DNA of 52,753 bases. It comes from a virus (taxonomy: Duplodnaviria > Caudoviricetes). The notes under the pieces were generated by a model, which was given only the letters and a program-made list of their open reading frames with translations, did not search any database and was not told the origin of the DNA. Position numbers and translations under genes: made by a program. Positions 1-52,753 of the stretch are shown piece after piece (position 1 is the stretch's first letter; each line of letters starts with the position of its first letter). The DNA lies in the IMG/VR virus record IMGVR_UViG_3300028920_000086, positions 1-52,753 of that record, one strand, 5' to 3'.

Positions 1-39
1 CCATTTTTCTATTTTTTTTATTTCATCATTATTTAACAT
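1..39 (-). CDS. 5' end of a gene running off the window (MLNNDEIKKIEKW...)
   Basis: ATG at 39, AAGGAG SD upstream, promoter at 71-99. Confidence 0.6.
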   Translation of the reverse strand, partial: MLNNDEIKKIEKW

Positions 40-70
40 TTATATAATCTCCTTAAAAATATTTATTTTT

Positions 71-99
71 ATTTTATAATATTTTAAATAATTTGTCAA
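71..99 (-). promoter_or_regulatory. sigmaA-type promoter
   Basis: TTGACA-17 nt-TAAAAT. Confidence 0.7.
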
Positions 100-441
100 C
101 TATAAACTTAAAATAATTTCATTAGCTATTTTAATATAATCTAAAGTAATATCTTTATTTTTTTTAAGTATTTTTTTTATTTTAGCTATATATTTGCTTT
201 GAATTTGTTGAATTTTCTTTTGAATTTGTTCTAAATTTTTATGTAAAAATTTTATATCATATTTTTTCCAAATTACGCCTTCTACTTCGTAGCTGTTCCT
301 TTTAAGTTTCTTTTCTTTTAAATATAATGTATTATCATCTTGTGTAAAAAATGCAAATGGAATACATCTTAAATTATTCGGCTTGCCCTTGTACATTAGT
401 ACATCTCCTCTGTTGGCTTTTTTTCTGTTTGCTCTTGTCAT
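100..441 (-). CDS. hypothetical protein
   Basis: 113 aa ORF, AAGGAG SD. Confidence 0.7.
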   Translation of the reverse strand: MTRANRKKANRGDVLMYKGKPNNLRCIPFAFFTQDDNTLYLKEKKLKRNSYEVEGVIWKKYDIKFLHKNLEQIQKKIQQIQSKYIAKIKKILKKNKDITLDYIKIANEIILSL

Positions 442-468
442 ATGGTTTATTAACTCCTTTTATTTTTT

Positions 469-1107
469 TTATTTTAAATTAAATATTTTTTTTACTTTTG
501 GTTGTAAATAATTTTTATTTTCTCTAATACAGTTTATTAAATAATATAAATCAAAATCTTTACTTTCATTTAATGGATTATATAAAGATTCTTTTTTAAT
601 TATTTCTAATAATTTTTTAGATTTTTCTTTAGATAGATTTTTTAATTCTTTTTCCGATTCTATATTTATGTAACTCTTTATTTCTCCCTCAGCAGAAATT
701 CTCCAAAATTCATCTTTAAAAATAAGTAATGATTCTAAATCACCGTCAACATGCATTCTATTTTTATTATAAGAAGCATATATAATTAATGCTCTAACAT
801 TGTTTTTTATTTGTATTTCACATTCTGTATACAAACACTGAGTATATAAACTACCTTTAATAAAAATATTACAATTTATACATTCAAATAATGTTTTTAT
901 ATATAAATCACCATTTAATCGAAGACATAGGTTTCGTCCATAAATTAATAAATTTCCATGAACAATTAAATCTCCCTTAATAATAACAACACGAGCATCA
1001 TCTTTTATTATTAAATCGCCATAAATTACTAAATTTCCGTTAAAATTAATATTACCTTTATTGAGTATTAAATTATTATAATATTTAGTTTCTGTAATAT
1101 ATCCCAT
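469..1107 (-). CDS. beta-helix (bactofilin/polymer-forming-like) repeat protein
   Basis: repeated GNL/GDL-x-I hexapeptides; start moved to ATG 1107 (GGAG SD). Confidence 0.55.
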   Translation of the reverse strand: MGYITETKYYNNLILNKGNINFNGNLVIYGDLIIKDDARVVIIKGDLIVHGNLLIYGRNLCLRLNGDLYIKTLFECINCNIFIKGSLYTQCLYTECEIQIKNNVRALIIYASYNKNRMHVDGDLESLLIFKDEFWRISAEGEIKSYINIESEKELKNLSKEKSKKLLEIIKKESLYNPLNESKDFDLYYLINCIRENKNYLQPKVKKIFNLK

Positions 1108-1111
1108 AGTT

Positions 1112-1621
1112 TTACTCCGATTTTTTAAATTCAATTATTTTTAATTTTTCATTAAAAGACCTTGATAAGGCTTCTTGTTTATTTAAAGTATAATCTATGG
1201 GTTTATTTTTTAATAATCCTCCCATTAAACCATATATAATGGGTTTACCCCATATAATATTGGGAGTAATTTCTTTAAATTGACCATGGTTAAATGTCCA
1301 TCTACCTAATTGATTATTGTGATCAATAAATTCAATATAACTATCATTTTCTACAAATGGAGCTATACAATTAAATAATAAATATTCATATTGAAGTATT
1401 TGATTTTTTTTATATGCGTCTAATAACATAATATTATTATCTCGATCACGTCTTACGAACCAACCAAAAAAATTAAAAAGAATATTAATATGATAACTAT
1501 AAGGCTCTTTAGTCATCTTTTTTTCTTCAATTATATGAACCAATTCTCTAATAAGAGGACTATGAAACTTATTATCAATAAAAAAATTTTGTTTTAAAAT
1601 AGTAAAACTTTTTATATCCAC
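1112..1621 (-). CDS. hypothetical protein
   Basis: 169 aa ORF, AGGAGG SD. Confidence 0.75.
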   Translation of the reverse strand: MDIKSFTILKQNFFIDNKFHSPLIRELVHIIEEKKMTKEPYSYHINILFNFFGWFVRRDRDNNIMLLDAYKKNQILQYEYLLFNCIAPFVENDSYIEFIDHNNQLGRWTFNHGQFKEITPNIIWGKPIIYGLMGGLLKNKPIDYTLNKQEALSRSFNEKLKIIEFKKSE

Positions 1622-1632
1622 AAAACAACCTC

Positions 1633-1905
1633 CTATAAAAATTTAATTAAATATATATTATTTCCAATATATCTTATAATCATTTGTTTATTTAAAGTAT
1701 TTATAATACCAATATTTCTACAATGATTTTTAAATTTATTTTGATTAATATTCGTTTCTTTATTTTCATATGATGATATAACAATTCCTTCATCATTATA
1801 AATTTTTATCATGGAATCTTCAAATTTTATCATAATAATAATATCTGGTATGTTAATATAATTATACATATGACAAACTGCACATTGATATCGAATTTTT
1901 ATCAC
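1633..1905 (-). CDS. hypothetical protein with CxxC, coupled to Phd-like gene
   Basis: 90 aa; GTG start overlaps upstream stop by 4 nt. Confidence 0.6.
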   Translation of the reverse strand: MIKIRYQCAVCHMYNYINIPDIIIMIKFEDSMIKIYNDEGIVISSYENKETNINQNKFKNHCRNIGIINTLNKQMIIRYIGNNIYLIKFL

Positions 1906-2120
1906 TCCTTTTTTTTAAAAATTTTTTCATAATAATCTAAATTCATTAAAACTAAATCTGGTTTATTATTTTCAATAATAATTATATAATCATATTTTTT
2001 TAATAAATTCAATGATTTATTAAAATTTTTTTCCAAATCTTGTCGAAAAATTATCGATTCTTGAGGTATTTTATATTTTTCTGCTGTTGTTTTTTTAATA
2101 TTTTTAATATTATTTGTCAT
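1902..2120 (-). CDS. Phd/YefM-family antitoxin-like protein
   Basis: DLEKNFNKSL...IIIIENNKPDLVLMNLDYYE resembles Phd_YefM N-terminal DNA-binding domain. Confidence 0.6.
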   Translation of the reverse strand: MTNNIKNIKKTTAEKYKIPQESIIFRQDLEKNFNKSLNLLKKYDYIIIIENNKPDLVLMNLDYYEKIFKKKE

Positions 2121-2139
2121 ATTTTCTTCCTCTTTTTTA

Positions 2140-2169
2140 TTAATTATAAATTTATAAATTTATAATTAA
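2140..2169. promoter_or_regulatory. perfect 30-bp palindrome, candidate operator
   Basis: TTAATTATAAATTTATAAATTTATAATTAA between extended -10 at 2190-2198 and the Phd-like start. Confidence 0.45.
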
Positions 2170-2189
2170 ATTATTTTTTATTTAAATTT

Positions 2190-2202
2190 ATTATATCATA
2201 TT
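2190..2202 (-). promoter_or_regulatory. extended -10 promoter element
   Basis: AATATGATATAAT, same motif as at 5316, 12371 and 41848. Confidence 0.5.
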
Positions 2203-2205
2203 TTC

Positions 2206-2463
2206 TTATTTATTTAAATAAAAACTCTTAATTATTTCTATACATTCTTCAACTGTTTTATCTTTAATATTAAAACGCGCATAACGATTATTTGATATAT
2301 AATGATAACCCATTTTTACTAGCCCATCCGTGATAGTACCAAGTCTCCAATCTATAGAAATTTTAGTGTAAACACCAAATTTTTTAGTATTTATATTGGT
2401 TATCCATACTTTTAGTTTTTTATGATATGTTAAACAAATACTATTTATCAATAAATTCCCCAC
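2206..2463 (-). CDS. hypothetical protein
   Basis: 85 aa ORF. Confidence 0.6.
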   Translation of the reverse strand: MGNLLINSICLTYHKKLKVWITNINTKKFGVYTKISIDWRLGTITDGLVKMGYHYISNNRYARFNIKDKTVEECIEIIKSFYLNK

Positions 2464-2471
2464 CTCTTATT

Positions 2472-3434
2472 TTAAATTACTATTAATTCAGTAAGTCCAA
2501 AATTAAAATGATTTCCTGTAGAATCCTCCACTGTTGCCCCTATAACATTATTAAAAAAATCATTTAAAAATACTCTTAACTTAAATGTTACTTTACTTTT
2601 TTTATCTTGCACACTTGCCCCTACATAAAAATAATTATTATTAGAATCTTGTAATCCTTTTATTTTTCCTCCTACTAACATATATTCTATATTTTTATAT
2701 AAATTTCCCATTATATCAACAAAGCAGTCTTTTGGAGTAGTTGAAAGATAAGATACTCGTAGCTGTTGATTAGAGTATATATTTTTAACTATATCATCAT
2801 AATAATATAAATAAGTTTCTAATGATAATTCACTAGACTTAACGGTTCTTATATTTCTTTTTCTCACGGTGTTTGTGCCATAATTTATATTTCTTAAATC
2901 TGCATAATTTTGTATTCTTATACAATTTTCATCAATAATATGAACTATTACATAAAGATTTCCATGAAAATCTACTAATGCTCCCATATATAATTGTTTA
3001 TTATTTTTATCTAATATAGGTTGATCTAAATGAGTATCAGTAATATTTTCTATAAAAGGATAAGTAAGTTTTATACCACAATATAAATCTTCCGATTTAT
3101 CAGAATTAACTCTAATAACTTTGAATCCTCTACCATATCTTTTGCTTTCTACAATATCTCCACTATCTATGATTGAAAAATTATTAGTAGCAGATTTTTC
3201 TTCAGTCTTTTCCTCTTTATTAATATTTTTTTTGGGTTGAATTATATTAATAATATTTTCAACAGAATTTTGAAAATTAATATCTAAATTTTCTATATTA
3301 AATTTATTCTTTAATGTATTGACAAAAGTATTTAAAACATCGATATCTTCACCAATAATTGTATTTTTTAATATTGTTGTTTCTACAATATTTTCATCCA
3401 TTAATTCATTTTTAATAAATTTTAAAATATCCAT
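2472..3434 (-). CDS. protein with N-terminal ACP-like domain and YopX/SH3-like repeats
   Basis: N-terminus aligns with the 3455-3742 product; LDKNNKQLYMGALV and GLQDSNNNYFYVGASV resemble the YopX motif. Confidence 0.5.
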   Translation of the reverse strand: MDILKFIKNELMDENIVETTILKNTIIGEDIDVLNTFVNTLKNKFNIENLDINFQNSVENIINIIQPKKNINKEEKTEEKSATNNFSIIDSGDIVESKRYGRGFKVIRVNSDKSEDLYCGIKLTYPFIENITDTHLDQPILDKNNKQLYMGALVDFHGNLYVIVHIIDENCIRIQNYADLRNINYGTNTVRKRNIRTVKSSELSLETYLYYYDDIVKNIYSNQQLRVSYLSTTPKDCFVDIMGNLYKNIEYMLVGGKIKGLQDSNNNYFYVGASVQDKKSKVTFKLRVFLNDFFNNVIGATVEDSTGNHFNFGLTELIVI

Positions 3435-3454
3435 AAAAATTACTCCCTAATTAT

Positions 3455-3742
3455 TTAATCATTTTTCTTGATTATACCTGAAGTATTAACTTTATATATC
3501 TGACCATTTATTTTAAATATTAATGGATGGTCTGTGACTTCTTCATCAATAATATCATTTAAAATTTTTTCTACAGTATCATTAAATCCAAATTTAGCAT
3601 CAATATTAAAAGTTTTATTAATAAAATGTTGAAAGGCTTTCATACTATCTTGATTATAACCTATGCAGGTTTCATATAATTTTGTATCTTTTGTTATGGT
3701 TTGATCCATTAATTCTCTTCTTATTTTTTCTAAATTTGTCAT
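3455..3742 (-). CDS. acyl-carrier-protein-like small protein
   Basis: ITKDTKL..IG....F..FI.KTFNI....TVEKIL ACP-like pattern. Confidence 0.45.
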   Translation of the reverse strand: MTNLEKIRRELMDQTITKDTKLYETCIGYNQDSMKAFQHFINKTFNIDAKFGFNDTVEKILNDIIDEEVTDHPLIFKINGQIYKVNTSGIIKKND

Positions 3743-3758
3743 TTATTTAATTACCTTT

Positions 3759-3962
3759 CTAGACTTTATATAAACAATTATCTTTTTGATGATAAAGTTG
3801 TCCATCATCATTTATCATAGAAGTTAATTTTAAAATTCCAATTTTATTTAGACAATTTAAATTACATACGCCAACTTTTTTAAATATTTTAAATTTTATA
3901 TTTATTAACCCTAAATCTTCTTTTGTTAACTGTTCATTTATTGTAGTATCTATATCTCTCAT
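3759..3962 (-). CDS. hypothetical protein
   Basis: 67 aa ORF, AAGGAG SD. Confidence 0.65.
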   Translation of the reverse strand: MRDIDTTINEQLTKEDLGLINIKFKIFKKVGVCNLNCLNKIGILKLTSMINDDGQLYHQKDNCLYKV

Positions 3963-3976
3963 TGAATATATTCTCC

Positions 3977-4459
3977 TTAAATATAACTTATTTTAACTCC
4001 ATATTGATTACTTGAAGCCAACTTAACTCCTAATACTGAATCATATTTTTCTTCTGAATCTGGTAAATATCTTCCGAATTTAATATATATATTTTCATAT
4101 AATGCTAATTGATCAATCCAGTATCTGATTTCATTATAATAGAATCCTGTATAAATTACAATATCATCTTTTGTTTTTTGTCTAAATTGTATAACTAAAT
4201 CTTTAATTACTAAAAAACTATCTTCATCATAAAATGGTTCTAATCCACCCATAACAATAGCCTCTGTAATTTTATTTTTTATATATTTTTTTATAAGTTT
4301 TTCTATACTTATTTTTATTATAGGTAATTTTATCATTTCTTTATTTTGACAATTTTTACATTTAAATGTACAATTAGGAAATGCTAAATATAAATGTGTT
4401 TTTTTATAATCTTGAATACTTTCATATGTAATTCCTCTTAGTTTTAAATATTGAGTCAT
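3977..4459 (-). CDS. nrdG: anaerobic ribonucleotide reductase activase
   Basis: CTFKCKNC radical SAM motif, GGLEPF, IYTG, SSNQ; near nrdD. Confidence 0.9.
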   Translation of the reverse strand: MTQYLKLRGITYESIQDYKKTHLYLAFPNCTFKCKNCQNKEMIKLPIIKISIEKLIKKYIKNKITEAIVMGGLEPFYDEDSFLVIKDLVIQFRQKTKDDIVIYTGFYYNEIRYWIDQLALYENIYIKFGRYLPDSEEKYDSVLGVKLASSNQYGVKISYI

Positions 4460-4863
4460 TTAAAAATTAATTCTCCTTCTTTTTCTAATAGTTCTCTATT
4501 AATGTAATATTTTTCTTTTATTTTCGTATTTAAAAAATAAAAATTTTTATTATTTTTCCATTTTTCAGTAATTATTTTTCGATAACTCGGTTTCTCTGTT
4601 ATTTCAAAATGTTTAATATAAATATTTTTATTAATAATTATTTTACCATTATCTAAAATATCTACTATAATGTTTTCTTTTTTAGTAATTATTTCATCAG
4701 GTGTTGATAGAAAATATATTGAAGCAGATAAAAATATAATAAATAAAATACCACATAAAATAGAAATAATCATAGTTTTTATAAAACTATCTGTCGATTC
4801 AATCCAAATCAATAGTCCACCTGTAATTGATAGAAGTATTATTCCCAAAGCAACTATATACAT
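4456..4863 (-). CDS. two-TM membrane protein, paralog of 4908-5294
   Basis: two hydrophobic segments; C-terminal KYYIN shared with neighbour. Confidence 0.7.
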   Translation of the reverse strand: MYIVALGIILLSITGGLLIWIESTDSFIKTMIISILCGILFIIFLSASIYFLSTPDEIITKKENIIVDILDNGKIIINKNIYIKHFEITEKPSYRKIITEKWKNNKNFYFLNTKIKEKYYINRELLEKEGELIFK

Positions 4864-4907
4864 ATATTATTTCACTCTTTCAAATTTTTTTTTGATAATT
4901 TTTTTGT

Positions 4908-5294
4908 TCATTTTAAATCCTTTAAATTAATATAATATTTTATTATTGTTTCTTCTGATAAAAAATCATAAACAAAAAAATTATCCCATTTTTTAAAAAT
5001 TTTCATCTTATATGATGATTTTTTATCTGTTAAAAAATAATCATCTTGTTCTAAAATTTTATCGTTATTTATTAATATTTTATAATTACCTAGAGACTGA
5101 ACCTGTATATTAACTGTTTCTGTTTTAATGTTGGGCGTATCATATAGTATAATCATGGCATTTATAATCATAGATATAGAAAATACTAAAATTATCGTTA
5201 TTATGCCACAAAAAATACTTTTTGTAATGTCATTATTATTCTTATAAAAACAAAAACCCACAATTATTCCTATTATAATAATTATTGTAAACAT
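4908..5294 (-). CDS. two-TM membrane protein, paralog of 4456-4863
   Basis: two hydrophobic segments; KI(L/I)IN, T(D/E)K.S and KYYIN motifs shared. Confidence 0.7.
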   Translation of the reverse strand: MFTIIIIIGIIVGFCFYKNNNDITKSIFCGIITIILVFSISMIINAMIILYDTPNIKTETVNIQVQSLGNYKILINNDKILEQDDYFLTDKKSSYKMKIFKKWDNFFVYDFLSEETIIKYYINLKDLK

Positions 5295-5315
5295 TTTATT
5301 CTCCTTTTTATTTTA

Positions 5316-5344
5316 ATTATATCATATTATTTTAAAAAATACAA
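5316..5344 (-). promoter_or_regulatory. sigmaA-type promoter, TTGTAT class
   Basis: TTGTAT-17 nt-TATAAT with TG extension. Confidence 0.7.
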
Positions 5345-5376
5345 TAAAAAAAGAGTAATAAATACTCTTTTTTTAT
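5344..5376. terminator. bidirectional intrinsic terminator after nrdD
   Basis: A7-GAGTA-ataaa-TACTC-T7. Confidence 0.75.
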
Positions 5377-5416
5377 ACGAACTAAAGACATGTACAACTA
5401 TGACTAACTTAATAAT

Positions 5417-5445
5417 ATATTAACATATTTTTTTAGCTGTGTCAA
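5417..5445 (-). promoter_or_regulatory. sigmaA-type promoter just after the nrdD stop
   Basis: TTGACA-17 nt-TAATAT with TG extension. Confidence 0.55.
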
Positions 5446-5447
5446 TA

Positions 5448-8400
5448 TTAATTATCATTTAAATTAAACCATTTTCTATTATCAAATTCTTTTTTTCTTT
5501 CTTTTGAATATGCCTGTCTTGGCACTAAATATCCTATGATTCTCGAAACTTCGTCAGTTTTTTTGCCTCCACACATTGGACAAATATCACCATGAAAGCC
5601 ATGTTCATTTTTACAAACTGAAATTTTACCATTATAAGCAAAGTATATAACACCTGAGCCAGCTATTTGTTTCAATAGTTTCCATGATTGTTCTTCATTA
5701 TTAAATTGTCCTTCAATATTAAAATGTGAAATTTGTCCACCTCCACATTGTTTGTCAAGCATAGAACCTAATCTTATTTTTTCTTCCATTGTACATTTTT
5801 CTATTAATGGAATCCATTGATTTGAATATACATAATCTTTTGTTTTAGGATTATTAATTATATTATCTTTTTGAGCAAGGGCTACATTAGCTTTTTCTGC
5901 AGGAATACACTCTACATTTAAACTATACTCTACTTTTGATGCATATTCATCTTTTAATGTATTAATAGTTTCCAGAATTTTAGAAGCAAACTCTATTCCT
6001 TTTTTAGAATACGATTTATATCCAATTTCGTCAGTTTTTATATACCCAAAATCTCTAATAGTTTCATACATTGCAGTAATACCTATAGTATTAAATTGTT
6101 TATTTAAATCAATTAATTTATAAGAATAATTAGGCAAAAGTCCTTTTTCTATATTTCTTTTAATTATAATTCTTATAACATGTAAAACATCCATACAAAG
6201 TTTTATTTTTTCTTTAAGTATTTCTATATATTTATCTTCATCTTGTGTTTCTAAAGCTATTTTTCGTAAATTAATAGTATTAACTTGTACAGAACCAACA
6301 GATAAAGAAGTCCCCCCAATTGAATTAATAAAAGGCTGTAATTTTGATGTATCAGATAATAATCTACAATTATGAGTATATAAACCATTTTTTAAAACAA
6401 AATAAGGATTACATTGATTATACATTGTAAAACAGTACATATGAGCATCTGGTATTTTTGTTTTATTAACTGATATAATAGGTACTCTATAATAATCTTC
6501 TATTTTTTGAAATAATAAGATAGCATCTGTATATTTTTCATTTAATGTTTTTATATCAAATAATAATTGATGTGTTTTATTCAAATCTACTGTTTTAACT
6601 TCTTTAATTTCTTTAGTAGTTATATCATATACAGGATGAATATGATTTTCACTAACACAAATTTTTTTAAAAAATTGTGGTTCTATATTATACATTTGTA
6701 TTTTAGGAATTTTAATTATTTTAGCTAATTGATAAGAATCTTTTGCTTTTACCAAATAATCAAAATCATTATTTTTTAATGACTGATTATATAATTTTTT
6801 AAAAGTAGTATTTGTTGGTATTTGTTTATCATTTAAATAAGTTACACTAGTATTGCCACTAAAACAACAATTACTTAATGTGGTAACATCTTCACCATTA
6901 TAAAAATTACTATCTAACCATTGCATATTATGTTTATTACACCATTTTGCAAACTTTTCATCAATAAATTTACCATTTTGAAACAATAAAGCATAACTTA
7001 ATACGGGAAAGGTCATCATACTTTGTTTTCTCTCTTCTGCAACTACTTCCATAAAAATTTTTTGATGCTCAATAATTTGATCAACATGTTCTATAATATT
7101 ATCTCCATTAGGAAATTTTTTATCTCCAAATAATTCAACTATATAATTACTATCCATAATAGATATATTAGTAAAAGCACAGTTACCAGAAACAAATAAT
7201 TTACCATTTCTTCGAAATATAACCACTCCATCTTCTGTAGTAGGACACCAAACTTTTCCCTTATATTGTTTTATAATTGGTTTTGTTACTTCATAATCAT
7301 TATTTTCTATTTTAACAAACCATGTTGTTTTATAAATTTTATTATTCATGTGTAGTTTTTTCGTAATTAATTCACATGATTTCCCACTTAATAAAGCTAA
7401 CACTTGTATTTGGTCTGCTAATGCTCGATTTTTACATTCAACCTTAGTTTCTTGATTTAAAAAACTATTTAATAATATTTTTGCTTCTGTTTTAGATAAA
7501 TTTAAAAACCATTCAGGTAATATTTCAAAACTTCTTATTTGTTTTAATATATTTTGACTACATTTTTCTAATATATGAAACTCTATAATATTATATTCAA
7601 TTCTATATTCAATAAAATTATATTGTAATTCATGTAATATTTTTAAAGTATTAACATAATCTAAATATTTTCCTGAAATAATTAATTCATTATTTTCAAA
7701 CCGACCATATCTATAAACCATTCCCATAAATTTTAATAAATTGGTTGATATTTTACTTATTTTATTTCTATTTTTTGCTGTTACTGGTATTTTAATTACT
7801 GATTCATTTATTAATTCTTTAGAAAGTTTAATATTTTGTCCTGTATCAGCTTCTTCGTCTTGATATACTACTCTGTGATTTGGAGTAACTAATTGATGTC
7901 CATATTCATGTATTTCTCCATCATGATCTTTAATTGTTAAATATTGAATGTTTTGCCTATTTAAAACACCTTCTTTAACGGTATATACTTCTTCCCCCAT
8001 ATTTAATTGATCATATTTTTTAAATCCATTTGGTGTTAAAATTTCGGTATCTTCTGTAACACATTCCGTTATTCTTAAAAACGGTTGGTTTAAATCCCAA
8101 ATTACTTTTTGAAATGATTGTCTGCGATAATATTCAGGATCTTTTAAATAAAAACCTTTTTTTACATCATTATACCAAAAATAATATGAGTAAATTAAAT
8201 AATTTGATAAGCCAACAGCACCGCTAGACCTATTACTAGCCCAACTTACAAATTGTAAAATGTGATCATTATATGTGGTTAAATGTTTAGGTGGATTGGT
8301 TTTATTTTTATTAACAAAAAACAATCCTTTGTAAGCCACATCTTCAATATCATATGAAAAACAATAGGGAACGAAACTAGCGTTATAACTATTATGTAGA

Positions 8401-8741
8401 TATCCTCCACCCTTCCATTCTTCTATTAGCCATTGTTTTGCCCTTTCTAATCCAAATTTTTTAGTAATTTCATAAAATATTTTATTAAATGATAATAATT
8501 TTAAATGTGGTTTTCGCATATCTACTAATAATGTATTAATATCTTTAGCTGATGAATTGGCATTGGCATCTATACTAGCATCTCCCACGGTTTCTGTATC
8601 TATAAAATTATCAATAAAATCTGTATAATTTAAATTTTCTTCATGAAAACCATTAATTCTTGTTATTTTTTCAGGGTATTGATTCATTAATGAGTTTAAA
8701 CAAGCTACAAACGGTTTATATAATTTAAGATTGAGATTCAA
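5448..8741 (-). CDS. nrdD: class III anaerobic ribonucleotide reductase with two inteins (~637 aa after splicing)
   Basis: PYC, spliced SNCCRL, C-terminal CPMC Zn site and RIIGYL glycyl-radical loop. Confidence 0.93.
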   Translation of the reverse strand: MNLNLKLYKPFVACLNSLMNQYPEKITRINGFHEENLNYTDFIDNFIDTETVGDASIDANANSSAKDINTLLVDMRKPHLKLLSFNKIFYEITKKFGLERAKQWLIEEWKGGGYLHNSYNASFVPYCFSYDIEDVAYKGLFFVNKNKTNPPKHLTTYNDHILQFVSWASNRSSGAVGLSNYLIYSYYFWYNDVKKGFYLKDPEYYRRQSFQKVIWDLNQPFLRITECVTEDTEILTPNGFKKYDQLNMGEEVYTVKEGVLNRQNIQYLTIKDHDGEIHEYGHQLVTPNHRVVYQDEEADTGQNIKLSKELINESVIKIPVTAKNRNKISKISTNLLKFMGMVYRYGRFENNELIISGKYLDYVNTLKILHELQYNFIEYRIEYNIIEFHILEKCSQNILKQIRSFEILPEWFLNLSKTEAKILLNSFLNQETKVECKNRALADQIQVLALLSGKSCELITKKLHMNNKIYKTTWFVKIENNDYEVTKPIIKQYKGKVWCPTTEDGVVIFRRNGKLFVSGNCAFTNISIMDSNYIVELFGDKKFPNGDNIIEHVDQIIEHQKIFMEVVAEERKQSMMTFPVLSYALLFQNGKFIDEKFAKWCNKHNMQWLDSNFYNGEDVTTLSNCCFSGNTSVTYLNDKQIPTNTTFKKLYNQSLKNNDFDYLVKAKDSYQLAKIIKIPKIQMYNIEPQFFKKICVSENHIHPVYDITTKEIKEVKTVDLNKTHQLLFDIKTLNEKYTDAILLFQKIEDYYRVPIISVNKTKIPDAHMYCFTMYNQCNPYFVLKNGLYTHNCRLLSDTSKLQPFINSIGGTSLSVGSVQVNTINLRKIALETQDEDKYIEILKEKIKLCMDVLHVIRIIIKRNIEKGLLPNYSYKLIDLNKQFNTIGITAMYETIRDFGYIKTDEIGYKSYSKKGIEFASKILETINTLKDEYASKVEYSLNVECIPAEKANVALAQKDNIINNPKTKDYVYSNQWIPLIEKCTMEEKIRLGSMLDKQCGGGQISHFNIEGQFNNEEQSWKLLKQIAGSGVIYFAYNGKISVCKNEHGFHGDICPMCGGKKTDEVSRIIGYLVPRQAYSKERKKEFDNRKWFNLNDN
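6369..6866 (-). mobile_element. mini-intein 2 in NrdD (166 aa)
   Basis: C/CFSGNTSV ... CVSENH (block B) ... GLYTHN/C. Confidence 0.88.
7182..8063 (-). mobile_element. intein 1 in NrdD (294 aa) with degenerate LAGLIDADG-like region
   Basis: E/CVTEDTEILT ... VTPNH ... VWCPTT ... VSGN/C. Confidence 0.88.
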
Positions 8742-8755
8742 AAATTAGTCCTCCT

Positions 8756-9577
8756 CTATTCTAAAATATTTTTTTTAATTTGATGCTCATTTATTAATGC
8801 CAGCACCTCTTTGTGTGTTATTATTTTTCTTTTACAACTTTTATTTTGTAATTTATTTTCAGGACAATATCCCAAAACCCTACAACTGGCTCCCGCGTCT
8901 TTAAATAAATCTGGCGCACAATTTTTACAAAGTTTTAACATTTTATTTGCTAAATCTCTGATTTCTGTTTGTGCATTTAAACAACATCTTATTTTAAACC
9001 AATCTATTAAAGCATGAGCATTCATACCTATAATACCTTTAAATTCTGTTGCCTGTGGTTTTATATATCTTAACTCTTCTTCTGGTATTTTTAATTCTAA
9101 TCCTTTTTCATACCATATTTTAATCATATTTAATAAATCTGATAAATCATATTCAATTAATTCTCCATATGGCTGTTGATAAGAAGCACTAAAACTATGA
9201 AGTTTACTATTATTTGGAATTACTACATCAAAATTTCTTTTTCCGCTTTTGTTAACACGCCCCGATTTAATTAAATAACTTGCCAATCTTTTTCTAACCA
9301 ATTGTGTTTCAGTAACTCTAGAAAAGCCCTCTACTCCAAATATAAAATAATCAAATTCAGTGGCTGCTAAATGTCCACTATTTAATATATTTTGTACAAT
9401 TTTTTTATCATATTGTGAACCTATAATTTCTTTTAAATTTCTTTCAGAACGACAAAACCTACCTGCTATATCAGTATAAATTTTTCCTCCTCCTGATAAT
9501 AAAACTACATTTCCCTGCTCTACTAAAGATAAATTAATATCATTTAATAAATATTTTTTTATATCAAAATTAATAAT
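8756..9577 (-). CDS. thyX: flavin-dependent thymidylate synthase; probable ATT start at 9577 or 9574
   Basis: frame open from 9580 with SGHLAATEF, SRVTETQLVRKRLASYLIKSGR, RYIKPQA, RCCLNAQTEIR; GGGAGGTG SD before ATT ATT. Confidence 0.85.
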   Translation of the reverse strand: MINFDIKKYLLNDINLSLVEQGNVVLLSGGGKIYTDIAGRFCRSERNLKEIIGSQYDKKIVQNILNSGHLAATEFDYFIFGVEGFSRVTETQLVRKRLASYLIKSGRVNKSGKRNFDVVIPNNSKLHSFSASYQQPYGELIEYDLSDLLNMIKIWYEKGLELKIPEEELRYIKPQATEFKGIIGMNAHALIDWFKIRCCLNAQTEIRDLANKMLKLCKNCAPDLFKDAGASCRVLGYCPENKLQNKSCKRKIITHKEVLALINEHQIKKNILE

Positions 9578-10151
9578 TTCTCACCTCCCACACAATAATA
9601 TTTTCTTCTTTAAAACCAACTCTTGTATCAAAATTATATAAAGTTAGTTCTACAATTTTATCAAAAATATTATTTTTAATTAGATAGTCAAAAATATATT
9701 GAATATTTTTTGATAATTTTTTAGCTTCTCTATTTTCTTTTAAATCTATATTCCAAAATTTATAAGGGAAATTTAAACAAGATTCTCTTAAAGATTTACC
9801 TTTAATATCTGAATATCCTCCTCCTATAATAAAATCTTTTGTAATATAAAAATCTCCTTGTATTAACATATTATATCTATCATGATAATACATTGATTCA
9901 CATAAAGAAAAATTTTTATCTTTATATTCTTTTGTGATTGTTTCTGTTATTTTATCCATTCTAACAGCATAAGAAAACAGTCCAGAAGATTTAGCTTCTC
10001 TTATACCATAATATTCGAAATCAGTGGCTAATAAAAAATTCCATAAATATTCATAATCTATATTATCTTTTATAAAAATTTTAGATGTAATAGTTGTATT
10101 TAATTGATTTTTTACAATAAAATCAATGCTTTCTTGTTTATTTTTAATCAT
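9570..10151 (-). CDS. hypothetical protein
   Basis: start moved to ATG 10151 (AAGGAG SD). Confidence 0.75.
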   Translation of the reverse strand: MIKNKQESIDFIVKNQLNTTITSKIFIKDNIDYEYLWNFLLATDFEYYGIREAKSSGLFSYAVRMDKITETITKEYKDKNFSLCESMYYHDRYNMLIQGDFYITKDFIIGGGYSDIKGKSLRESCLNFPYKFWNIDLKENREAKKLSKNIQYIFDYLIKNNIFDKIVELTLYNFDTRVGFKEENIIVWEVRNY

Positions 10152-10178
10152 TTTTTCTCCTTTTTTGTATATAAACAA

Positions 10179-10198
10179 AAGAGTCTAATTAGACTCTT
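10179..10198. terminator. 20-bp palindrome, probable terminator
   Basis: AAGAGTCTAATTAGACTCTT with T-rich flanks. Confidence 0.6.
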
Positions 10199-10236
10199 CT
10201 TTTAAAAATTGTATTATTTAGTTTTTAATTTAAAAT

Positions 10237-10410
10237 TTATTTAGGTTTTATTTTGGATAAAGTAATTTCTTGAAAAGTTCCTATATTATATTCACCTGTA
10301 CAAGTATTATACCATATAGTGCCAATTTCCTCTTGGACTATCTTTGCAATTGTCATTGCTGGACTGCCACTTTTTAAATAAACTACATCTCCTACTTTAA
10401 ATTCGTTCAT
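10237..10410 (-). CDS. YodC/DUF2158-family small protein (57 aa, not in ORF track)
   Basis: MNEFKVGDVVYLKSGSPAMTI...; GGGAG SD. Confidence 0.75.
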   Translation of the reverse strand: MNEFKVGDVVYLKSGSPAMTIAKIVQEEIGTIWYNTCTGEYNIGTFQEITLSKIKPK

Positions 10411-10479
10411 TAATATGCTCCCTTTTTTTAGGTTTTTTATTTTATAAATATTTTTTTATTTGATTTTTTTGTATTATAA

Positions 10480-10668
10480 TTATTTATCTTCTTTTTTTAT
10501 AAATTGAATACCTTCGGTTACAAGTTCAATTATAATTCCATTTTTTAATTCAATAACAGCTATTGGAAAAGCATCTCCATCCCAATTACATTGAAAAAAA
10601 CCATGAAAATATCCAATTTTATCTTTATGTTCACCTTTTATTATTTTTACTTTTCTTAAATTTTCCAT
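10480..10668 (-). CDS. hypothetical protein (KOW-like)
   Basis: VKIIKGEHKDKIG; AGGAG SD. Confidence 0.7.
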   Translation of the reverse strand: MENLRKVKIIKGEHKDKIGYFHGFFQCNWDGDAFPIAVIELKNGIIIELVTEGIQFIKKEDK

Positions 10669-10726
10669 ATTAACTCCTAATTAAAATTTATATATTTATT
10701 GTATTTCCACTTTTTAATTTTGCAAT

Positions 10727-11062
10727 TTATAAATATTTTTTTTCATCTGATTTTTCTTTTATTAACAAGCAGACATTTAAAGTTAATACTATAAATAATA
10801 AAATTATTGATTTGAGTCTTTTGTCCATAATTTCTCCCTTCTCTTTTATAATTTTAATTTGATCTAAATTTAAACCAAATTCTTGATTAGTATCTTGTTC
10901 TATATAAATAGAATCAGATTTATTTAATTTTAAATTTAAATAACCTTTTTTCTTATATTTTTTTAAGACTTTAGATTGCCAACAATATCCTTCTGAACAA
11001 TATCTGCATTTATGCTTTAATAATCGTGAATCTACAATTTTTCCTTTCAAGGTATTTTCCAT
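10727..11062 (-). CDS. hypothetical protein
   Basis: 111 aa, CxxC, C-terminal hydrophobic stretch. Confidence 0.55.
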   Translation of the reverse strand: MENTLKGKIVDSRLLKHKCRYCSEGYCWQSKVLKKYKKKGYLNLKLNKSDSIYIEQDTNQEFGLNLDQIKIIKEKGEIMDKRLKSIILLFIVLTLNVCLLIKEKSDEKKYL

Positions 11063-11079
11063 TTATAAATTTCTCCTCT

Positions 11080-11298
11080 CTAATAATTATTTAAAGCACT
11101 AGAATTAATTAAATTTACTGCCTCTAAATAATTATAATATTTATCCTTAAATTTTAAAATTGGAATTGTTTTAAAATTTAAATCAATTATCTCTTTTAGG
11201 TTTTTTTCTATTGTATATTTTATTTTTTCTCTATCTAAGATTTCTTTAAGTATTTTACATTTGAGGCAGTCATTAGTAAATAATATTATTTCATTCAT
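11080..11298 (-). CDS. glutaredoxin/NrdH-like redoxin
   Basis: CLKC, TIP motif, 72 aa. Confidence 0.75.
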   Translation of the reverse strand: MNEIILFTNDCLKCKILKEILDREKIKYTIEKNLKEIIDLNFKTIPILKFKDKYYNYLEAVNLINSSALNNY

Positions 11299-11444
11299 AA
11301 AAAACTCCTTTTTAATTATAAACTTTATTTATACCCAGTTTTTTATATTTTAAAACATTTATTTATATTAAAATTATATAATTTTTTCTTGTACATTTTA
11401 ACTAAAAATCATATAATATTTTTGTATATTTTGTATATAAAATT

Positions 11445-11470
11445 TTTAATAAATGTATAGATTTATTAAA
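11445..11470. terminator. AT-rich hairpin after the 11472-12005 gene
   Basis: TTTAATAAAT-gtatag-ATTTATTAAA. Confidence 0.4.
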
Positions 11471-11471
11471 A

Positions 11472-12005
11472 TTAACTAAAATTTGAAAGACAGCTTCCAG
11501 TTGTTACTTCTAATATTTCAAATAATACTCCCTCTCCCATTAATTTATACATAAATCCCAAATACTCATTACAAATTTCAGCACCAGCTCTAGCCGCCAA
11601 ATAATTAAATTCTGTGGATTCAATTTCATCTATTTTTTCCTGTAATTTTTTTCTAGCAAGAAAATCTAAAGAAACATAATTGGCATTAAAATCCATTAAC
11701 TGTTTTAAATCTCCATATTTTAATTCATATATTTTACTATATAATATAAAACATAAATATTGTTCAGAGAACAAAATTACCTTTGCTTCTTCTATAGCTT
11801 CTGTTTTAATATATTCATTAATAATTTTTGTTCGAGAAAATAGACTATTGTTTTTTCTTTTTTCATTAACATAGTCAATAATTTCATTTCCTTTTTGATA
11901 TGTAAATTCTTCCAATGGTTTGAGAAAACTTCTTGCAATTTTAACACAAAAATCATCAATTTTTATTGGATCACAATAATAATTTACTACTATTTCATAA
12001 TTCAT
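11472..12005 (-). CDS. hypothetical protein
   Basis: 177 aa ORF. Confidence 0.75.
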   Translation of the reverse strand: MNYEIVVNYYCDPIKIDDFCVKIARSFLKPLEEFTYQKGNEIIDYVNEKRKNNSLFSRTKIINEYIKTEAIEEAKVILFSEQYLCFILYSKIYELKYGDLKQLMDFNANYVSLDFLARKKLQEKIDEIESTEFNYLAARAGAEICNEYLGFMYKLMGEGVLFEILEVTTGSCLSNFS

Positions 12006-12029
12006 TTATTTAACCATTTCTCCCTATTT

Positions 12030-12350
12030 TTAATATGAACAATCAATTTTCAATAACTTTACATCAGGATATTTTTCTTTTAATTTTTCTAGATTTAAAT
12101 AAATTGTTTCTTTATCTAATTCTAAAAAACTTTTATCGTTTATGTATTGATTTACACAGCTACAAAAATAGTTTGTTAAAATTCCTTTTTCACAGGCCTC
12201 TTGTTCTTCAAATAATTCAACTAATTTCTTTGGAGGAACAATTCCTGCTTCTTTACAGGCTTTATAGGCTTGATATTTTTTTTCTATTCCTTCTTTCGGG
12301 GTTACCCCCGTAATAAAAACCTCTACACTCATATTAATATTTCCCTTCAT
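12030..12350 (-). CDS. hypothetical phage protein
   Basis: ACKEAGIVPPK motif; follows promoter at 12371. Confidence 0.7.
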   Translation of the reverse strand: MKGNINMSVEVFITGVTPKEGIEKKYQAYKACKEAGIVPPKKLVELFEEQEACEKGILTNYFCSCVNQYINDKSFLELDKETIYLNLEKLKEKYPDVKLLKIDCSY

Positions 12351-12370
12351 TAAATATTTATTTTATTTTA

Positions 12371-12399
12371 ATTATAACATATTGTTTGTGCTCATACAA
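12371..12399 (-). promoter_or_regulatory. sigmaA-type promoter, TTGTAT class
   Basis: TTGTAT-17 nt-TATAAT with TG extension. Confidence 0.7.
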
Positions 12400-12424
12400 G
12401 ATTATTTTTTTTAATCTTTTATTT

Positions 12425-12700
12425 TTATTTATTATCATCTTTTTTAATTTTATAAGTAGTAATTTTACCTAAGCTAATTTTTTCCGCTTCTTTTTTGTTT
12501 TTACAGGGAATCTCTATTTGCTTAATTTCATTTTGATTATTTTCCATTTCAACTCCAACCCACCAGATTTTATATTTTTTATAGGGCTGTCTTAATATTT
12601 TTATAATTTTAAATTCATTTGCTGTTAATTCTAATTTTTCTTTAAATTTTAAAAAATCTTCTTCTGTTGTATTATCATTTTTTTCTTTTTTATTTTCCAC
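12425..12700 (-). CDS. hypothetical protein
   Basis: GTG start, AAGGAG SD. Confidence 0.7.
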   Translation of the reverse strand: MENKKEKNDNTTEEDFLKFKEKLELTANEFKIIKILRQPYKKYKIWWVGVEMENNQNEIKQIEIPCKNKKEAEKISLGKITTYKIKKDDNK

Positions 12701-12718
12701 TTTTTCTCCTTTATTATA

Positions 12719-12920
12719 TGGGGAAAGGAGGATTCGAACCTTTAGTTACTTATTATAACAAGTAAGTATTTTATCTTGTTACGTTGACAAGTATACTCTA
12801 CCCTGTTGCGTTGACAGTTTTTATTATAATTTTTCACTAATTATACAATTCTTTTTTATCTATTTTATATCGCCATATAACATTCAATAAAATTGTTTTA
12901 ACCAGTTAAACTATTCCCCC
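12719..12920 (-). ncRNA. tRNA-like RNA (Ser-UGA-like, long variable arm) with a 109-nt structured insert in the anticodon loop
   Basis: acceptor GGGGGAA/TTTCCCC-A; D arm GTTT-AACTGGTTA-AAAC; anticodon stem ATTTT/AAAAT; variable arm TTACTTGT/ATAAGTAA; T loop GGTTCGAATCC. Confidence 0.75.
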
Positions 12921-12928
12921 CATATTAT

Positions 12929-13354
12929 TTATTTTATATGTTTTTCAAACCAATTTTCTATTTTATTATATTTATATCCTATTTTTTCTAATCGTTTATA
13001 AATTTTATTTCGTCTTTCATTTGAACCTTTAATAATAATTAAAGAATTAGGATAACATACTTCATTTTCAAAAATTATTAAACATTTTTTTGCCCATAGC
13101 AATCCCTCTAAATTGTTATTGGTTTGTTGATTATATAGTTTAGAATATTCCATATTACTTAACCATTCTTTAATTTTTTTTCTTTTGTTAGTAATAATTA
13201 AAGAAACAAAATATCTATAATTATATTTTTTATTACCACTATAGCACTCAAAAAGCATATATGCTATTTTATTATTTTTTAATTTATATTGAGCATATTT
13301 ATCACAAAATTCTTCATCACTATCTAAAAAATTTATTGTTAAATTGTTAAACAT
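12929..13354 (-). CDS. hypothetical protein, possibly GNAT-like fold
   Basis: C-terminal NERRNKIYKRLEKIGY recalls the GNAT motif B; lies between the ligase and the tRNA-like RNA. Confidence 0.6.
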   Translation of the reverse strand: MFNNLTINFLDSDEEFCDKYAQYKLKNNKIAYMLFECYSGNKKYNYRYFVSLIITNKRKKIKEWLSNMEYSKLYNQQTNNNLEGLLWAKKCLIIFENEVCYPNSLIIIKGSNERRNKIYKRLEKIGYKYNKIENWFEKHIK

Positions 13355-13360
13355 AATTAA

Positions 13361-14542
13361 TTAAATGTCATATTTTAATAAAAATTTAGGTGATATACAT
13401 TTAAATGAAATATTATTATTATAATGTCTAAATACACACCCTTCTCTTAAAACATTAGGATTTAATAGAGATTTTTCAGTAACAAAATCACATAATTCAT
13501 CAATTGTTTCAGGTAATGTATAATTTTTAACTACTAAAGGACACCATTTAATTTCAGGATTATAGGCTTTTAAAATTGGAATAGCATATTGTGTTTCAGT
13601 TTTCATTGTACCAGTTTTAGTGTCACCGTTAACTAAATTAAAAAGATATAAATCATGTCCTTTTAATTTATATTTATTTCCCTGTATTCCTTCTCCTATT
13701 AATTCGCCCTGAACATAGGTAAAAATACTATGTCCTTCTTCTAATATATTATATAAATTACCATAATTTATTTTATCTAAGGTATATGTTTTTAATACTT
13801 CTTCTAAATTATATTTTTTAACAACTATCCAAAAATTTTCATTTTGATTAAATTTACGAAGATTTCTAGAACAAACTCCAAAATCAAATTCCAATAAAGA
13901 TTTATTTAAAATTTTATAAATATATTTTATAAATTTTGGTAATTTTTTTTCTTTTACTTCTATAAATGCAGTAAGAGAGCTACCATCTAATTTTTCTCTT
14001 ACTTCATAATTAATATCTTTTTGTTGAAAAATTTTTGAAAGATTTTGAATCCTTTCTTCATCTGTTTTAGTAACAAAATTAGGCCATGCTCTTCTTTCAT
14101 TTTTATGATTTCTATAATATATTTTTCTAAACAGCCAAAATTTACTTAGAAATTGTATAATTGGATTTTTCGGCTTTTTAGGAGTTGACATTTTAGGTGG
14201 ATTAATTTCATCAATATGCTTAACACCTATAATATTAGTTACATCATCACCCTCTTTATAATTACCCAGTGGTAATATAGATAATGGAAAACAAATACCC
14301 TGACTTAAAACTCCTGCCATTTTCATAGTTTTAATTTTATATTTCCTTTTTTCTAAAAATTCAAATTCTGGTTTTTGTGGTAATACAGAATCAATTTCTA
14401 TATAAATACATAAATCTCCAATTTTATATTCATTTTTTTGTACTATAACTTGCCATCCATCTATGAAAGCTAATTCTATTCTATCTCGATCTTCAATAGG
14501 AGATAAATTACTTATTTTTCTTATACTTGCTAATTTTCTCAA
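13361..14542 (-). CDS. ATP-dependent RNA ligase, Rnl5/DRB0094 family
   Basis: MRKLASIRKI N-terminal OB domain; EKLDGSS, QGELIG, REGCV, FKCIS motifs. Confidence 0.88.
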   Translation of the reverse strand: MRKLASIRKISNLSPIEDRDRIELAFIDGWQVIVQKNEYKIGDLCIYIEIDSVLPQKPEFEFLEKRKYKIKTMKMAGVLSQGICFPLSILPLGNYKEGDDVTNIIGVKHIDEINPPKMSTPKKPKNPIIQFLSKFWLFRKIYYRNHKNERRAWPNFVTKTDEERIQNLSKIFQQKDINYEVREKLDGSSLTAFIEVKEKKLPKFIKYIYKILNKSLLEFDFGVCSRNLRKFNQNENFWIVVKKYNLEEVLKTYTLDKINYGNLYNILEEGHSIFTYVQGELIGEGIQGNKYKLKGHDLYLFNLVNGDTKTGTMKTETQYAIPILKAYNPEIKWCPLVVKNYTLPETIDELCDFVTEKSLLNPNVLREGCVFRHYNNNISFKCISPKFLLKYDI

Positions 14543-14646
14543 TTATTTCACTCTTTCTTTTTTTATTTTTAGTATTTTATATTTAGAAATATTATTTCTA
14601 AATTATACAACAAAGTTTTTAATTATTTTTTATTTTTTTAAATCAT

Positions 14647-15240
14647 CTATTTATCCTCTTTTTTTAATTGATTTAAAAAAAACTCCCAACATTTATGACA
14701 TGCTTCGTTGAAATCTGTTTTATGATGCCATTCTTTGCCGGTACAAATATTTTTATACTCGGCTTCAATTATATCGGAAAACATAAAAGGACATAAATTT
14801 ATTAAACCAGCAATTTTATATTTTGAATTTTGTAATTTTTTTAATAATTCTGATTTTAAAATTTTTAAGTCTAAGGATATATTTTTATTTTCAGGAACAT
14901 GAATCATTCGATCTATATAATCAATTAATTTACCTAAATTCATATTCCCAATTGATTCTTTAGTTTTTTGATCATAATTATTGTTATTTTCAAGAAATTC
15001 TTCTATTCCATTTTGAAATATATTATAGTCTAATATAACATCAGTATGACCTATTTTTTTACCAATTAATATTTTAAAAGCAGTTTTGATTCTATTTAAT
15101 AGACGATGGGAATATGGTAATAAACTTTCTATAATTAATTCATTATCCTCGTCTAAATAAAGTCTATATCCTGAACCACAGCCACATTTACATTGAATTA
15201 TTGCTTGATTTTTTTCTTCTTTATTAATACTAAAAAACAT
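14647..15240 (-). CDS. hypothetical protein
   Basis: 197 aa, CKCGC. Confidence 0.7.
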   Translation of the reverse strand: MFFSINKEEKNQAIIQCKCGCGSGYRLYLDEDNELIIESLLPYSHRLLNRIKTAFKILIGKKIGHTDVILDYNIFQNGIEEFLENNNNYDQKTKESIGNMNLGKLIDYIDRMIHVPENKNISLDLKILKSELLKKLQNSKYKIAGLINLCPFMFSDIIEAEYKNICTGKEWHHKTDFNEACHKCWEFFLNQLKKEDK

Positions 15241-15281
15241 TAATTTTTTATCCTTTCTTGTTTTATATTTTATTAATTTTA

Positions 15282-15605
15282 TTATAATAATTTTTTTTCT
15301 TTTAAAACCGCATAGGCTGATTCTTTTAAAGCTTTTTTTAAATTTTCAGAATATTTTTTATTAAAATAATCTAATAAATAATCTTTAAGTTTATAAATTA
15401 TATTTTGTGATCTTTTAAATATATCATTATAATAATATAAAGCTTCATTTATTGAATCATTACTTATATCAAAATAAAAAAAATTTTTACTTTCTACTCT
15501 GGTAAGAAATTCATTTTTAAAAAGATAAATATATGATATATCTATCGCACTATTATAATATAATAAGTTTGCTAAAATAACTTCTGATGAAATATTATTA
15601 AACAT
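15282..15605 (-). CDS. hypothetical protein
   Basis: GGAGG SD. Confidence 0.7.
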   Translation of the reverse strand: MFNNISSEVILANLLYYNSAIDISYIYLFKNEFLTRVESKNFFYFDISNDSINEALYYYNDIFKRSQNIIYKLKDYLLDYFNKKYSENLKKALKESAYAVLKEKKLL

Positions 15606-15645
15606 TTTTTACCTCCAAGAATTAATATTTCTCTTTGTCCCCTTT

Positions 15646-15873
15646 CTAAAATATCTTTAAATATATCAAAATACCTACAATATTCATTGTGTCATATATT
15701 GACCACATTATGCAATCACCAAGTTTTTTTTCTTTAATGCCTATTATTAAAAAATATGTATTAGAAAAACACCATAAAATAAAACCTACAATAGAAGATA
15801 TTTGTGTTACTATAAAAAAATATGCAACCACTGAAACAACACCGCAAATTAAATTTAAAATTTTATTATTCAT
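15646..15873 (-). CDS. small membrane protein (PnuC-like half, tentative)
   Basis: three hydrophobic segments, GFILWCFSN. Confidence 0.5.
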   Translation of the reverse strand: MNNKILNLICGVVSVVAYFFIVTQISSIVGFILWCFSNTYFLIIGIKEKKLGDCIMWSIYDTMNIVGILIYLKIF

Positions 15874-15902
15874 ATTATTAAAACTCCTTTATCTAAATAA
15901 AA

Positions 15903-16307
15903 TTATAACCACATTAAACCATCATCAACATTAGTAAACCAAAAAATATAATCTTTTTTAATTTTATCTCTTAAATAAAAATAAATATATTTTGAATCAT
16001 TCTTTCCTTTAAGTAGTACAATTCTTTCTTTATCATTATATAAATATTTTTTGTTTTTTTGTAAAATATGCTTCATTTGTATAATAATTTTTTCAAAAGT
16101 ATAATTCCAAACGCCGTTTTGAACTATTTCAGTCCAACAACTGTGTTCTAAACCATGACAACAATATAAAAATTCATTAAAACCATAATATTTATAATAA
16201 TTTAAAAATAAGTCTAAAAAATTCTTATTATATTTTAAATTACTTATTTCAACATCTACATAATTTTCAATTGTTTTATTTAATAAATTTTTATTATATT
16301 TATTCAA
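15903..16307 (-). CDS. hypothetical protein
   Basis: 134 aa ORF. Confidence 0.65.
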   Translation of the reverse strand: MNKYNKNLLNKTIENYVDVEISNLKYNKNFLDLFLNYYKYYGFNEFLYCCHGLEHSCWTEIVQNGVWNYTFEKIIIQMKHILQKNKKYLYNDKERIVLLKGKNDSKYIYFYLRDKIKKDYIFWFTNVDDGLMWL

Positions 16308-16309
16308 TA

Positions 16310-17302
16310 TTATTCATCCTCTCTAAATACTTTAGGACTACAATATTTGTTAAAAATTTGATACTTAATTGAATCATCTAAATCAAAGCCCGCTGTATTT
16401 TTCCGACCTCCACCATTAAAATATTTTTTAGCTATTTCTCCCAAATGAATATCTTCTTTAATTCCTCTTAGGCTGGCACGATTTTCATTAATATTAATTA
16501 TCATAATAAAATCTAATGATAAATTTTGTTTAGCCAAATCATTTCCTAACATACTTATATAGTCATAACGTTCAGAAAAAACAACCCCAATATTATATTT
16601 ATCAAATTCCGTAGTAATTAATTTTTCTTGTTGTTGATTTAAATATTCTTTATATTGTTTATGAATAGCACCTGTAATAAGATTCATTTCAGAATTAAAA
16701 ACACCTTTATCCATTAATATATTATAAGTCATTTGTTCTACAAATTTATTCATGCCTACAAACATAAAATAATCATTCATTTTTTTGGGAAGTAAATCAT
16801 TTTCTTTTGCCCATTCCCATGTATCATATTTTCTTACTATAGTTATAAAATTATCTAATAAATTATAATAGCTTTGTTTAAAACCTTTCGCCAAAACTTT
16901 TTCATTCATTTTTTTATGAGAAAGTCCAAAATGATATAATAAATATGTTCCACATACAGGCATATCATATAAAAATTCATTAACATATGCCCACTTATAT
17001 TTATTTAACCATAATGCAGTGGTATGGTGATCATATAATTTTATTTTATATTTTAAAATTTGGCAATCTTCAATTTTTTGAGCTAATTCTTCACTAGGAG
17101 AAACATCGGTTATAAAAATTTTATCATAATTCTCGTAGCTTTTATTTTCTAATAAATCTTTTATATGATTATCTGGATTATGATTAATGCTATATAAAAC
17201 GTCTACATCTGACTGATATTTTACTTTGCATAAAATAGCAGAACCGGCTCCATCCAAATCTTCATCTGTAATTAATAAAACTTTTTCTTGTTTATTTTCC
17301 AT
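16310..17302 (-). CDS. DHH/DHHA1 phosphoesterase (oligoribonuclease-like)
   Basis: DEDLDG, ITDV, YDHH, GGGRKNTAG. Confidence 0.85.
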   Translation of the reverse strand: MENKQEKVLLITDEDLDGAGSAILCKVKYQSDVDVLYSINHNPDNHIKDLLENKSYENYDKIFITDVSPSEELAQKIEDCQILKYKIKLYDHHTTALWLNKYKWAYVNEFLYDMPVCGTYLLYHFGLSHKKMNEKVLAKGFKQSYYNLLDNFITIVRKYDTWEWAKENDLLPKKMNDYFMFVGMNKFVEQMTYNILMDKGVFNSEMNLITGAIHKQYKEYLNQQQEKLITTEFDKYNIGVVFSERYDYISMLGNDLAKQNLSLDFIMIININENRASLRGIKEDIHLGEIAKKYFNGGGRKNTAGFDLDDSIKYQIFNKYCSPKVFREDE

Positions 17303-17320
17303 TTTTATTATTCTCTTTTC

Positions 17321-17656
17321 TTATTTTTTATATAAAAACTCGGTTATAGGTTTAGCATAACCTCTATCATAATTAAAATAAAAATATTCCTTTTCAAAAT
17401 TATAATATAAAAAATCATCTAAATTTGGAGTATTATACCAAATACATTCAATATCAATATTTTTATAATTACTTAATTTATTTAAGGATATATTTCCAAA
17501 ACTTGAATGAAATCCTGGGTCAATTATATTATAAATACTAAACCATCCCGCATCTATAGAGAAAATAATATTTAAAAATCCTAAATCTTTTAAATATTTT
17601 TTAAATTCATTAACCTGTTTTAATGTAGAGTTTTCACTTATTTTTATTTCAATCAT
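17321..17656 (-). CDS. hypothetical protein
   Basis: 111 aa ORF. Confidence 0.65.
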   Translation of the reverse strand: MIEIKISENSTLKQVNEFKKYLKDLGFLNIIFSIDAGWFSIYNIIDPGFHSSFGNISLNKLSNYKNIDIECIWYNTPNLDDFLYYNFEKEYFYFNYDRGYAKPITEFLYKK

Positions 17657-17657
17657 A

Positions 17658-18413
17658 TTATCTCCCTGTATAAATAATTTTTAAATTTAATCCCATATTT
17701 TCAGATATTTCAATCATATGTTTGCTTCCCTTACTTATTCCATCCCAAAAAACTACACACGCATCGGCTTCCTCTGCCATTTGAACATTTCTTTTATATC
17801 CAGCAGATTTACCGATTATATTCCATAATGCGGGCATCGCCACTATTTCCAAATTATTTTCCATAGCATATTGTTCGCCCAGTGAATCTGCTCCCAATGC
17901 ACAACCGTGTATAATTATAATTTTATGAGTTATTTTTTTATTTTGAAATAAAAAATCTAATTGCTCTTTTAATAAATTATAATCATTAAATGTTCTGCTT
18001 CCTGCTATAATTACTTTAAAAATAGGTAATTCATCTTTTTTTAATTCATAAAAATGAAAACCAAAGAAATTTGATAAATGTGCTGCAGCCCAGTGTCTAT
18101 GACAAAAGGTTTTATTATTATAAATATTTTTTTCTAAAGATAAATTATGATTATACCCCTCATAGCATAATAAAATTTTTCCATTTAAAATATCAACATC
18201 ATTAAAGTTTTTAGTAGCAATATATTTACAATAATCTAATATATATTGATCAATATCTCCTGTTTGTTTATATTGACTATAAATTTCCCAAGTGGGAGCT
18301 AATTTTTTATATTCTTTGCCCTTAAAAAAATCTGGTGATTTTCCTGCTATTCCTACGGCATCTGGATGATTACCATGTTTATTAAAATTAGAAGTATATA
18401 TTTTTTTTCTCAT
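17658..18413 (-). CDS. DUF488-like N-terminal domain fused to SLOG (DUF2493-like) domain
   Basis: IYTS..LAPT..LLCYE..FCHRH; then KVIIAGSR..HGCALGAD..AGYKRN..FWDGISKGSKHMI. Confidence 0.75.
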   Translation of the reverse strand: MRKKIYTSNFNKHGNHPDAVGIAGKSPDFFKGKEYKKLAPTWEIYSQYKQTGDIDQYILDYCKYIATKNFNDVDILNGKILLCYEGYNHNLSLEKNIYNNKTFCHRHWAAAHLSNFFGFHFYELKKDELPIFKVIIAGSRTFNDYNLLKEQLDFLFQNKKITHKIIIIHGCALGADSLGEQYAMENNLEIVAMPALWNIIGKSAGYKRNVQMAEEADACVVFWDGISKGSKHMIEISENMGLNLKIIYTGR

Positions 18414-18844
18414 TTATAATATAAATCCATTTCGCAATTACATTTCTTCACAATTTCTTTTAAATACTCAGATGTGTTTTTTGGTAATTTATCAAATTTA
18501 AACCACTTAATTTCACTATGTTTATCTGGTTCTTTATTAATAGGTTTTTCATTAGTTGTTATTAAACAAAAAAATGCAGGAGACACATAATGAAATTCAT
18601 CTGTTATATGATTAATAGAACCAATTTCGTTAATAATTGTTACAGTAATTCCAATTTCCTCTAAACATTCTCTTATAACGGTTTTTTCTAATGTTTCACC
18701 ATATTCAACATGACCACCGGGAACCGACCATGTATTAGGTTCATTAGTACATTTATCTGTCCTTTTTAAAAGTAAGATTTCTCCTTTTTGATTAAATATA
18801 CAGGCTCCCACTCCAACACCTATATAATCTTTTCCTACTTGCAT
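18410..18844 (-). CDS. Nudix hydrolase
   Basis: Nudix box GGHVEYGETLEKTVIRECLEEIG. Confidence 0.9.
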   Translation of the reverse strand: MQVGKDYIGVGVGACIFNQKGEILLLKRTDKCTNEPNTWSVPGGHVEYGETLEKTVIRECLEEIGITVTIINEIGSINHITDEFHYVSPAFFCLITTNEKPINKEPDKHSEIKWFKFDKLPKNTSEYLKEIVKKCNCEMDLYYK

Positions 18845-18882
18845 TGTTTAATTATTTCCCTTCTATAAATATTTTATATAGA

Positions 18883-18912
18883 AAGATGCTATATTATTAA
18901 ATATAGCATCTT
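18883..18912. terminator. hairpin terminator after the SPFH gene
   Basis: AAGATGCTATAT-6-ATATAGCATCTT. Confidence 0.65.
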
Positions 18913-18955
18913 ATAATTAATTTATTTTTTTATGACACCAACTGATAATTTAAAT

Positions 18956-19819
18956 CTATCTACCAACTTCTACTTTTTTTGTCTCTGTTTTTTCTGCTTC
19001 TTTTTTAATATTATTCACCATGTTCTTATCTAAATTTTCAAGATTTAACATAAAATTGCTTCCATCAGTTACGACGCTTGGTACTTGTGACCCACCAGCT
19101 TTCCATGCTTCAATCCATTTATTAGCTAGGTATTGATCTGTATATCCTCTACTTTGTTCTAACATTCTCTCCTTTTCGGCTTTTGCTTTTTCTACTAAAG
19201 CTAATTCAGTTTGTACCTCATTATCTACTCGCTGTTTATTTTGAATTTCAATGGCTTTCTTTTCTATCGCGTCCAAATAAGCTTTACTTGGTGAAAGCGT
19301 TTCAGCGTTAACCTTTATTATATTAAATCCTTGTTCTTTAAGTGTTGCAACAAGAGCATCTTTAATTTTTGTTGCGGCCTCTTCCCTTTTCTTGATAATT
19401 TCTTCGGCTGTATACTTACTAGTAGCTGATTTAATTGCCTCATTTAATCTAGGCATTAATAGTGTATTTACTGCATCTTCTGTTGTGCCAACTGTTTTTA
19501 CTAAGTCTGATGATTTAGTTTTATTAATATTATAATTTACTGAAATTTCACCAGTAATTGTTTGTAAATCTGAACTAGAAGTACTTACTTTTACTGTGGC
19601 TTTTTTAATTCTATTATCTACAACTATTACATCGCCAAAAATATCTTTTAAATGCCAACCTTCGGTTAATTCAGTGTCTTGCACTTTACCAAACACCTTA
19701 ATGACACCTGTGTGTCCCGTGTCTATGGTAGCTGTTGCCATACATAATCCAATGATTATAGTAAATAATACAACACATGCTACAACAATCGCAATTATCT
19801 TACCTTTTGATAGTTCCAT
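18956..19819 (-). CDS. SPFH/prohibitin (band 7) membrane protein
   Basis: N-terminal TM, GHTGV..FGKV..EGWH, SSDLQ, coiled coil; start moved to ATG 19819 (GGAGG SD). Confidence 0.9.
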   Translation of the reverse strand: MELSKGKIIAIVVACVVLFTIIIGLCMATATIDTGHTGVIKVFGKVQDTELTEGWHLKDIFGDVIVVDNRIKKATVKVSTSSSDLQTITGEISVNYNINKTKSSDLVKTVGTTEDAVNTLLMPRLNEAIKSATSKYTAEEIIKKREEAATKIKDALVATLKEQGFNIIKVNAETLSPSKAYLDAIEKKAIEIQNKQRVDNEVQTELALVEKAKAEKERMLEQSRGYTDQYLANKWIEAWKAGGSQVPSVVTDGSNFMLNLENLDKNMVNNIKKEAEKTETKKVEVGR

Positions 19820-19875
19820 ATAAATAATAACCTCCAAAAAATATTTTTAATAAATTTAACAATTTATTATAATTA

Positions 19876-19904
19876 ATTATAAATCTAAAATAATTTCTTG
19901 TCAA
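19876..19904 (-). promoter_or_regulatory. consensus sigmaA promoter
   Basis: TTGACA-17 nt-TATAAT. Confidence 0.8.
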
Positions 19905-19911
19905 GTATTAA

Positions 19912-20712
19912 TTATAAATTAATTCTTTCTTTAATAATATCGCAGTATTTAGAAGATATTTCACTACAAATAAAATTTCTATTATTTAATAAACACATTT
20001 TAGCCACTGTGCCACTGCCTGCCATTGGATCATAAACTAAATCTTCTTCGTTCGTCCAAGACAATATATGATCTTCTGCTAATTTTTCAGGAAAAATGGC
20101 AGGGTGATTAAATGCTATATTATCTTTAGAAGAATGTCCTCCACCAGTTTTATAATTCCAAATATTTCCTTTGATTTTTTCTTTTTTTACATATCTCGGT
20201 TTTAATTCTATACGTGATCTAATAGCAGAATTATCTCCTCGACTACCTTTAGTACTTTTAGGTCTATCTATCCTTGCTCCTCCATAAGATGTTGGTATCA
20301 TTATTGGATTAAAAACCCTTGGTTTTGTTTTACAAAATATAAACATATATTCAAACTCTTGTTCATATCTTTTATGTGTTAAGGGAGGTTTTTTTGAAGA
20401 ATAAATCATAGTATCATATAACTTAAATCCTATTTCTTTAAAAAATAAAGCTTGTCTAAAACTACTCCCTGTTTCACTACCATTTATGGTAGAATCTCCT
20501 ACAACCCAAACTATAATACCATCTTTTTTAATTATAATAGATAGGGCATTTGCTATTTTCTTAAATAAATCAAACGACCATTCAACTTCTCCTGTATATT
20601 TACGTAATTTATCATAAGGCGGTGATGTTATTACTAAATCTATAAATTCGTTTTTCATTTTTTTCATAGTATCTAAACAGTTTTCATTATATATAGTATT
20701 ATGTTTAATCAT
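19912..20712 (-). CDS. orphan N4-cytosine/N6-adenine DNA methyltransferase, beta class
   Basis: TSPPY precedes HPAIFP and DPMAGSGT. Confidence 0.9.
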   Translation of the reverse strand: MIKHNTIYNENCLDTMKKMKNEFIDLVITSPPYDKLRKYTGEVEWSFDLFKKIANALSIIIKKDGIIVWVVGDSTINGSETGSSFRQALFFKEIGFKLYDTMIYSSKKPPLTHKRYEQEFEYMFIFCKTKPRVFNPIMIPTSYGGARIDRPKSTKGSRGDNSAIRSRIELKPRYVKKEKIKGNIWNYKTGGGHSSKDNIAFNHPAIFPEKLAEDHILSWTNEEDLVYDPMAGSGTVAKMCLLNNRNFICSEISSKYCDIIKERINL

Positions 20713-20740
20713 TTTTTTCTCCAGCTTCTAAATCTTCTCT

Positions 20741-20819
20741 TTATTTTTTTAGTCTTATTGCTCCACAGTTTGGACAATTTAAAAATTTATAATATTTTAA
20801 ATACTTAAAATTTTTTATT
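20741..20819 (-). pseudogene. start-less gene remnant ending in a CPNCG Zn knuckle
   Basis: ...KFLNCPNCGAIRLKK* with no start codon. Confidence 0.3.
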
Positions 20820-21467
20820 TATTATCTTTTTTCGAGTTTCTTTTATTTTTTTATTTCTGTTTTTTTCTTCTAATGTTTCATTTCGCCATGAAGATATATA
20901 TTTTTTAGTAGGGATTTTTATTTTTTTATTTTTTATACAATATATTAATTTTTTATTAGTAGTGATTCTTTTACTTTTGGCTTTTAATCCTTTATGAGTT
21001 TTTGTTGAACCGGCAGTCTCTCCTAAAAAAATCCAATTATCAGCCTTATATAAAGTACCCTTGCGCCAATCTTCTTCAACTACAAATGTTTCAAAACCTA
21101 TAACATCAACATCATATAAATCATACCATATTTTAGACGCAATATTTCTAAATTTAGATAAAACACAAGTAGCTAAATTAGGAACCTTTTCTTCTAACCT
21201 AAAAACAGTATTATTAATAATAGAAGGTAAATATATTTTTTCTTTAGTTATTTTATCTTGTGGAATATTAAAAAATATATCTCTGGCTTTAACCGCATAT
21301 ACAGCACTTGCTCCTGATATAATACCTACAATTTTTTCTTCATACCAAATAAGAAAATGAAGTTGCTGTCCATGTGTACCCCTATTTTCAACATAATGTC
21401 TATTTCTTATTAATTGATATCTTTCATCAGTTCTTAATACAAATTCTAAATTTATTTTATTTTTCAT
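20805..21467 (-). CDS. DUF4338 (DruA-like, Mom-related) protein
   Basis: HY, ARD, NNTVFRL, PNLAT, ETFV, GTLYKADNW..GET.G. Confidence 0.75.
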   Translation of the reverse strand: MKNKINLEFVLRTDERYQLIRNRHYVENRGTHGQQLHFLIWYEEKIVGIISGASAVYAVKARDIFFNIPQDKITKEKIYLPSIINNTVFRLEEKVPNLATCVLSKFRNIASKIWYDLYDVDVIGFETFVVEEDWRKGTLYKADNWIFLGETAGSTKTHKGLKAKSKRITTNKKLIYCIKNKKIKIPTKKYISSWRNETLEEKNRNKKIKETRKKIINKKF

Positions 21468-21472
21468 ATTTT

Positions 21473-21904
21473 TTATTCATTAGATATAATTTTTTTATCT
21501 TTTATTAATTCAATAGTATTTTTATAAATTTTTAATAATAATTCAAGAGTTTCATATATTGGGCTACTTTGACCACAGAAATAACTTAAACAATATCCTA
21601 TATCATTTATTTGACTTATTATAGCATAACCAAGATTTACATGTTTTACCAATGAACCTAGTTTAAAGTTATTTATGTCTTGTTGTTCAATATATTCTTC
21701 CATGTTATTAGCAACAAATATATATTCATCATTATCTAATACCACTCTCATACTACCATCAAAATAAATAGCCCAAAGCGTATCTTTAGTATCAGATTTC
21801 TTTTTTGCTATTATTGCTTTTTGTTTTGTTACAGCTCCTTTAACCACATTTCCTATTTTAAATACTGGTTTTATATTTTCTATTGCAATATTTTCTACTT
21901 TCAT
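21473..21904 (-). CDS. hypothetical protein, two KOW/SH3-like repeats
   Basis: FKIGNVVK and FKLGSLVKH. Confidence 0.65.
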   Translation of the reverse strand: MKVENIAIENIKPVFKIGNVVKGAVTKQKAIIAKKKSDTKDTLWAIYFDGSMRVVLDNDEYIFVANNMEEYIEQQDINNFKLGSLVKHVNLGYAIISQINDIGYCLSYFCGQSSPIYETLELLLKIYKNTIELIKDKKIISNE

Positions 21905-21933
21905 ATTTCCTCTATTTTTTTATAAATTTTAAT

Positions 21934-24225
21934 TTATTTTAAAAATTCCTGTAAAAAAGTTTGTTTAATTGAAGTATCAGTATTATTAATAGCGTGTCTT
22001 AAAGCTCTATTTTCTACTATTAAAATACATTTTTTAGCTGCTCTTGTAATACCAGTATAAACTAATTCTCTTTGAAGTAGAGTATATGCAGACATATCTA
22101 AAGCAAATATAATTGTATGATATTGAGACCCCTGAGAAGAGTGTGTTGTTACTGCATATCCTAAATGAATATTTAATAAAAAATCATAAGGAACAATAAC
22201 AGTATCTATATATTGAAAATCTATTATAACACCTTCATTAGAAAATTCTTTTATAATACCTACATTTCCATTAAAAATAGGACACATATTTTTATCAATA
22301 TTCATAGTTTTATAATTGTTTTTTCTATTAATAACTTTATCACCAATTCGAAATGTGGTTCCATTTTTTATAATTCGTTCTTCTTTATTTCCTTCATGTG
22401 GATTATATATTTCTTGTAATTTTTCATTTAATTTACTAACAGCAATGTCTCCTCTTTCTTTTAAAGGTACAATTATTTGTAATTCTAAAATATTATCTAT
22501 AATTTTTAAATTATTTTTAAATTCTTCAACAATAATATTAAATAATTCTCCTTTATTTGGAATAAAAATATGTAAATCTTTTAATTCTCCCCTGATTTCT
22601 TTTGTATTATTTGCTAATGGTGATAAAATCTGTTTACCTTTACTAATTTTTAATGATTCAGTAATAATGGCAGATTTTTTCGCCTGTCTATGAATTTTAG
22701 TTAAAGTTATAATTTTTATATAATTTGATTTAAATATATCATATGCAATATTACATAATCCAAATGAAGGTAATTGCTTTAAATCTCCAACTACAATTAA
22801 TTTTGCACTATTTTTAATAGCTTGAATAAGAGCATAAAATAATTGTCCATCTACCATAGAAATTTCATCTACAATTATAATATCATGTGGTAATTGATAA
22901 TGAGAATTAAAATCAAAATCATATCCCTTTGCACCCAATAATCTATGAATGGTAGAACCATTACCACCTGTCAATTCTGCGATTTTTGCGGCTGCCTTAC
23001 CACTTAAAGCACAAATGGCAACTGAATAATGTGAAGGAATCCAGTTTTCTTCATTATAATATTCTGTATTATTACTATATATGCCTTTTATACAGGACAT
23101 GAAACCAGCTATAACACTACTCTTCCCAGTTCCTGCGCTTCCATTAAGCATTACTACCTGATTTTCCAACATATTTTTTATCGCATTTTTCTGTTCTTCT
23201 GTATATTCCCATCCTTGATCTTTTTCTTTTGCTTCTAAAGATTTTTCCCAATTAATATTATTTATATTATTTTTTGATTGCATTAATCTTTTTAATTCAT
23301 TAGCAATATTATTTTCTAAATCATATAATTTTTGTAATCCAATTCTCTTATCATCTCTCCATATTATTTCTTCTTTTTCTAGTTCTTTTATAATATTACC
23401 TAAAACATTAAAATCAATTTCATAATCATCGGTTTCGATAAAGTCTTCTAAAGCACCCATTAAATGCATTTTTTCTATCCAACTATTTCCACTATTTCCA
23501 CATTTATTTAAATAATATTTAATAAACTCAGTTATTCTAATAGGAGAATTGAAAGGGAGTCCTGCTTCTAAAGCAATTTTATCTGCAGTTTTAAATCCAA
23601 TTCCATTAACTTCATCAATTAATATATATGGATTTTCTTTAATTTTTTTTATAATAATATCAGAGGATTTATATTTTTCAATTAATTTTTTTATCATTAC
23701 AAAACTTAAATTATATTCTGGCAAAGATAGCATTATTTGTGCATGTAATATATTTTTCTGATATTTATTTATAATCAAGTCAGCTCTATAAGTACCAATA
23801 CCATGACAACTCATGAGTTTTTCTATATTACCCTCTTGAATATATTTAAATGGATTTTCATAGGTTTCATATAAAGCTTTAATTTGACTTTCATTTAAGA
23901 CTTCGCTTAAAAACTTTTTTTGAATCTCTATATTGTCAATATCAATTGGTAAATAAGCATATAAAATTTGATATTGTAATCCATATTTAGGATGAATTGT
24001 CGGTTTAGCTTGAAATTCATATTCTTTGGTAAATTCTAAATGAGTATTACCAGTAATCAATACTTCTTGATTATTGCCCAAAAAACCACTGTCTCCTTCA
24101 AGTATTTTCTCCACATAAACACCAGCAATAATATAAGTATCTTTATTATATCTTACATGAGATAATCTTCCTAAAAATTTGACCTTTTCAGGAAGATTAT
24201 TTATAAATTCTTCTGTATATTTCAT
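21934..24225 (-). CDS. recD2: RecD2-like SF1B helicase
   Basis: HPKYGLQY, HhH, GSAGTGKS, DEISM, GDLKQL, HSSQGSQY, YTGITRA. Confidence 0.9.
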   Translation of the reverse strand: MKYTEEFINNLPEKVKFLGRLSHVRYNKDTYIIAGVYVEKILEGDSGFLGNNQEVLITGNTHLEFTKEYEFQAKPTIHPKYGLQYQILYAYLPIDIDNIEIQKKFLSEVLNESQIKALYETYENPFKYIQEGNIEKLMSCHGIGTYRADLIINKYQKNILHAQIMLSLPEYNLSFVMIKKLIEKYKSSDIIIKKIKENPYILIDEVNGIGFKTADKIALEAGLPFNSPIRITEFIKYYLNKCGNSGNSWIEKMHLMGALEDFIETDDYEIDFNVLGNIIKELEKEEIIWRDDKRIGLQKLYDLENNIANELKRLMQSKNNINNINWEKSLEAKEKDQGWEYTEEQKNAIKNMLENQVVMLNGSAGTGKSSVIAGFMSCIKGIYSNNTEYYNEENWIPSHYSVAICALSGKAAAKIAELTGGNGSTIHRLLGAKGYDFDFNSHYQLPHDIIIVDEISMVDGQLFYALIQAIKNSAKLIVVGDLKQLPSFGLCNIAYDIFKSNYIKIITLTKIHRQAKKSAIITESLKISKGKQILSPLANNTKEIRGELKDLHIFIPNKGELFNIIVEEFKNNLKIIDNILELQIIVPLKERGDIAVSKLNEKLQEIYNPHEGNKEERIIKNGTTFRIGDKVINRKNNYKTMNIDKNMCPIFNGNVGIIKEFSNEGVIIDFQYIDTVIVPYDFLLNIHLGYAVTTHSSQGSQYHTIIFALDMSAYTLLQRELVYTGITRAAKKCILIVENRALRHAINNTDTSIKQTFLQEFLK

Positions 24226-24237
24226 TTTATTTCCTTT

Positions 24238-24867
24238 TTATTTTATTTGGTTTTTCCAGTCATCTTCTATTGACCCCTGTTCAGCTAAAGATTTAGTTAC
24301 AGTAGAAAAAGTTGTATAAACACTTTTTACACCCCTAGAATTATGAGTATAATTAACAGCCCTATTATTATCAATGCCTATATCATCCGCGTTTTCCTCT
24401 GCATTAATATTGGCAGCTGTAAATAAAAATTCCCAATTATATTTTTCAGTTTGATGTCTTATTCTTTCTTTAACCATTATTTTTGTATATTCTTTACTGG
24501 CATTTTCTATGCCATCTGTTGTTATAGTAAAAATTACTTTAGATGGTCTATCTTTTTCTTCTGTTTTATATAAAGCTTCACCAATTCGATCTATACTACT
24601 GCCTACAGCATCATATAGAGCCGTATATCCCCAAAGTGCGTTATATTGTTTTACAACTTTTTGAATATTTATTTCTTTAATATTTTCTCTATTAATAATA
24701 ATTTTTGATTTACTATTAAAAAATATAATTGAAAGAATTACCTCTTTTTCTAATAATTTTAAATCACATAAATAGCTTGTTAACCCATCAATTGTTTCTG
24801 AGGTTAAATGTTGCATACTAGGACTGGCATCTACTATTAAACAGATTTCAATTTTATTTTGATTCAT
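24238..24867 (-). CDS. vWA domain protein
   Basis: MIDAS DASPSM, TALYDA, TDGIENAS. Confidence 0.85.
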   Translation of the reverse strand: MNQNKIEICLIVDASPSMQHLTSETIDGLTSYLCDLKLLEKEVILSIIFFNSKSKIIINRENIKEINIQKVVKQYNALWGYTALYDAVGSSIDRIGEALYKTEEKDRPSKVIFTITTDGIENASKEYTKIMVKERIRHQTEKYNWEFLFTAANINAEENADDIGIDNNRAVNYTHNSRGVKSVYTTFSTVTKSLAEQGSIEDDWKNQIK

Positions 24868-24904
24868 ATTGTTCTCCTTTAATTTTATAATATTATTATT
24901 TTAA

Positions 24905-25222
24905 TTATTCTAATATAATGACTTCTAATAATTTATCTGAATTTTCACTTGATTTCAAATTATATTTTTTTAATTCTTCTGTTAAAATATTTAAAAAACT
25001 ATCTTTATCGTCAGCGGTTTTAAAATCAACTAATATCCAAGTTTTACGTGTTCCAATGTCAAATTTTTTCTTCTCTGTATCGTAAAATGATTTACCTGAA
25101 CACTGCTCAAAAAATTTATATTTATTACTGGCGAAATAACTAAGTTTGTGTACATCTCCATTTGTTTGTAAAATAATTTGTGTATCTGATAATTTAATAT
25201 ATTTTATTTGTAATTTATTCAT
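24905..25222 (-). CDS. hypothetical protein
   Basis: 105 aa, follows promoter at 25252. Confidence 0.7.
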   Translation of the reverse strand: MNKLQIKYIKLSDTQIILQTNGDVHKLSYFASNKYKFFEQCSGKSFYDTEKKKFDIGTRKTWILVDFKTADDKDSFLNILTEELKKYNLKSSENSDKLLEVIILE

Positions 25223-25251
25223 ATATTTCCCCTTATTTAAATAATAATTTT

Positions 25252-25280
25252 ATTATATATTAAATTATTTAATCTGTCAA
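25252..25280 (-). promoter_or_regulatory. consensus sigmaA promoter
   Basis: TTGACA-17 nt-TATAAT. Confidence 0.8.
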
Positions 25281-25292
25281 TAGTTTATAAAA

Positions 25293-25538
25293 TTATTCTA
25301 AAGATTCTTTTAGTAAATCTTCATGTTCTTTATTTATATATTTAGAAATTTTTTGATATCCTTCTATATTAATAGATTTAGAAAATCCTCTAAATTTAAC
25401 CCGTGTTGGATATACATCAATTATTTTATCCTTATCAATTGTTAATACGATTGACCAACCAAAAGTATGCAAAATAGAATTAATAAGCCATATTAATCCT
25501 GTACTTCTAAATTCTTCCCATGTTTTTCGTTTTACCAT
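25293..25538 (-). CDS. hypothetical phage protein
   Basis: 81 aa, AAAGGA SD. Confidence 0.7.
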   Translation of the reverse strand: MVKRKTWEEFRSTGLIWLINSILHTFGWSIVLTIDKDKIIDVYPTRVKFRGFSKSINIEGYQKISKYINKEHEDLLKESLE

Positions 25539-25550
25539 TTATTTTCCTTT

Positions 25551-26216
25551 CTATTCATAAAAATATTCTTTAGTTATTTTATTATAAATTTTTATTTTTT
25601 GTTTTTCTCCTAAAATATATGTTTTATTTTCTGATTTAGGATAGGATAAAATAGGATATTTTAATTTAGTTAAATATTCTTTTTTTATTTTTTTATTTGC
25701 ACAAAAATAAACATATCTATATTTTGAATATCTAATTTTCCTTAAATGTTTATATTCTTCTGTATAATGTCTAGAATGTTTATTATTTGGCATATATTTA
25801 TCTGTTCTTTCTTTTGTTTTTCCAGTATATAAAAAATTAGTAGCTTGATAAATATAACCATTATGATTCATCCCACTATCAGCATAACTCACTAATATAA
25901 TATTTTCTTTTTTCATTTGTTTTAATACACTACCTACAAAATAACTTAAAATATTATCAATAAAGTTTCCTTGAATTAAAATCAATCTATTTAATTCATA
26001 AACTTTTGATTTATATTCACGGCCACAAATTCCTTCACAGAGAGAATTAGATGCTGGTTTGCCCACGGTTAACCCGCCTATTAATTTATTTTTATAAAAT
26101 AATCCAAAAGCAAAAGTTATACTTGGTAATCTTTGAGCATAATGATAATTTAAAATCATATTATGAAGCTCTTTAGAATTTACTCTTTTAATAACATAGT
26201 CCTTATAACTATTCAT
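25551..26216 (-). CDS. Mom-family adenine modification enzyme
   Basis: HY, GKPAS, YELNRL, SYAD..HNGYIYQATNFLYTG, K.RYVYF. Confidence 0.8.
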   Translation of the reverse strand: MNSYKDYVIKRVNSKELHNMILNYHYAQRLPSITFAFGLFYKNKLIGGLTVGKPASNSLCEGICGREYKSKVYELNRLILIQGNFIDNILSYFVGSVLKQMKKENIILVSYADSGMNHNGYIYQATNFLYTGKTKERTDKYMPNNKHSRHYTEEYKHLRKIRYSKYRYVYFCANKKIKKEYLTKLKYPILSYPKSENKTYILGEKQKIKIYNKITKEYFYE

Positions 26217-26218
26217 AA

Positions 26219-29200
26219 TTAACCTCTTTCATCTTTTAATTTTAGACTCCCATTTTCATCAATATGAGTAATTAATAAAATAGTTTTTTGATATATTGTA
26301 TCAGAATATTTATGAGGGCAAAATACATCTCCTCGTCTATATCCTGTTAAAAGTAATTTATTTCCTCTAGTAAACCAAGATTTTTCTAAAATTGTTTTAC
26401 TTCCATCTTCATTTTTTTCAGAAATTTGTCTATTATAAAAATTATATTTACCTTCATACATTTTTATTTTAACAACTCCCGTATTAGTTAATAAAGTAAT
26501 AGTATGTCGCGTATTGTTTTTATCAATAACAGTGCCGACAATTCGAGATAAATTAAATTTATATCTAGTTTTACCCCTCCATTTATAACTAGTTATTATT
26601 TCTGGATTTTCGGGTAAATAATTAAAATTTTCAATTAAATATTTCTCATTATTTACATGATATAGTTCATGCTTATTAAAATAAAATGATAAACTATCCA
26701 TATCCCATTTATTAATATCATCACCACATGAATGATTCCATTGTTCTTGAAATATAGCTAAATTTAAATTTTTTAAAATTATATCATCATTTAAAAAATT
26801 TTTTATTTTATCTTCATATTGTTTTAATTCTTTTTCTAATTTTTTTTGTGATAAAATTGCATAATTGTCTTCTATATTTTTTATACATTCTTCTGAAAAA
26901 TGAGTTAAGAAAAAATCTAAATATTCATTTTTTAATTTTAATAAAGTATCTTTTTGTTTTCTTTTTCCTACAACAGTAATAATATTATCAATTATTTGTT
27001 TTTTAATATATTTTTTAAAATTAATAATTCTAATTAAAATACTATATTTTTCTGGAATTAAATTATATTTTTGTAACATATCTAAATTACTTAAAGTTAA
27101 TTTAGATTTTTTTTCCATTGTTTTTTCTATAAAATATTTCATAATATCTTTTTTATTTTTATTTTCAATTACATCAAAACAGCCAGCCTTAATTAATTGT
27201 ATAATTTGTGACTTTTTTATCTTAACTTTATCTTTTTCAACATAAAAGTTTTTATCTAAAAAATCGTCAAAATTTTTATATGGTCTTCTTTTAATAATAA
27301 AATGTACTACATCATCTCCTATTCCATTAATACCTTTTAATCCAAAAATAATATTATTGTTTTTTAAATCAGGAACAAATCCAAATTCAGCTTTGTTTAT
27401 ATCTGGTAATGCTATCTTAACATTAGTTTTATATAATATATTTCCTATAGCCGTAGCTATTTTTCCATAATCAGTTGATTTAGAATTTTGATTTTCTTCA
27501 TCGGATGCAGAATCTACAATTAAACAGGCAGTGTGCCAAAATAATTCTGGATAAAAATAAAATAAATTCATTTCTTGTAAAGCAATTAATGAATAAGCAT
27601 AAGTATGAGGATATGAAAAAGCATATCCAAAAGATTTAGCAAAAACTTGTGTCCAAATATATTGTAAAAATATTTTTTTTGTTTGATTTTTTAATCCTTT
27701 TGAAAAAAATAATTGTTTTGTTTTTTCTAATATATTAGCCTTTTTTTTAGCAATAGCTTTTCGTAATCCGTTAGCTTCCTGTAAAGAAAAATTACTTGTA
27801 TTTTTATCCATAGAAATTAACATTAATTTTTCTTGTGAATCGGCTAACCCGTAAGAATCTTTTAGATATTTATTTAAAATATTTATTTCCAAATCATCTA
27901 ATCCATAATTTTTCATACTTTTATACCATAATTGAATATCTTTTTTATATATGGTATATAATTCTAAAGGAGAAACACCACTATCTCCCGGCATTAATCG
28001 CATTAAAGAATTGGCAACCGCCAAATCATTAACATTCATTGGATTTATTCTTTTAATAGCCTCTTTACCAATATCAGTTTCAAATTGAAATATTGAAGGA
28101 ATTTCTGTTATTTTTTTCCACATTTCTTCATTTGTATAATTTAAATTGTTTGGATGTAAATATTTATCATATGTTTTTCTTAAACTGCCTTGCCATTGCA
28201 TCTTATTATGTTTAAGACATAAATTCATTGTCTGTTTTATTCTATCCAAAGCTTTAACTGTTAATGCATCAAATTTTATATTCCCCATTTGTTCTGTATC
28301 ATCTAAATCATATTGAGTGGTTAAATCTCCACCAGGAGATTTCATACAGGCTCCATATTTATCATATTCATCATTTAAAATTAATAATCCCGCAGCGTGT
28401 ACTCCCCTTTGACTAATTAATCCCTCTAATTCAGAAGCTGTTTCTAATAAATTGGGAAATTCCTCTAAAGCATTAATAAATACTGTATTAGGTGGGGTAT
28501 CTTCTGTTCCCTCTAAACAATTTTTTAAAGAAGCTATCTTACCTCTAATACTTGGTATTAAACTTGATATATACATTGCATCATCATTAGTATACCCTAG
28601 TCCTCTGCAAGCCACAAGAATAGCTGTTTTACTTGATAATTCACTATATGTACAAACATTTAACACATGTTTTTCACCAAAATAATTTTTAATAGCATTT
28701 AATATTGTTTTTCTTTTGGACTGTTGCGTATCTATATCTATATCTGGTAGCTCAGGTCGCTCTCTACTTAAATGTCTCCAAAATGGCATTAAATCACCAT
28801 GTTCAAGGGGATTTGTTTGTACAATTCCAATTAAATAAGTAATATAATAACAAAGAACACTTCCTCTACTAATACCAACTAAACTATTTCCTTCGTTCCA
28901 CATAATATCAATTATTTTATTAAAAGTATTATAATAAGATGATAGTGGTTGTTCTAATGTTAAACTAATAGTATATAATTCTCCAAGTTCAATGTTAATT
29001 CTATTTAACTCTTCTTCATACTGATTTAAATCAGTATTTTGATTTATATTATAAATTTTTTTTAATCCTTTTTCTATTTGAAATAATAAATATCTATCTT
29101 GTTGATTTTTTGACTCTGCAAATTTTTTTATATAGTCATATTTACTGTATTTATTTTTTAATAAATGATTTAATTTATTAAAATTATTTGTTTCAAATAA

Positions 29201-30181
29201 ATTATCTTTTTTTAAATTTAAAACAGGAATCATTTGTTTATGTTCTAAATTATATTTTTGAACCATATCTCCAACAATATTTGTATTTTCTATTGCCTTG
29301 GTTGCCTCTTCTTTTGCTAAATGTGTCGATAAATGTTGAAATGTTTCTTTTTCGGTCATTAAATAACAACTAGCATAAAATTGTTCTACTTCTCTTTCTG
29401 AATCTTTAGAATTTAAATATGCTGTATGTATTGGTTTTTTTTCTAAAGAAAGATAATGAACATCACATGTAACAAAATATTTTAATCCATACGCATTAGC
29501 AATTTTAACAGCATATTTATTAAAGGCTTTTTGCTCTTCTTGTCCTTCTACTCCCGGTTGCAATTCTATAAAAAAATAATTTTTTCCAAAAGTTTCAATA
29601 CAAAATGTAATAAATTCATGTATTTCTTCTTTTTTATTTTGAATAATTTCAGAATTATTAGTTTTTTCTAATTCAATTAATTCTAAAACTAATTTTCCTA
29701 ATAAACCACCAATACATGCCGTAGAACCAACCAAGTGTCCTTGATTACTTCCTATAACTTTTTTTAAGTCTGTTGTTAAAGTAGGTCTTCTAATTAATCC
29801 CTTTTTAAAAAAGCTTCTTTCCCATGCTCTGCAAGATAGGGTTCTTAATTGTTGATGTCCTATATCATCTAAAGCAATTAAAAGAAAATGAGGATAAAAA
29901 GCATTTTTATAATCATTTTGCCTAAAATCCTCATTCATTTTTTCTGTAAGTAAATAAATTTCATTACCTAATATAATTTTAAAATCTTTATATTCTTCTT
30001 TTTTTTGTATTTGTGTTGCTTTAAAATGCCCACCTAAAATTTCATGATCTGTTATTGCAATGCCTTTATGACCTAATTTATGAGCTTCTTTAATTAAATT
30101 TTCTAATTTATTAGTTGTATCAGAAAAACCAAGCGCTGCATTGCTATAATGTGTATGAGCATGTAATTCATATTTTTTCAT
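26219..30181 (-). CDS. dnaE: DNA polymerase III alpha (SPbeta YorL-like) with PHP domain
   Basis: HAHTHYS, TDH, CDVHY, LPDIDID, HAAG, GYAFSYPH; start likely ATG 30181 (TAATG overlap). Confidence 0.93.
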   Translation of the reverse strand: MKKYELHAHTHYSNAALGFSDTTNKLENLIKEAHKLGHKGIAITDHEILGGHFKATQIQKKEEYKDFKIILGNEIYLLTEKMNEDFRQNDYKNAFYPHFLLIALDDIGHQQLRTLSCRAWERSFFKKGLIRRPTLTTDLKKVIGSNQGHLVGSTACIGGLLGKLVLELIELEKTNNSEIIQNKKEEIHEFITFCIETFGKNYFFIELQPGVEGQEEQKAFNKYAVKIANAYGLKYFVTCDVHYLSLEKKPIHTAYLNSKDSEREVEQFYASCYLMTEKETFQHLSTHLAKEEATKAIENTNIVGDMVQKYNLEHKQMIPVLNLKKDNLFETNNFNKLNHLLKNKYSKYDYIKKFAESKNQQDRYLLFQIEKGLKKIYNINQNTDLNQYEEELNRINIELGELYTISLTLEQPLSSYYNTFNKIIDIMWNEGNSLVGISRGSVLCYYITYLIGIVQTNPLEHGDLMPFWRHLSRERPELPDIDIDTQQSKRKTILNAIKNYFGEKHVLNVCTYSELSSKTAILVACRGLGYTNDDAMYISSLIPSIRGKIASLKNCLEGTEDTPPNTVFINALEEFPNLLETASELEGLISQRGVHAAGLLILNDEYDKYGACMKSPGGDLTTQYDLDDTEQMGNIKFDALTVKALDRIKQTMNLCLKHNKMQWQGSLRKTYDKYLHPNNLNYTNEEMWKKITEIPSIFQFETDIGKEAIKRINPMNVNDLAVANSLMRLMPGDSGVSPLELYTIYKKDIQLWYKSMKNYGLDDLEINILNKYLKDSYGLADSQEKLMLISMDKNTSNFSLQEANGLRKAIAKKKANILEKTKQLFFSKGLKNQTKKIFLQYIWTQVFAKSFGYAFSYPHTYAYSLIALQEMNLFYFYPELFWHTACLIVDSASDEENQNSKSTDYGKIATAIGNILYKTNVKIALPDINKAEFGFVPDLKNNNIIFGLKGINGIGDDVVHFIIKRRPYKNFDDFLDKNFYVEKDKVKIKKSQIIQLIKAGCFDVIENKNKKDIMKYFIEKTMEKKSKLTLSNLDMLQKYNLIPEKYSILIRIINFKKYIKKQIIDNIITVVGKRKQKDTLLKLKNEYLDFFLTHFSEECIKNIEDNYAILSQKKLEKELKQYEDKIKNFLNDDIILKNLNLAIFQEQWNHSCGDDINKWDMDSLSFYFNKHELYHVNNEKYLIENFNYLPENPEIITSYKWRGKTRYKFNLSRIVGTVIDKNNTRHTITLLTNTGVVKIKMYEGKYNFYNRQISEKNEDGSKTILEKSWFTRGNKLLLTGYRRGDVFCPHKYSDTIYQKTILLITHIDENGSLKLKDERG

Positions 30182-30747
30182 TAGATATTTAACCACGTCC
30201 ATTCTATAGCATCTAACTGCTCTTGTGTTGTACAGGCCATAACTTGACCAATAATTGTTAAAAATGCCATAGTTTTTGTTTCTTTTGATACTACAGCATC
30301 ATGATACAAAGCTTGAAATTCTAAAACATCCCATTCATATGGAACTAATTCATTAGAAGCTTTCCAATATATACTTGTATTTCCTAATGTTATATCTTGA
30401 GCTTTTCCCATAATATTAATTTGAGCCTGTTCATCAAAATCATAAAATTTTGTACCATTTTTAGCATCACTATAAAAACCTGCCTCTATGTTTTTTATTA
30501 ATAATTTATTTAATTCAGCAATTTTTTTTACTTTTTTCTGACAACTAAGTATATTACATGTACATGTGCTAACTCCATCTTTTACACATTTAGTTAATAA
30601 ATTATTAATTGTTTCAGATGACGGTTGGTCTTCTGGCGCATTCCACTCAAATATTCTTGTTCCATTTTCGTCAGATAATATTTTTATTTCATTAATAAAA
30701 TCAACTTCTCTTCCTAAAATAAACTGTATAGCCTCTGTTATTTTCAT
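30181..30747 (-). CDS. tail-fibre assembly/chaperone-like protein (XkdW-like N-term, DUF4376-like C-term)
   Basis: AIQFI..D..G.RIFEWN...QPS; YDFDEQAQINI..YWKA..LDAIEW. Confidence 0.6.
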   Translation of the reverse strand: MKITEAIQFILGREVDFINEIKILSDENGTRIFEWNAPEDQPSSETINNLLTKCVKDGVSTCTCNILSCQKKVKKIAELNKLLIKNIEAGFYSDAKNGTKFYDFDEQAQINIMGKAQDITLGNTSIYWKASNELVPYEWDVLEFQALYHDAVVSKETKTMAFLTIIGQVMACTTQEQLDAIEWTWLNI

Positions 30748-30765
30748 TGTATTTCCCTTCTATAT

Positions 30766-31317
30766 TTAACCCAATTTAAAAACATGAAATCTACCCTTAT
30801 TTGTATTGTTTGTATAAGTTCCCAAGTCAGGAGAAGCATCATGATATCCATAAACAGATAATTCATCATTTGCCGAAAGTGCTATTGTATCAATCAATTT
30901 ATGTGTAACTTGTACACTAGTATCTCCTCTAGTATCATAAAAATCTTGATAACTTGTATATCCAGTTGGATTGCCATTTAAATAAAATTCAATTATTGAT
31001 TTTATTTCAACATCTGTATAAAATGTTAAATTAACTATACATAAATATATACCATCTACTTTTGGAACAAAAATATTATTATTAGAATTCCATTCATTTT
31101 GATTATCCTGATTAACAGAATTAAAAGTAAGTTTTGTCCAAGTATATGGATCAAAAAATTGAGATTGTGTTTTTAAAATAGAAATATAAGATTGATAAGG
31201 TATATCAATAATTCCTGCATTAGTTTCTCCTGTTCCTCGAACAAATAAGGATTTATTTGAGCTGTCTTTATAACTAATTAAATTTCCTGTATTTTCTAAA
31301 TTTTTTAAATTCTTCAT
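30766..31317 (-). CDS. C1q/TNF-like domain protein resembling a tail-fibre tip
   Basis: GIIDIPYQ..TKLTFN..FVPKVDGIY..LSANDELSVY..FHVFKLG. Confidence 0.65.
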   Translation of the reverse strand: MKNLKNLENTGNLISYKDSSNKSLFVRGTGETNAGIIDIPYQSYISILKTQSQFFDPYTWTKLTFNSVNQDNQNEWNSNNNIFVPKVDGIYLCIVNLTFYTDVEIKSIIEFYLNGNPTGYTSYQDFYDTRGDTSVQVTHKLIDTIALSANDELSVYGYHDASPDLGTYTNNTNKGRFHVFKLG

Positions 31318-31344
31318 TTTGTTTTATTTATTTCTATCCTTCCA

Positions 31345-33090
31345 TTAGAATAGTATTTCTTTTTCTTTTTTATTAAATTTTATTTTTTTTATTTGAATTT
31401 GTGGAGTTTTTCTATTTTCATAAATATTAATACCACAAGTACCAATTAATTCTATATTAATTCTTTTGTATTTTGTCAATTCATTATAATATTCTTCATT
31501 GGTAAAAAATTTAATAAAATCAATATTATTATATTGAAATTTAATTGTATTTTTTCTAGAACCCAATAACATAATATCACTACTATTCATAATAATATTA
31601 TTTATATAAATTTTTGGTTTTGCAACATTTTGTCCCCAACAATTTAATTCTCCAATTTGGTAAATAAATTCTTCATTTAATTGATCTGCCTCTAAAATAA
31701 AATCTACCATGATATAATTTTCAAATATAACATTTTCTAATATTTTATTAAATTTTGACTGTAATTTATTTAAATTATTATGTGAAATATTTATTCCAAA
31801 AGCATTTTCATGTCCTTCTGCTAATGAAAATAATTTTGTATCTTGTACAATTTTAATGAATTTAATTTCATCACCTGTTTGAGTTTTAATATTACATCTT
31901 GCGCTACCACCATATACATTTTGTGTATAATTTTTTAATATAATAGTTGGTTTTTTATAAAAATCCATTAATTCATTTGCCATTAAGCCTGTTAAGTTTT
32001 TATAAGTATCTTCTTCATTATAAACAATCAAAACTTTTTCATTGTTTAATTTTTTTTCTTCAATTTTTTCTTTTAAAACTTCTATTCCTTTTTTCTTTAA
32101 TTTGTCTTGTCTAGATTTTGTATTTTTACAAATTCTAGACATTGCAACTGTAATATGTTGTTTTACTGTTTCTTTAGAACCTCTTTTTTTATAATCAAAA
32201 TATATATCTTCATTAATAAAAGCCCTAAATAAATTTTCTTTTTCTTCTATTGTTCCCATTCTAATTAAAGCATTAATTAAAGGAACTATATAATATACAA
32301 TACTTTCAATTGTAGGTTCCCCTCCAATTGAAAATTCTTGTGCTTTAATTAATTTAATTAAAAATGGATTTTTAATATTATTTAAACCAGCATCAATAAT
32401 ATATTTTGTTTCCAAGTTACGAATATCCATAACATCTCCAACAATACCCCACATAGCTAAATCTATATAATTATCAGCCGAAGATAAATTATAATAATAA
32501 TCTAAAGCTTGACAAAATTTATAAACTACTCCTGCCCCTGATAATGTTTGGTTTGGATAATAATATTTATTTTCAGCATCTTTTAATTGATTATTTATTA
32601 TAATAGCATGTTCACTTTCTTTTTCTGTAATATGATGATCTAAAATTAAAATATCTATATTTTTTTCTGCGAGTTGTTGATGTATTAAATAATCATTAGA
32701 ACCAGCATCAGGTATTATAATTAACGAAAATGGTTCAAATAAATTAATAGGAAAATGATTTATTCCATGCTGTTTTTTGGGTTGTACAACAAATTCTATA
32801 TTATTTTTATTTAATTTTTGACTATCTATTAAATAGTTATATAATATAGCACTGCTAGTAAACCCATCACAATCTGAATCAATAACTATTAATATTTTAT
32901 TTTGAGACTGTAAATGTTTATTTAAACACTCAACACCTCTGTTTATATTTTTTAATAATTTATAACTATTTTCAAATTTTTCGGTTGGAAATAGAAAATT
33001 ATTAATATTATCTTTAGCAATTCCCCTATTTATAAAAACTGTTTCTAAGGCATTTTCATAATTATTTTTTCCAATTAATTTATATTTCAT
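31345..33090 (-). CDS. recJ: RecJ-like DHH ssDNA exonuclease (YorK-like)
   Basis: DSDCDG, PDAG, LDHH, GSAR, EGHENAFG. Confidence 0.88.
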   Translation of the reverse strand: MKYKLIGKNNYENALETVFINRGIAKDNINNFLFPTEKFENSYKLLKNINRGVECLNKHLQSQNKILIVIDSDCDGFTSSAILYNYLIDSQKLNKNNIEFVVQPKKQHGINHFPINLFEPFSLIIIPDAGSNDYLIHQQLAEKNIDILILDHHITEKESEHAIIINNQLKDAENKYYYPNQTLSGAGVVYKFCQALDYYYNLSSADNYIDLAMWGIVGDVMDIRNLETKYIIDAGLNNIKNPFLIKLIKAQEFSIGGEPTIESIVYYIVPLINALIRMGTIEEKENLFRAFINEDIYFDYKKRGSKETVKQHITVAMSRICKNTKSRQDKLKKKGIEVLKEKIEEKKLNNEKVLIVYNEEDTYKNLTGLMANELMDFYKKPTIILKNYTQNVYGGSARCNIKTQTGDEIKFIKIVQDTKLFSLAEGHENAFGINISHNNLNKLQSKFNKILENVIFENYIMVDFILEADQLNEEFIYQIGELNCWGQNVAKPKIYINNIIMNSSDIMLLGSRKNTIKFQYNNIDFIKFFTNEEYYNELTKYKRINIELIGTCGINIYENRKTPQIQIKKIKFNKKEKEILF

Positions 33091-33117
33091 ATTTTTTTCT
33101 CTTTTCTAAAATTCATA

Positions 33118-34233
33118 TTATCCCCTTTGTTTTTCAATTATACTTTTCATCTCATTTAAAGATTTTTTATTTTTTAATAATTCATTAAAAACATCTTTCC
33201 CCTGATCAATTGGACTATCTTTATATTTTAATAAATTATTTTCATCAATTAGTATATATATATTAAAAAATTGTTTTAAATATTCTATTTTTTTTAATAT
33301 TTTTAATAAATAAATTAATAATTCTTGTTTATTTGTATATTCTTTATCAAAACCTATAATTAAATTTGTAATATTTAAATCAATTAATAAATTTCTTTGT
33401 ATTGTAGATATATTACTACCACTGACAGCGGTACTGTTTTTTATATTAAACCAACTATTATGTTTTAAAACACTTTTTTCACCTTCAAATAAAATAACGG
33501 TGCGACTTTTTTGTATATCATTTTTATTAATATTTAAACCATATAAATTATGACCAGTATTATGGGTATACCATGCTCCATTGATAAATAGTGGTAAATA
33601 TTTATATCCATTTTCTGTGCTTTCTGAGCTTAAATTTCGAACTCTAATACCTATTAATTTATTATTTATATTATAATGAGGTATTACAATTGCATTTTTA
33701 CTTGGATAAAATTTTATATTAAAGTTTTTCATTATCTTTGGACTAATATTTTCATTAATCCATGAAATATGATAATAATTTAAAAAATAATTTAAAATAT
33801 GACTATCATATTCTTTTAAGGGTTTATCTTTTGTTTCTTTATTTAAAAATTTATTTAAAATATAAAAATCTACAACTTTTGTATTTGTTTCATATTGATA
33901 ATCAATAAGTCCTTCATCTTTATGGAAAAAACTTTTTATAAAATCTACACTTTGTTTAAAAGAATATTCCTTACCTTCTGTTTGTTTAATTTTTTTAATT
34001 AACCCAAAAATATCAAAAGATTCATTACAATCAGTATAACAATGAAAATTATAACTATTGGGATAATAATATAATTTCTGTTTATTGCCACAATGACAAA
34101 TAGTTGAAAATAAAAAATTACCATTTTTATCTTTTTTACAAGGAAGACTTCCAAAATGAACCATAAAAGATTCTATTTCTTCTGTTGTTAAACTTTTTTT
34201 TAAAGCAATAATTTCCTCTTCATGATACCACAT
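33118..34233 (-). CDS. DNA primase (YorJ-like)
   Basis: CH..FHCYTDC Zn finger; TOPRIM FEGEKS, GFDKE. Confidence 0.85.
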   Translation of the reverse strand: MWYHEEEIIALKKSLTTEEIESFMVHFGSLPCKKDKNGNFLFSTICHCGNKQKLYYYPNSYNFHCYTDCNESFDIFGLIKKIKQTEGKEYSFKQSVDFIKSFFHKDEGLIDYQYETNTKVVDFYILNKFLNKETKDKPLKEYDSHILNYFLNYYHISWINENISPKIMKNFNIKFYPSKNAIVIPHYNINNKLIGIRVRNLSSESTENGYKYLPLFINGAWYTHNTGHNLYGLNINKNDIQKSRTVILFEGEKSVLKHNSWFNIKNSTAVSGSNISTIQRNLLIDLNITNLIIGFDKEYTNKQELLIYLLKILKKIEYLKQFFNIYILIDENNLLKYKDSPIDQGKDVFNELLKNKKSLNEMKSIIEKQRG

Positions 34234-34239
34234 TTATTT

Positions 34240-35784
34240 TTATATATTTTCTTCTTGATATTCTTGATAATTATTATCATTTTCAATATAATGTTTTATT
34301 TTATCAAAAGTAATTAATTTATTTTTTTCATCTGTAATAAATAAATCTTCGGTTCTACAAAGACCTAAATTGGCATTTAACCAAATTTTTATAGAAACAT
34401 ATTTACTTCTTCTGTTTTTATAAACATGATATATTAAATTTGGTTGTATACATAATCCTTCTTGTATACTTTTAATATTATTTAATTCTTTTCGTGTAGG
34501 TTTTAAGGCTATTATTCCAATATCTATTTTATCAGCCATCGATTTTGCTCCCCTGAGCATGTTTTGATTTGGAGCAACGCCACTTGACCACTCAGAATTT
34601 AATTGTGTAGCACTCATAATAAACACATCATGCTCTTCTGCAAATGCTTTTAATTTTATACAAAACATTAATAAAACTAAATCTTCTCTTAATTTTAATC
34701 CTTTACTGTCATTAGCCATTTCTCCTAAGATTTTAGGTGTAATATGAATATAATCAAAAAAGATATATTCTGTTTTATTTAGATTAATTTGTAATTTCAT
34801 TGTTTCTAAAATGTCGTTTGTACTAAAATTAAGGTGTCTTTCTATAATAAAATTACCATTATTTATTATATTTGTAGCTTCTTCTACCCTTGTCGCTTCA
34901 TCTTCTGTATATTCTCCAATTAAAATTTTTGCTTCATCTACCCCTGCAACAAAAGCCAATAACATAGTTTGAATTTCAGGTATCGATAATTCAGTTGTAA
35001 GAAATAAAATTTTTTCATTATGATTAGTTTTTATCCATTTTTGTTTTTCAATATCATAAATTTTAGGAAAAGCTAAATAACAAGCATCTCCTAATAGCGT
35101 TCTTGTTTTACCACAACCACTAGGAGCACTTCGTATAACAAATGTTCCTTTTCTAGCTCCCATACACACTTCACTTAAATAAGCACTATAAAATGGTAAT
35201 CCAAATTCAGGAGTTTCTTTTAAATCATCTACTAATTCTTTCAACTGATTTCCTCCTGTAGATTTTATTATTGTTGAATCTGACATAAAATCTTCTTTAA
35301 TTTTAATTAATTTTATATCAATTTTTTGTATTATATCTGAAATAGATAGAGTATGAAATTTATTATTAATTTTTTCATAATTTTCTTCGTTTTCATCTTC
35401 TGTATAAATTTCAGATATATCAAATCCATTTTCTTCTAATCGTCTTAGAAGAGAATATTTTTTAAAATTTATATAATAAAAATCAAAATTTTCAACTTTT
35501 GCTAATTTTAAATAATCATTTATTAATTTAATACCTAAATTCTCTTGAAAAACCTCATATTGTTTTGGATATTTAGATAAAAAAGAATCTATTACATACG
35601 CATCCAGTGTAGTAACTTTCTTTTTAATAACTAAATTTTTAATACATTGTAAAATTATTATATGTAATTCTTCAAGAAAATCTTCTTTTTGAATAATATA
35701 TTTATTGTTATATAATAAGGTCGGTTTTGCAACTAAACAAGCTAATACCTGCATTGTTGCTGAATAATCTTGATATTCACTCAT
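34240..35784 (-). CDS. replicative SF4 DnaB-like helicase (YorI-like)
   Basis: APSGCGKT, FDYI, ATQLN, LRGAKSMADKID, KNRR. Confidence 0.88.
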   Translation of the reverse strand: MSEYQDYSATMQVLACLVAKPTLLYNNKYIIQKEDFLEELHIIILQCIKNLVIKKKVTTLDAYVIDSFLSKYPKQYEVFQENLGIKLINDYLKLAKVENFDFYYINFKKYSLLRRLEENGFDISEIYTEDENEENYEKINNKFHTLSISDIIQKIDIKLIKIKEDFMSDSTIIKSTGGNQLKELVDDLKETPEFGLPFYSAYLSEVCMGARKGTFVIRSAPSGCGKTRTLLGDACYLAFPKIYDIEKQKWIKTNHNEKILFLTTELSIPEIQTMLLAFVAGVDEAKILIGEYTEDEATRVEEATNIINNGNFIIERHLNFSTNDILETMKLQINLNKTEYIFFDYIHITPKILGEMANDSKGLKLREDLVLLMFCIKLKAFAEEHDVFIMSATQLNSEWSSGVAPNQNMLRGAKSMADKIDIGIIALKPTRKELNNIKSIQEGLCIQPNLIYHVYKNRRSKYVSIKIWLNANLGLCRTEDLFITDEKNKLITFDKIKHYIENDNNYQEYQEENI

Positions 35785-36323
35785 AAGTCCTCCAATTCTA
35801 AATCTATTAATGATTTAAATTGTGAATTATATCTTTTGTTTTTCTTTTTTATTTTTTTTATTATAATTTTTTGTATATTTTTTTTTATTATATCTTGATT
35901 TTCTTTGTTTATTTGTTTATTATAATTATATTCTTCTTTTAATTTATCATAATAGTAAGGTATTTTAAAAATACTATATTGATTAAATTCATCTTTTTGT
36001 TCTTGAATTATATATTTTAATGTCAACAACATTCCTGTATATTTATAATTATAAGGTTCTTTTGTATATTTTTGTATTTGTTGAGGAATAAAACTGGTAA
36101 ATTCTAATTGATTTTCTTTTAAATGAAAATCAATAAAATCTAATAACTCTTTCCATTCTTCTGTTTTCCCATTTTCTTTTCGTTGTTGTATTCTTTTTTT
36201 CTTTTCATCTTTTTCTTTTGTTAAACAATTAGGATGAAAAAATCTATTGCCATATTTTATTCCAGTACCTTTTTCAATAATTTCTTCACAATATTTGCAT
36301 TTTGCATTTTGTTTATTCATCAA
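35781..36323 (-). CDS. Zn-finger protein (YorH-like, possible helicase loader)
   Basis: CKYC..FHPNC; position in module. Confidence 0.65.
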   Translation of the reverse strand: MMNKQNAKCKYCEEIIEKGTGIKYGNRFFHPNCLTKEKDEKKKRIQQRKENGKTEEWKELLDFIDFHLKENQLEFTSFIPQQIQKYTKEPYNYKYTGMLLTLKYIIQEQKDEFNQYSIFKIPYYYDKLKEEYNYNKQINKENQDIIKKNIQKIIIKKIKKKNKRYNSQFKSLIDLELEDL

Positions 36324-37314
36324 ATAGGTCTTTTAACTCGTCTATAATTAATCTTAAATTATCAACCTGTGATTCTGTTGCATTAGATACTAAACAATCA
36401 GCCCCTAAATGTTTTTCTACAATTTCTTCATATTTTGTTAATCTTTTTTCTTTTTTTAATTTATTATAATATTTTTGAATTTCTTTTGTAGCTTCTTTTA
36501 ACGTTATTTTTTCTATTGTATATTTTTTTTCTTGTTCCTCAAAAGAAATTGGTTTTGTTCCAAATAATTCGCTTTCTTTATCAATTGCATCATTAATAGC
36601 TTTTTCTAAATTTTCTGCTGTATACTCTTTTATCATACCAACTATTTGTGTAAATCTAGACCTTGCTTTATGTTCTATTGAATCCTTAAAATAGGCAGAA
36701 GAATTAATTACATTTCCATGTTCATTAATACCATTAGATTTTAAATAAACAACAAAATCAACTAAATCACATATAGGACGAACACATCTTTTTAAATCGC
36801 CTGCTGGATATTTTTTTTCTATTTCTTCTCCTTCTTCATTTGTAATACTATAACTCGTTTCATGAGCTATAAAATAAACTGTATAGCCACATGAAGTTAA
36901 TAAATTTATTTGATCTGAAAATTCACTTTCTAACTCTCTCCAAAGCCCATATCCACTATTACCTTCTTTTATGCGATTTACCCCATATGTATTACATATA
37001 AACTTTTCACACATAGCATATGCACGTTCTACAGTATCAAAAATGATTGTTTGATACATTTCTTTTGCTTGTTTTAATGTTTTTAAATTAGTTAATTGTC
37101 TATTAATTATTTTAAAATCAGCCCAAGACTGCATAGTATTAAATTTTATTCCTGCTTGTGCATTGATTCCTCGTTCAAAAGGTAGGTAGTATGGCTTTTC
37201 AAGATTACATGCAACTTTTGTTTTTCCAGTATCATTTGTTCCGTAAACTAGTATTGTTTTTCCTTCTAAACCAGAAGCTATTTCACTTATTTCTGGCTTG
37301 AAAATATCTATCAT
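36313..37314 (-). CDS. AAA_24/Sak4-like ATPase (YorG-like)
   Basis: GTNDTGKT, IIFDT, GYGLW, IAH, ARSRF. Confidence 0.8.
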   Translation of the reverse strand: MIDIFKPEISEIASGLEGKTILVYGTNDTGKTKVACNLEKPYYLPFERGINAQAGIKFNTMQSWADFKIINRQLTNLKTLKQAKEMYQTIIFDTVERAYAMCEKFICNTYGVNRIKEGNSGYGLWRELESEFSDQINLLTSCGYTVYFIAHETSYSITNEEGEEIEKKYPAGDLKRCVRPICDLVDFVVYLKSNGINEHGNVINSSAYFKDSIEHKARSRFTQIVGMIKEYTAENLEKAINDAIDKESELFGTKPISFEEQEKKYTIEKITLKEATKEIQKYYNKLKKEKRLTKYEEIVEKHLGADCLVSNATESQVDNLRLIIDELKDLFDE

Positions 37315-37346
37315 ATGTTATTTTCCCTTTCTTTTTTTATCTAAAA

Positions 37347-38285
37347 TTAAAATGGACAAATGTTATTTTTGCCTTTTTTTGATTTAGTAGTAGATTTAGG
37401 AGATGCTGTGTTTTTTTTGTTTTTATTTTCTTCATTTTTCTTTTTTAAATTCTTTTCTCTTTCTTCTAAAGCAAGTTCAATTTTATTTTTGGAGAAAGAA
37501 TTGTTTTCATATGGTGCTCCACCACTTCTAATTTTATATTCTTTAGTTACTCTTTTGACAATTCTTATTTCATCTTCACCATATTCTCCCCCGATTTTTT
37601 CTTCTATATCTTCAACTATAGAAATAACCGTACCAGCAACCTTAACAGTATCTCCTACTGAATAATATTTTTCAATAGCAGCTATCATTTTTTTTGATTC
37701 TACTATAAATGTAGCGGGTATAATTCTACCACCATATTGGGGAATTAATCCTTCTATTATTTTACGTCCAGTTGGTTCGGTTTCTTCTTCTTTTGACATT
37801 TCTTCCACAATTTTAGTTATATAAAGTTCCAACTCAAATTGAGAAACACCTTTATCAAAATTTTCTGGTTTAACTCTACGAACAAAACTACCCCTTATTG
37901 TTGGATATGTTGCTATATCTCCTGTGCTAGTAATCTGTTCATTAGCATCGATTTTTGCTCCAGTTACACTAACGATAGAAGCATTCAATTCATTTTCTTC
38001 ATCTTCTGTATTTATAGAAGATGCTGCTACATAATTATCTAAGGCTTTTTTTAAAGATGTATAAGATGGATTTATTTTACCAGCTTTAGTATTCTTTGTT
38101 GAATAAAAATTCACAGTAATTGAATTGTTTTCTGCTGTTTGTATTACTAAATCTCCCATTATAATGGTTTTATTTTTACCATCTGTCCCTTTTTCAGTTT
38201 TTTCTTCAAGATTTTTTTCCACTAATTTACCCGTAATTTCACAGTTATTTATGGCTTCTCTTAAATTTAATTTTTCTTCTTGCAT
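37347..38285 (-). CDS. single-stranded DNA-binding protein, two OB folds (YorF-like)
   Basis: ITGKLVEK, GDTVKVAG, C-terminal PF; first gene of the replication module. Confidence 0.6.
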   Translation of the reverse strand: MQEEKLNLREAINNCEITGKLVEKNLEEKTEKGTDGKNKTIIMGDLVIQTAENNSITVNFYSTKNTKAGKINPSYTSLKKALDNYVAASSINTEDEENELNASIVSVTGAKIDANEQITSTGDIATYPTIRGSFVRRVKPENFDKGVSQFELELYITKIVEEMSKEEETEPTGRKIIEGLIPQYGGRIIPATFIVESKKMIAAIEKYYSVGDTVKVAGTVISIVEDIEEKIGGEYGEDEIRIVKRVTKEYKIRSGGAPYENNSFSKNKIELALEEREKNLKKKNEENKNKKNTASPKSTTKSKKGKNNICPF

Positions 38286-38314
38286 TTTTATTTTTTTTCT
38301 CCTTTTTGGAAATA

Positions 38315-38344
38315 AAAAATATAAAGCATATGCTTTATATTTTT
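38315..38344. promoter_or_regulatory. perfect 30-bp palindrome upstream of the replication operon (terminator or operator)
   Basis: AAAAATATAAAGCATATGCTTTATATTTTT. Confidence 0.55.
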
Positions 38345-38373
38345 ATTTGTATTATTTTGTTTTATTTTATTTT

Positions 38374-38694
38374 TTACTTATTAAGATTTGTCTTGTCAGT
38401 TTTAAACTGTTGTATAAAGTTTGAAATATTGTTGCTTTTTTCATCAATTGTTTTTATTAAACCTTTTGTTTTTTCAATTTTATTTGTAACGTTTTTTAAA
38501 TCTTCTTTAATAGATTCTTCTCGTATTTGTAAACTAGTCACATTATCTACTAATTTTCCTATAGTTTTTTGTAGTTTTTTTTCTGCTTTAGTAAATTGCT
38601 TAAAAGCGGTATTAAAAATACTGTCTATCTTATCTTCTGTTACTTTCATAAATCCAAACAATTTATGAAAAAATATTTTAATTATATTAAACAT
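38374..38694 (-). CDS. coiled-coil hypothetical protein
   Basis: heptad pattern; AGGAGG SD. Confidence 0.75.
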   Translation of the reverse strand: MFNIIKIFFHKLFGFMKVTEDKIDSIFNTAFKQFTKAEKKLQKTIGKLVDNVTSLQIREESIKEDLKNVTNKIEKTKGLIKTIDEKSNNISNFIQQFKTDKTNLNK

Positions 38695-38741
38695 AAAATC
38701 CTCCTTTATACGTTTTTTTTGTTTATATAAATTTATATAAA

Positions 38742-38954
38742 TTAATTATATATTAATTTAATTTTTTCATAGAGTTCTGAAATTGATATATTATTTGATG
38801 TATTTTGCAATAAATTTAAAATATTTTCATCATCAAACTCTAATTCAGTAATTAAGTAATTATAAATTCTATCTCGCTCTTCATCTTCTAAATTAGTATC
38901 TGATTCTATATTTAAATCTAATAAAAAACACATATCTAAAAAACTGTCTTTCAT
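38742..38954 (-). CDS. small acidic hypothetical protein
   Basis: 70 aa, D/E rich. Confidence 0.65.
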   Translation of the reverse strand: MKDSFLDMCFLLDLNIESDTNLEDEERDRIYNYLITELEFDDENILNLLQNTSNNISISELYEKIKLIYN

Positions 38955-38995
38955 TTGTTACCTTTCATTATTTTAAAAATATTTTATCATAATTT

Positions 38996-39361
38996 TTATA
39001 AATTTTCAAGTATTTTTAACATTTTTTTTCTAGTAATTTTAAACTGAGGATTTAACGTAAGTTCAAAATTACATAAATAATTATTATCTAAATCAAATCT
39101 TTCAAATTTTTTAATTGTAAAATTAAAATCATTATTTTTAATTTTACTAATTTTATTTATAAGTATATTTATTTGTTTTATTGATACATTAGAATCAAAC
39201 ATAATATATGCTTTATCATATTTATAGTGACCACTACATGAAAATTTTGTTTTTATGTTTAATTCAAAATTTAATTTATAAATTAAAGGTATTATATCTT
39301 GATCTAATTTTTCAATATTACAAATTTGAGATAATTTAAATAATTTTTGTTTTGATAGCAA
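38996..39361 (-). CDS. hypothetical protein with TYW3-like SCSGH motif
   Basis: LD..I.PLI..LN....T.FSCSGH. Confidence 0.55.
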   Translation of the reverse strand: MLSKQKLFKLSQICNIEKLDQDIIPLIYKLNFELNIKTKFSCSGHYKYDKAYIMFDSNVSIKQINILINKISKIKNNDFNFTIKKFERFDLDNNYLCNFELTLNPQFKITRKKMLKILENL

Positions 39362-39366
39362 GTATT

Positions 39367-39762
39367 TTATTCTTGATTTTCTTTTGGTGTCTTTGTAGTT
39401 TTTTCATTGGTTTTTTGAGATTCTTCCTCTTTTGAATTATTGAAAAGTTGTTTAATATTAGCTGGTACATCTTCTGTTTCAGTTTCACCATTTTTGCTTT
39501 TTTGTTGTTCAATAACTTTTTCAGCGAGACTTTTTCTAGTTAATTCTAAAGAAGGTAATTTTGCTATTATAGGAATAGTTATCTTACATTTTTTACATTC
39601 ATACATATTTTCATTGGGAATTTTTTTTTCTTCGTTATCTTTGATATACTTACAATAAGTTAGCTCTTCTCCACAATTTTTACAATATACTCTTGTTATA
39701 ACATATACAGCAGGGTCAACAATTTCACTTTTAAATGAATATTTTTTTTCTTGTTCTTTCAT
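39367..39762 (-). CDS. Zn-ribbon protein
   Basis: CKNC...CKKC; AAGGAG SD. Confidence 0.7.
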   Translation of the reverse strand: MKEQEKKYSFKSEIVDPAVYVITRVYCKNCGEELTYCKYIKDNEEKKIPNENMYECKKCKITIPIIAKLPSLELTRKSLAEKVIEQQKSKNGETETEDVPANIKQLFNNSKEEESQKTNEKTTKTPKENQE

Positions 39763-39855
39763 ATAATCTCCTTTTTTTTCATTAAAAAAAATAAACCTCT
39801 AAGATTTATTTTTAATGTTTAATTATTTAATTTTTTTTATTTTTTAATTATTAAT

Positions 39856-39884
39856 AGCATAACACAAAATATATATAAAGTCAA
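39856..39884 (-). promoter_or_regulatory. sigmaA-type promoter
   Basis: TTGACT-17 nt-TATGCT with TGTG extension. Confidence 0.65.
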
Positions 39885-39918
39885 GATATTTTATATATTT
39901 TTTTGAAAAAAATTTTTT

Positions 39919-40671
39919 TTATTCTGTTATTTCATAATTGTTACCCTTTTTTGAATTACAAATACTACAAAGAGTTTGCATGTTATCTATATGATCTTTT
40001 CCTCCCTTTGATTTAGGTATTATATGATCTTTTGTTAGCATAACCTCTTTTCCCTCTTTGTTAAAGCCATATAAATTAAAATGATATATTTCTAATAAAC
40101 TTTTACTATCTTTTTCTTTAGCAAAAAATTTCCCTTCTAATCCACAATGTAGACATTTAATACTTTTTTTAAAAGTTTTATATCTTAAAGAGCCCATTTT
40201 AATATAATCTTTTCCAAATAAAACTTTATCACCATTATTAATTTTTGACAAAACCTCATGAATGGAATGTAAGCTTTTGCGAATATAGTGATATGGATAT
40301 TTAATTTTTGATGATTGTTGATAAAATTTATTTTGTCGTCGTAATAATTTTTTTCTTTCCTTTAAAAAAAATTTATAATATTCTTTTAAAACTTTTAAAC
40401 AATCTTCTTTATTATAAATATCAGAATAACTTTTATTTTTCATACCAGAAAAAGATATTCTTATATATTTATTATTTATAATTTTTAAAAAAAATTCATA
40501 ATTTAATATTTTCATTCCCTTTTTTGTTATCTCTACATGAAACCCATCTTTATTTAAATTTAAATATTGTTTTTTTAGTTCATTACAAAAACCAGGAATA
40601 ATATTATCATATTTTTTAAAATTGTTTTTTATTTTAAATTTATTCTTTTTTTTAATTTTATATATCTCCAT
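39919..40671 (-). CDS. HNH endonuclease
   Basis: CLHCG..TKDHIIPKSKGG..NMQTLCSICNSKKG. Confidence 0.88.
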   Translation of the reverse strand: MEIYKIKKKNKFKIKNNFKKYDNIIPGFCNELKKQYLNLNKDGFHVEITKKGMKILNYEFFLKIINNKYIRISFSGMKNKSYSDIYNKEDCLKVLKEYYKFFLKERKKLLRRQNKFYQQSSKIKYPYHYIRKSLHSIHEVLSKINNGDKVLFGKDYIKMGSLRYKTFKKSIKCLHCGLEGKFFAKEKDSKSLLEIYHFNLYGFNKEGKEVMLTKDHIIPKSKGGKDHIDNMQTLCSICNSKKGNNYEITE

Positions 40672-40677
40672 TCCAAA

Positions 40678-40878
40678 TTATTTTTTTTCTTTATTTTTAC
40701 AATTATCACAAACTAAAACAGTTATTTTTGCTGGATTTATTGATTTCTGTGATGTTTTAACTGGTCTTAATTCAAGATTTAAATGTTTCATGCAAAAATA
40801 TTCACCACATTTACTACAATATTTATTAGTGGTCATATCACAATCATCTATACTACATTTTTTTAAATCAATATTCAT
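40678..40878 (-). CDS. small Zn-finger protein
   Basis: CSIDDC..CSKC..FCMKH..CDNC; GGAGG SD. Confidence 0.7.
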   Translation of the reverse strand: MNIDLKKCSIDDCDMTTNKYCSKCGEYFCMKHLNLELRPVKTSQKSINPAKITVLVCDNCKNKEKK

Positions 40879-40911
40879 AATTCATCCTCCTTTTTGTTTT
40901 AAAATATATAT

Positions 40912-41179
40912 TTAAAGCATTTCATAATTTTTATAATTAGATTCAAATATAATGCTAAGTAAGGCTTCATCACCATCACTAGAATAAAAAATATCGCTCG
41001 CAACAAATTTATTATTAATTAATTTATCTAAAGTATAACGATAAGTATTATAATCTTCATCACATTTTTCATAAATAAAATTATATCCATACAATAAAAA
41101 AAGGTAACTGATAATAATTATTATAGCTAGATAATTTAGTTATTCTAATACAATTTTTCCTTAATATTTTTACTATCAT
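40912..41179 (-). pseudogene. small gene apparently split by a frameshift at a T7 run
   Basis: ATG 41179 frame stops after 32 aa; removing one T at 41096-41102 joins it to the 40912-41094 ORF. Confidence 0.4.
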
Positions 41180-41254
41180 ATTTCCCCCCCATTTTTCAAT
41201 CCCTTTTTTCATTAATTCTATCAATATAAATTTCTATAATGTTATATTTCATAT

Positions 41255-41572
41255 TTATTCCTGACTTCCATTAATTATTTTTTTATATAAATATTTCATA
41301 GACTCTTCAAAACTACAATTATATACCAATCTAATAGCTTTTATTTTTTTTAAATAATTGTCTGTTTTTTGAACTATTCTCTTCATATCTTCGAATGTAT
41401 TATCATTTTCACATTCTGCACAAATAATTTTATTATCAATACATTCTTTACAAAAATATCGATTACAACTTATACATTGTATTCTACATTTTTCACAAAA
41501 TGTAGCTTCACACTCTTCGCATTTTTCAATATCTTTTTTAGGAAAATCAAATCCACATATATAACATATCAT
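41255..41572 (-). CDS. Cys-rich Zn-binding protein
   Basis: six CxxC pairs. Confidence 0.7.
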   Translation of the reverse strand: MICYICGFDFPKKDIEKCEECEATFCEKCRIQCISCNRYFCKECIDNKIICAECENDNTFEDMKRIVQKTDNYLKKIKAIRLVYNCSFEESMKYLYKKIINGSQE

Positions 41573-41817
41573 TTTATTACCTCATATTTTTTAATATAAT
41601 CTGGAAGATTGTTTAATAATAACTCAAATTTTTCAAAATCATTAATTTTAAATATTATTATAAAATAATCTTTACTTTTATCATCTGTTATCATAGTTAA
41701 ATATCTATTTATGTTATCTATATTTATATAACAATAATTATAAAATTTGTTGATTAACTTTTGTTGTGACCCTGTAGATTTCACATCATCAATATTTATA
41801 TAAAATTTTATATTCAT
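41569..41817 (-). CDS. hypothetical protein
   Basis: 82 aa, follows promoter at 41848. Confidence 0.7.
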   Translation of the reverse strand: MNIKFYINIDDVKSTGSQQKLINKFYNYCYINIDNINRYLTMITDDKSKDYFIIIFKINDFEKFELLLNNLPDYIKKYEVIK

Positions 41818-41847
41818 AATTTCCTCTCTTTTTCCTATATAGATATT

Positions 41848-41876
41848 ATTATATCATATTTAATATATATATACAA
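41848..41876 (-). promoter_or_regulatory. sigmaA-type promoter, TTGTAT class
   Basis: TTGTAT-17 nt-TATAAT with TG extension. Confidence 0.7.
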
Positions 41877-41892
41877 TTAATTTTATAATTTT

Positions 41893-42261
41893 TTATTTAT
41901 TTTTTAAATTATTTATTAAAAGTTTCCATCTTCGAATCATTATAGTTTCATCAATAGTATTTAAATAATTTGAAATGAATGAAATTGTTTTATTTTCTTC
42001 ATCAATGGTCGGATATAAAAATTTTTGTTGAAAATTTTTATTAATATTTTTAAAAATATAAATTAGTTCTTTATTATTTTTAAATTCATAAGTAAATTCT
42101 AATATAATATTTGTTATATTTTTATTATTTGATTTATATTCTATTATAGAATATTTATATTTTGTATTTAATTCTGTAATTTCTTTAGAATATGGCTCTA
42201 ATAAATCAAATATATTTATTTGAGCTATATGAATTTCATTATCTGTATTTATATTTTTCAT
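41893..42261 (-). CDS. hypothetical protein
   Basis: 122 aa ORF. Confidence 0.6.
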   Translation of the reverse strand: MKNINTDNEIHIAQINIFDLLEPYSKEITELNTKYKYSIIEYKSNNKNITNIILEFTYEFKNNKELIYIFKNINKNFQQKFLYPTIDEENKTISFISNYLNTIDETIMIRRWKLLINNLKNK

Positions 42262-42313
42262 TTTAATTATTATTATCTCCTTTTAAATTAAATAAATTTC
42301 TCCATTTATTAAA

Positions 42314-42499
42314 TTATTTTTTAAATATTTTTTTTATTGTTTTTTGAATTTTTTTAAAAAAACTTATATTGTTTTCATTAAAATTTTTAAAATATGATTT
42401 TTTACAATTTTCATTACAAAACAATTTTTTTAAAGATATTCTTTTCCCACAGTGACCACATAAATTATAATCACTATATCTTTTTTCATTATTTAACAT
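42314..42499 (-). CDS. Zn-ribbon protein (DUF2116-like)
   Basis: CGHCGKRI..FCNENC. Confidence 0.6.
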   Translation of the reverse strand: MLNNEKRYSDYNLCGHCGKRISLKKLFCNENCKKSYFKNFNENNISFFKKIQKTIKKIFKK

Positions 42500-42671
42500 A
42501 AAATTCTCCTATATTATTATCTATTTTATCCAAACAATAACCAGCAATACTTAAAATTTCCTCAGTTTCTTCCCCTATATCTATATCATAAATATTATCA
42601 TTTATATCAACCACTCTACCAATTTTATTTAAATATATAATTTTTACTTTTTCGCCTAATGAAAATTCCAC
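42489..42671 (-). CDS. small SH3/KOW-like protein
   Basis: FSLGEKVKI; AGGAGG SD. Confidence 0.65.
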   Translation of the reverse strand: MEFSLGEKVKIIYLNKIGRVVDINDNIYDIDIGEETEEILSIAGYCLDKIDNNIGEFYVK

Positions 42672-42744
42672 TAAATAAACCTCCTATTCTTCCATTTTAA
42701 ACCATAATTTAATCCAATTAATTATATATTATTAATTTCATTAA

Positions 42745-43239
42745 TTATAATATTTTTTTTATAACACCATATTTTAATGCTTCTTTTGCTCCAAAATAAA
42801 ATGTTTCATTATTTTCAAATACCCAATTAACTATATTAGCAAAATTATTATTAGTATGTTCTAAAATAATATTTTTTATATTTTCTTGTAAAACTTCTGC
42901 ATTCTTTACATGGTGTTTTACCGAATGTACTTCTAACATATCTGTCTTTGTTTTTACTGGATGTATTAAAAATCTCGTATGCTTATAGGCAACGCGATTA
43001 TGTGAAGCTAATAATATTGGTATGGCTATTGATAAAACTGAGCCATATCCAATTATTTTATTTATTTTAGTTTTATTAGCTTTAATAAAATCATATAAAG
43101 CCAATCCATCCTCACATAATCCTCCTCTTGAATTTAAATATATTGTTATATTTTCGTTTTCAATTATATTTTTAATATATGTTTCTATATATTCTATATT
43201 ACCACTAATAAATACTTCTCTATCCATATTATCCTCCAT
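42745..43239 (-). CDS. stand-alone ClpP-like serine peptidase
   Basis: IYLNSRGG, VLSIA (Ser), FLIHP (His), AKEALKYG. Confidence 0.8.
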   Translation of the reverse strand: MEDNMDREVFISGNIEYIETYIKNIIENENITIYLNSRGGLCEDGLALYDFIKANKTKINKIIGYGSVLSIAIPILLASHNRVAYKHTRFLIHPVKTKTDMLEVHSVKHHVKNAEVLQENIKNIILEHTNNNFANIVNWVFENNETFYFGAKEALKYGVIKKIL

Positions 43240-43261
43240 TTTATTAATTTTATCATTTAAT

Positions 43262-43492
43262 TTATGAATTAGAAATTTTTATTTCATCTTGAAAAAGTCT
43301 TAAACCATAATAATTAATTAAGTTATCTAACTTATCATATGGTTCAGATGTAGACTGTTGACTTATCCATATACAGATATACCTATTATCTATTTTTTTA
43401 ATAATACCAACAGACTGAGAGTTATCTATAACTAAATTTTCTTCTTTAATATTTTGTTTTAGGCTTATTATTTGATATTTCATATTCTTCAT
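43262..43492 (-). CDS. hypothetical protein
   Basis: 76 aa ORF. Confidence 0.6.
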   Translation of the reverse strand: MKNMKYQIISLKQNIKEENLVIDNSQSVGIIKKIDNRYICIWISQQSTSEPYDKLDNLINYYGLRLFQDEIKISNS

Positions 43493-43503
43493 CCTTTTTT
43501 AAT

Positions 43504-43785
43504 TTATTTTTCTAATAATTTTATTAGTTCATGACATTTACTACAAACTATTCTTTCAAATACTACTTTCCAATGTTTTTTTCCACACGTACATAATACA
43601 CCTTTTTCTAATTTTAAGTATTTATCCATATCTTTTAAATAGAAGTCAGCTATAGAGTCACTTTTATTATTTAAATGATCATAAAATGCATAAGATTCTG
43701 AGTATATATTAGTTATAATATATTTTTCCCCTTTTTTTAAATTAAATAATATATTATGTAAATTTTCTATGCAATATATATACAT
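43504..43785 (-). CDS. hypothetical protein with C-terminal Zn ribbon
   Basis: CTCG..CSKC; GGAGG SD. Confidence 0.65.
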   Translation of the reverse strand: MYIYCIENLHNILFNLKKGEKYIITNIYSESYAFYDHLNNKSDSIADFYLKDMDKYLKLEKGVLCTCGKKHWKVVFERIVCSKCHELIKLLEK

Positions 43786-43824
43786 TTTATACCTCCACTA
43801 TAATTATTTATAAATATCAATAAA

Positions 43825-44559
43825 TTAAAAACCACTTCTTTTTTCTTTTTGTAATTTAATTATTTTATTATTTATCCACTCTTTAAGTTCTGGATATAAT
43901 TTTTGTATTATTTTTAAATTTTCTATTCCCAAATCAGTATTGATTTTATGTTCAAAATGTATTGGACACAATAATTTATTAAAAGAATAACAAATTTGTT
44001 CGTTGTTAGTTTTCCAAATTTCATAATTAAATAACAGGTCTTCATGTCCCCAAATTAAAAATTTTTCATTAAATCTAACATCTTTAATTAAAGAAGCATT
44101 TAATGAAAGAAAATTTGTATACATATGTTGCCAATGTGGAGAAAATCTTGATTCGTCAAATCTTTCATCTTTTTGTATTTTCCCGTTATCTAATAAATTG
44201 TATCTTAAAGTACCAACAACATTATTGTTATTTATTGGAAAATAAACTTTTTCTAAAAAATAAAAACTATTAAATTTAATTTCTTGGTCGCAATCAATAA
44301 AATGTATAATACTATTATTATTAATAAATGATTTCATAAATTCTAATCCTAAATTACGTGCTTTACTTCTATTGTCTCCATTTATAAAATACTTATTATC
44401 TATATCTAAATATTTTTTTAATTTGTTGTCATCTCTCAAAACACAAATAAAATTGTTATCAACTTTTTTACTTGCTTTTATTATTGATTTTATTGAAATT
44501 TCAACTTTTTTTAAATTTTCTTCATTTAGTTTTTGTATTCCTATAATTAAATGTTTCAT
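43825..44559 (-). CDS. GT-A (family 2-like) glycosyltransferase
   Basis: ARNLG, FIDCD (DxD), FNEKF..WGHED. Confidence 0.8.
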   Translation of the reverse strand: MKHLIIGIQKLNEENLKKVEISIKSIIKASKKVDNNFICVLRDDNKLKKYLDIDNKYFINGDNRSKARNLGLEFMKSFINNNSIIHFIDCDQEIKFNSFYFLEKVYFPINNNNVVGTLRYNLLDNGKIQKDERFDESRFSPHWQHMYTNFLSLNASLIKDVRFNEKFLIWGHEDLLFNYEIWKTNNEQICYSFNKLLCPIHFEHKINTDLGIENLKIIQKLYPELKEWINNKIIKLQKEKRSGF

Positions 44560-44611
44560 AATATTCCTTTCTATAATTTAATTAAATAAATTAAAGAATT
44601 TATTAATTATT

Positions 44612-45190
44612 TTATTTTTTATTAAACCACATTTCAATCCACTCTATATCATCTTTTAAAATTTCAATTTGTTTATTAGTCAACCCTTCCATATTAGCAA
44701 TATTTAAACCTATTTGCTTCCATTTTTCAATTGTATAACATTCACAGCCTATTTTTATTATCTTGTCTTTCTTATTTGCTAATATTATAAATACACTATT
44801 TAAAATTTTATAGTTTTTAGGCAAAGTTGTTTTATAAATTTTAATTTCCTCTAAAGCAACTCGATTTAAATTAGCTTTACTTAAATTAGCTTTACTTAAA
44901 TTAGCTCCAATTAAACTAGCCTTTTCTAAATTAGCATATCTTAAATCAGCATGACTTAAATTAGCACCAATTAAATCGGCTTCATTTAAATTAGCATATT
45001 TTAAATTAATATAGCTTAAATCAGAGCAACGTAAATCAGCACGGCTTAAATCAGTATGACTTAAATCAGTATGACTTAAATCAGTATGACTTAAATCAGT
45101 ATGACTTAAATCGGCACATTCTCCTTTTGCATGATTTTCTAACCATAATCTATGATTTTCTAAAATTTCATTTAATTCTTCTTGGTTCAT
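44612..45190 (-). CDS. pentapeptide repeat protein
   Basis: A(D/N)LxX repeats after an ILENH.LWL start. Confidence 0.9.
   Translation of the reverse strand: MNQEELNEILENHRLWLENHAKGECADLSHTDLSHTDLSHTDLSHTDLSRADLRCSDLSYINLKYANLNEADLIGANLSHADLRYANLEKASLIGANLSKANLSKANLNRVALEEIKIYKTTLPKNYKILNSVFIILANKKDKIIKIGCECYTIEKWKQIGLNIANMEGLTNKQIEILKDDIEWIEMWFNKK
45045..45112. repeat. exact 15-bp tandem repeat, 4.5 copies
   Basis: CTTAAATCAGTATGA x4 plus CTTAAATC, encoding (SHTDL)n. Confidence 0.95.
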
Positions 45191-45218
45191 ATAAATCTCC
45201 CTTAATTTATTATTATTC

Positions 45219-46124
45219 TTAGTTATTTATTATATTTATTACTATTTCTGGAATGTCGTATTTTTCAGCAATAATTTTTTTAATTTCATCTAATGTAAAA
45301 TTAATTTTTATTTTTTCTTTAATTATTTTATCATTATTTAAATCAATGACAAAATTCTCTGTAGATATTACATAAAGCCTGTTATCTTTTTTGGTTAATA
45401 AATAATAATAATACTCAGTATAATGTCTTTCATAAGATGATATTGTTTCCAATATTTCATCTTTTTTAGTTATGTATATTTCAAAAGCATCGAATTGATC
45501 TATAAAAATAAATAATTTATAATTTCCTACCTCTTCTATTTTATAGGCTATATTATCCGTCTTCCGATCAGACCAAGTAAACAATTGAGTATTATTAAAA
45601 TAAAAACATAATTCTTTTTGATCATAGTCATATTTTTTATTAATTCTAAAATTTTCATCTTTATATAAAATTTTTCTTTCTCCCGCTACTGTTTCCCAAT
45701 CAATCAGAGCTATTTCAGCCCTTAATAGTTCATCTTTATATAGTAAATCTTTTTTTGTTGGAATCCATTCTTTTAATTGTTTTATAGCCGTTTGTATTCT
45801 TTCAATACTAGTATCATAATTTTCAATTTCTTTTAAATGTTTTTTAGTAATTTTAATATTATGATACCATAAAAATTTAATTGCATTTAAAGACTTTTTT
45901 ATATCTGTTCCATAAATCATTTTAACTAATTCACAATACTCATTTGTACAACATTTTTGTAAGGAATTATAAAATTCTTCCTGTGCTTCGGCGACAAATA
46001 CTATTTCATACCAATCGGTACAAATAGTAAAACCAGCCCTATCAATCCCTAATTCGTCAACAGCAATATCAAGTTTTTCTTCTAAAATGTTATCTGGATG
46101 AATATTTAAAAAAAACATTTTCAT
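45219..46124 (-). CDS. hypothetical protein
   Basis: 301 aa, AAGGAG SD. Confidence 0.75.
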   Translation of the reverse strand: MKMFFLNIHPDNILEEKLDIAVDELGIDRAGFTICTDWYEIVFVAEAQEEFYNSLQKCCTNEYCELVKMIYGTDIKKSLNAIKFLWYHNIKITKKHLKEIENYDTSIERIQTAIKQLKEWIPTKKDLLYKDELLRAEIALIDWETVAGERKILYKDENFRINKKYDYDQKELCFYFNNTQLFTWSDRKTDNIAYKIEEVGNYKLFIFIDQFDAFEIYITKKDEILETISSYERHYTEYYYYLLTKKDNRLYVISTENFVIDLNNDKIIKEKIKINFTLDEIKKIIAEKYDIPEIVINIINN

Positions 46125-46186
46125 CTCTCCTTAATTTTATTTTTTCAAATTTTAATTAAATTTTAATATAAAATCTTTATTTTATT

Positions 46187-46393
46187 TTAGTATTTTTCAT
46201 ATACATCAAATACATTTTTTAAATTAATGAATCTACCATTTATTTGTCCTATATTTATAGATGTTGACTTTTCTAAACATACAACTAAATACTTATATTC
46301 ATTATTTAATTCTTTTATATCAACTAAAATAAATTTCTCATTTTTTAAATTTTTGTCTAAATTGTTAAAAATATCTTTTCTTTTTAAAAACAT
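46187..46393 (-). CDS. hypothetical protein
   Basis: 68 aa ORF. Confidence 0.6.
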   Translation of the reverse strand: MFLKRKDIFNNLDKNLKNEKFILVDIKELNNEYKYLVVCLEKSTSINIGQINGRFINLKNVFDVYEKY

Positions 46394-46460
46394 AATTAAT
46401 GTTTCTCCTTTATTATTTTATTTATTAATAAATTTAAACATTTATTTAAATCATATATCT

Positions 46461-46994
46461 CTATATCATTATACCTAATTTTTCTGAATAATATCCCTTT
46501 TTGGTCATATCCCCCTTTTTTATATTGCAGGGATAACACATTGTTTGTAAATTATTTAAATCGTCTGTACCTCCTCTTGATTTAGGTATTATATGATCTA
46601 TTGTAAAAAAAATTTCCTTATTTTTCTTGATTCCATATAAATTTAAATGATAGTTTTTTGAAGATAATAATTGTTCTACTGCAAAATATTTTCCCTCTAA
46701 TCCACATTTAACACATTTAATATTCTTTTTAAATACTTGATATTTTTTATGTTTTAAATATACCACTTCTTTATTAAAAATAGTTTTACTATTATATCCT
46801 TTCCAGTTATATTTAATTTTTGATAAAACCTCATCAACTAATACAATTCCTTTACGATTAACGGGATTAGTATTATAATTTAACTTTTTAATATAAATTC
46901 TTAAATTTATTTTTTCAAAAATAACAATACTTATCCCCGTTTGATTTTTATGTAAATTAAAAAAACCTAGATTTATAATTTTCATTATACTCAC
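46461..46994 (-). CDS. HNH endonuclease, paralog of 39919-40671
   Basis: [35 protein letters not shown]. Confidence 0.88.
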
Positions 46995-46999
46995 TCTTT

Positions 47000-47578
47000 C
47001 TATAATAATGATTCAATTATTTCATTAATAGATTTTTTAACTTTATTATTAAAATCTTTATCAATAATAAAATAATCTGATTTATAAAACTGATATTTAT
47101 CTATATTTCTATGATAAGGAGCCTCCCAATTTATATATCCAAAAATATAGGTTGAATTTTCTTTAAATTTATTATGTATATTTTTTATATCATAAAAATA
47201 TATACCTAAACAAAACATTATACTTATATCTTCTAAGGTAGAAGCAATTGAATCACAATTTTCTATATCAAGAGGATCATTAGTATAATTATAAATATTA
47301 TGTTCTTGATAAAATTCTATACTTTTATCATTAATAAATTTTTGTAATTTATCATTATTTATTTTTCCTGTAGATATTAAATAGTTAACATTACTAAAAT
47401 TACAAATTTCTATTCCTCCATTTGTATATGGTATGAAGCCATCATATGGTTTATATTCTACTTCACTTAAATTACTTTCAAAAAATTCATAATGAGTTTC
47501 TATTTTTTCAAAATAATTAGTAAATAAATCATTTATAAATTCTTTGTGTTTTAAATATAAATCATTATTATATTTCAT
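47000..47578 (-). CDS. hypothetical protein
   Basis: 192 aa, GGAGG SD. Confidence 0.75.
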
Positions 47579-47598
47579 ATATAAAAACCTCCATGAAA

Positions 47599-47808
47599 TT
47601 AATTATTTTGATGATACTTAACTAATGCCTCGTTCCAACAATTGAAACATTTTTTATTAAGGCATTTTGTACCACCTATAAAATTTTGTAAACCAAAATG
47701 ATGTGGGCAACACTGATAATTTATCATTATAGAAGACACAACGGCAAAATCATTATTGCTTAAAATTAAGTCCTTTATTATTTTTTGTTCATTAGTTAAT
47801 TTATTCAT
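47599..47808 (-). CDS. small Cys-rich protein
   Basis: CCP..GL..C...CFNCW. Confidence 0.65.
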   Translation of the reverse strand: MNKLTNEQKIIKDLILSNNDFAVVSSIMINYQCCPHHFGLQNFIGGTKCLNKKCFNCWNEALVKYHQNN

Positions 47809-48241
47809 TGTTGCCCTCTTTCATTTCTGTTTCATATTCTAATATTTTATCATAAGGCAACCACTGTGGCTTTCCATCTTCTGGAAAATTATTATATAGT
47901 CTCTTCATTTCTGTTATGTGAGCATCAATATTATCATTCCACAATCTATTTAAATTTCTATGTCCATTTCCTAAAAAATAATCACAATCACTTCTTAATC
48001 TGTCCAACATCATATAATTAAATCTATGAGGATTTTCTTGATATTGATCTATGAATTTAATTTCTTTCTTAATTTTTAAAGAAAACCCTAATTCTCCGTC
48101 AATTTGATTGCCACAAGTATATAAAACCGGTGTTCCTTTTCCTGAATTACCATCTTTATATATTTTTTCATTTTCAATACATTTATAAACAGGATGCTCC
48201 CAGTCATCCAACTGTATAAATTTCATTGTTAATTGTTCCAT
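47801..48241 (-). CDS. LPD11-like (large polyvalent protein domain) protein
   Basis: YMMLDRLRSDCDYFLG..LW..HI.EM..LY..F...KPQWL. Confidence 0.65.
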   Translation of the reverse strand: MEQLTMKFIQLDDWEHPVYKCIENEKIYKDGNSGKGTPVLYTCGNQIDGELGFSLKIKKEIKFIDQYQENPHRFNYMMLDRLRSDCDYFLGNGHRNLNRLWNDNIDAHITEMKRLYNNFPEDGKPQWLPYDKILEYETEMKEGNNE

Positions 48242-48283
48242 AATTTTTTATTCCTTTCTACTTAATATAGATATTTATAATTT

Positions 48284-48469
48284 TTAAATTGTTTTAGTGA
48301 GTTTATAATAACAATTAAAATCTTCTACTCTTGCAGTTTTATTTTTTATTCGTTCTACATTATATGGATAAAATCTGCAATTATGACATAAGATTTTATC
48401 TGTAATGCAATATAAACAATTCCATACACATTCGTATATATTTTTATTACACTTACTCCCATTACACAT
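48284..48469 (-). CDS. small Cys-rich protein
   Basis: 61 aa, 9 Cys. Confidence 0.55.
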   Translation of the reverse strand: MCNGSKCNKNIYECVWNCLYCITDKILCHNCRFYPYNVERIKNKTARVEDFNCYYKLTKTI

Positions 48470-48483
48470 TTAAATCACACCAA

Positions 48484-48648
48484 TCATTTTAATAATTTTT
48501 GTTCTAATGTTTCTTTTAATTGATTATCTGTTTGTTGTAAAACGCTCAACTCTTTATGTAGAGCGTCTGTATCAGCACATATTGCTCCTAAAATAATACA
48601 CTGTATACACAAAATTAATATTAATAATCCAATTATAATTTTATTCAT
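48484..48648 (-). CDS. small membrane-anchored coiled-coil protein (54 aa, not in ORF track)
   Basis: MNKIIIGLLILILC...; AAGGAG SD. Confidence 0.6.
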   Translation of the reverse strand: MNKIIIGLLILILCIQCIILGAICADTDALHKELSVLQQTDNQLKETLEQKLLK

Positions 48649-48649
48649 G

Positions 48650-49222
48650 TTATCTCTCCTTTAATGAATTCATTTCTGTTTCTAATTTTTGAATTTCTGC
48701 TTCTAATTTATAATTTTCTTCCTCAAGATTATAATAAGCATCCCAAGTAAGCTCATCCCAAATTACATCTTTTAAAGAAGACATATCAATTTTATTTAAT
48801 TCATTTAAATCATATTCTATATCAATAAATTGAATATATTCATCATATTCATTATTTTTATTTTTTTTTGCTTCATTAACTGTAAATACCTGATATGTAT
48901 GAGATGGAATATATATATTATTTTTTTTTGTTAATCGTACAGTAAATAATTGGTCTGTTGTACAAAGCAAAACACAATATACTTCACTACTTTGTGTTAA
49001 AACAACTTTGCCCTTTTTACAAGCTTCTTCATTAAATATATCAATTCCTCTATGGTTAATTAATATATTATTTTCTTTATTAAAGCAATTTCTAATATTG
49101 TCAAATATAAAACAAACGCCACACCACAGAATTATTATTATAATTATAGTAATTATAATAAAAACTCCATTTAATATATTATTTTTTAAATTACTCTCTT
49201 TTTGTTTTTTTAAATTTATCAT
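48650..49222 (-). CDS. membrane-anchored hypothetical protein
   Basis: N-terminal TM; AGGAGG SD. Confidence 0.7.
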   Translation of the reverse strand: MINLKKQKESNLKNNILNGVFIIITIIIIIILWCGVCFIFDNIRNCFNKENNILINHRGIDIFNEEACKKGKVVLTQSSEVYCVLLCTTDQLFTVRLTKKNNIYIPSHTYQVFTVNEAKKNKNNEYDEYIQFIDIEYDLNELNKIDMSSLKDVIWDELTWDAYYNLEEENYKLEAEIQKLETEMNSLKER

Positions 49223-49274
49223 TAATATCCTCCTATATAATTTATTTTTTTATTATTATATTATAGTAAATTTT

Positions 49275-49868
49275 TTATTTTATTACTCTTAATTTTTCTT
49301 TTATTTTATTATATGTTTCCTTAGAAACAATTATATTTTTACCACTTTTATGATAAATAATATATTTTTCTTCCTCTAAATTATAAACCGCATCAGTTAT
49401 CTCCATTATGCCATTAGATGATTCTAGTAATGTTTTTAATGTTCTACATTTTTTACCCTCGTTTTTTTTAAGGTTATTCCAAAGACGATTGGTATATAGA
49501 GGTATTCTTGTTTTACTTCCATCATAATTCATGTGATATAATGTAACAGAATATCCATATAACGAATTATAAATATATTTAATTACTTCTTCATCATTTA
49601 TAGCTTCAATATATTGATTATTACTATAAAGTATTTTAAGTAAATATAAATTCTTAGTTATCTTATGAATTTTAGTTTTTTTATTTAACTTATCCACTGA
49701 ATTGTATATATTTTGTGGAACATTATAAATATAATTTCCACATTGTATAAACAGGGCATCTTTTCCATAATATTTTTCTTTCATCCCTTTTACATTACCA
49801 GTGCTTGAAAAATTAGGATATTGACTAATATTAATTTGTTCTCCTGCTTCAATGCTTATTTTTTTCAT
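49275..49868 (-). CDS. hypothetical protein
   Basis: 197 aa, GGAGG SD. Confidence 0.7.
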   Translation of the reverse strand: MKKISIEAGEQINISQYPNFSSTGNVKGMKEKYYGKDALFIQCGNYIYNVPQNIYNSVDKLNKKTKIHKITKNLYLLKILYSNNQYIEAINDEEVIKYIYNSLYGYSVTLYHMNYDGSKTRIPLYTNRLWNNLKKNEGKKCRTLKTLLESSNGIMEITDAVYNLEEEKYIIYHKSGKNIIVSKETYNKIKEKLRVIK

Positions 49869-49897
49869 AATTTTTTTTAATCCTCCACTTTATTTTA

Positions 49898-50581
49898 TTA
49901 ATAAGATAATGCTTTTTTAATTAATTCGTGGTCTATTAAGTGTATTTTTTTGCGATATTCAAAACCTTTTATATTCTTTTTAAAATTTTTCAAAAAATAC
50001 ATACTTAAAAAATTACTATATTTTATTTTTGAATCATCTTCCAAAATTATATTAATTGATTTTTTTCCCTTAAAATATTTTAGTGTATTAACTAGTTCTG
50101 TAAATTCTTTTGTTGCCTTCCCTCTTTTATATTGTTCTAAGGCTAATAAATGATATTTATTATTACAAACCTTATCTAAAAGGTTATTAATATGTAATTT
50201 ATCCTCAACAAGATTATATCTTATTGATAATTCTCTTTCAAAAATATCATTATCTTTAATAATAATTATTTGACCACTTAAAATTTTCTCAAAAGAAATT
50301 TCAAAATAAGCATTTTTAATGTAGTTATCTAATGATATATCCACAGAATAAAAAGAGGGATATACTTTTTCAATATAAAAATCTGTATTATCAATAGTAT
50401 TTTCAACAACATCATTAAATTCTTGATAAATTTGATTTTCTATTTTGTTTTTAATAATTTTTTGTAATTCAATAACAGAGAATTCTTTATTTTTGATTTT
50501 TATGGTTTTAATTGTTAAAAAATTTCCTTTATTTTTATCTTCTATAGTTAAAACTAGATTATCATTTATTTTTATTTCCAT
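49898..50581 (-). CDS. hypothetical protein
   Basis: 227 aa, TAATG coupling. Confidence 0.7.
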   Translation of the reverse strand: MEIKINDNLVLTIEDKNKGNFLTIKTIKIKNKEFSVIELQKIIKNKIENQIYQEFNDVVENTIDNTDFYIEKVYPSFYSVDISLDNYIKNAYFEISFEKILSGQIIIIKDNDIFERELSIRYNLVEDKLHINNLLDKVCNNKYHLLALEQYKRGKATKEFTELVNTLKYFKGKKSINIILEDDSKIKYSNFLSMYFLKNFKKNIKGFEYRKKIHLIDHELIKKALSY

Positions 50582-51042
50582 TAAACACGAATCCTTTCAT
50601 TTTTTAAAATAAATTTTTCATTTGATACCAACAATATACCAACACAAGCTAAATCAGAAACTACCAGAACATTTTCAGAATTAAAAATAACTCTTTTTAA
50701 ATCTGTTAAATTTTCTTTATCACCATTACAATAAAAATCAATTATACAATTAACATCATCACATAACCACTGACAAAATAATTTATCAGTTTTAAAATAA
50801 TTGGTAAAAAATTTATATACTTTTTCTGTATTTTTTTTAGATAAACATAAACACGGAAGATTTAAATTATAAAAACTATTTACAAATTCAAATATGTCGT
50901 CATTATCTAATTCCATGACTTCATAATATAAAACCTTTTCAAAATTTGTAATTTTTTCACCATATATACTATCATCCCGAAAACCAAAACCATTTTCAAT
51001 AATTAATTTTGCTTCTTCTGACATGTTTCTTTTTATTAGCAT
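50581..51042 (-). CDS. hypothetical protein
   Basis: 153 aa ORF. Confidence 0.7.
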   Translation of the reverse strand: MLIKRNMSEEAKLIIENGFGFRDDSIYGEKITNFEKVLYYEVMELDNDDIFEFVNSFYNLNLPCLCLSKKNTEKVYKFFTNYFKTDKLFCQWLCDDVNCIIDFYCNGDKENLTDLKRVIFNSENVLVVSDLACVGILLVSNEKFILKNERIRV

Positions 51043-51066
51043 AATTCCCCCTAAAAAAATAATATT

Positions 51067-51411
51067 TTATTTATTTTTTTTCAATTTATTTTTTATATAT
51101 TTTTCAAAATTTTCTAATTTTTTTTCAAATTTCATTAATACAAATACTATAATACACTTAATTATAGTATCTATTAAAAAACTTTTAAAAATAGTTTTAT
51201 TAGACATATTTTGAATTATTTCAATTGATTCCATTTTTACGGTTTTTAAAGATAATAATATATCTATCATTATATTATTTTTAATTAATATTATCAAAGG
51301 GATGCCCAATAATATTGTAAATAATACATAAAGTTGAATAATCATAACTATCCAATTTACTATACCTGCTGTTATAAACTTAGCTTGAAAAAAAGAATAT
51401 AATTTTATCAT
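51067..51411 (-). CDS. membrane protein
   Basis: hydrophobic segments. Confidence 0.65.
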   Translation of the reverse strand: MIKLYSFFQAKFITAGIVNWIVMIIQLYVLFTILLGIPLIILIKNNIMIDILLSLKTVKMESIEIIQNMSNKTIFKSFLIDTIIKCIIVFVLMKFEKKLENFEKYIKNKLKKNK

Positions 51412-51413
51412 TT

Positions 51414-52361
51414 TTATTTCCCCTTAATAATTAATTCTTTATTTTTAATTTTTAAATTTCTGCATATATCACATTTTTTTCTTTGGTCAATATTATCTAT
51501 TGTTTCAATAATTTTTCTTGCTTGCTCTCTAAATTTTAAAATGTTATCTTTTATTTCTTCAAAATTAGTTGTTAAAACGTTGCCAATTATACCAGAATCA
51601 CAATAACAACAAATTTTTATGTCCCCATTTACATATATATTTAATTGTAAAATATCATTTAAAAATTCATCTATATCATTAAATGTATTATCAGATAATA
51701 AACATAATAATTCCCTATTATCATAAATATGGTTTTTTATTGCTCTTCCTGACGGATTATAATTATTCTTTTTATTTAATTCTTCTAAATAAAAAATTTT
51801 ATTTCTATCATTAAAATTTAATGAATAATATTCATAACTGCCACACTCACATTCCTGATCGTCATTATTTTCATCAAATTCACATATACATTCATCTTCA
51901 GTTATATATTCTGAATTATTTGTAAGGTTTTTTATCATATCATCGCTTAACATAATTTTTGACCTATTATTTAAATGATATATAGTATTAGAAATTCTAA
52001 TATAATTATAACCGCTAAAATTTTTTAAAAATCCCGGTTGATTATTAATCCATTTAATTAATTTTTCTGTTTGTTCTTGATTTTTAATAAAACTTCCATT
52101 AGTAGATATAAATAAATTATCATTTGAATCATTATATAGATATTTCATAGCATGAATAAAAAAATCTATATTTAAAAATGGTTCTCCCCCAAATATTGAT
52201 ATTTCATTTATATTAAAATATTCCTTAAACTCTTGACATTTTTCCAATACTTCATCATTCATGTTTTTACCATTCATTGTACATGAAAACATGCAATGAT
52301 CACAATCAAAATTACATTTACTAGTTATCATAAATCCTAAACTTCTAATAAAATTATTCAT
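51414..52361 (-). CDS. radical SAM protein with SPASM/twitch-like C-terminus
   Basis: CNFDCDHC, GGEPF, STNG, G.IKICCYC..GN..CDIC. Confidence 0.85.
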   Translation of the reverse strand: MNNFIRSLGFMITSKCNFDCDHCMFSCTMNGKNMNDEVLEKCQEFKEYFNINEISIFGGEPFLNIDFFIHAMKYLYNDSNDNLFISTNGSFIKNQEQTEKLIKWINNQPGFLKNFSGYNYIRISNTIYHLNNRSKIMLSDDMIKNLTNNSEYITEDECICEFDENNDDQECECGSYEYYSLNFNDRNKIFYLEELNKKNNYNPSGRAIKNHIYDNRELLCLLSDNTFNDIDEFLNDILQLNIYVNGDIKICCYCDSGIIGNVLTTNFEEIKDNILKFREQARKIIETIDNIDQRKKCDICRNLKIKNKELIIKGK

Positions 52362-52405
52362 TAATAAATCCCCCTAATAATTATTTAATGTTGTTATCTA
52401 ATTTA

Positions 52406-52576
52406 TTATTTATTTTTTATTTCATTATCCCAAATCCATTGATTAATTTCTTGTTCTGTCATTCTTGCATAACATATATTACATTGTCTACATTTAATAA
52501 TATTTCTACATAAAATTAAATTACTTGGTTTTTCTTGCTCTATTTTTTGTAATTTTAATATGTCTTTTTTATTCAT
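52406..52576 (-). CDS. small Cys-containing protein (56 aa, not in ORF track)
   Basis: MNKKDILK...CRQCNIC; GGTGA SD. Confidence 0.5.
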   Translation of the reverse strand: MNKKDILKLQKIEQEKPSNLILCRNIIKCRQCNICYARMTEQEINQWIWDNEIKNK

Positions 52577-52587
52577 TTAATCACCAT

Positions 52588-52753
52588 TTACCTTTTAATT
52601 AGATTATGAGGTATATTATAATCTATTAATTGAAAGCCTACTATAAGTTGATTATCAAATATTATATGTATATAACATTGAGATAATATTATTAAATTAT
52701 TATTATTTAATTTTTTAATTTTGCCATAAATAATATCAAATTCATCATTTTTT
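52588..52753 (-). CDS. 3' end of a gene entering from outside the window
   Basis: open frame ...DEFDIIYGKIKK...LIKR*. Confidence 0.5.
   Translation of the reverse strand, partial: KNDEFDIIYGKIKKLNNNNLIILSQCYIHIIFDNQLIVGFQLIDYNIPHNLIKR

What the first reader, a model, noticed from the sequence alone, without database searches (positions are those of the whole stretch)
12719..12920. tRNA-shaped RNA whose anticodon loop opens into a 109-nt four-hairpin domain
Seen in sequence (minus strand): a complete class II tRNA frame. It has a 7-bp acceptor GGGGGAA/TTTCCCC with A73 and no encoded CCA, a canonical D arm, an anticodon stem ATTTT/AAAAT, an 8-bp variable arm and a GGTTCGAATCC T loop. The two halves are separated by 109 nt (12774-12882). 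Removing the insert after position 37 gives a 93-nt tRNA with loop AU-UGA-AU. That is a Ser(UGA) anticodon, which fits the long variable arm. Established: 37/38 is the canonical archaeal/eukaryal intron position, whereas known bacterial tRNA introns are self-splicing group I introns, typically much longer. Inference: either a protein-spliced tRNA intron in a phage, or an unspliced tRNA-mimic ncRNA with an accessory domain. Caveats: two A-C mismatches in the T stem, and A73 rather than the G73 of bacterial tRNA-Ser.
Basis: partly seen in the sequence, partly recalled or inferred. Interest (0 to 1): 0.9.

Follow-up and report, generated by a model that had tools for sequence, protein, structure and literature searches.

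The report
Phage tRNA-like gene with big insert
A phage gene has every outer part of a transfer RNA but carries about 109 extra AT-rich bases where the anticodon loop should be; interrupted phage tRNAs like this have been reported before, and nobody yet knows whether or how they work.

Summary
On the minus strand, 12719-12920 is a complete tRNA frame split in the anticodon loop by about 107-109 nt. ARAGORN finds it only with introns allowed, and finds nothing in 20 shuffled windows. All 8 possible 109-nt excisions give a 93-nt sequence called a tRNA.

The amino-acid identity is not fixed. Depending on the junction it is Ser-UGA, Pro-UGG, Leu-UAG or Leu-AAG, and ARAGORN itself says Phe-GAA.

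The "four-hairpin domain" is not special: the insert folds no better than shuffles (z -0.36). An equally good fold extends the anticodon stem into a ~19-bp rod.

It is not a group I intron and not an archaeal-type intron. There is no bulge-helix-bulge on the anticodon stem and no EndA in the window.

The window is a fragment of a 22% GC phage. The gene upstream but one is an Rnl5 nick-sealing RNA ligase, but that adjacency is not kept elsewhere.

Two partial relatives exist in very distant phages, and neither has a clean anticodon loop. No RNA data exist.

Lak megaphages already have "enigmatic" tRNA introns, so this is a new member of a known, unexplained kind.

Best guess, at 0.4: an unspliced, non-decoding tRNA-like RNA. 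Rivals are a decaying pseudogene (0.3) and a spliced tRNA (0.25).

The parts
12719..12920 (-). Whole tRNA-like element, 202 nt. It fills the gap between two co-oriented ORFs.
   Evidence: ARAGORN with introns allowed; 0 calls in 20 shuffled windows; sequence read.
12914..12920 (-). Acceptor stem, 5' strand: GGGGGAA.
12895..12911 (-). D arm: GTTT-AACTGGTTA-AAAC. With the two bases before it, this 19-mer is identical in 23 other viral loci, most of them ordinary tRNAs.
12889..12893 (-). Anticodon stem, 5' strand: ATTTT.
12882..12888 (-). Seven bases ATTGAAT that would form an anticodon loop (U33, UGA, A37) if the insert is removed at or after position 36. In the rod-like fold they are partly paired.
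12774..12882 (-). Its true bounds are unknown, because 8 registers are equally possible.
12803..12817 (-). Hairpin CTGT-CAACGCA-ACAG, inside the first copy of a 27-nt tandem repeat.
12775..12791 (-). Hairpin CTTGT-CAACGTA-ACAAG, inside the second copy of the repeat. The repeat copy (12767-12789) runs on into the 3' strand of the anticodon stem. The region contains TAACAAGATA, which is shared with L007.
12768..12772 (-). Anticodon stem, 3' strand: AAAAT.
12744..12767 (-). Long arm in the variable region (8 bp, loop TATA). It contains GTTATAATAAG, which is shared with L007.
12727..12743 (-). T arm: AAAGG-TTCGAAT-CCTCC, with two A-C mismatches.
12719..12726 (-). Acceptor stem 3' strand TTTCCCC plus discriminator A. 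No CCA follows. The last 22 nt of the element are identical to the 3' end of a tRNA-like element in L002.
12929..13354 (-). 141-aa ORF between the ligase gene and the element. It matches no family. A GNAT-like fold is a weak lead only.
13361..14542 (-). Rnl5-type (DraRnl/NgrRnl-like) nick-sealing RNA ligase: N-terminal OB domain plus nucleotidyltransferase domain with KLDGSS.
12425..12700 (-). 91-aa ORF downstream. Its AAAGGAG ribosome-binding site (12706-12712) lies 7 nt after the end of the element.

Best explanation
The element is a tRNA-derived, non-decoding tRNA-like RNA of a phage. It is not a tRNA that gets spliced.

Inferred mechanism:
- It is transcribed together with the flanking co-oriented genes.
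- Its intact acceptor stem, D arm and T loop let the host's tRNA end-processing enzymes (RNase P at the 5' end; RNase Z or exonucleases at the 3' end) cut it out as a stable 202-nt RNA. This also separates the upstream and downstream messages.
- The anticodon arm is not a decoding arm. It continues into an irregular rod of about 19 bp capped by small hairpins, so the UGA triplet is partly paired.
- What the rod does is not known. The likeliest roles are a binding or decoy surface for a tRNA-directed host or phage protein, or simply a processing signal.

Shown: the tRNA frame, the insert, the rod-like pairing, and the partial relatives.
Inferred: transcription, end processing, the absence of splicing, and any decoy role.
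For: 1. The frame is real, but it fails as an ordinary tRNA. ARAGORN finds it only with introns allowed. The Rfam tRNA model does not report it even at E<=10. Two of the five T-stem pairs are A-C.

2. No known way of removing the insert fits.
- No Rfam intron or ribozyme family matches.
- No bulge-helix-bulge is anchored on the anticodon stem: none of the 21 loose hits lies there.
- PF01974, PF13671, PF01743 and PF01139 are not found in the window.

3. The ends of the insert pair with each other. There are 19 pairs between the first and last 30 nt of anticodon stem plus insert, against 5.3 +/- 6.0 in shuffles; 11 of 300 shuffles reach 19.

4. The one relative that shares insert sequence is L007, in a 160-kb phage that shares only 4 of 79 ORFs with the window.
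- It shows the same architecture: 20 such pairs against 7.9 +/- 7.0, with 17 of 300 shuffles reaching 20, and a 24-nt inverted repeat.
- ARAGORN does not call it at its default threshold. At -ps95 it calls it with a mismatched anticodon stem.

5. Likeness between the window and L007 is far above chance.
- Local alignment after the D arm scores 72, against 47.3 +/- 5.7 in shuffles; 0 of 300 reach it.
- The colinear words TAACAAGATA and GTTATAATAAG occur together in only 8 stretches of all IMG/VR, and L007 is one of them.
- Likeness kept between such distant phages argues for selection or transfer, and against neutral decay.

6. L002 shares the last 22 nt plus the 3' flank. It is a tRNA-like fold (z -3.31) with an encoded CCA, and in its predicted fold the middle arm ends in a 3-nt loop, so it has no anticodon loop.

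7. There is precedent for stable tRNA-like phage RNAs that are not tRNAs. T4 rnaC (species 1 RNA) is annotated in the T4 tRNA cluster. It folds with a T arm, a long hairpin and a long irregular arm, and it has no Rfam family.
Against: - There are no expression data at all. The only public run that holds the DNA is a DNA run that may be its source.
- The seven bases after the 5' strand of the anticodon stem (AUUGAAU) make a perfect loop with U33 and A37. Every 109-nt excision yields an ARAGORN-valid tRNA. This is what a true intron-bearing gene would look like.
- Lak megaphage tRNA inserts were read as introns by their authors.
- An RNA ligase gene lies 441 nt upstream.
- The rod-like pairing is only modestly above shuffles (11 of 300 and 17 of 300).
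- The cloverleaf-constrained fold is 8.9 kcal/mol worse than the free minimum: -31.5 against -40.4. In that call my D-stem constraint was one base out of register.
- The family rests on two partial relatives.
- The T-stem mismatches and the tandem duplication fit decay as well as they fit a non-decoding function.
Confidence: 0.4

Rival explanations
1. Decaying tRNA pseudogene. A phage tRNA gene was hit by an insertion and a tandem duplication in the anticodon loop and is drifting towards the AT-rich background. No functional RNA is made.
For: - Two uncompensated A-C mismatches in the T stem. L002 has GGAGG where the window has AAAGG.
- The Rfam tRNA model does not report the locus.
- The insert is AT-rich and not stably folded (z -0.36).
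- It holds a 27-nt tandem duplication at 78% identity, of the kind replication slippage makes.
- No other tRNA is called in the 52.7-kb window.
- The closest relative phage by DNA polymerase (G002) has 8 ordinary tRNAs and no such element.
Against: - The GC-rich acceptor stem, the D arm and the T loop are intact in a 22% GC genome.
- Exact 10- and 11-nt words inside and beside the insert are kept in a phage that shares only 4 of 79 ORFs at 21-37% identity. Neutral sequence would not survive that distance unless it was transferred recently.
- The acceptor stems of the window and L007 differ at 4 of 7 pairs and stay fully paired, two of them by changes on both sides. This could also mean only that the frames come from two different tRNAs.
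Confidence: 0.3
2. A true intron-bearing tRNA gene. The insert is cut out by an unidentified nuclease (host RNase III, or RNase P and Z, or a phage protein), the halves are joined, and the 93-nt product decodes Ser or Leu codons. This would be the same unexplained kind as the Lak megaphage tRNA introns.
For: - All 8 of 8 excisions give an ARAGORN-valid tRNA.
- The loop is canonical, with U33 and A37.
- An ATP-dependent RNA ligase gene lies 441 nt upstream on the same strand.
- There is precedent in Lak phages.
- In 23 phage loci fetched here, 7 of 223 ARAGORN calls carry inserts of 14-207 nt at or near the anticodon loop. Two of these still pass the Rfam tRNA threshold.
- UCA makes up 27% of Ser codons in the window's ORFs, so a Ser-UGA tRNA would have work to do.
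Against: - No endonuclease, kinase/phosphatase, RtcB or CCA-adding enzyme is found in the window. The contig is only about 37% complete, so this is weak.
- The ligase is of the Rnl5 type. By the abstracts seen, this type seals nicks in duplexes, not breaks in a single-stranded loop.
- The ligase adjacency is not conserved. The ligase-like ORF is about 10 kb from the element in G001. None is found in G006. No tRNA is annotated within 3 kb of the ligase in 3 of 3 cultured phages looked at, out of 333 records with a match. No tRNA lies beside it in L003 or L004.
- The relatives L007 and L002 lack a clean anticodon loop.
- The weak T stem would hamper recognition by the translation machinery (inference).
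Confidence: 0.25
3. A classical intron: either a self-splicing group I intron, as in bacterial tRNA genes, or an archaeal/eukaryal bulge-helix-bulge intron cut by EndA.
For: The position in the anticodon loop. 37/38 is the canonical archaeal/eukaryal site, and 34/35 is the site of the cyanobacterial tRNA-Leu group I intron (the latter is recalled).
Against: - No Rfam intron family matches even at E<=10.
- 109 nt at about 20% GC is well below the size of known group I cores (recalled).
- No bulge-helix-bulge is anchored on the anticodon stem.
- No PF01974 in the window.
- The downstream gene has a bacterial-type ribosome-binding site.
Confidence: 0.03

Closest known systems
tRNAs with 'enigmatic introns' in Lak megaphages (Devoto et al., bioRxiv 10.1101/356790 and Nat Microbiol 2019, PMC6784885; passages read)
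   Same: A phage-encoded tRNA frame interrupted in the anticodon region. The genome is AT-rich. Bacterial tRNA settings do not find it, but intron-aware settings do. The insert fits no Rfam class. The mechanism is unknown.
   Different: There is no sequence likeness: blastn of the locus against the phage collection found nothing. The phage is much smaller (a 52.7-kb fragment, about 37% complete) and reads open under the standard code. Lak introns are identical across cohorts, and one looks like a tRNA itself. Here only two partial relatives exist, and the insert is not tRNA-like to ARAGORN. The Lak intron sequences are in supplementary tables that I could not see.
Phage T4 species 1 RNA (rnaC), a stable small RNA in the T4 tRNA cluster
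   Same: A phage RNA of 139 nt with a tRNA-type T arm (GGTTCGAATCC), a long hairpin where the variable arm would be, and a long irregular arm instead of a decoding anticodon arm. It has no Rfam family. That its function is unknown is recalled.
   Different: T4 rnaC has no D arm in its predicted fold and only a short terminal stem. No sequence likeness was tested beyond the T loop. Membership cannot be claimed.
Archaeal and eukaryal tRNA introns at 37/38 (bulge-helix-bulge, EndA, RtcB or Trl1)
   Same: The position of the insert, if the junction is placed at 37/38.
   Different: No bulge-helix-bulge. No EndA or RtcB in the window. The setting is bacterial, with an AAAGGAG ribosome-binding site.
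Bacterial group I introns in tRNA genes
   Same: A bacterial or phage setting, and an insert in the anticodon loop.
   Different: No match to any Rfam intron model. The insert is far shorter than known group I cores (recalled).
Bacterial Y RNAs with a tRNA-like domain (YrlA, bound by the Ro60 orthologue Rsr) - recalled, not tested by sequence
   Same: A tRNA-like module joined to a long helix.
   Different: The topology is permuted. In YrlA the ends lie in the long helix (recalled), whereas here they lie in the acceptor stem. No TROVE/Ro domain is found in the window, and no Rfam match.

Membership tests
Canonical tRNA (Rfam RF00005) | Score at or above the gathering threshold of the tRNA covariance model | tested here: not met
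   No match at the gathering threshold, and none at E<=10 in an 851-nt search. Two other insert-bearing phage tRNAs (L006, L020) do pass.
Canonical tRNA (ARAGORN) | A cloverleaf with conserved D and T loop bases at the default threshold | tested here: inconclusive
   Not found without introns. Found with introns allowed. All 8 of 8 excised forms are called tRNA. 0 calls in 20 shuffles.
Bacterial tRNA-Ser | G73 discriminator (recalled identity rule) | tested here: not met
   The discriminator is A, at 12719.
Bacterial tRNA-Ser | Long variable arm | tested here: met
   An 8-bp arm at 12744-12767.
Bacterial tRNA-Ser | A Ser anticodon | tested here: inconclusive
   UGA in 3 of 8 junction registers. 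The others give UGG, UAG and AAG. ARAGORN's intron reading gives GAA.
Archaeal/eukaryal protein-spliced tRNA intron | A bulge-helix-bulge motif at the exon-intron junctions | tested here: not met
   A script scan found 21 loose motifs in the 202 nt. None has its outer helix on the anticodon stem.
Archaeal/eukaryal protein-spliced tRNA intron | A splicing endonuclease (PF01974) available | tested here: not met
   0 matches at E<=1 in the window, while the controls ring in archaea. The contig is about 37% complete and the host is unknown, so absence is not proven.
Group I intron in a tRNA gene | A match to the group I covariance model and a core of P3-P9 helices | tested here: not met
   No intron family reported at E<=10, apart from a chance 21-bit hit to a plastid group II fragment on the opposite strand.
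Phage tRNA genes with enigmatic inserts (Lak-type) | A phage-encoded tRNA frame interrupted in the anticodon region by a sequence with no Rfam class | tested here: met
Phage tRNA genes with enigmatic inserts (Lak-type) | Insert conserved among related phages | tested here: inconclusive
   One distant relative (L007) shares the 3' end of the insert. The nearest phage by polymerase (G002) has no such element.
Phage tRNA genes with enigmatic inserts (Lak-type) | Removal of the insert from the RNA | not testable with these tools
   No RNA run holds the locus.
Rnl5 nick-sealing RNA ligase (the neighbouring gene 13361-14542) | An N-terminal OB module plus a nucleotidyltransferase domain with the lysine motif KxDG | tested here: met
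   PF21189 plus PF09414. NgrRnl 5cot at E 2.3e-39, with KLDGSS aligned. Family properties come from the abstracts.

The most novel reading that the evidence does not exclude
The window element, L007 and L002 are members of an undescribed family of phage tRNA-like RNAs. They keep the acceptor stem and T loop (the window and L007 also the D arm). This would let them enter host tRNA processing, and perhaps CCA addition or charging.

Their anticodon arm has been rebuilt into a rod of about 20 bp. In the window the rod ends in two tandem stem-loops whose 7-nt loops, CAACGCA and CAACGUA, carry ACG at the anticodon positions.

Such an RNA could act as a decoy or sponge for a tRNA-directed host defence nuclease or a modification enzyme. 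Alternatively it could be the substrate of a phage cut-and-seal pathway that uses the neighbouring nick-sealing ligase on the rod.
Probability: 0.12. Interest if true: 0.75.

Novelty: new member of a known kind. Interest (0 to 1): 0.45.

Why it matters
Interrupted tRNA genes in phages have been on record since the Lak megaphage work, with no mechanism. Bacteria are not known to have a protein-based tRNA splicing pathway.

This locus adds three things:
- An example from a quite different, much smaller and even more AT-rich phage.
- The ends of the insert pair into a rod. This is also seen in its one relative that shares insert sequence, and by eye in the folds of other insert-bearing phage tRNAs.
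- Pieces of the element are shared by phages that have almost no genes in common.

If such RNAs are spliced, bacteria or their phages have an undescribed tRNA splicing route. If they are not spliced, phages carry a class of tRNA mimics whose targets are unknown, possibly tRNA-directed defence systems. Either answer could be reached with one small-RNA experiment on a cloned locus.

Tried and rejected
Public sequencing runs:
- Five tries did not complete (include the unanswered ones). The sixth listed one DNA run, a marine sediment metagenome that may be the source. No RNA holder is listed.
- Laying that run gave one contig identical over 12300-13400, with no joints and no insert-less variant.

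Relatives by protein:
- RNA ligase: 3 viral loci at 34-47% identity, none with an interrupted tRNA.
- DNA polymerase: 1 locus. Its whole record, G002, has 8 plain tRNAs and no relative of the element.

Relatives by DNA pattern:
- The 22-nt 3' end: 1 locus, L002.
- The D arm: 23 loci, of which only L007 is related.
- Two-word pattern in viral contigs: 8 loci, of which only L007 is related.
- Three-part pattern in metagenome contigs: 1 contig. By eye it is the same sequence as L007.
- GTTATAATAAG plus a T loop: 26 loci. None is related except L007. Several are cores of what look like group I introns.
- Two-word pattern in prokaryote genomes: 8 loci, none tRNA-like.

blastn against cultured phages:
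- Whole locus: no match.
- 3' half: best E 0.1.
- 5' half: best listed E 2.

Other tests that led nowhere:
- Promoter scan: 21 sites against 16.5 +/- 4.3 expected, so not enriched.
- The repeated hairpin motif occurs nowhere else in the window: 2 matches against 1.04 expected.
- Neighbouring ORFs have no Pfam or PHROG family. The Atlas gives only a weak GNAT-like lead for the 141-aa ORF.
- L002 and the window are not significantly alike upstream of the T loop: 30.5 against 30.8 +/- 5.1. I therefore dropped the idea that the window's weak T stem arose by a deletion between AGGTT repeats.
- The window part was anchored on the wrong AAAAU. It was discarded and redone.
- MAFFT and global alignments of the window with L007 are unreliable in the 5' part of the insert.

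Literature:
- The searches turned up only the Lak papers on non-group-I phage tRNA introns.
- One search found nothing on T4 species 1 RNA.
- The supplementary tables of the Lak papers, which hold the intron sequences, could not be seen.
Full report
WHAT IS THERE

The window is a 52,753-nt IMG/VR virus record, estimated to be 37% complete, with 22.4% G+C. Of its 70 ORFs of at least 90 aa, 62 lie on the minus strand. They include an anaerobic ribonucleotide reductase, a large DNA polymerase, RecJ-like and exonuclease V-like proteins and a DnaB-like helicase. The downstream gene has an AAAGGAG ribosome-binding site. It is a fragment of a phage of a bacterium.

- acceptor stem GGGGGAA/TTTCCCC, with one G-U pair;
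- U8 and A9;
- D arm GTTT-AACTGGTTA-AAAC;
- A26;
- anticodon stem ATTTT/AAAAT;
- a long arm in the variable region, 8 bp in the constrained fold;
- T arm AAAGG-TTCGAAT-CCTCC, with two A-C mismatches;
- discriminator A, and no CCA.

About 107-109 nt lie between the two strands of the anticodon stem beyond a normal 7-nt loop.

IS IT MORE THAN CHANCE?

Yes.
- ARAGORN in its default mode finds no tRNA in the window.
- With introns allowed, at the default threshold, it finds exactly one, and it is this locus.
- It finds none in 20 dinucleotide shuffles of the whole window.
- Cutting out 109 nt in each of the 8 possible registers gives a 93-nt sequence that ARAGORN calls a tRNA every time.

As it stands, though, the locus is not an ordinary tRNA. 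Rfam reports nothing at gathering thresholds. In a permissive search of 12400-13250 it gives four chance-level matches and no tRNA.

1. Identity.
- The eight registers give Ser-UGA three times, Pro-UGG once, Leu-UAG once and Leu-AAG three times.
- ARAGORN's own intron reading is Phe-GAA, with the stem shifted by one base and a 107-nt intron.
- A73 speaks against bacterial Ser (a recalled identity rule).
- The 19-nt D-arm word is shared with 23 other viral loci, most of them ordinary tRNAs with short variable loops. The long arm may therefore be a second insertion rather than a class II feature.

2. The four-hairpin domain.
- The hairpins can be drawn, but the insert alone folds no better than shuffles (z -0.36; 64 of 200 shuffles fold at least as well).
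- The best fold of anticodon stem plus insert uses two of them differently. The anticodon stem runs on for 8+6+5 pairs, and only two small hairpins and a third short one remain at the tip.
- This closing of the insert on itself is modestly above chance: 19 pairs between the first and last 30 nt, against 5.3 +/- 6.0 in shuffles, with 11 of 300 reaching 19.
- The insert also holds a 27-nt tandem repeat at 78% identity. Each copy carries a stem-loop, with loops CAACGCA and CAACGTA. The second copy runs into the 3' strand of the anticodon stem.

WHAT IT IS NOT

- No Rfam intron or ribozyme family matches.
- A script scan for bulge-helix-bulge motifs found 21 loose ones in this AT-rich RNA. None has its outer helix on the anticodon stem.
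- The window has no match to the tRNA-intron endonuclease domain, to an AAA_33 kinase domain, to the CCA-adding enzyme family, to RtcB or to the Ro/TROVE domain. The contig is incomplete, so these absences are weak.

THE SURROUNDINGS

The element exactly fills a 228-nt gap between two co-oriented ORFs. The stop codon of the upstream ORF ends 8 nt before G1, and the ribosome-binding site of the downstream ORF starts 7 nt after A73.

Upstream lie a 141-aa ORF with no family (a GNAT-like fold is only a lead) and then a 393-aa RNA ligase. This ligase has the PHA02142 OB domain plus the RNA_ligase domain. It matches Naegleria gruberi RNA ligase at E 2.3e-39, with the KLDGSS motif aligned. That places it in the Rnl5 family, which according to the abstracts seen seals 3'-OH/5'-PO4 nicks in duplexes and has no known physiological role.

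The adjacency is tempting, but it is not kept elsewhere:
- In G001 the ligase-like ORF is about 10 kb from the related element.
- G006 has no such ligase.
- The three viral loci with the nearest ligases have no interrupted tRNA.
- In 3 of 3 cultured phages that I looked at, out of 333 records with a match, no tRNA is annotated within 3 kb of the ligase.

A duplex nick-sealing enzyme is also not the obvious tool for a break in a single-stranded loop. This last point is an inference.

RELATIVES

The lineage is thinly sampled. The polymerase finds one viral contig at 41% identity. Its record has 8 plain tRNAs and no relative of the element.

Pattern scans gave two partial relatives.

1. L007
- It lies in a 160-kb phage record (G001, 30% G+C) that shares only 4 of 79 window ORFs at 21-37% identity.
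- It has the same 19-nt D-arm word (this was the search criterion). In the same order it also has TAACAAGATA at the 3' end of its insert, GTTATAATAAG just after it, and the T loop.
- The alignment after the D arm scores 72, against 47.3 +/- 5.7 for shuffles; 0 of 300 reach it.
- The two words together occur in only 8 stretches of all IMG/VR.
- Its insert is about 71-75 nt. The arm is a rod of 8+12 pairs: a 24-nt inverted repeat, and 20 closing pairs against 7.9 +/- 7.0, with 17 of 300 shuffles reaching 20.
- ARAGORN does not call it at the default threshold. At -ps95 it calls it Leu-AAG, with a mismatch in the anticodon stem and the intron at a different loop position.
- The shared word GTTATAATAAG is the variable arm in the window but the 3' strand of the anticodon stem in L007. 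The structure around conserved sequence has therefore been rebuilt.

2. L002
- It lies in a 59-kb phage record with no such ligase.
- It shares the last 22 nt of the element, and 9 of the next 10 flanking bases once its encoded CCA is skipped.
- Its 104-nt element folds as acceptor stem, two odd arms and a perfect T arm (z -3.31). In the predicted fold the middle arm ends in a 3-nt loop.
- Upstream of the T loop it is not significantly like the window.

THE WIDER PICTURE

In the 23 D-arm loci, ARAGORN with introns allowed makes 223 tRNA calls, and 7 of them carry inserts of 14-207 nt at or near the anticodon loop. Two of those pass the Rfam tRNA threshold. In L020 and L026 the insert again folds as an extension of the anticodon stem.

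Devoto and colleagues reported tRNAs with 'enigmatic introns' in Lak megaphages. These were found only with eukaryotic settings and, after being tested against Rfam, were still called enigmatic. The authors suggested that such tRNAs may be common in large phages (passages read). My searches found no later paper that explains them.

Phage T4 also has a stable tRNA-like RNA, rnaC, in its tRNA cluster. It has a T arm, a long hairpin and a long irregular arm, and it too has no Rfam family.

HOW IT MOST LIKELY WORKS

I put 0.40 on an unspliced, non-decoding tRNA-like RNA. It would be made as part of the operon transcript. Host tRNA end-processing enzymes would release it, which would also separate the two flanking messages. 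It would carry a rod instead of a decoding arm, and the partner of that rod is unknown. The reasons are:
- no removal mechanism can be found;
- the T stem is weak;
- the insert ends pair into a rod, here and in L007;
- both relatives lack a clean anticodon loop;
- sequence words are kept between phages that share almost nothing else.

I put 0.30 on a decaying pseudogene. In its favour are the uncompensated T-stem mismatches, the slippage-type duplication, the unstable insert and the absence of the element from the nearest phage.

I put 0.25 on a true intron of the Lak kind. In its favour are the perfect loop, the valid tRNA after every excision, the nearby ligase and the precedent.

Classical group I or bulge-helix-bulge introns get 0.03.

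No RNA data bear on any of this. The only public run holding the DNA is a DNA run from marine sediment that may be its source, and its contig shows no insert-less variant.

VERDICT

The thing belongs to an already reported but unexplained kind: phage tRNA genes with non-group-I inserts. It is a new member from a different phage lineage, with a hint of a shared rod-like architecture and of a small mosaic family. It is moderately interesting, and one small-RNA experiment on a cloned locus would decide between the three readings.

Noticed in passing
L002:2630-2733 (minus strand): A 104-nt tRNA-like element between co-oriented ORFs of a 59-kb phage. It has a 7-bp acceptor stem, a perfect T arm and an encoded CCA. 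In the predicted fold there is no D arm, and the middle arm ends in a 3-nt loop. ARAGORN calls nothing. Fold z -3.31. Its last 22 nt before the CCA are identical to the 3' end of the window element.
   Followed up: partly
L006:1105-1220, L018:3735-4016, L020:2069-2237, L024:8607-8735, L026:1228-1424; also L006:208-295 and L019:6287-6373: In 23 phage loci fetched by a D-arm word, 7 of 223 ARAGORN calls (introns allowed) carry inserts of 14-207 nt at or near the anticodon loop. In L020 and L026 the insert folds as an extension of the anticodon stem. The L026 insert holds a T-arm-like hairpin. No Rfam family other than tRNA was reported on L006, L018, L020, L024 or L026; L019 was not searched.
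   Followed up: partly
L050, L053, L056, L062, L065 (and L047, L058, L066, L070), around the matches: These viral loci share a conserved stretch of the form ...aatccgcagccaag...GTTATAATAAGG...GGTTCAAcgact. It looks to me like the core of phage group I introns; this is recalled, not tested with Rfam. They matched my pattern by accident.
   Followed up: no
window 12724-12730 and 12706-12712 (minus strand): CUCCUUU, which spans the 3' strand of the T stem and the start of the 3' acceptor strand, is the exact complement of the downstream gene's ribosome-binding site AAAGGAG 11 nt later. If the tRNA-like fold does not form, the binding site could be masked. L002 and L007 show nothing comparable, by eye.
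   Followed up: no
window 12775-12791 and 12803-12817 (minus strand): The two tandem stem-loops have 7-nt loops CAACGUA and CAACGCA, with ACG at the positions of an anticodon but A instead of U at position 33. They resemble anticodon stem-loops of tRNA-Arg(ACG); this comparison is recalled and not tested.
   Followed up: no
window 5448-8741 (minus strand): The anaerobic ribonucleotide reductase ORF is 1097 aa long and matches its PHROG in three separate stretches, so it may hold an insertion such as an intein.
   Followed up: no
window 12929-13354 (minus strand): The 141-aa ORF between the ligase gene and the element has no Pfam or PHROG family. The Atlas places it among phage hypothetical proteins, with a weak likeness to GNAT acetyltransferase folds (TM 0.56-0.61). 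This is a lead only.
   Followed up: partly
L072:1409-1547 (phage T4 rnaC): T4 species 1 RNA folds very stably (z -4.57) as a T arm plus a 10-bp hairpin plus a long irregular arm. Rfam gives only a 17.5-bit tRNA-Sec-like match, so this classic phage RNA has no curated family.
   Followed up: partly
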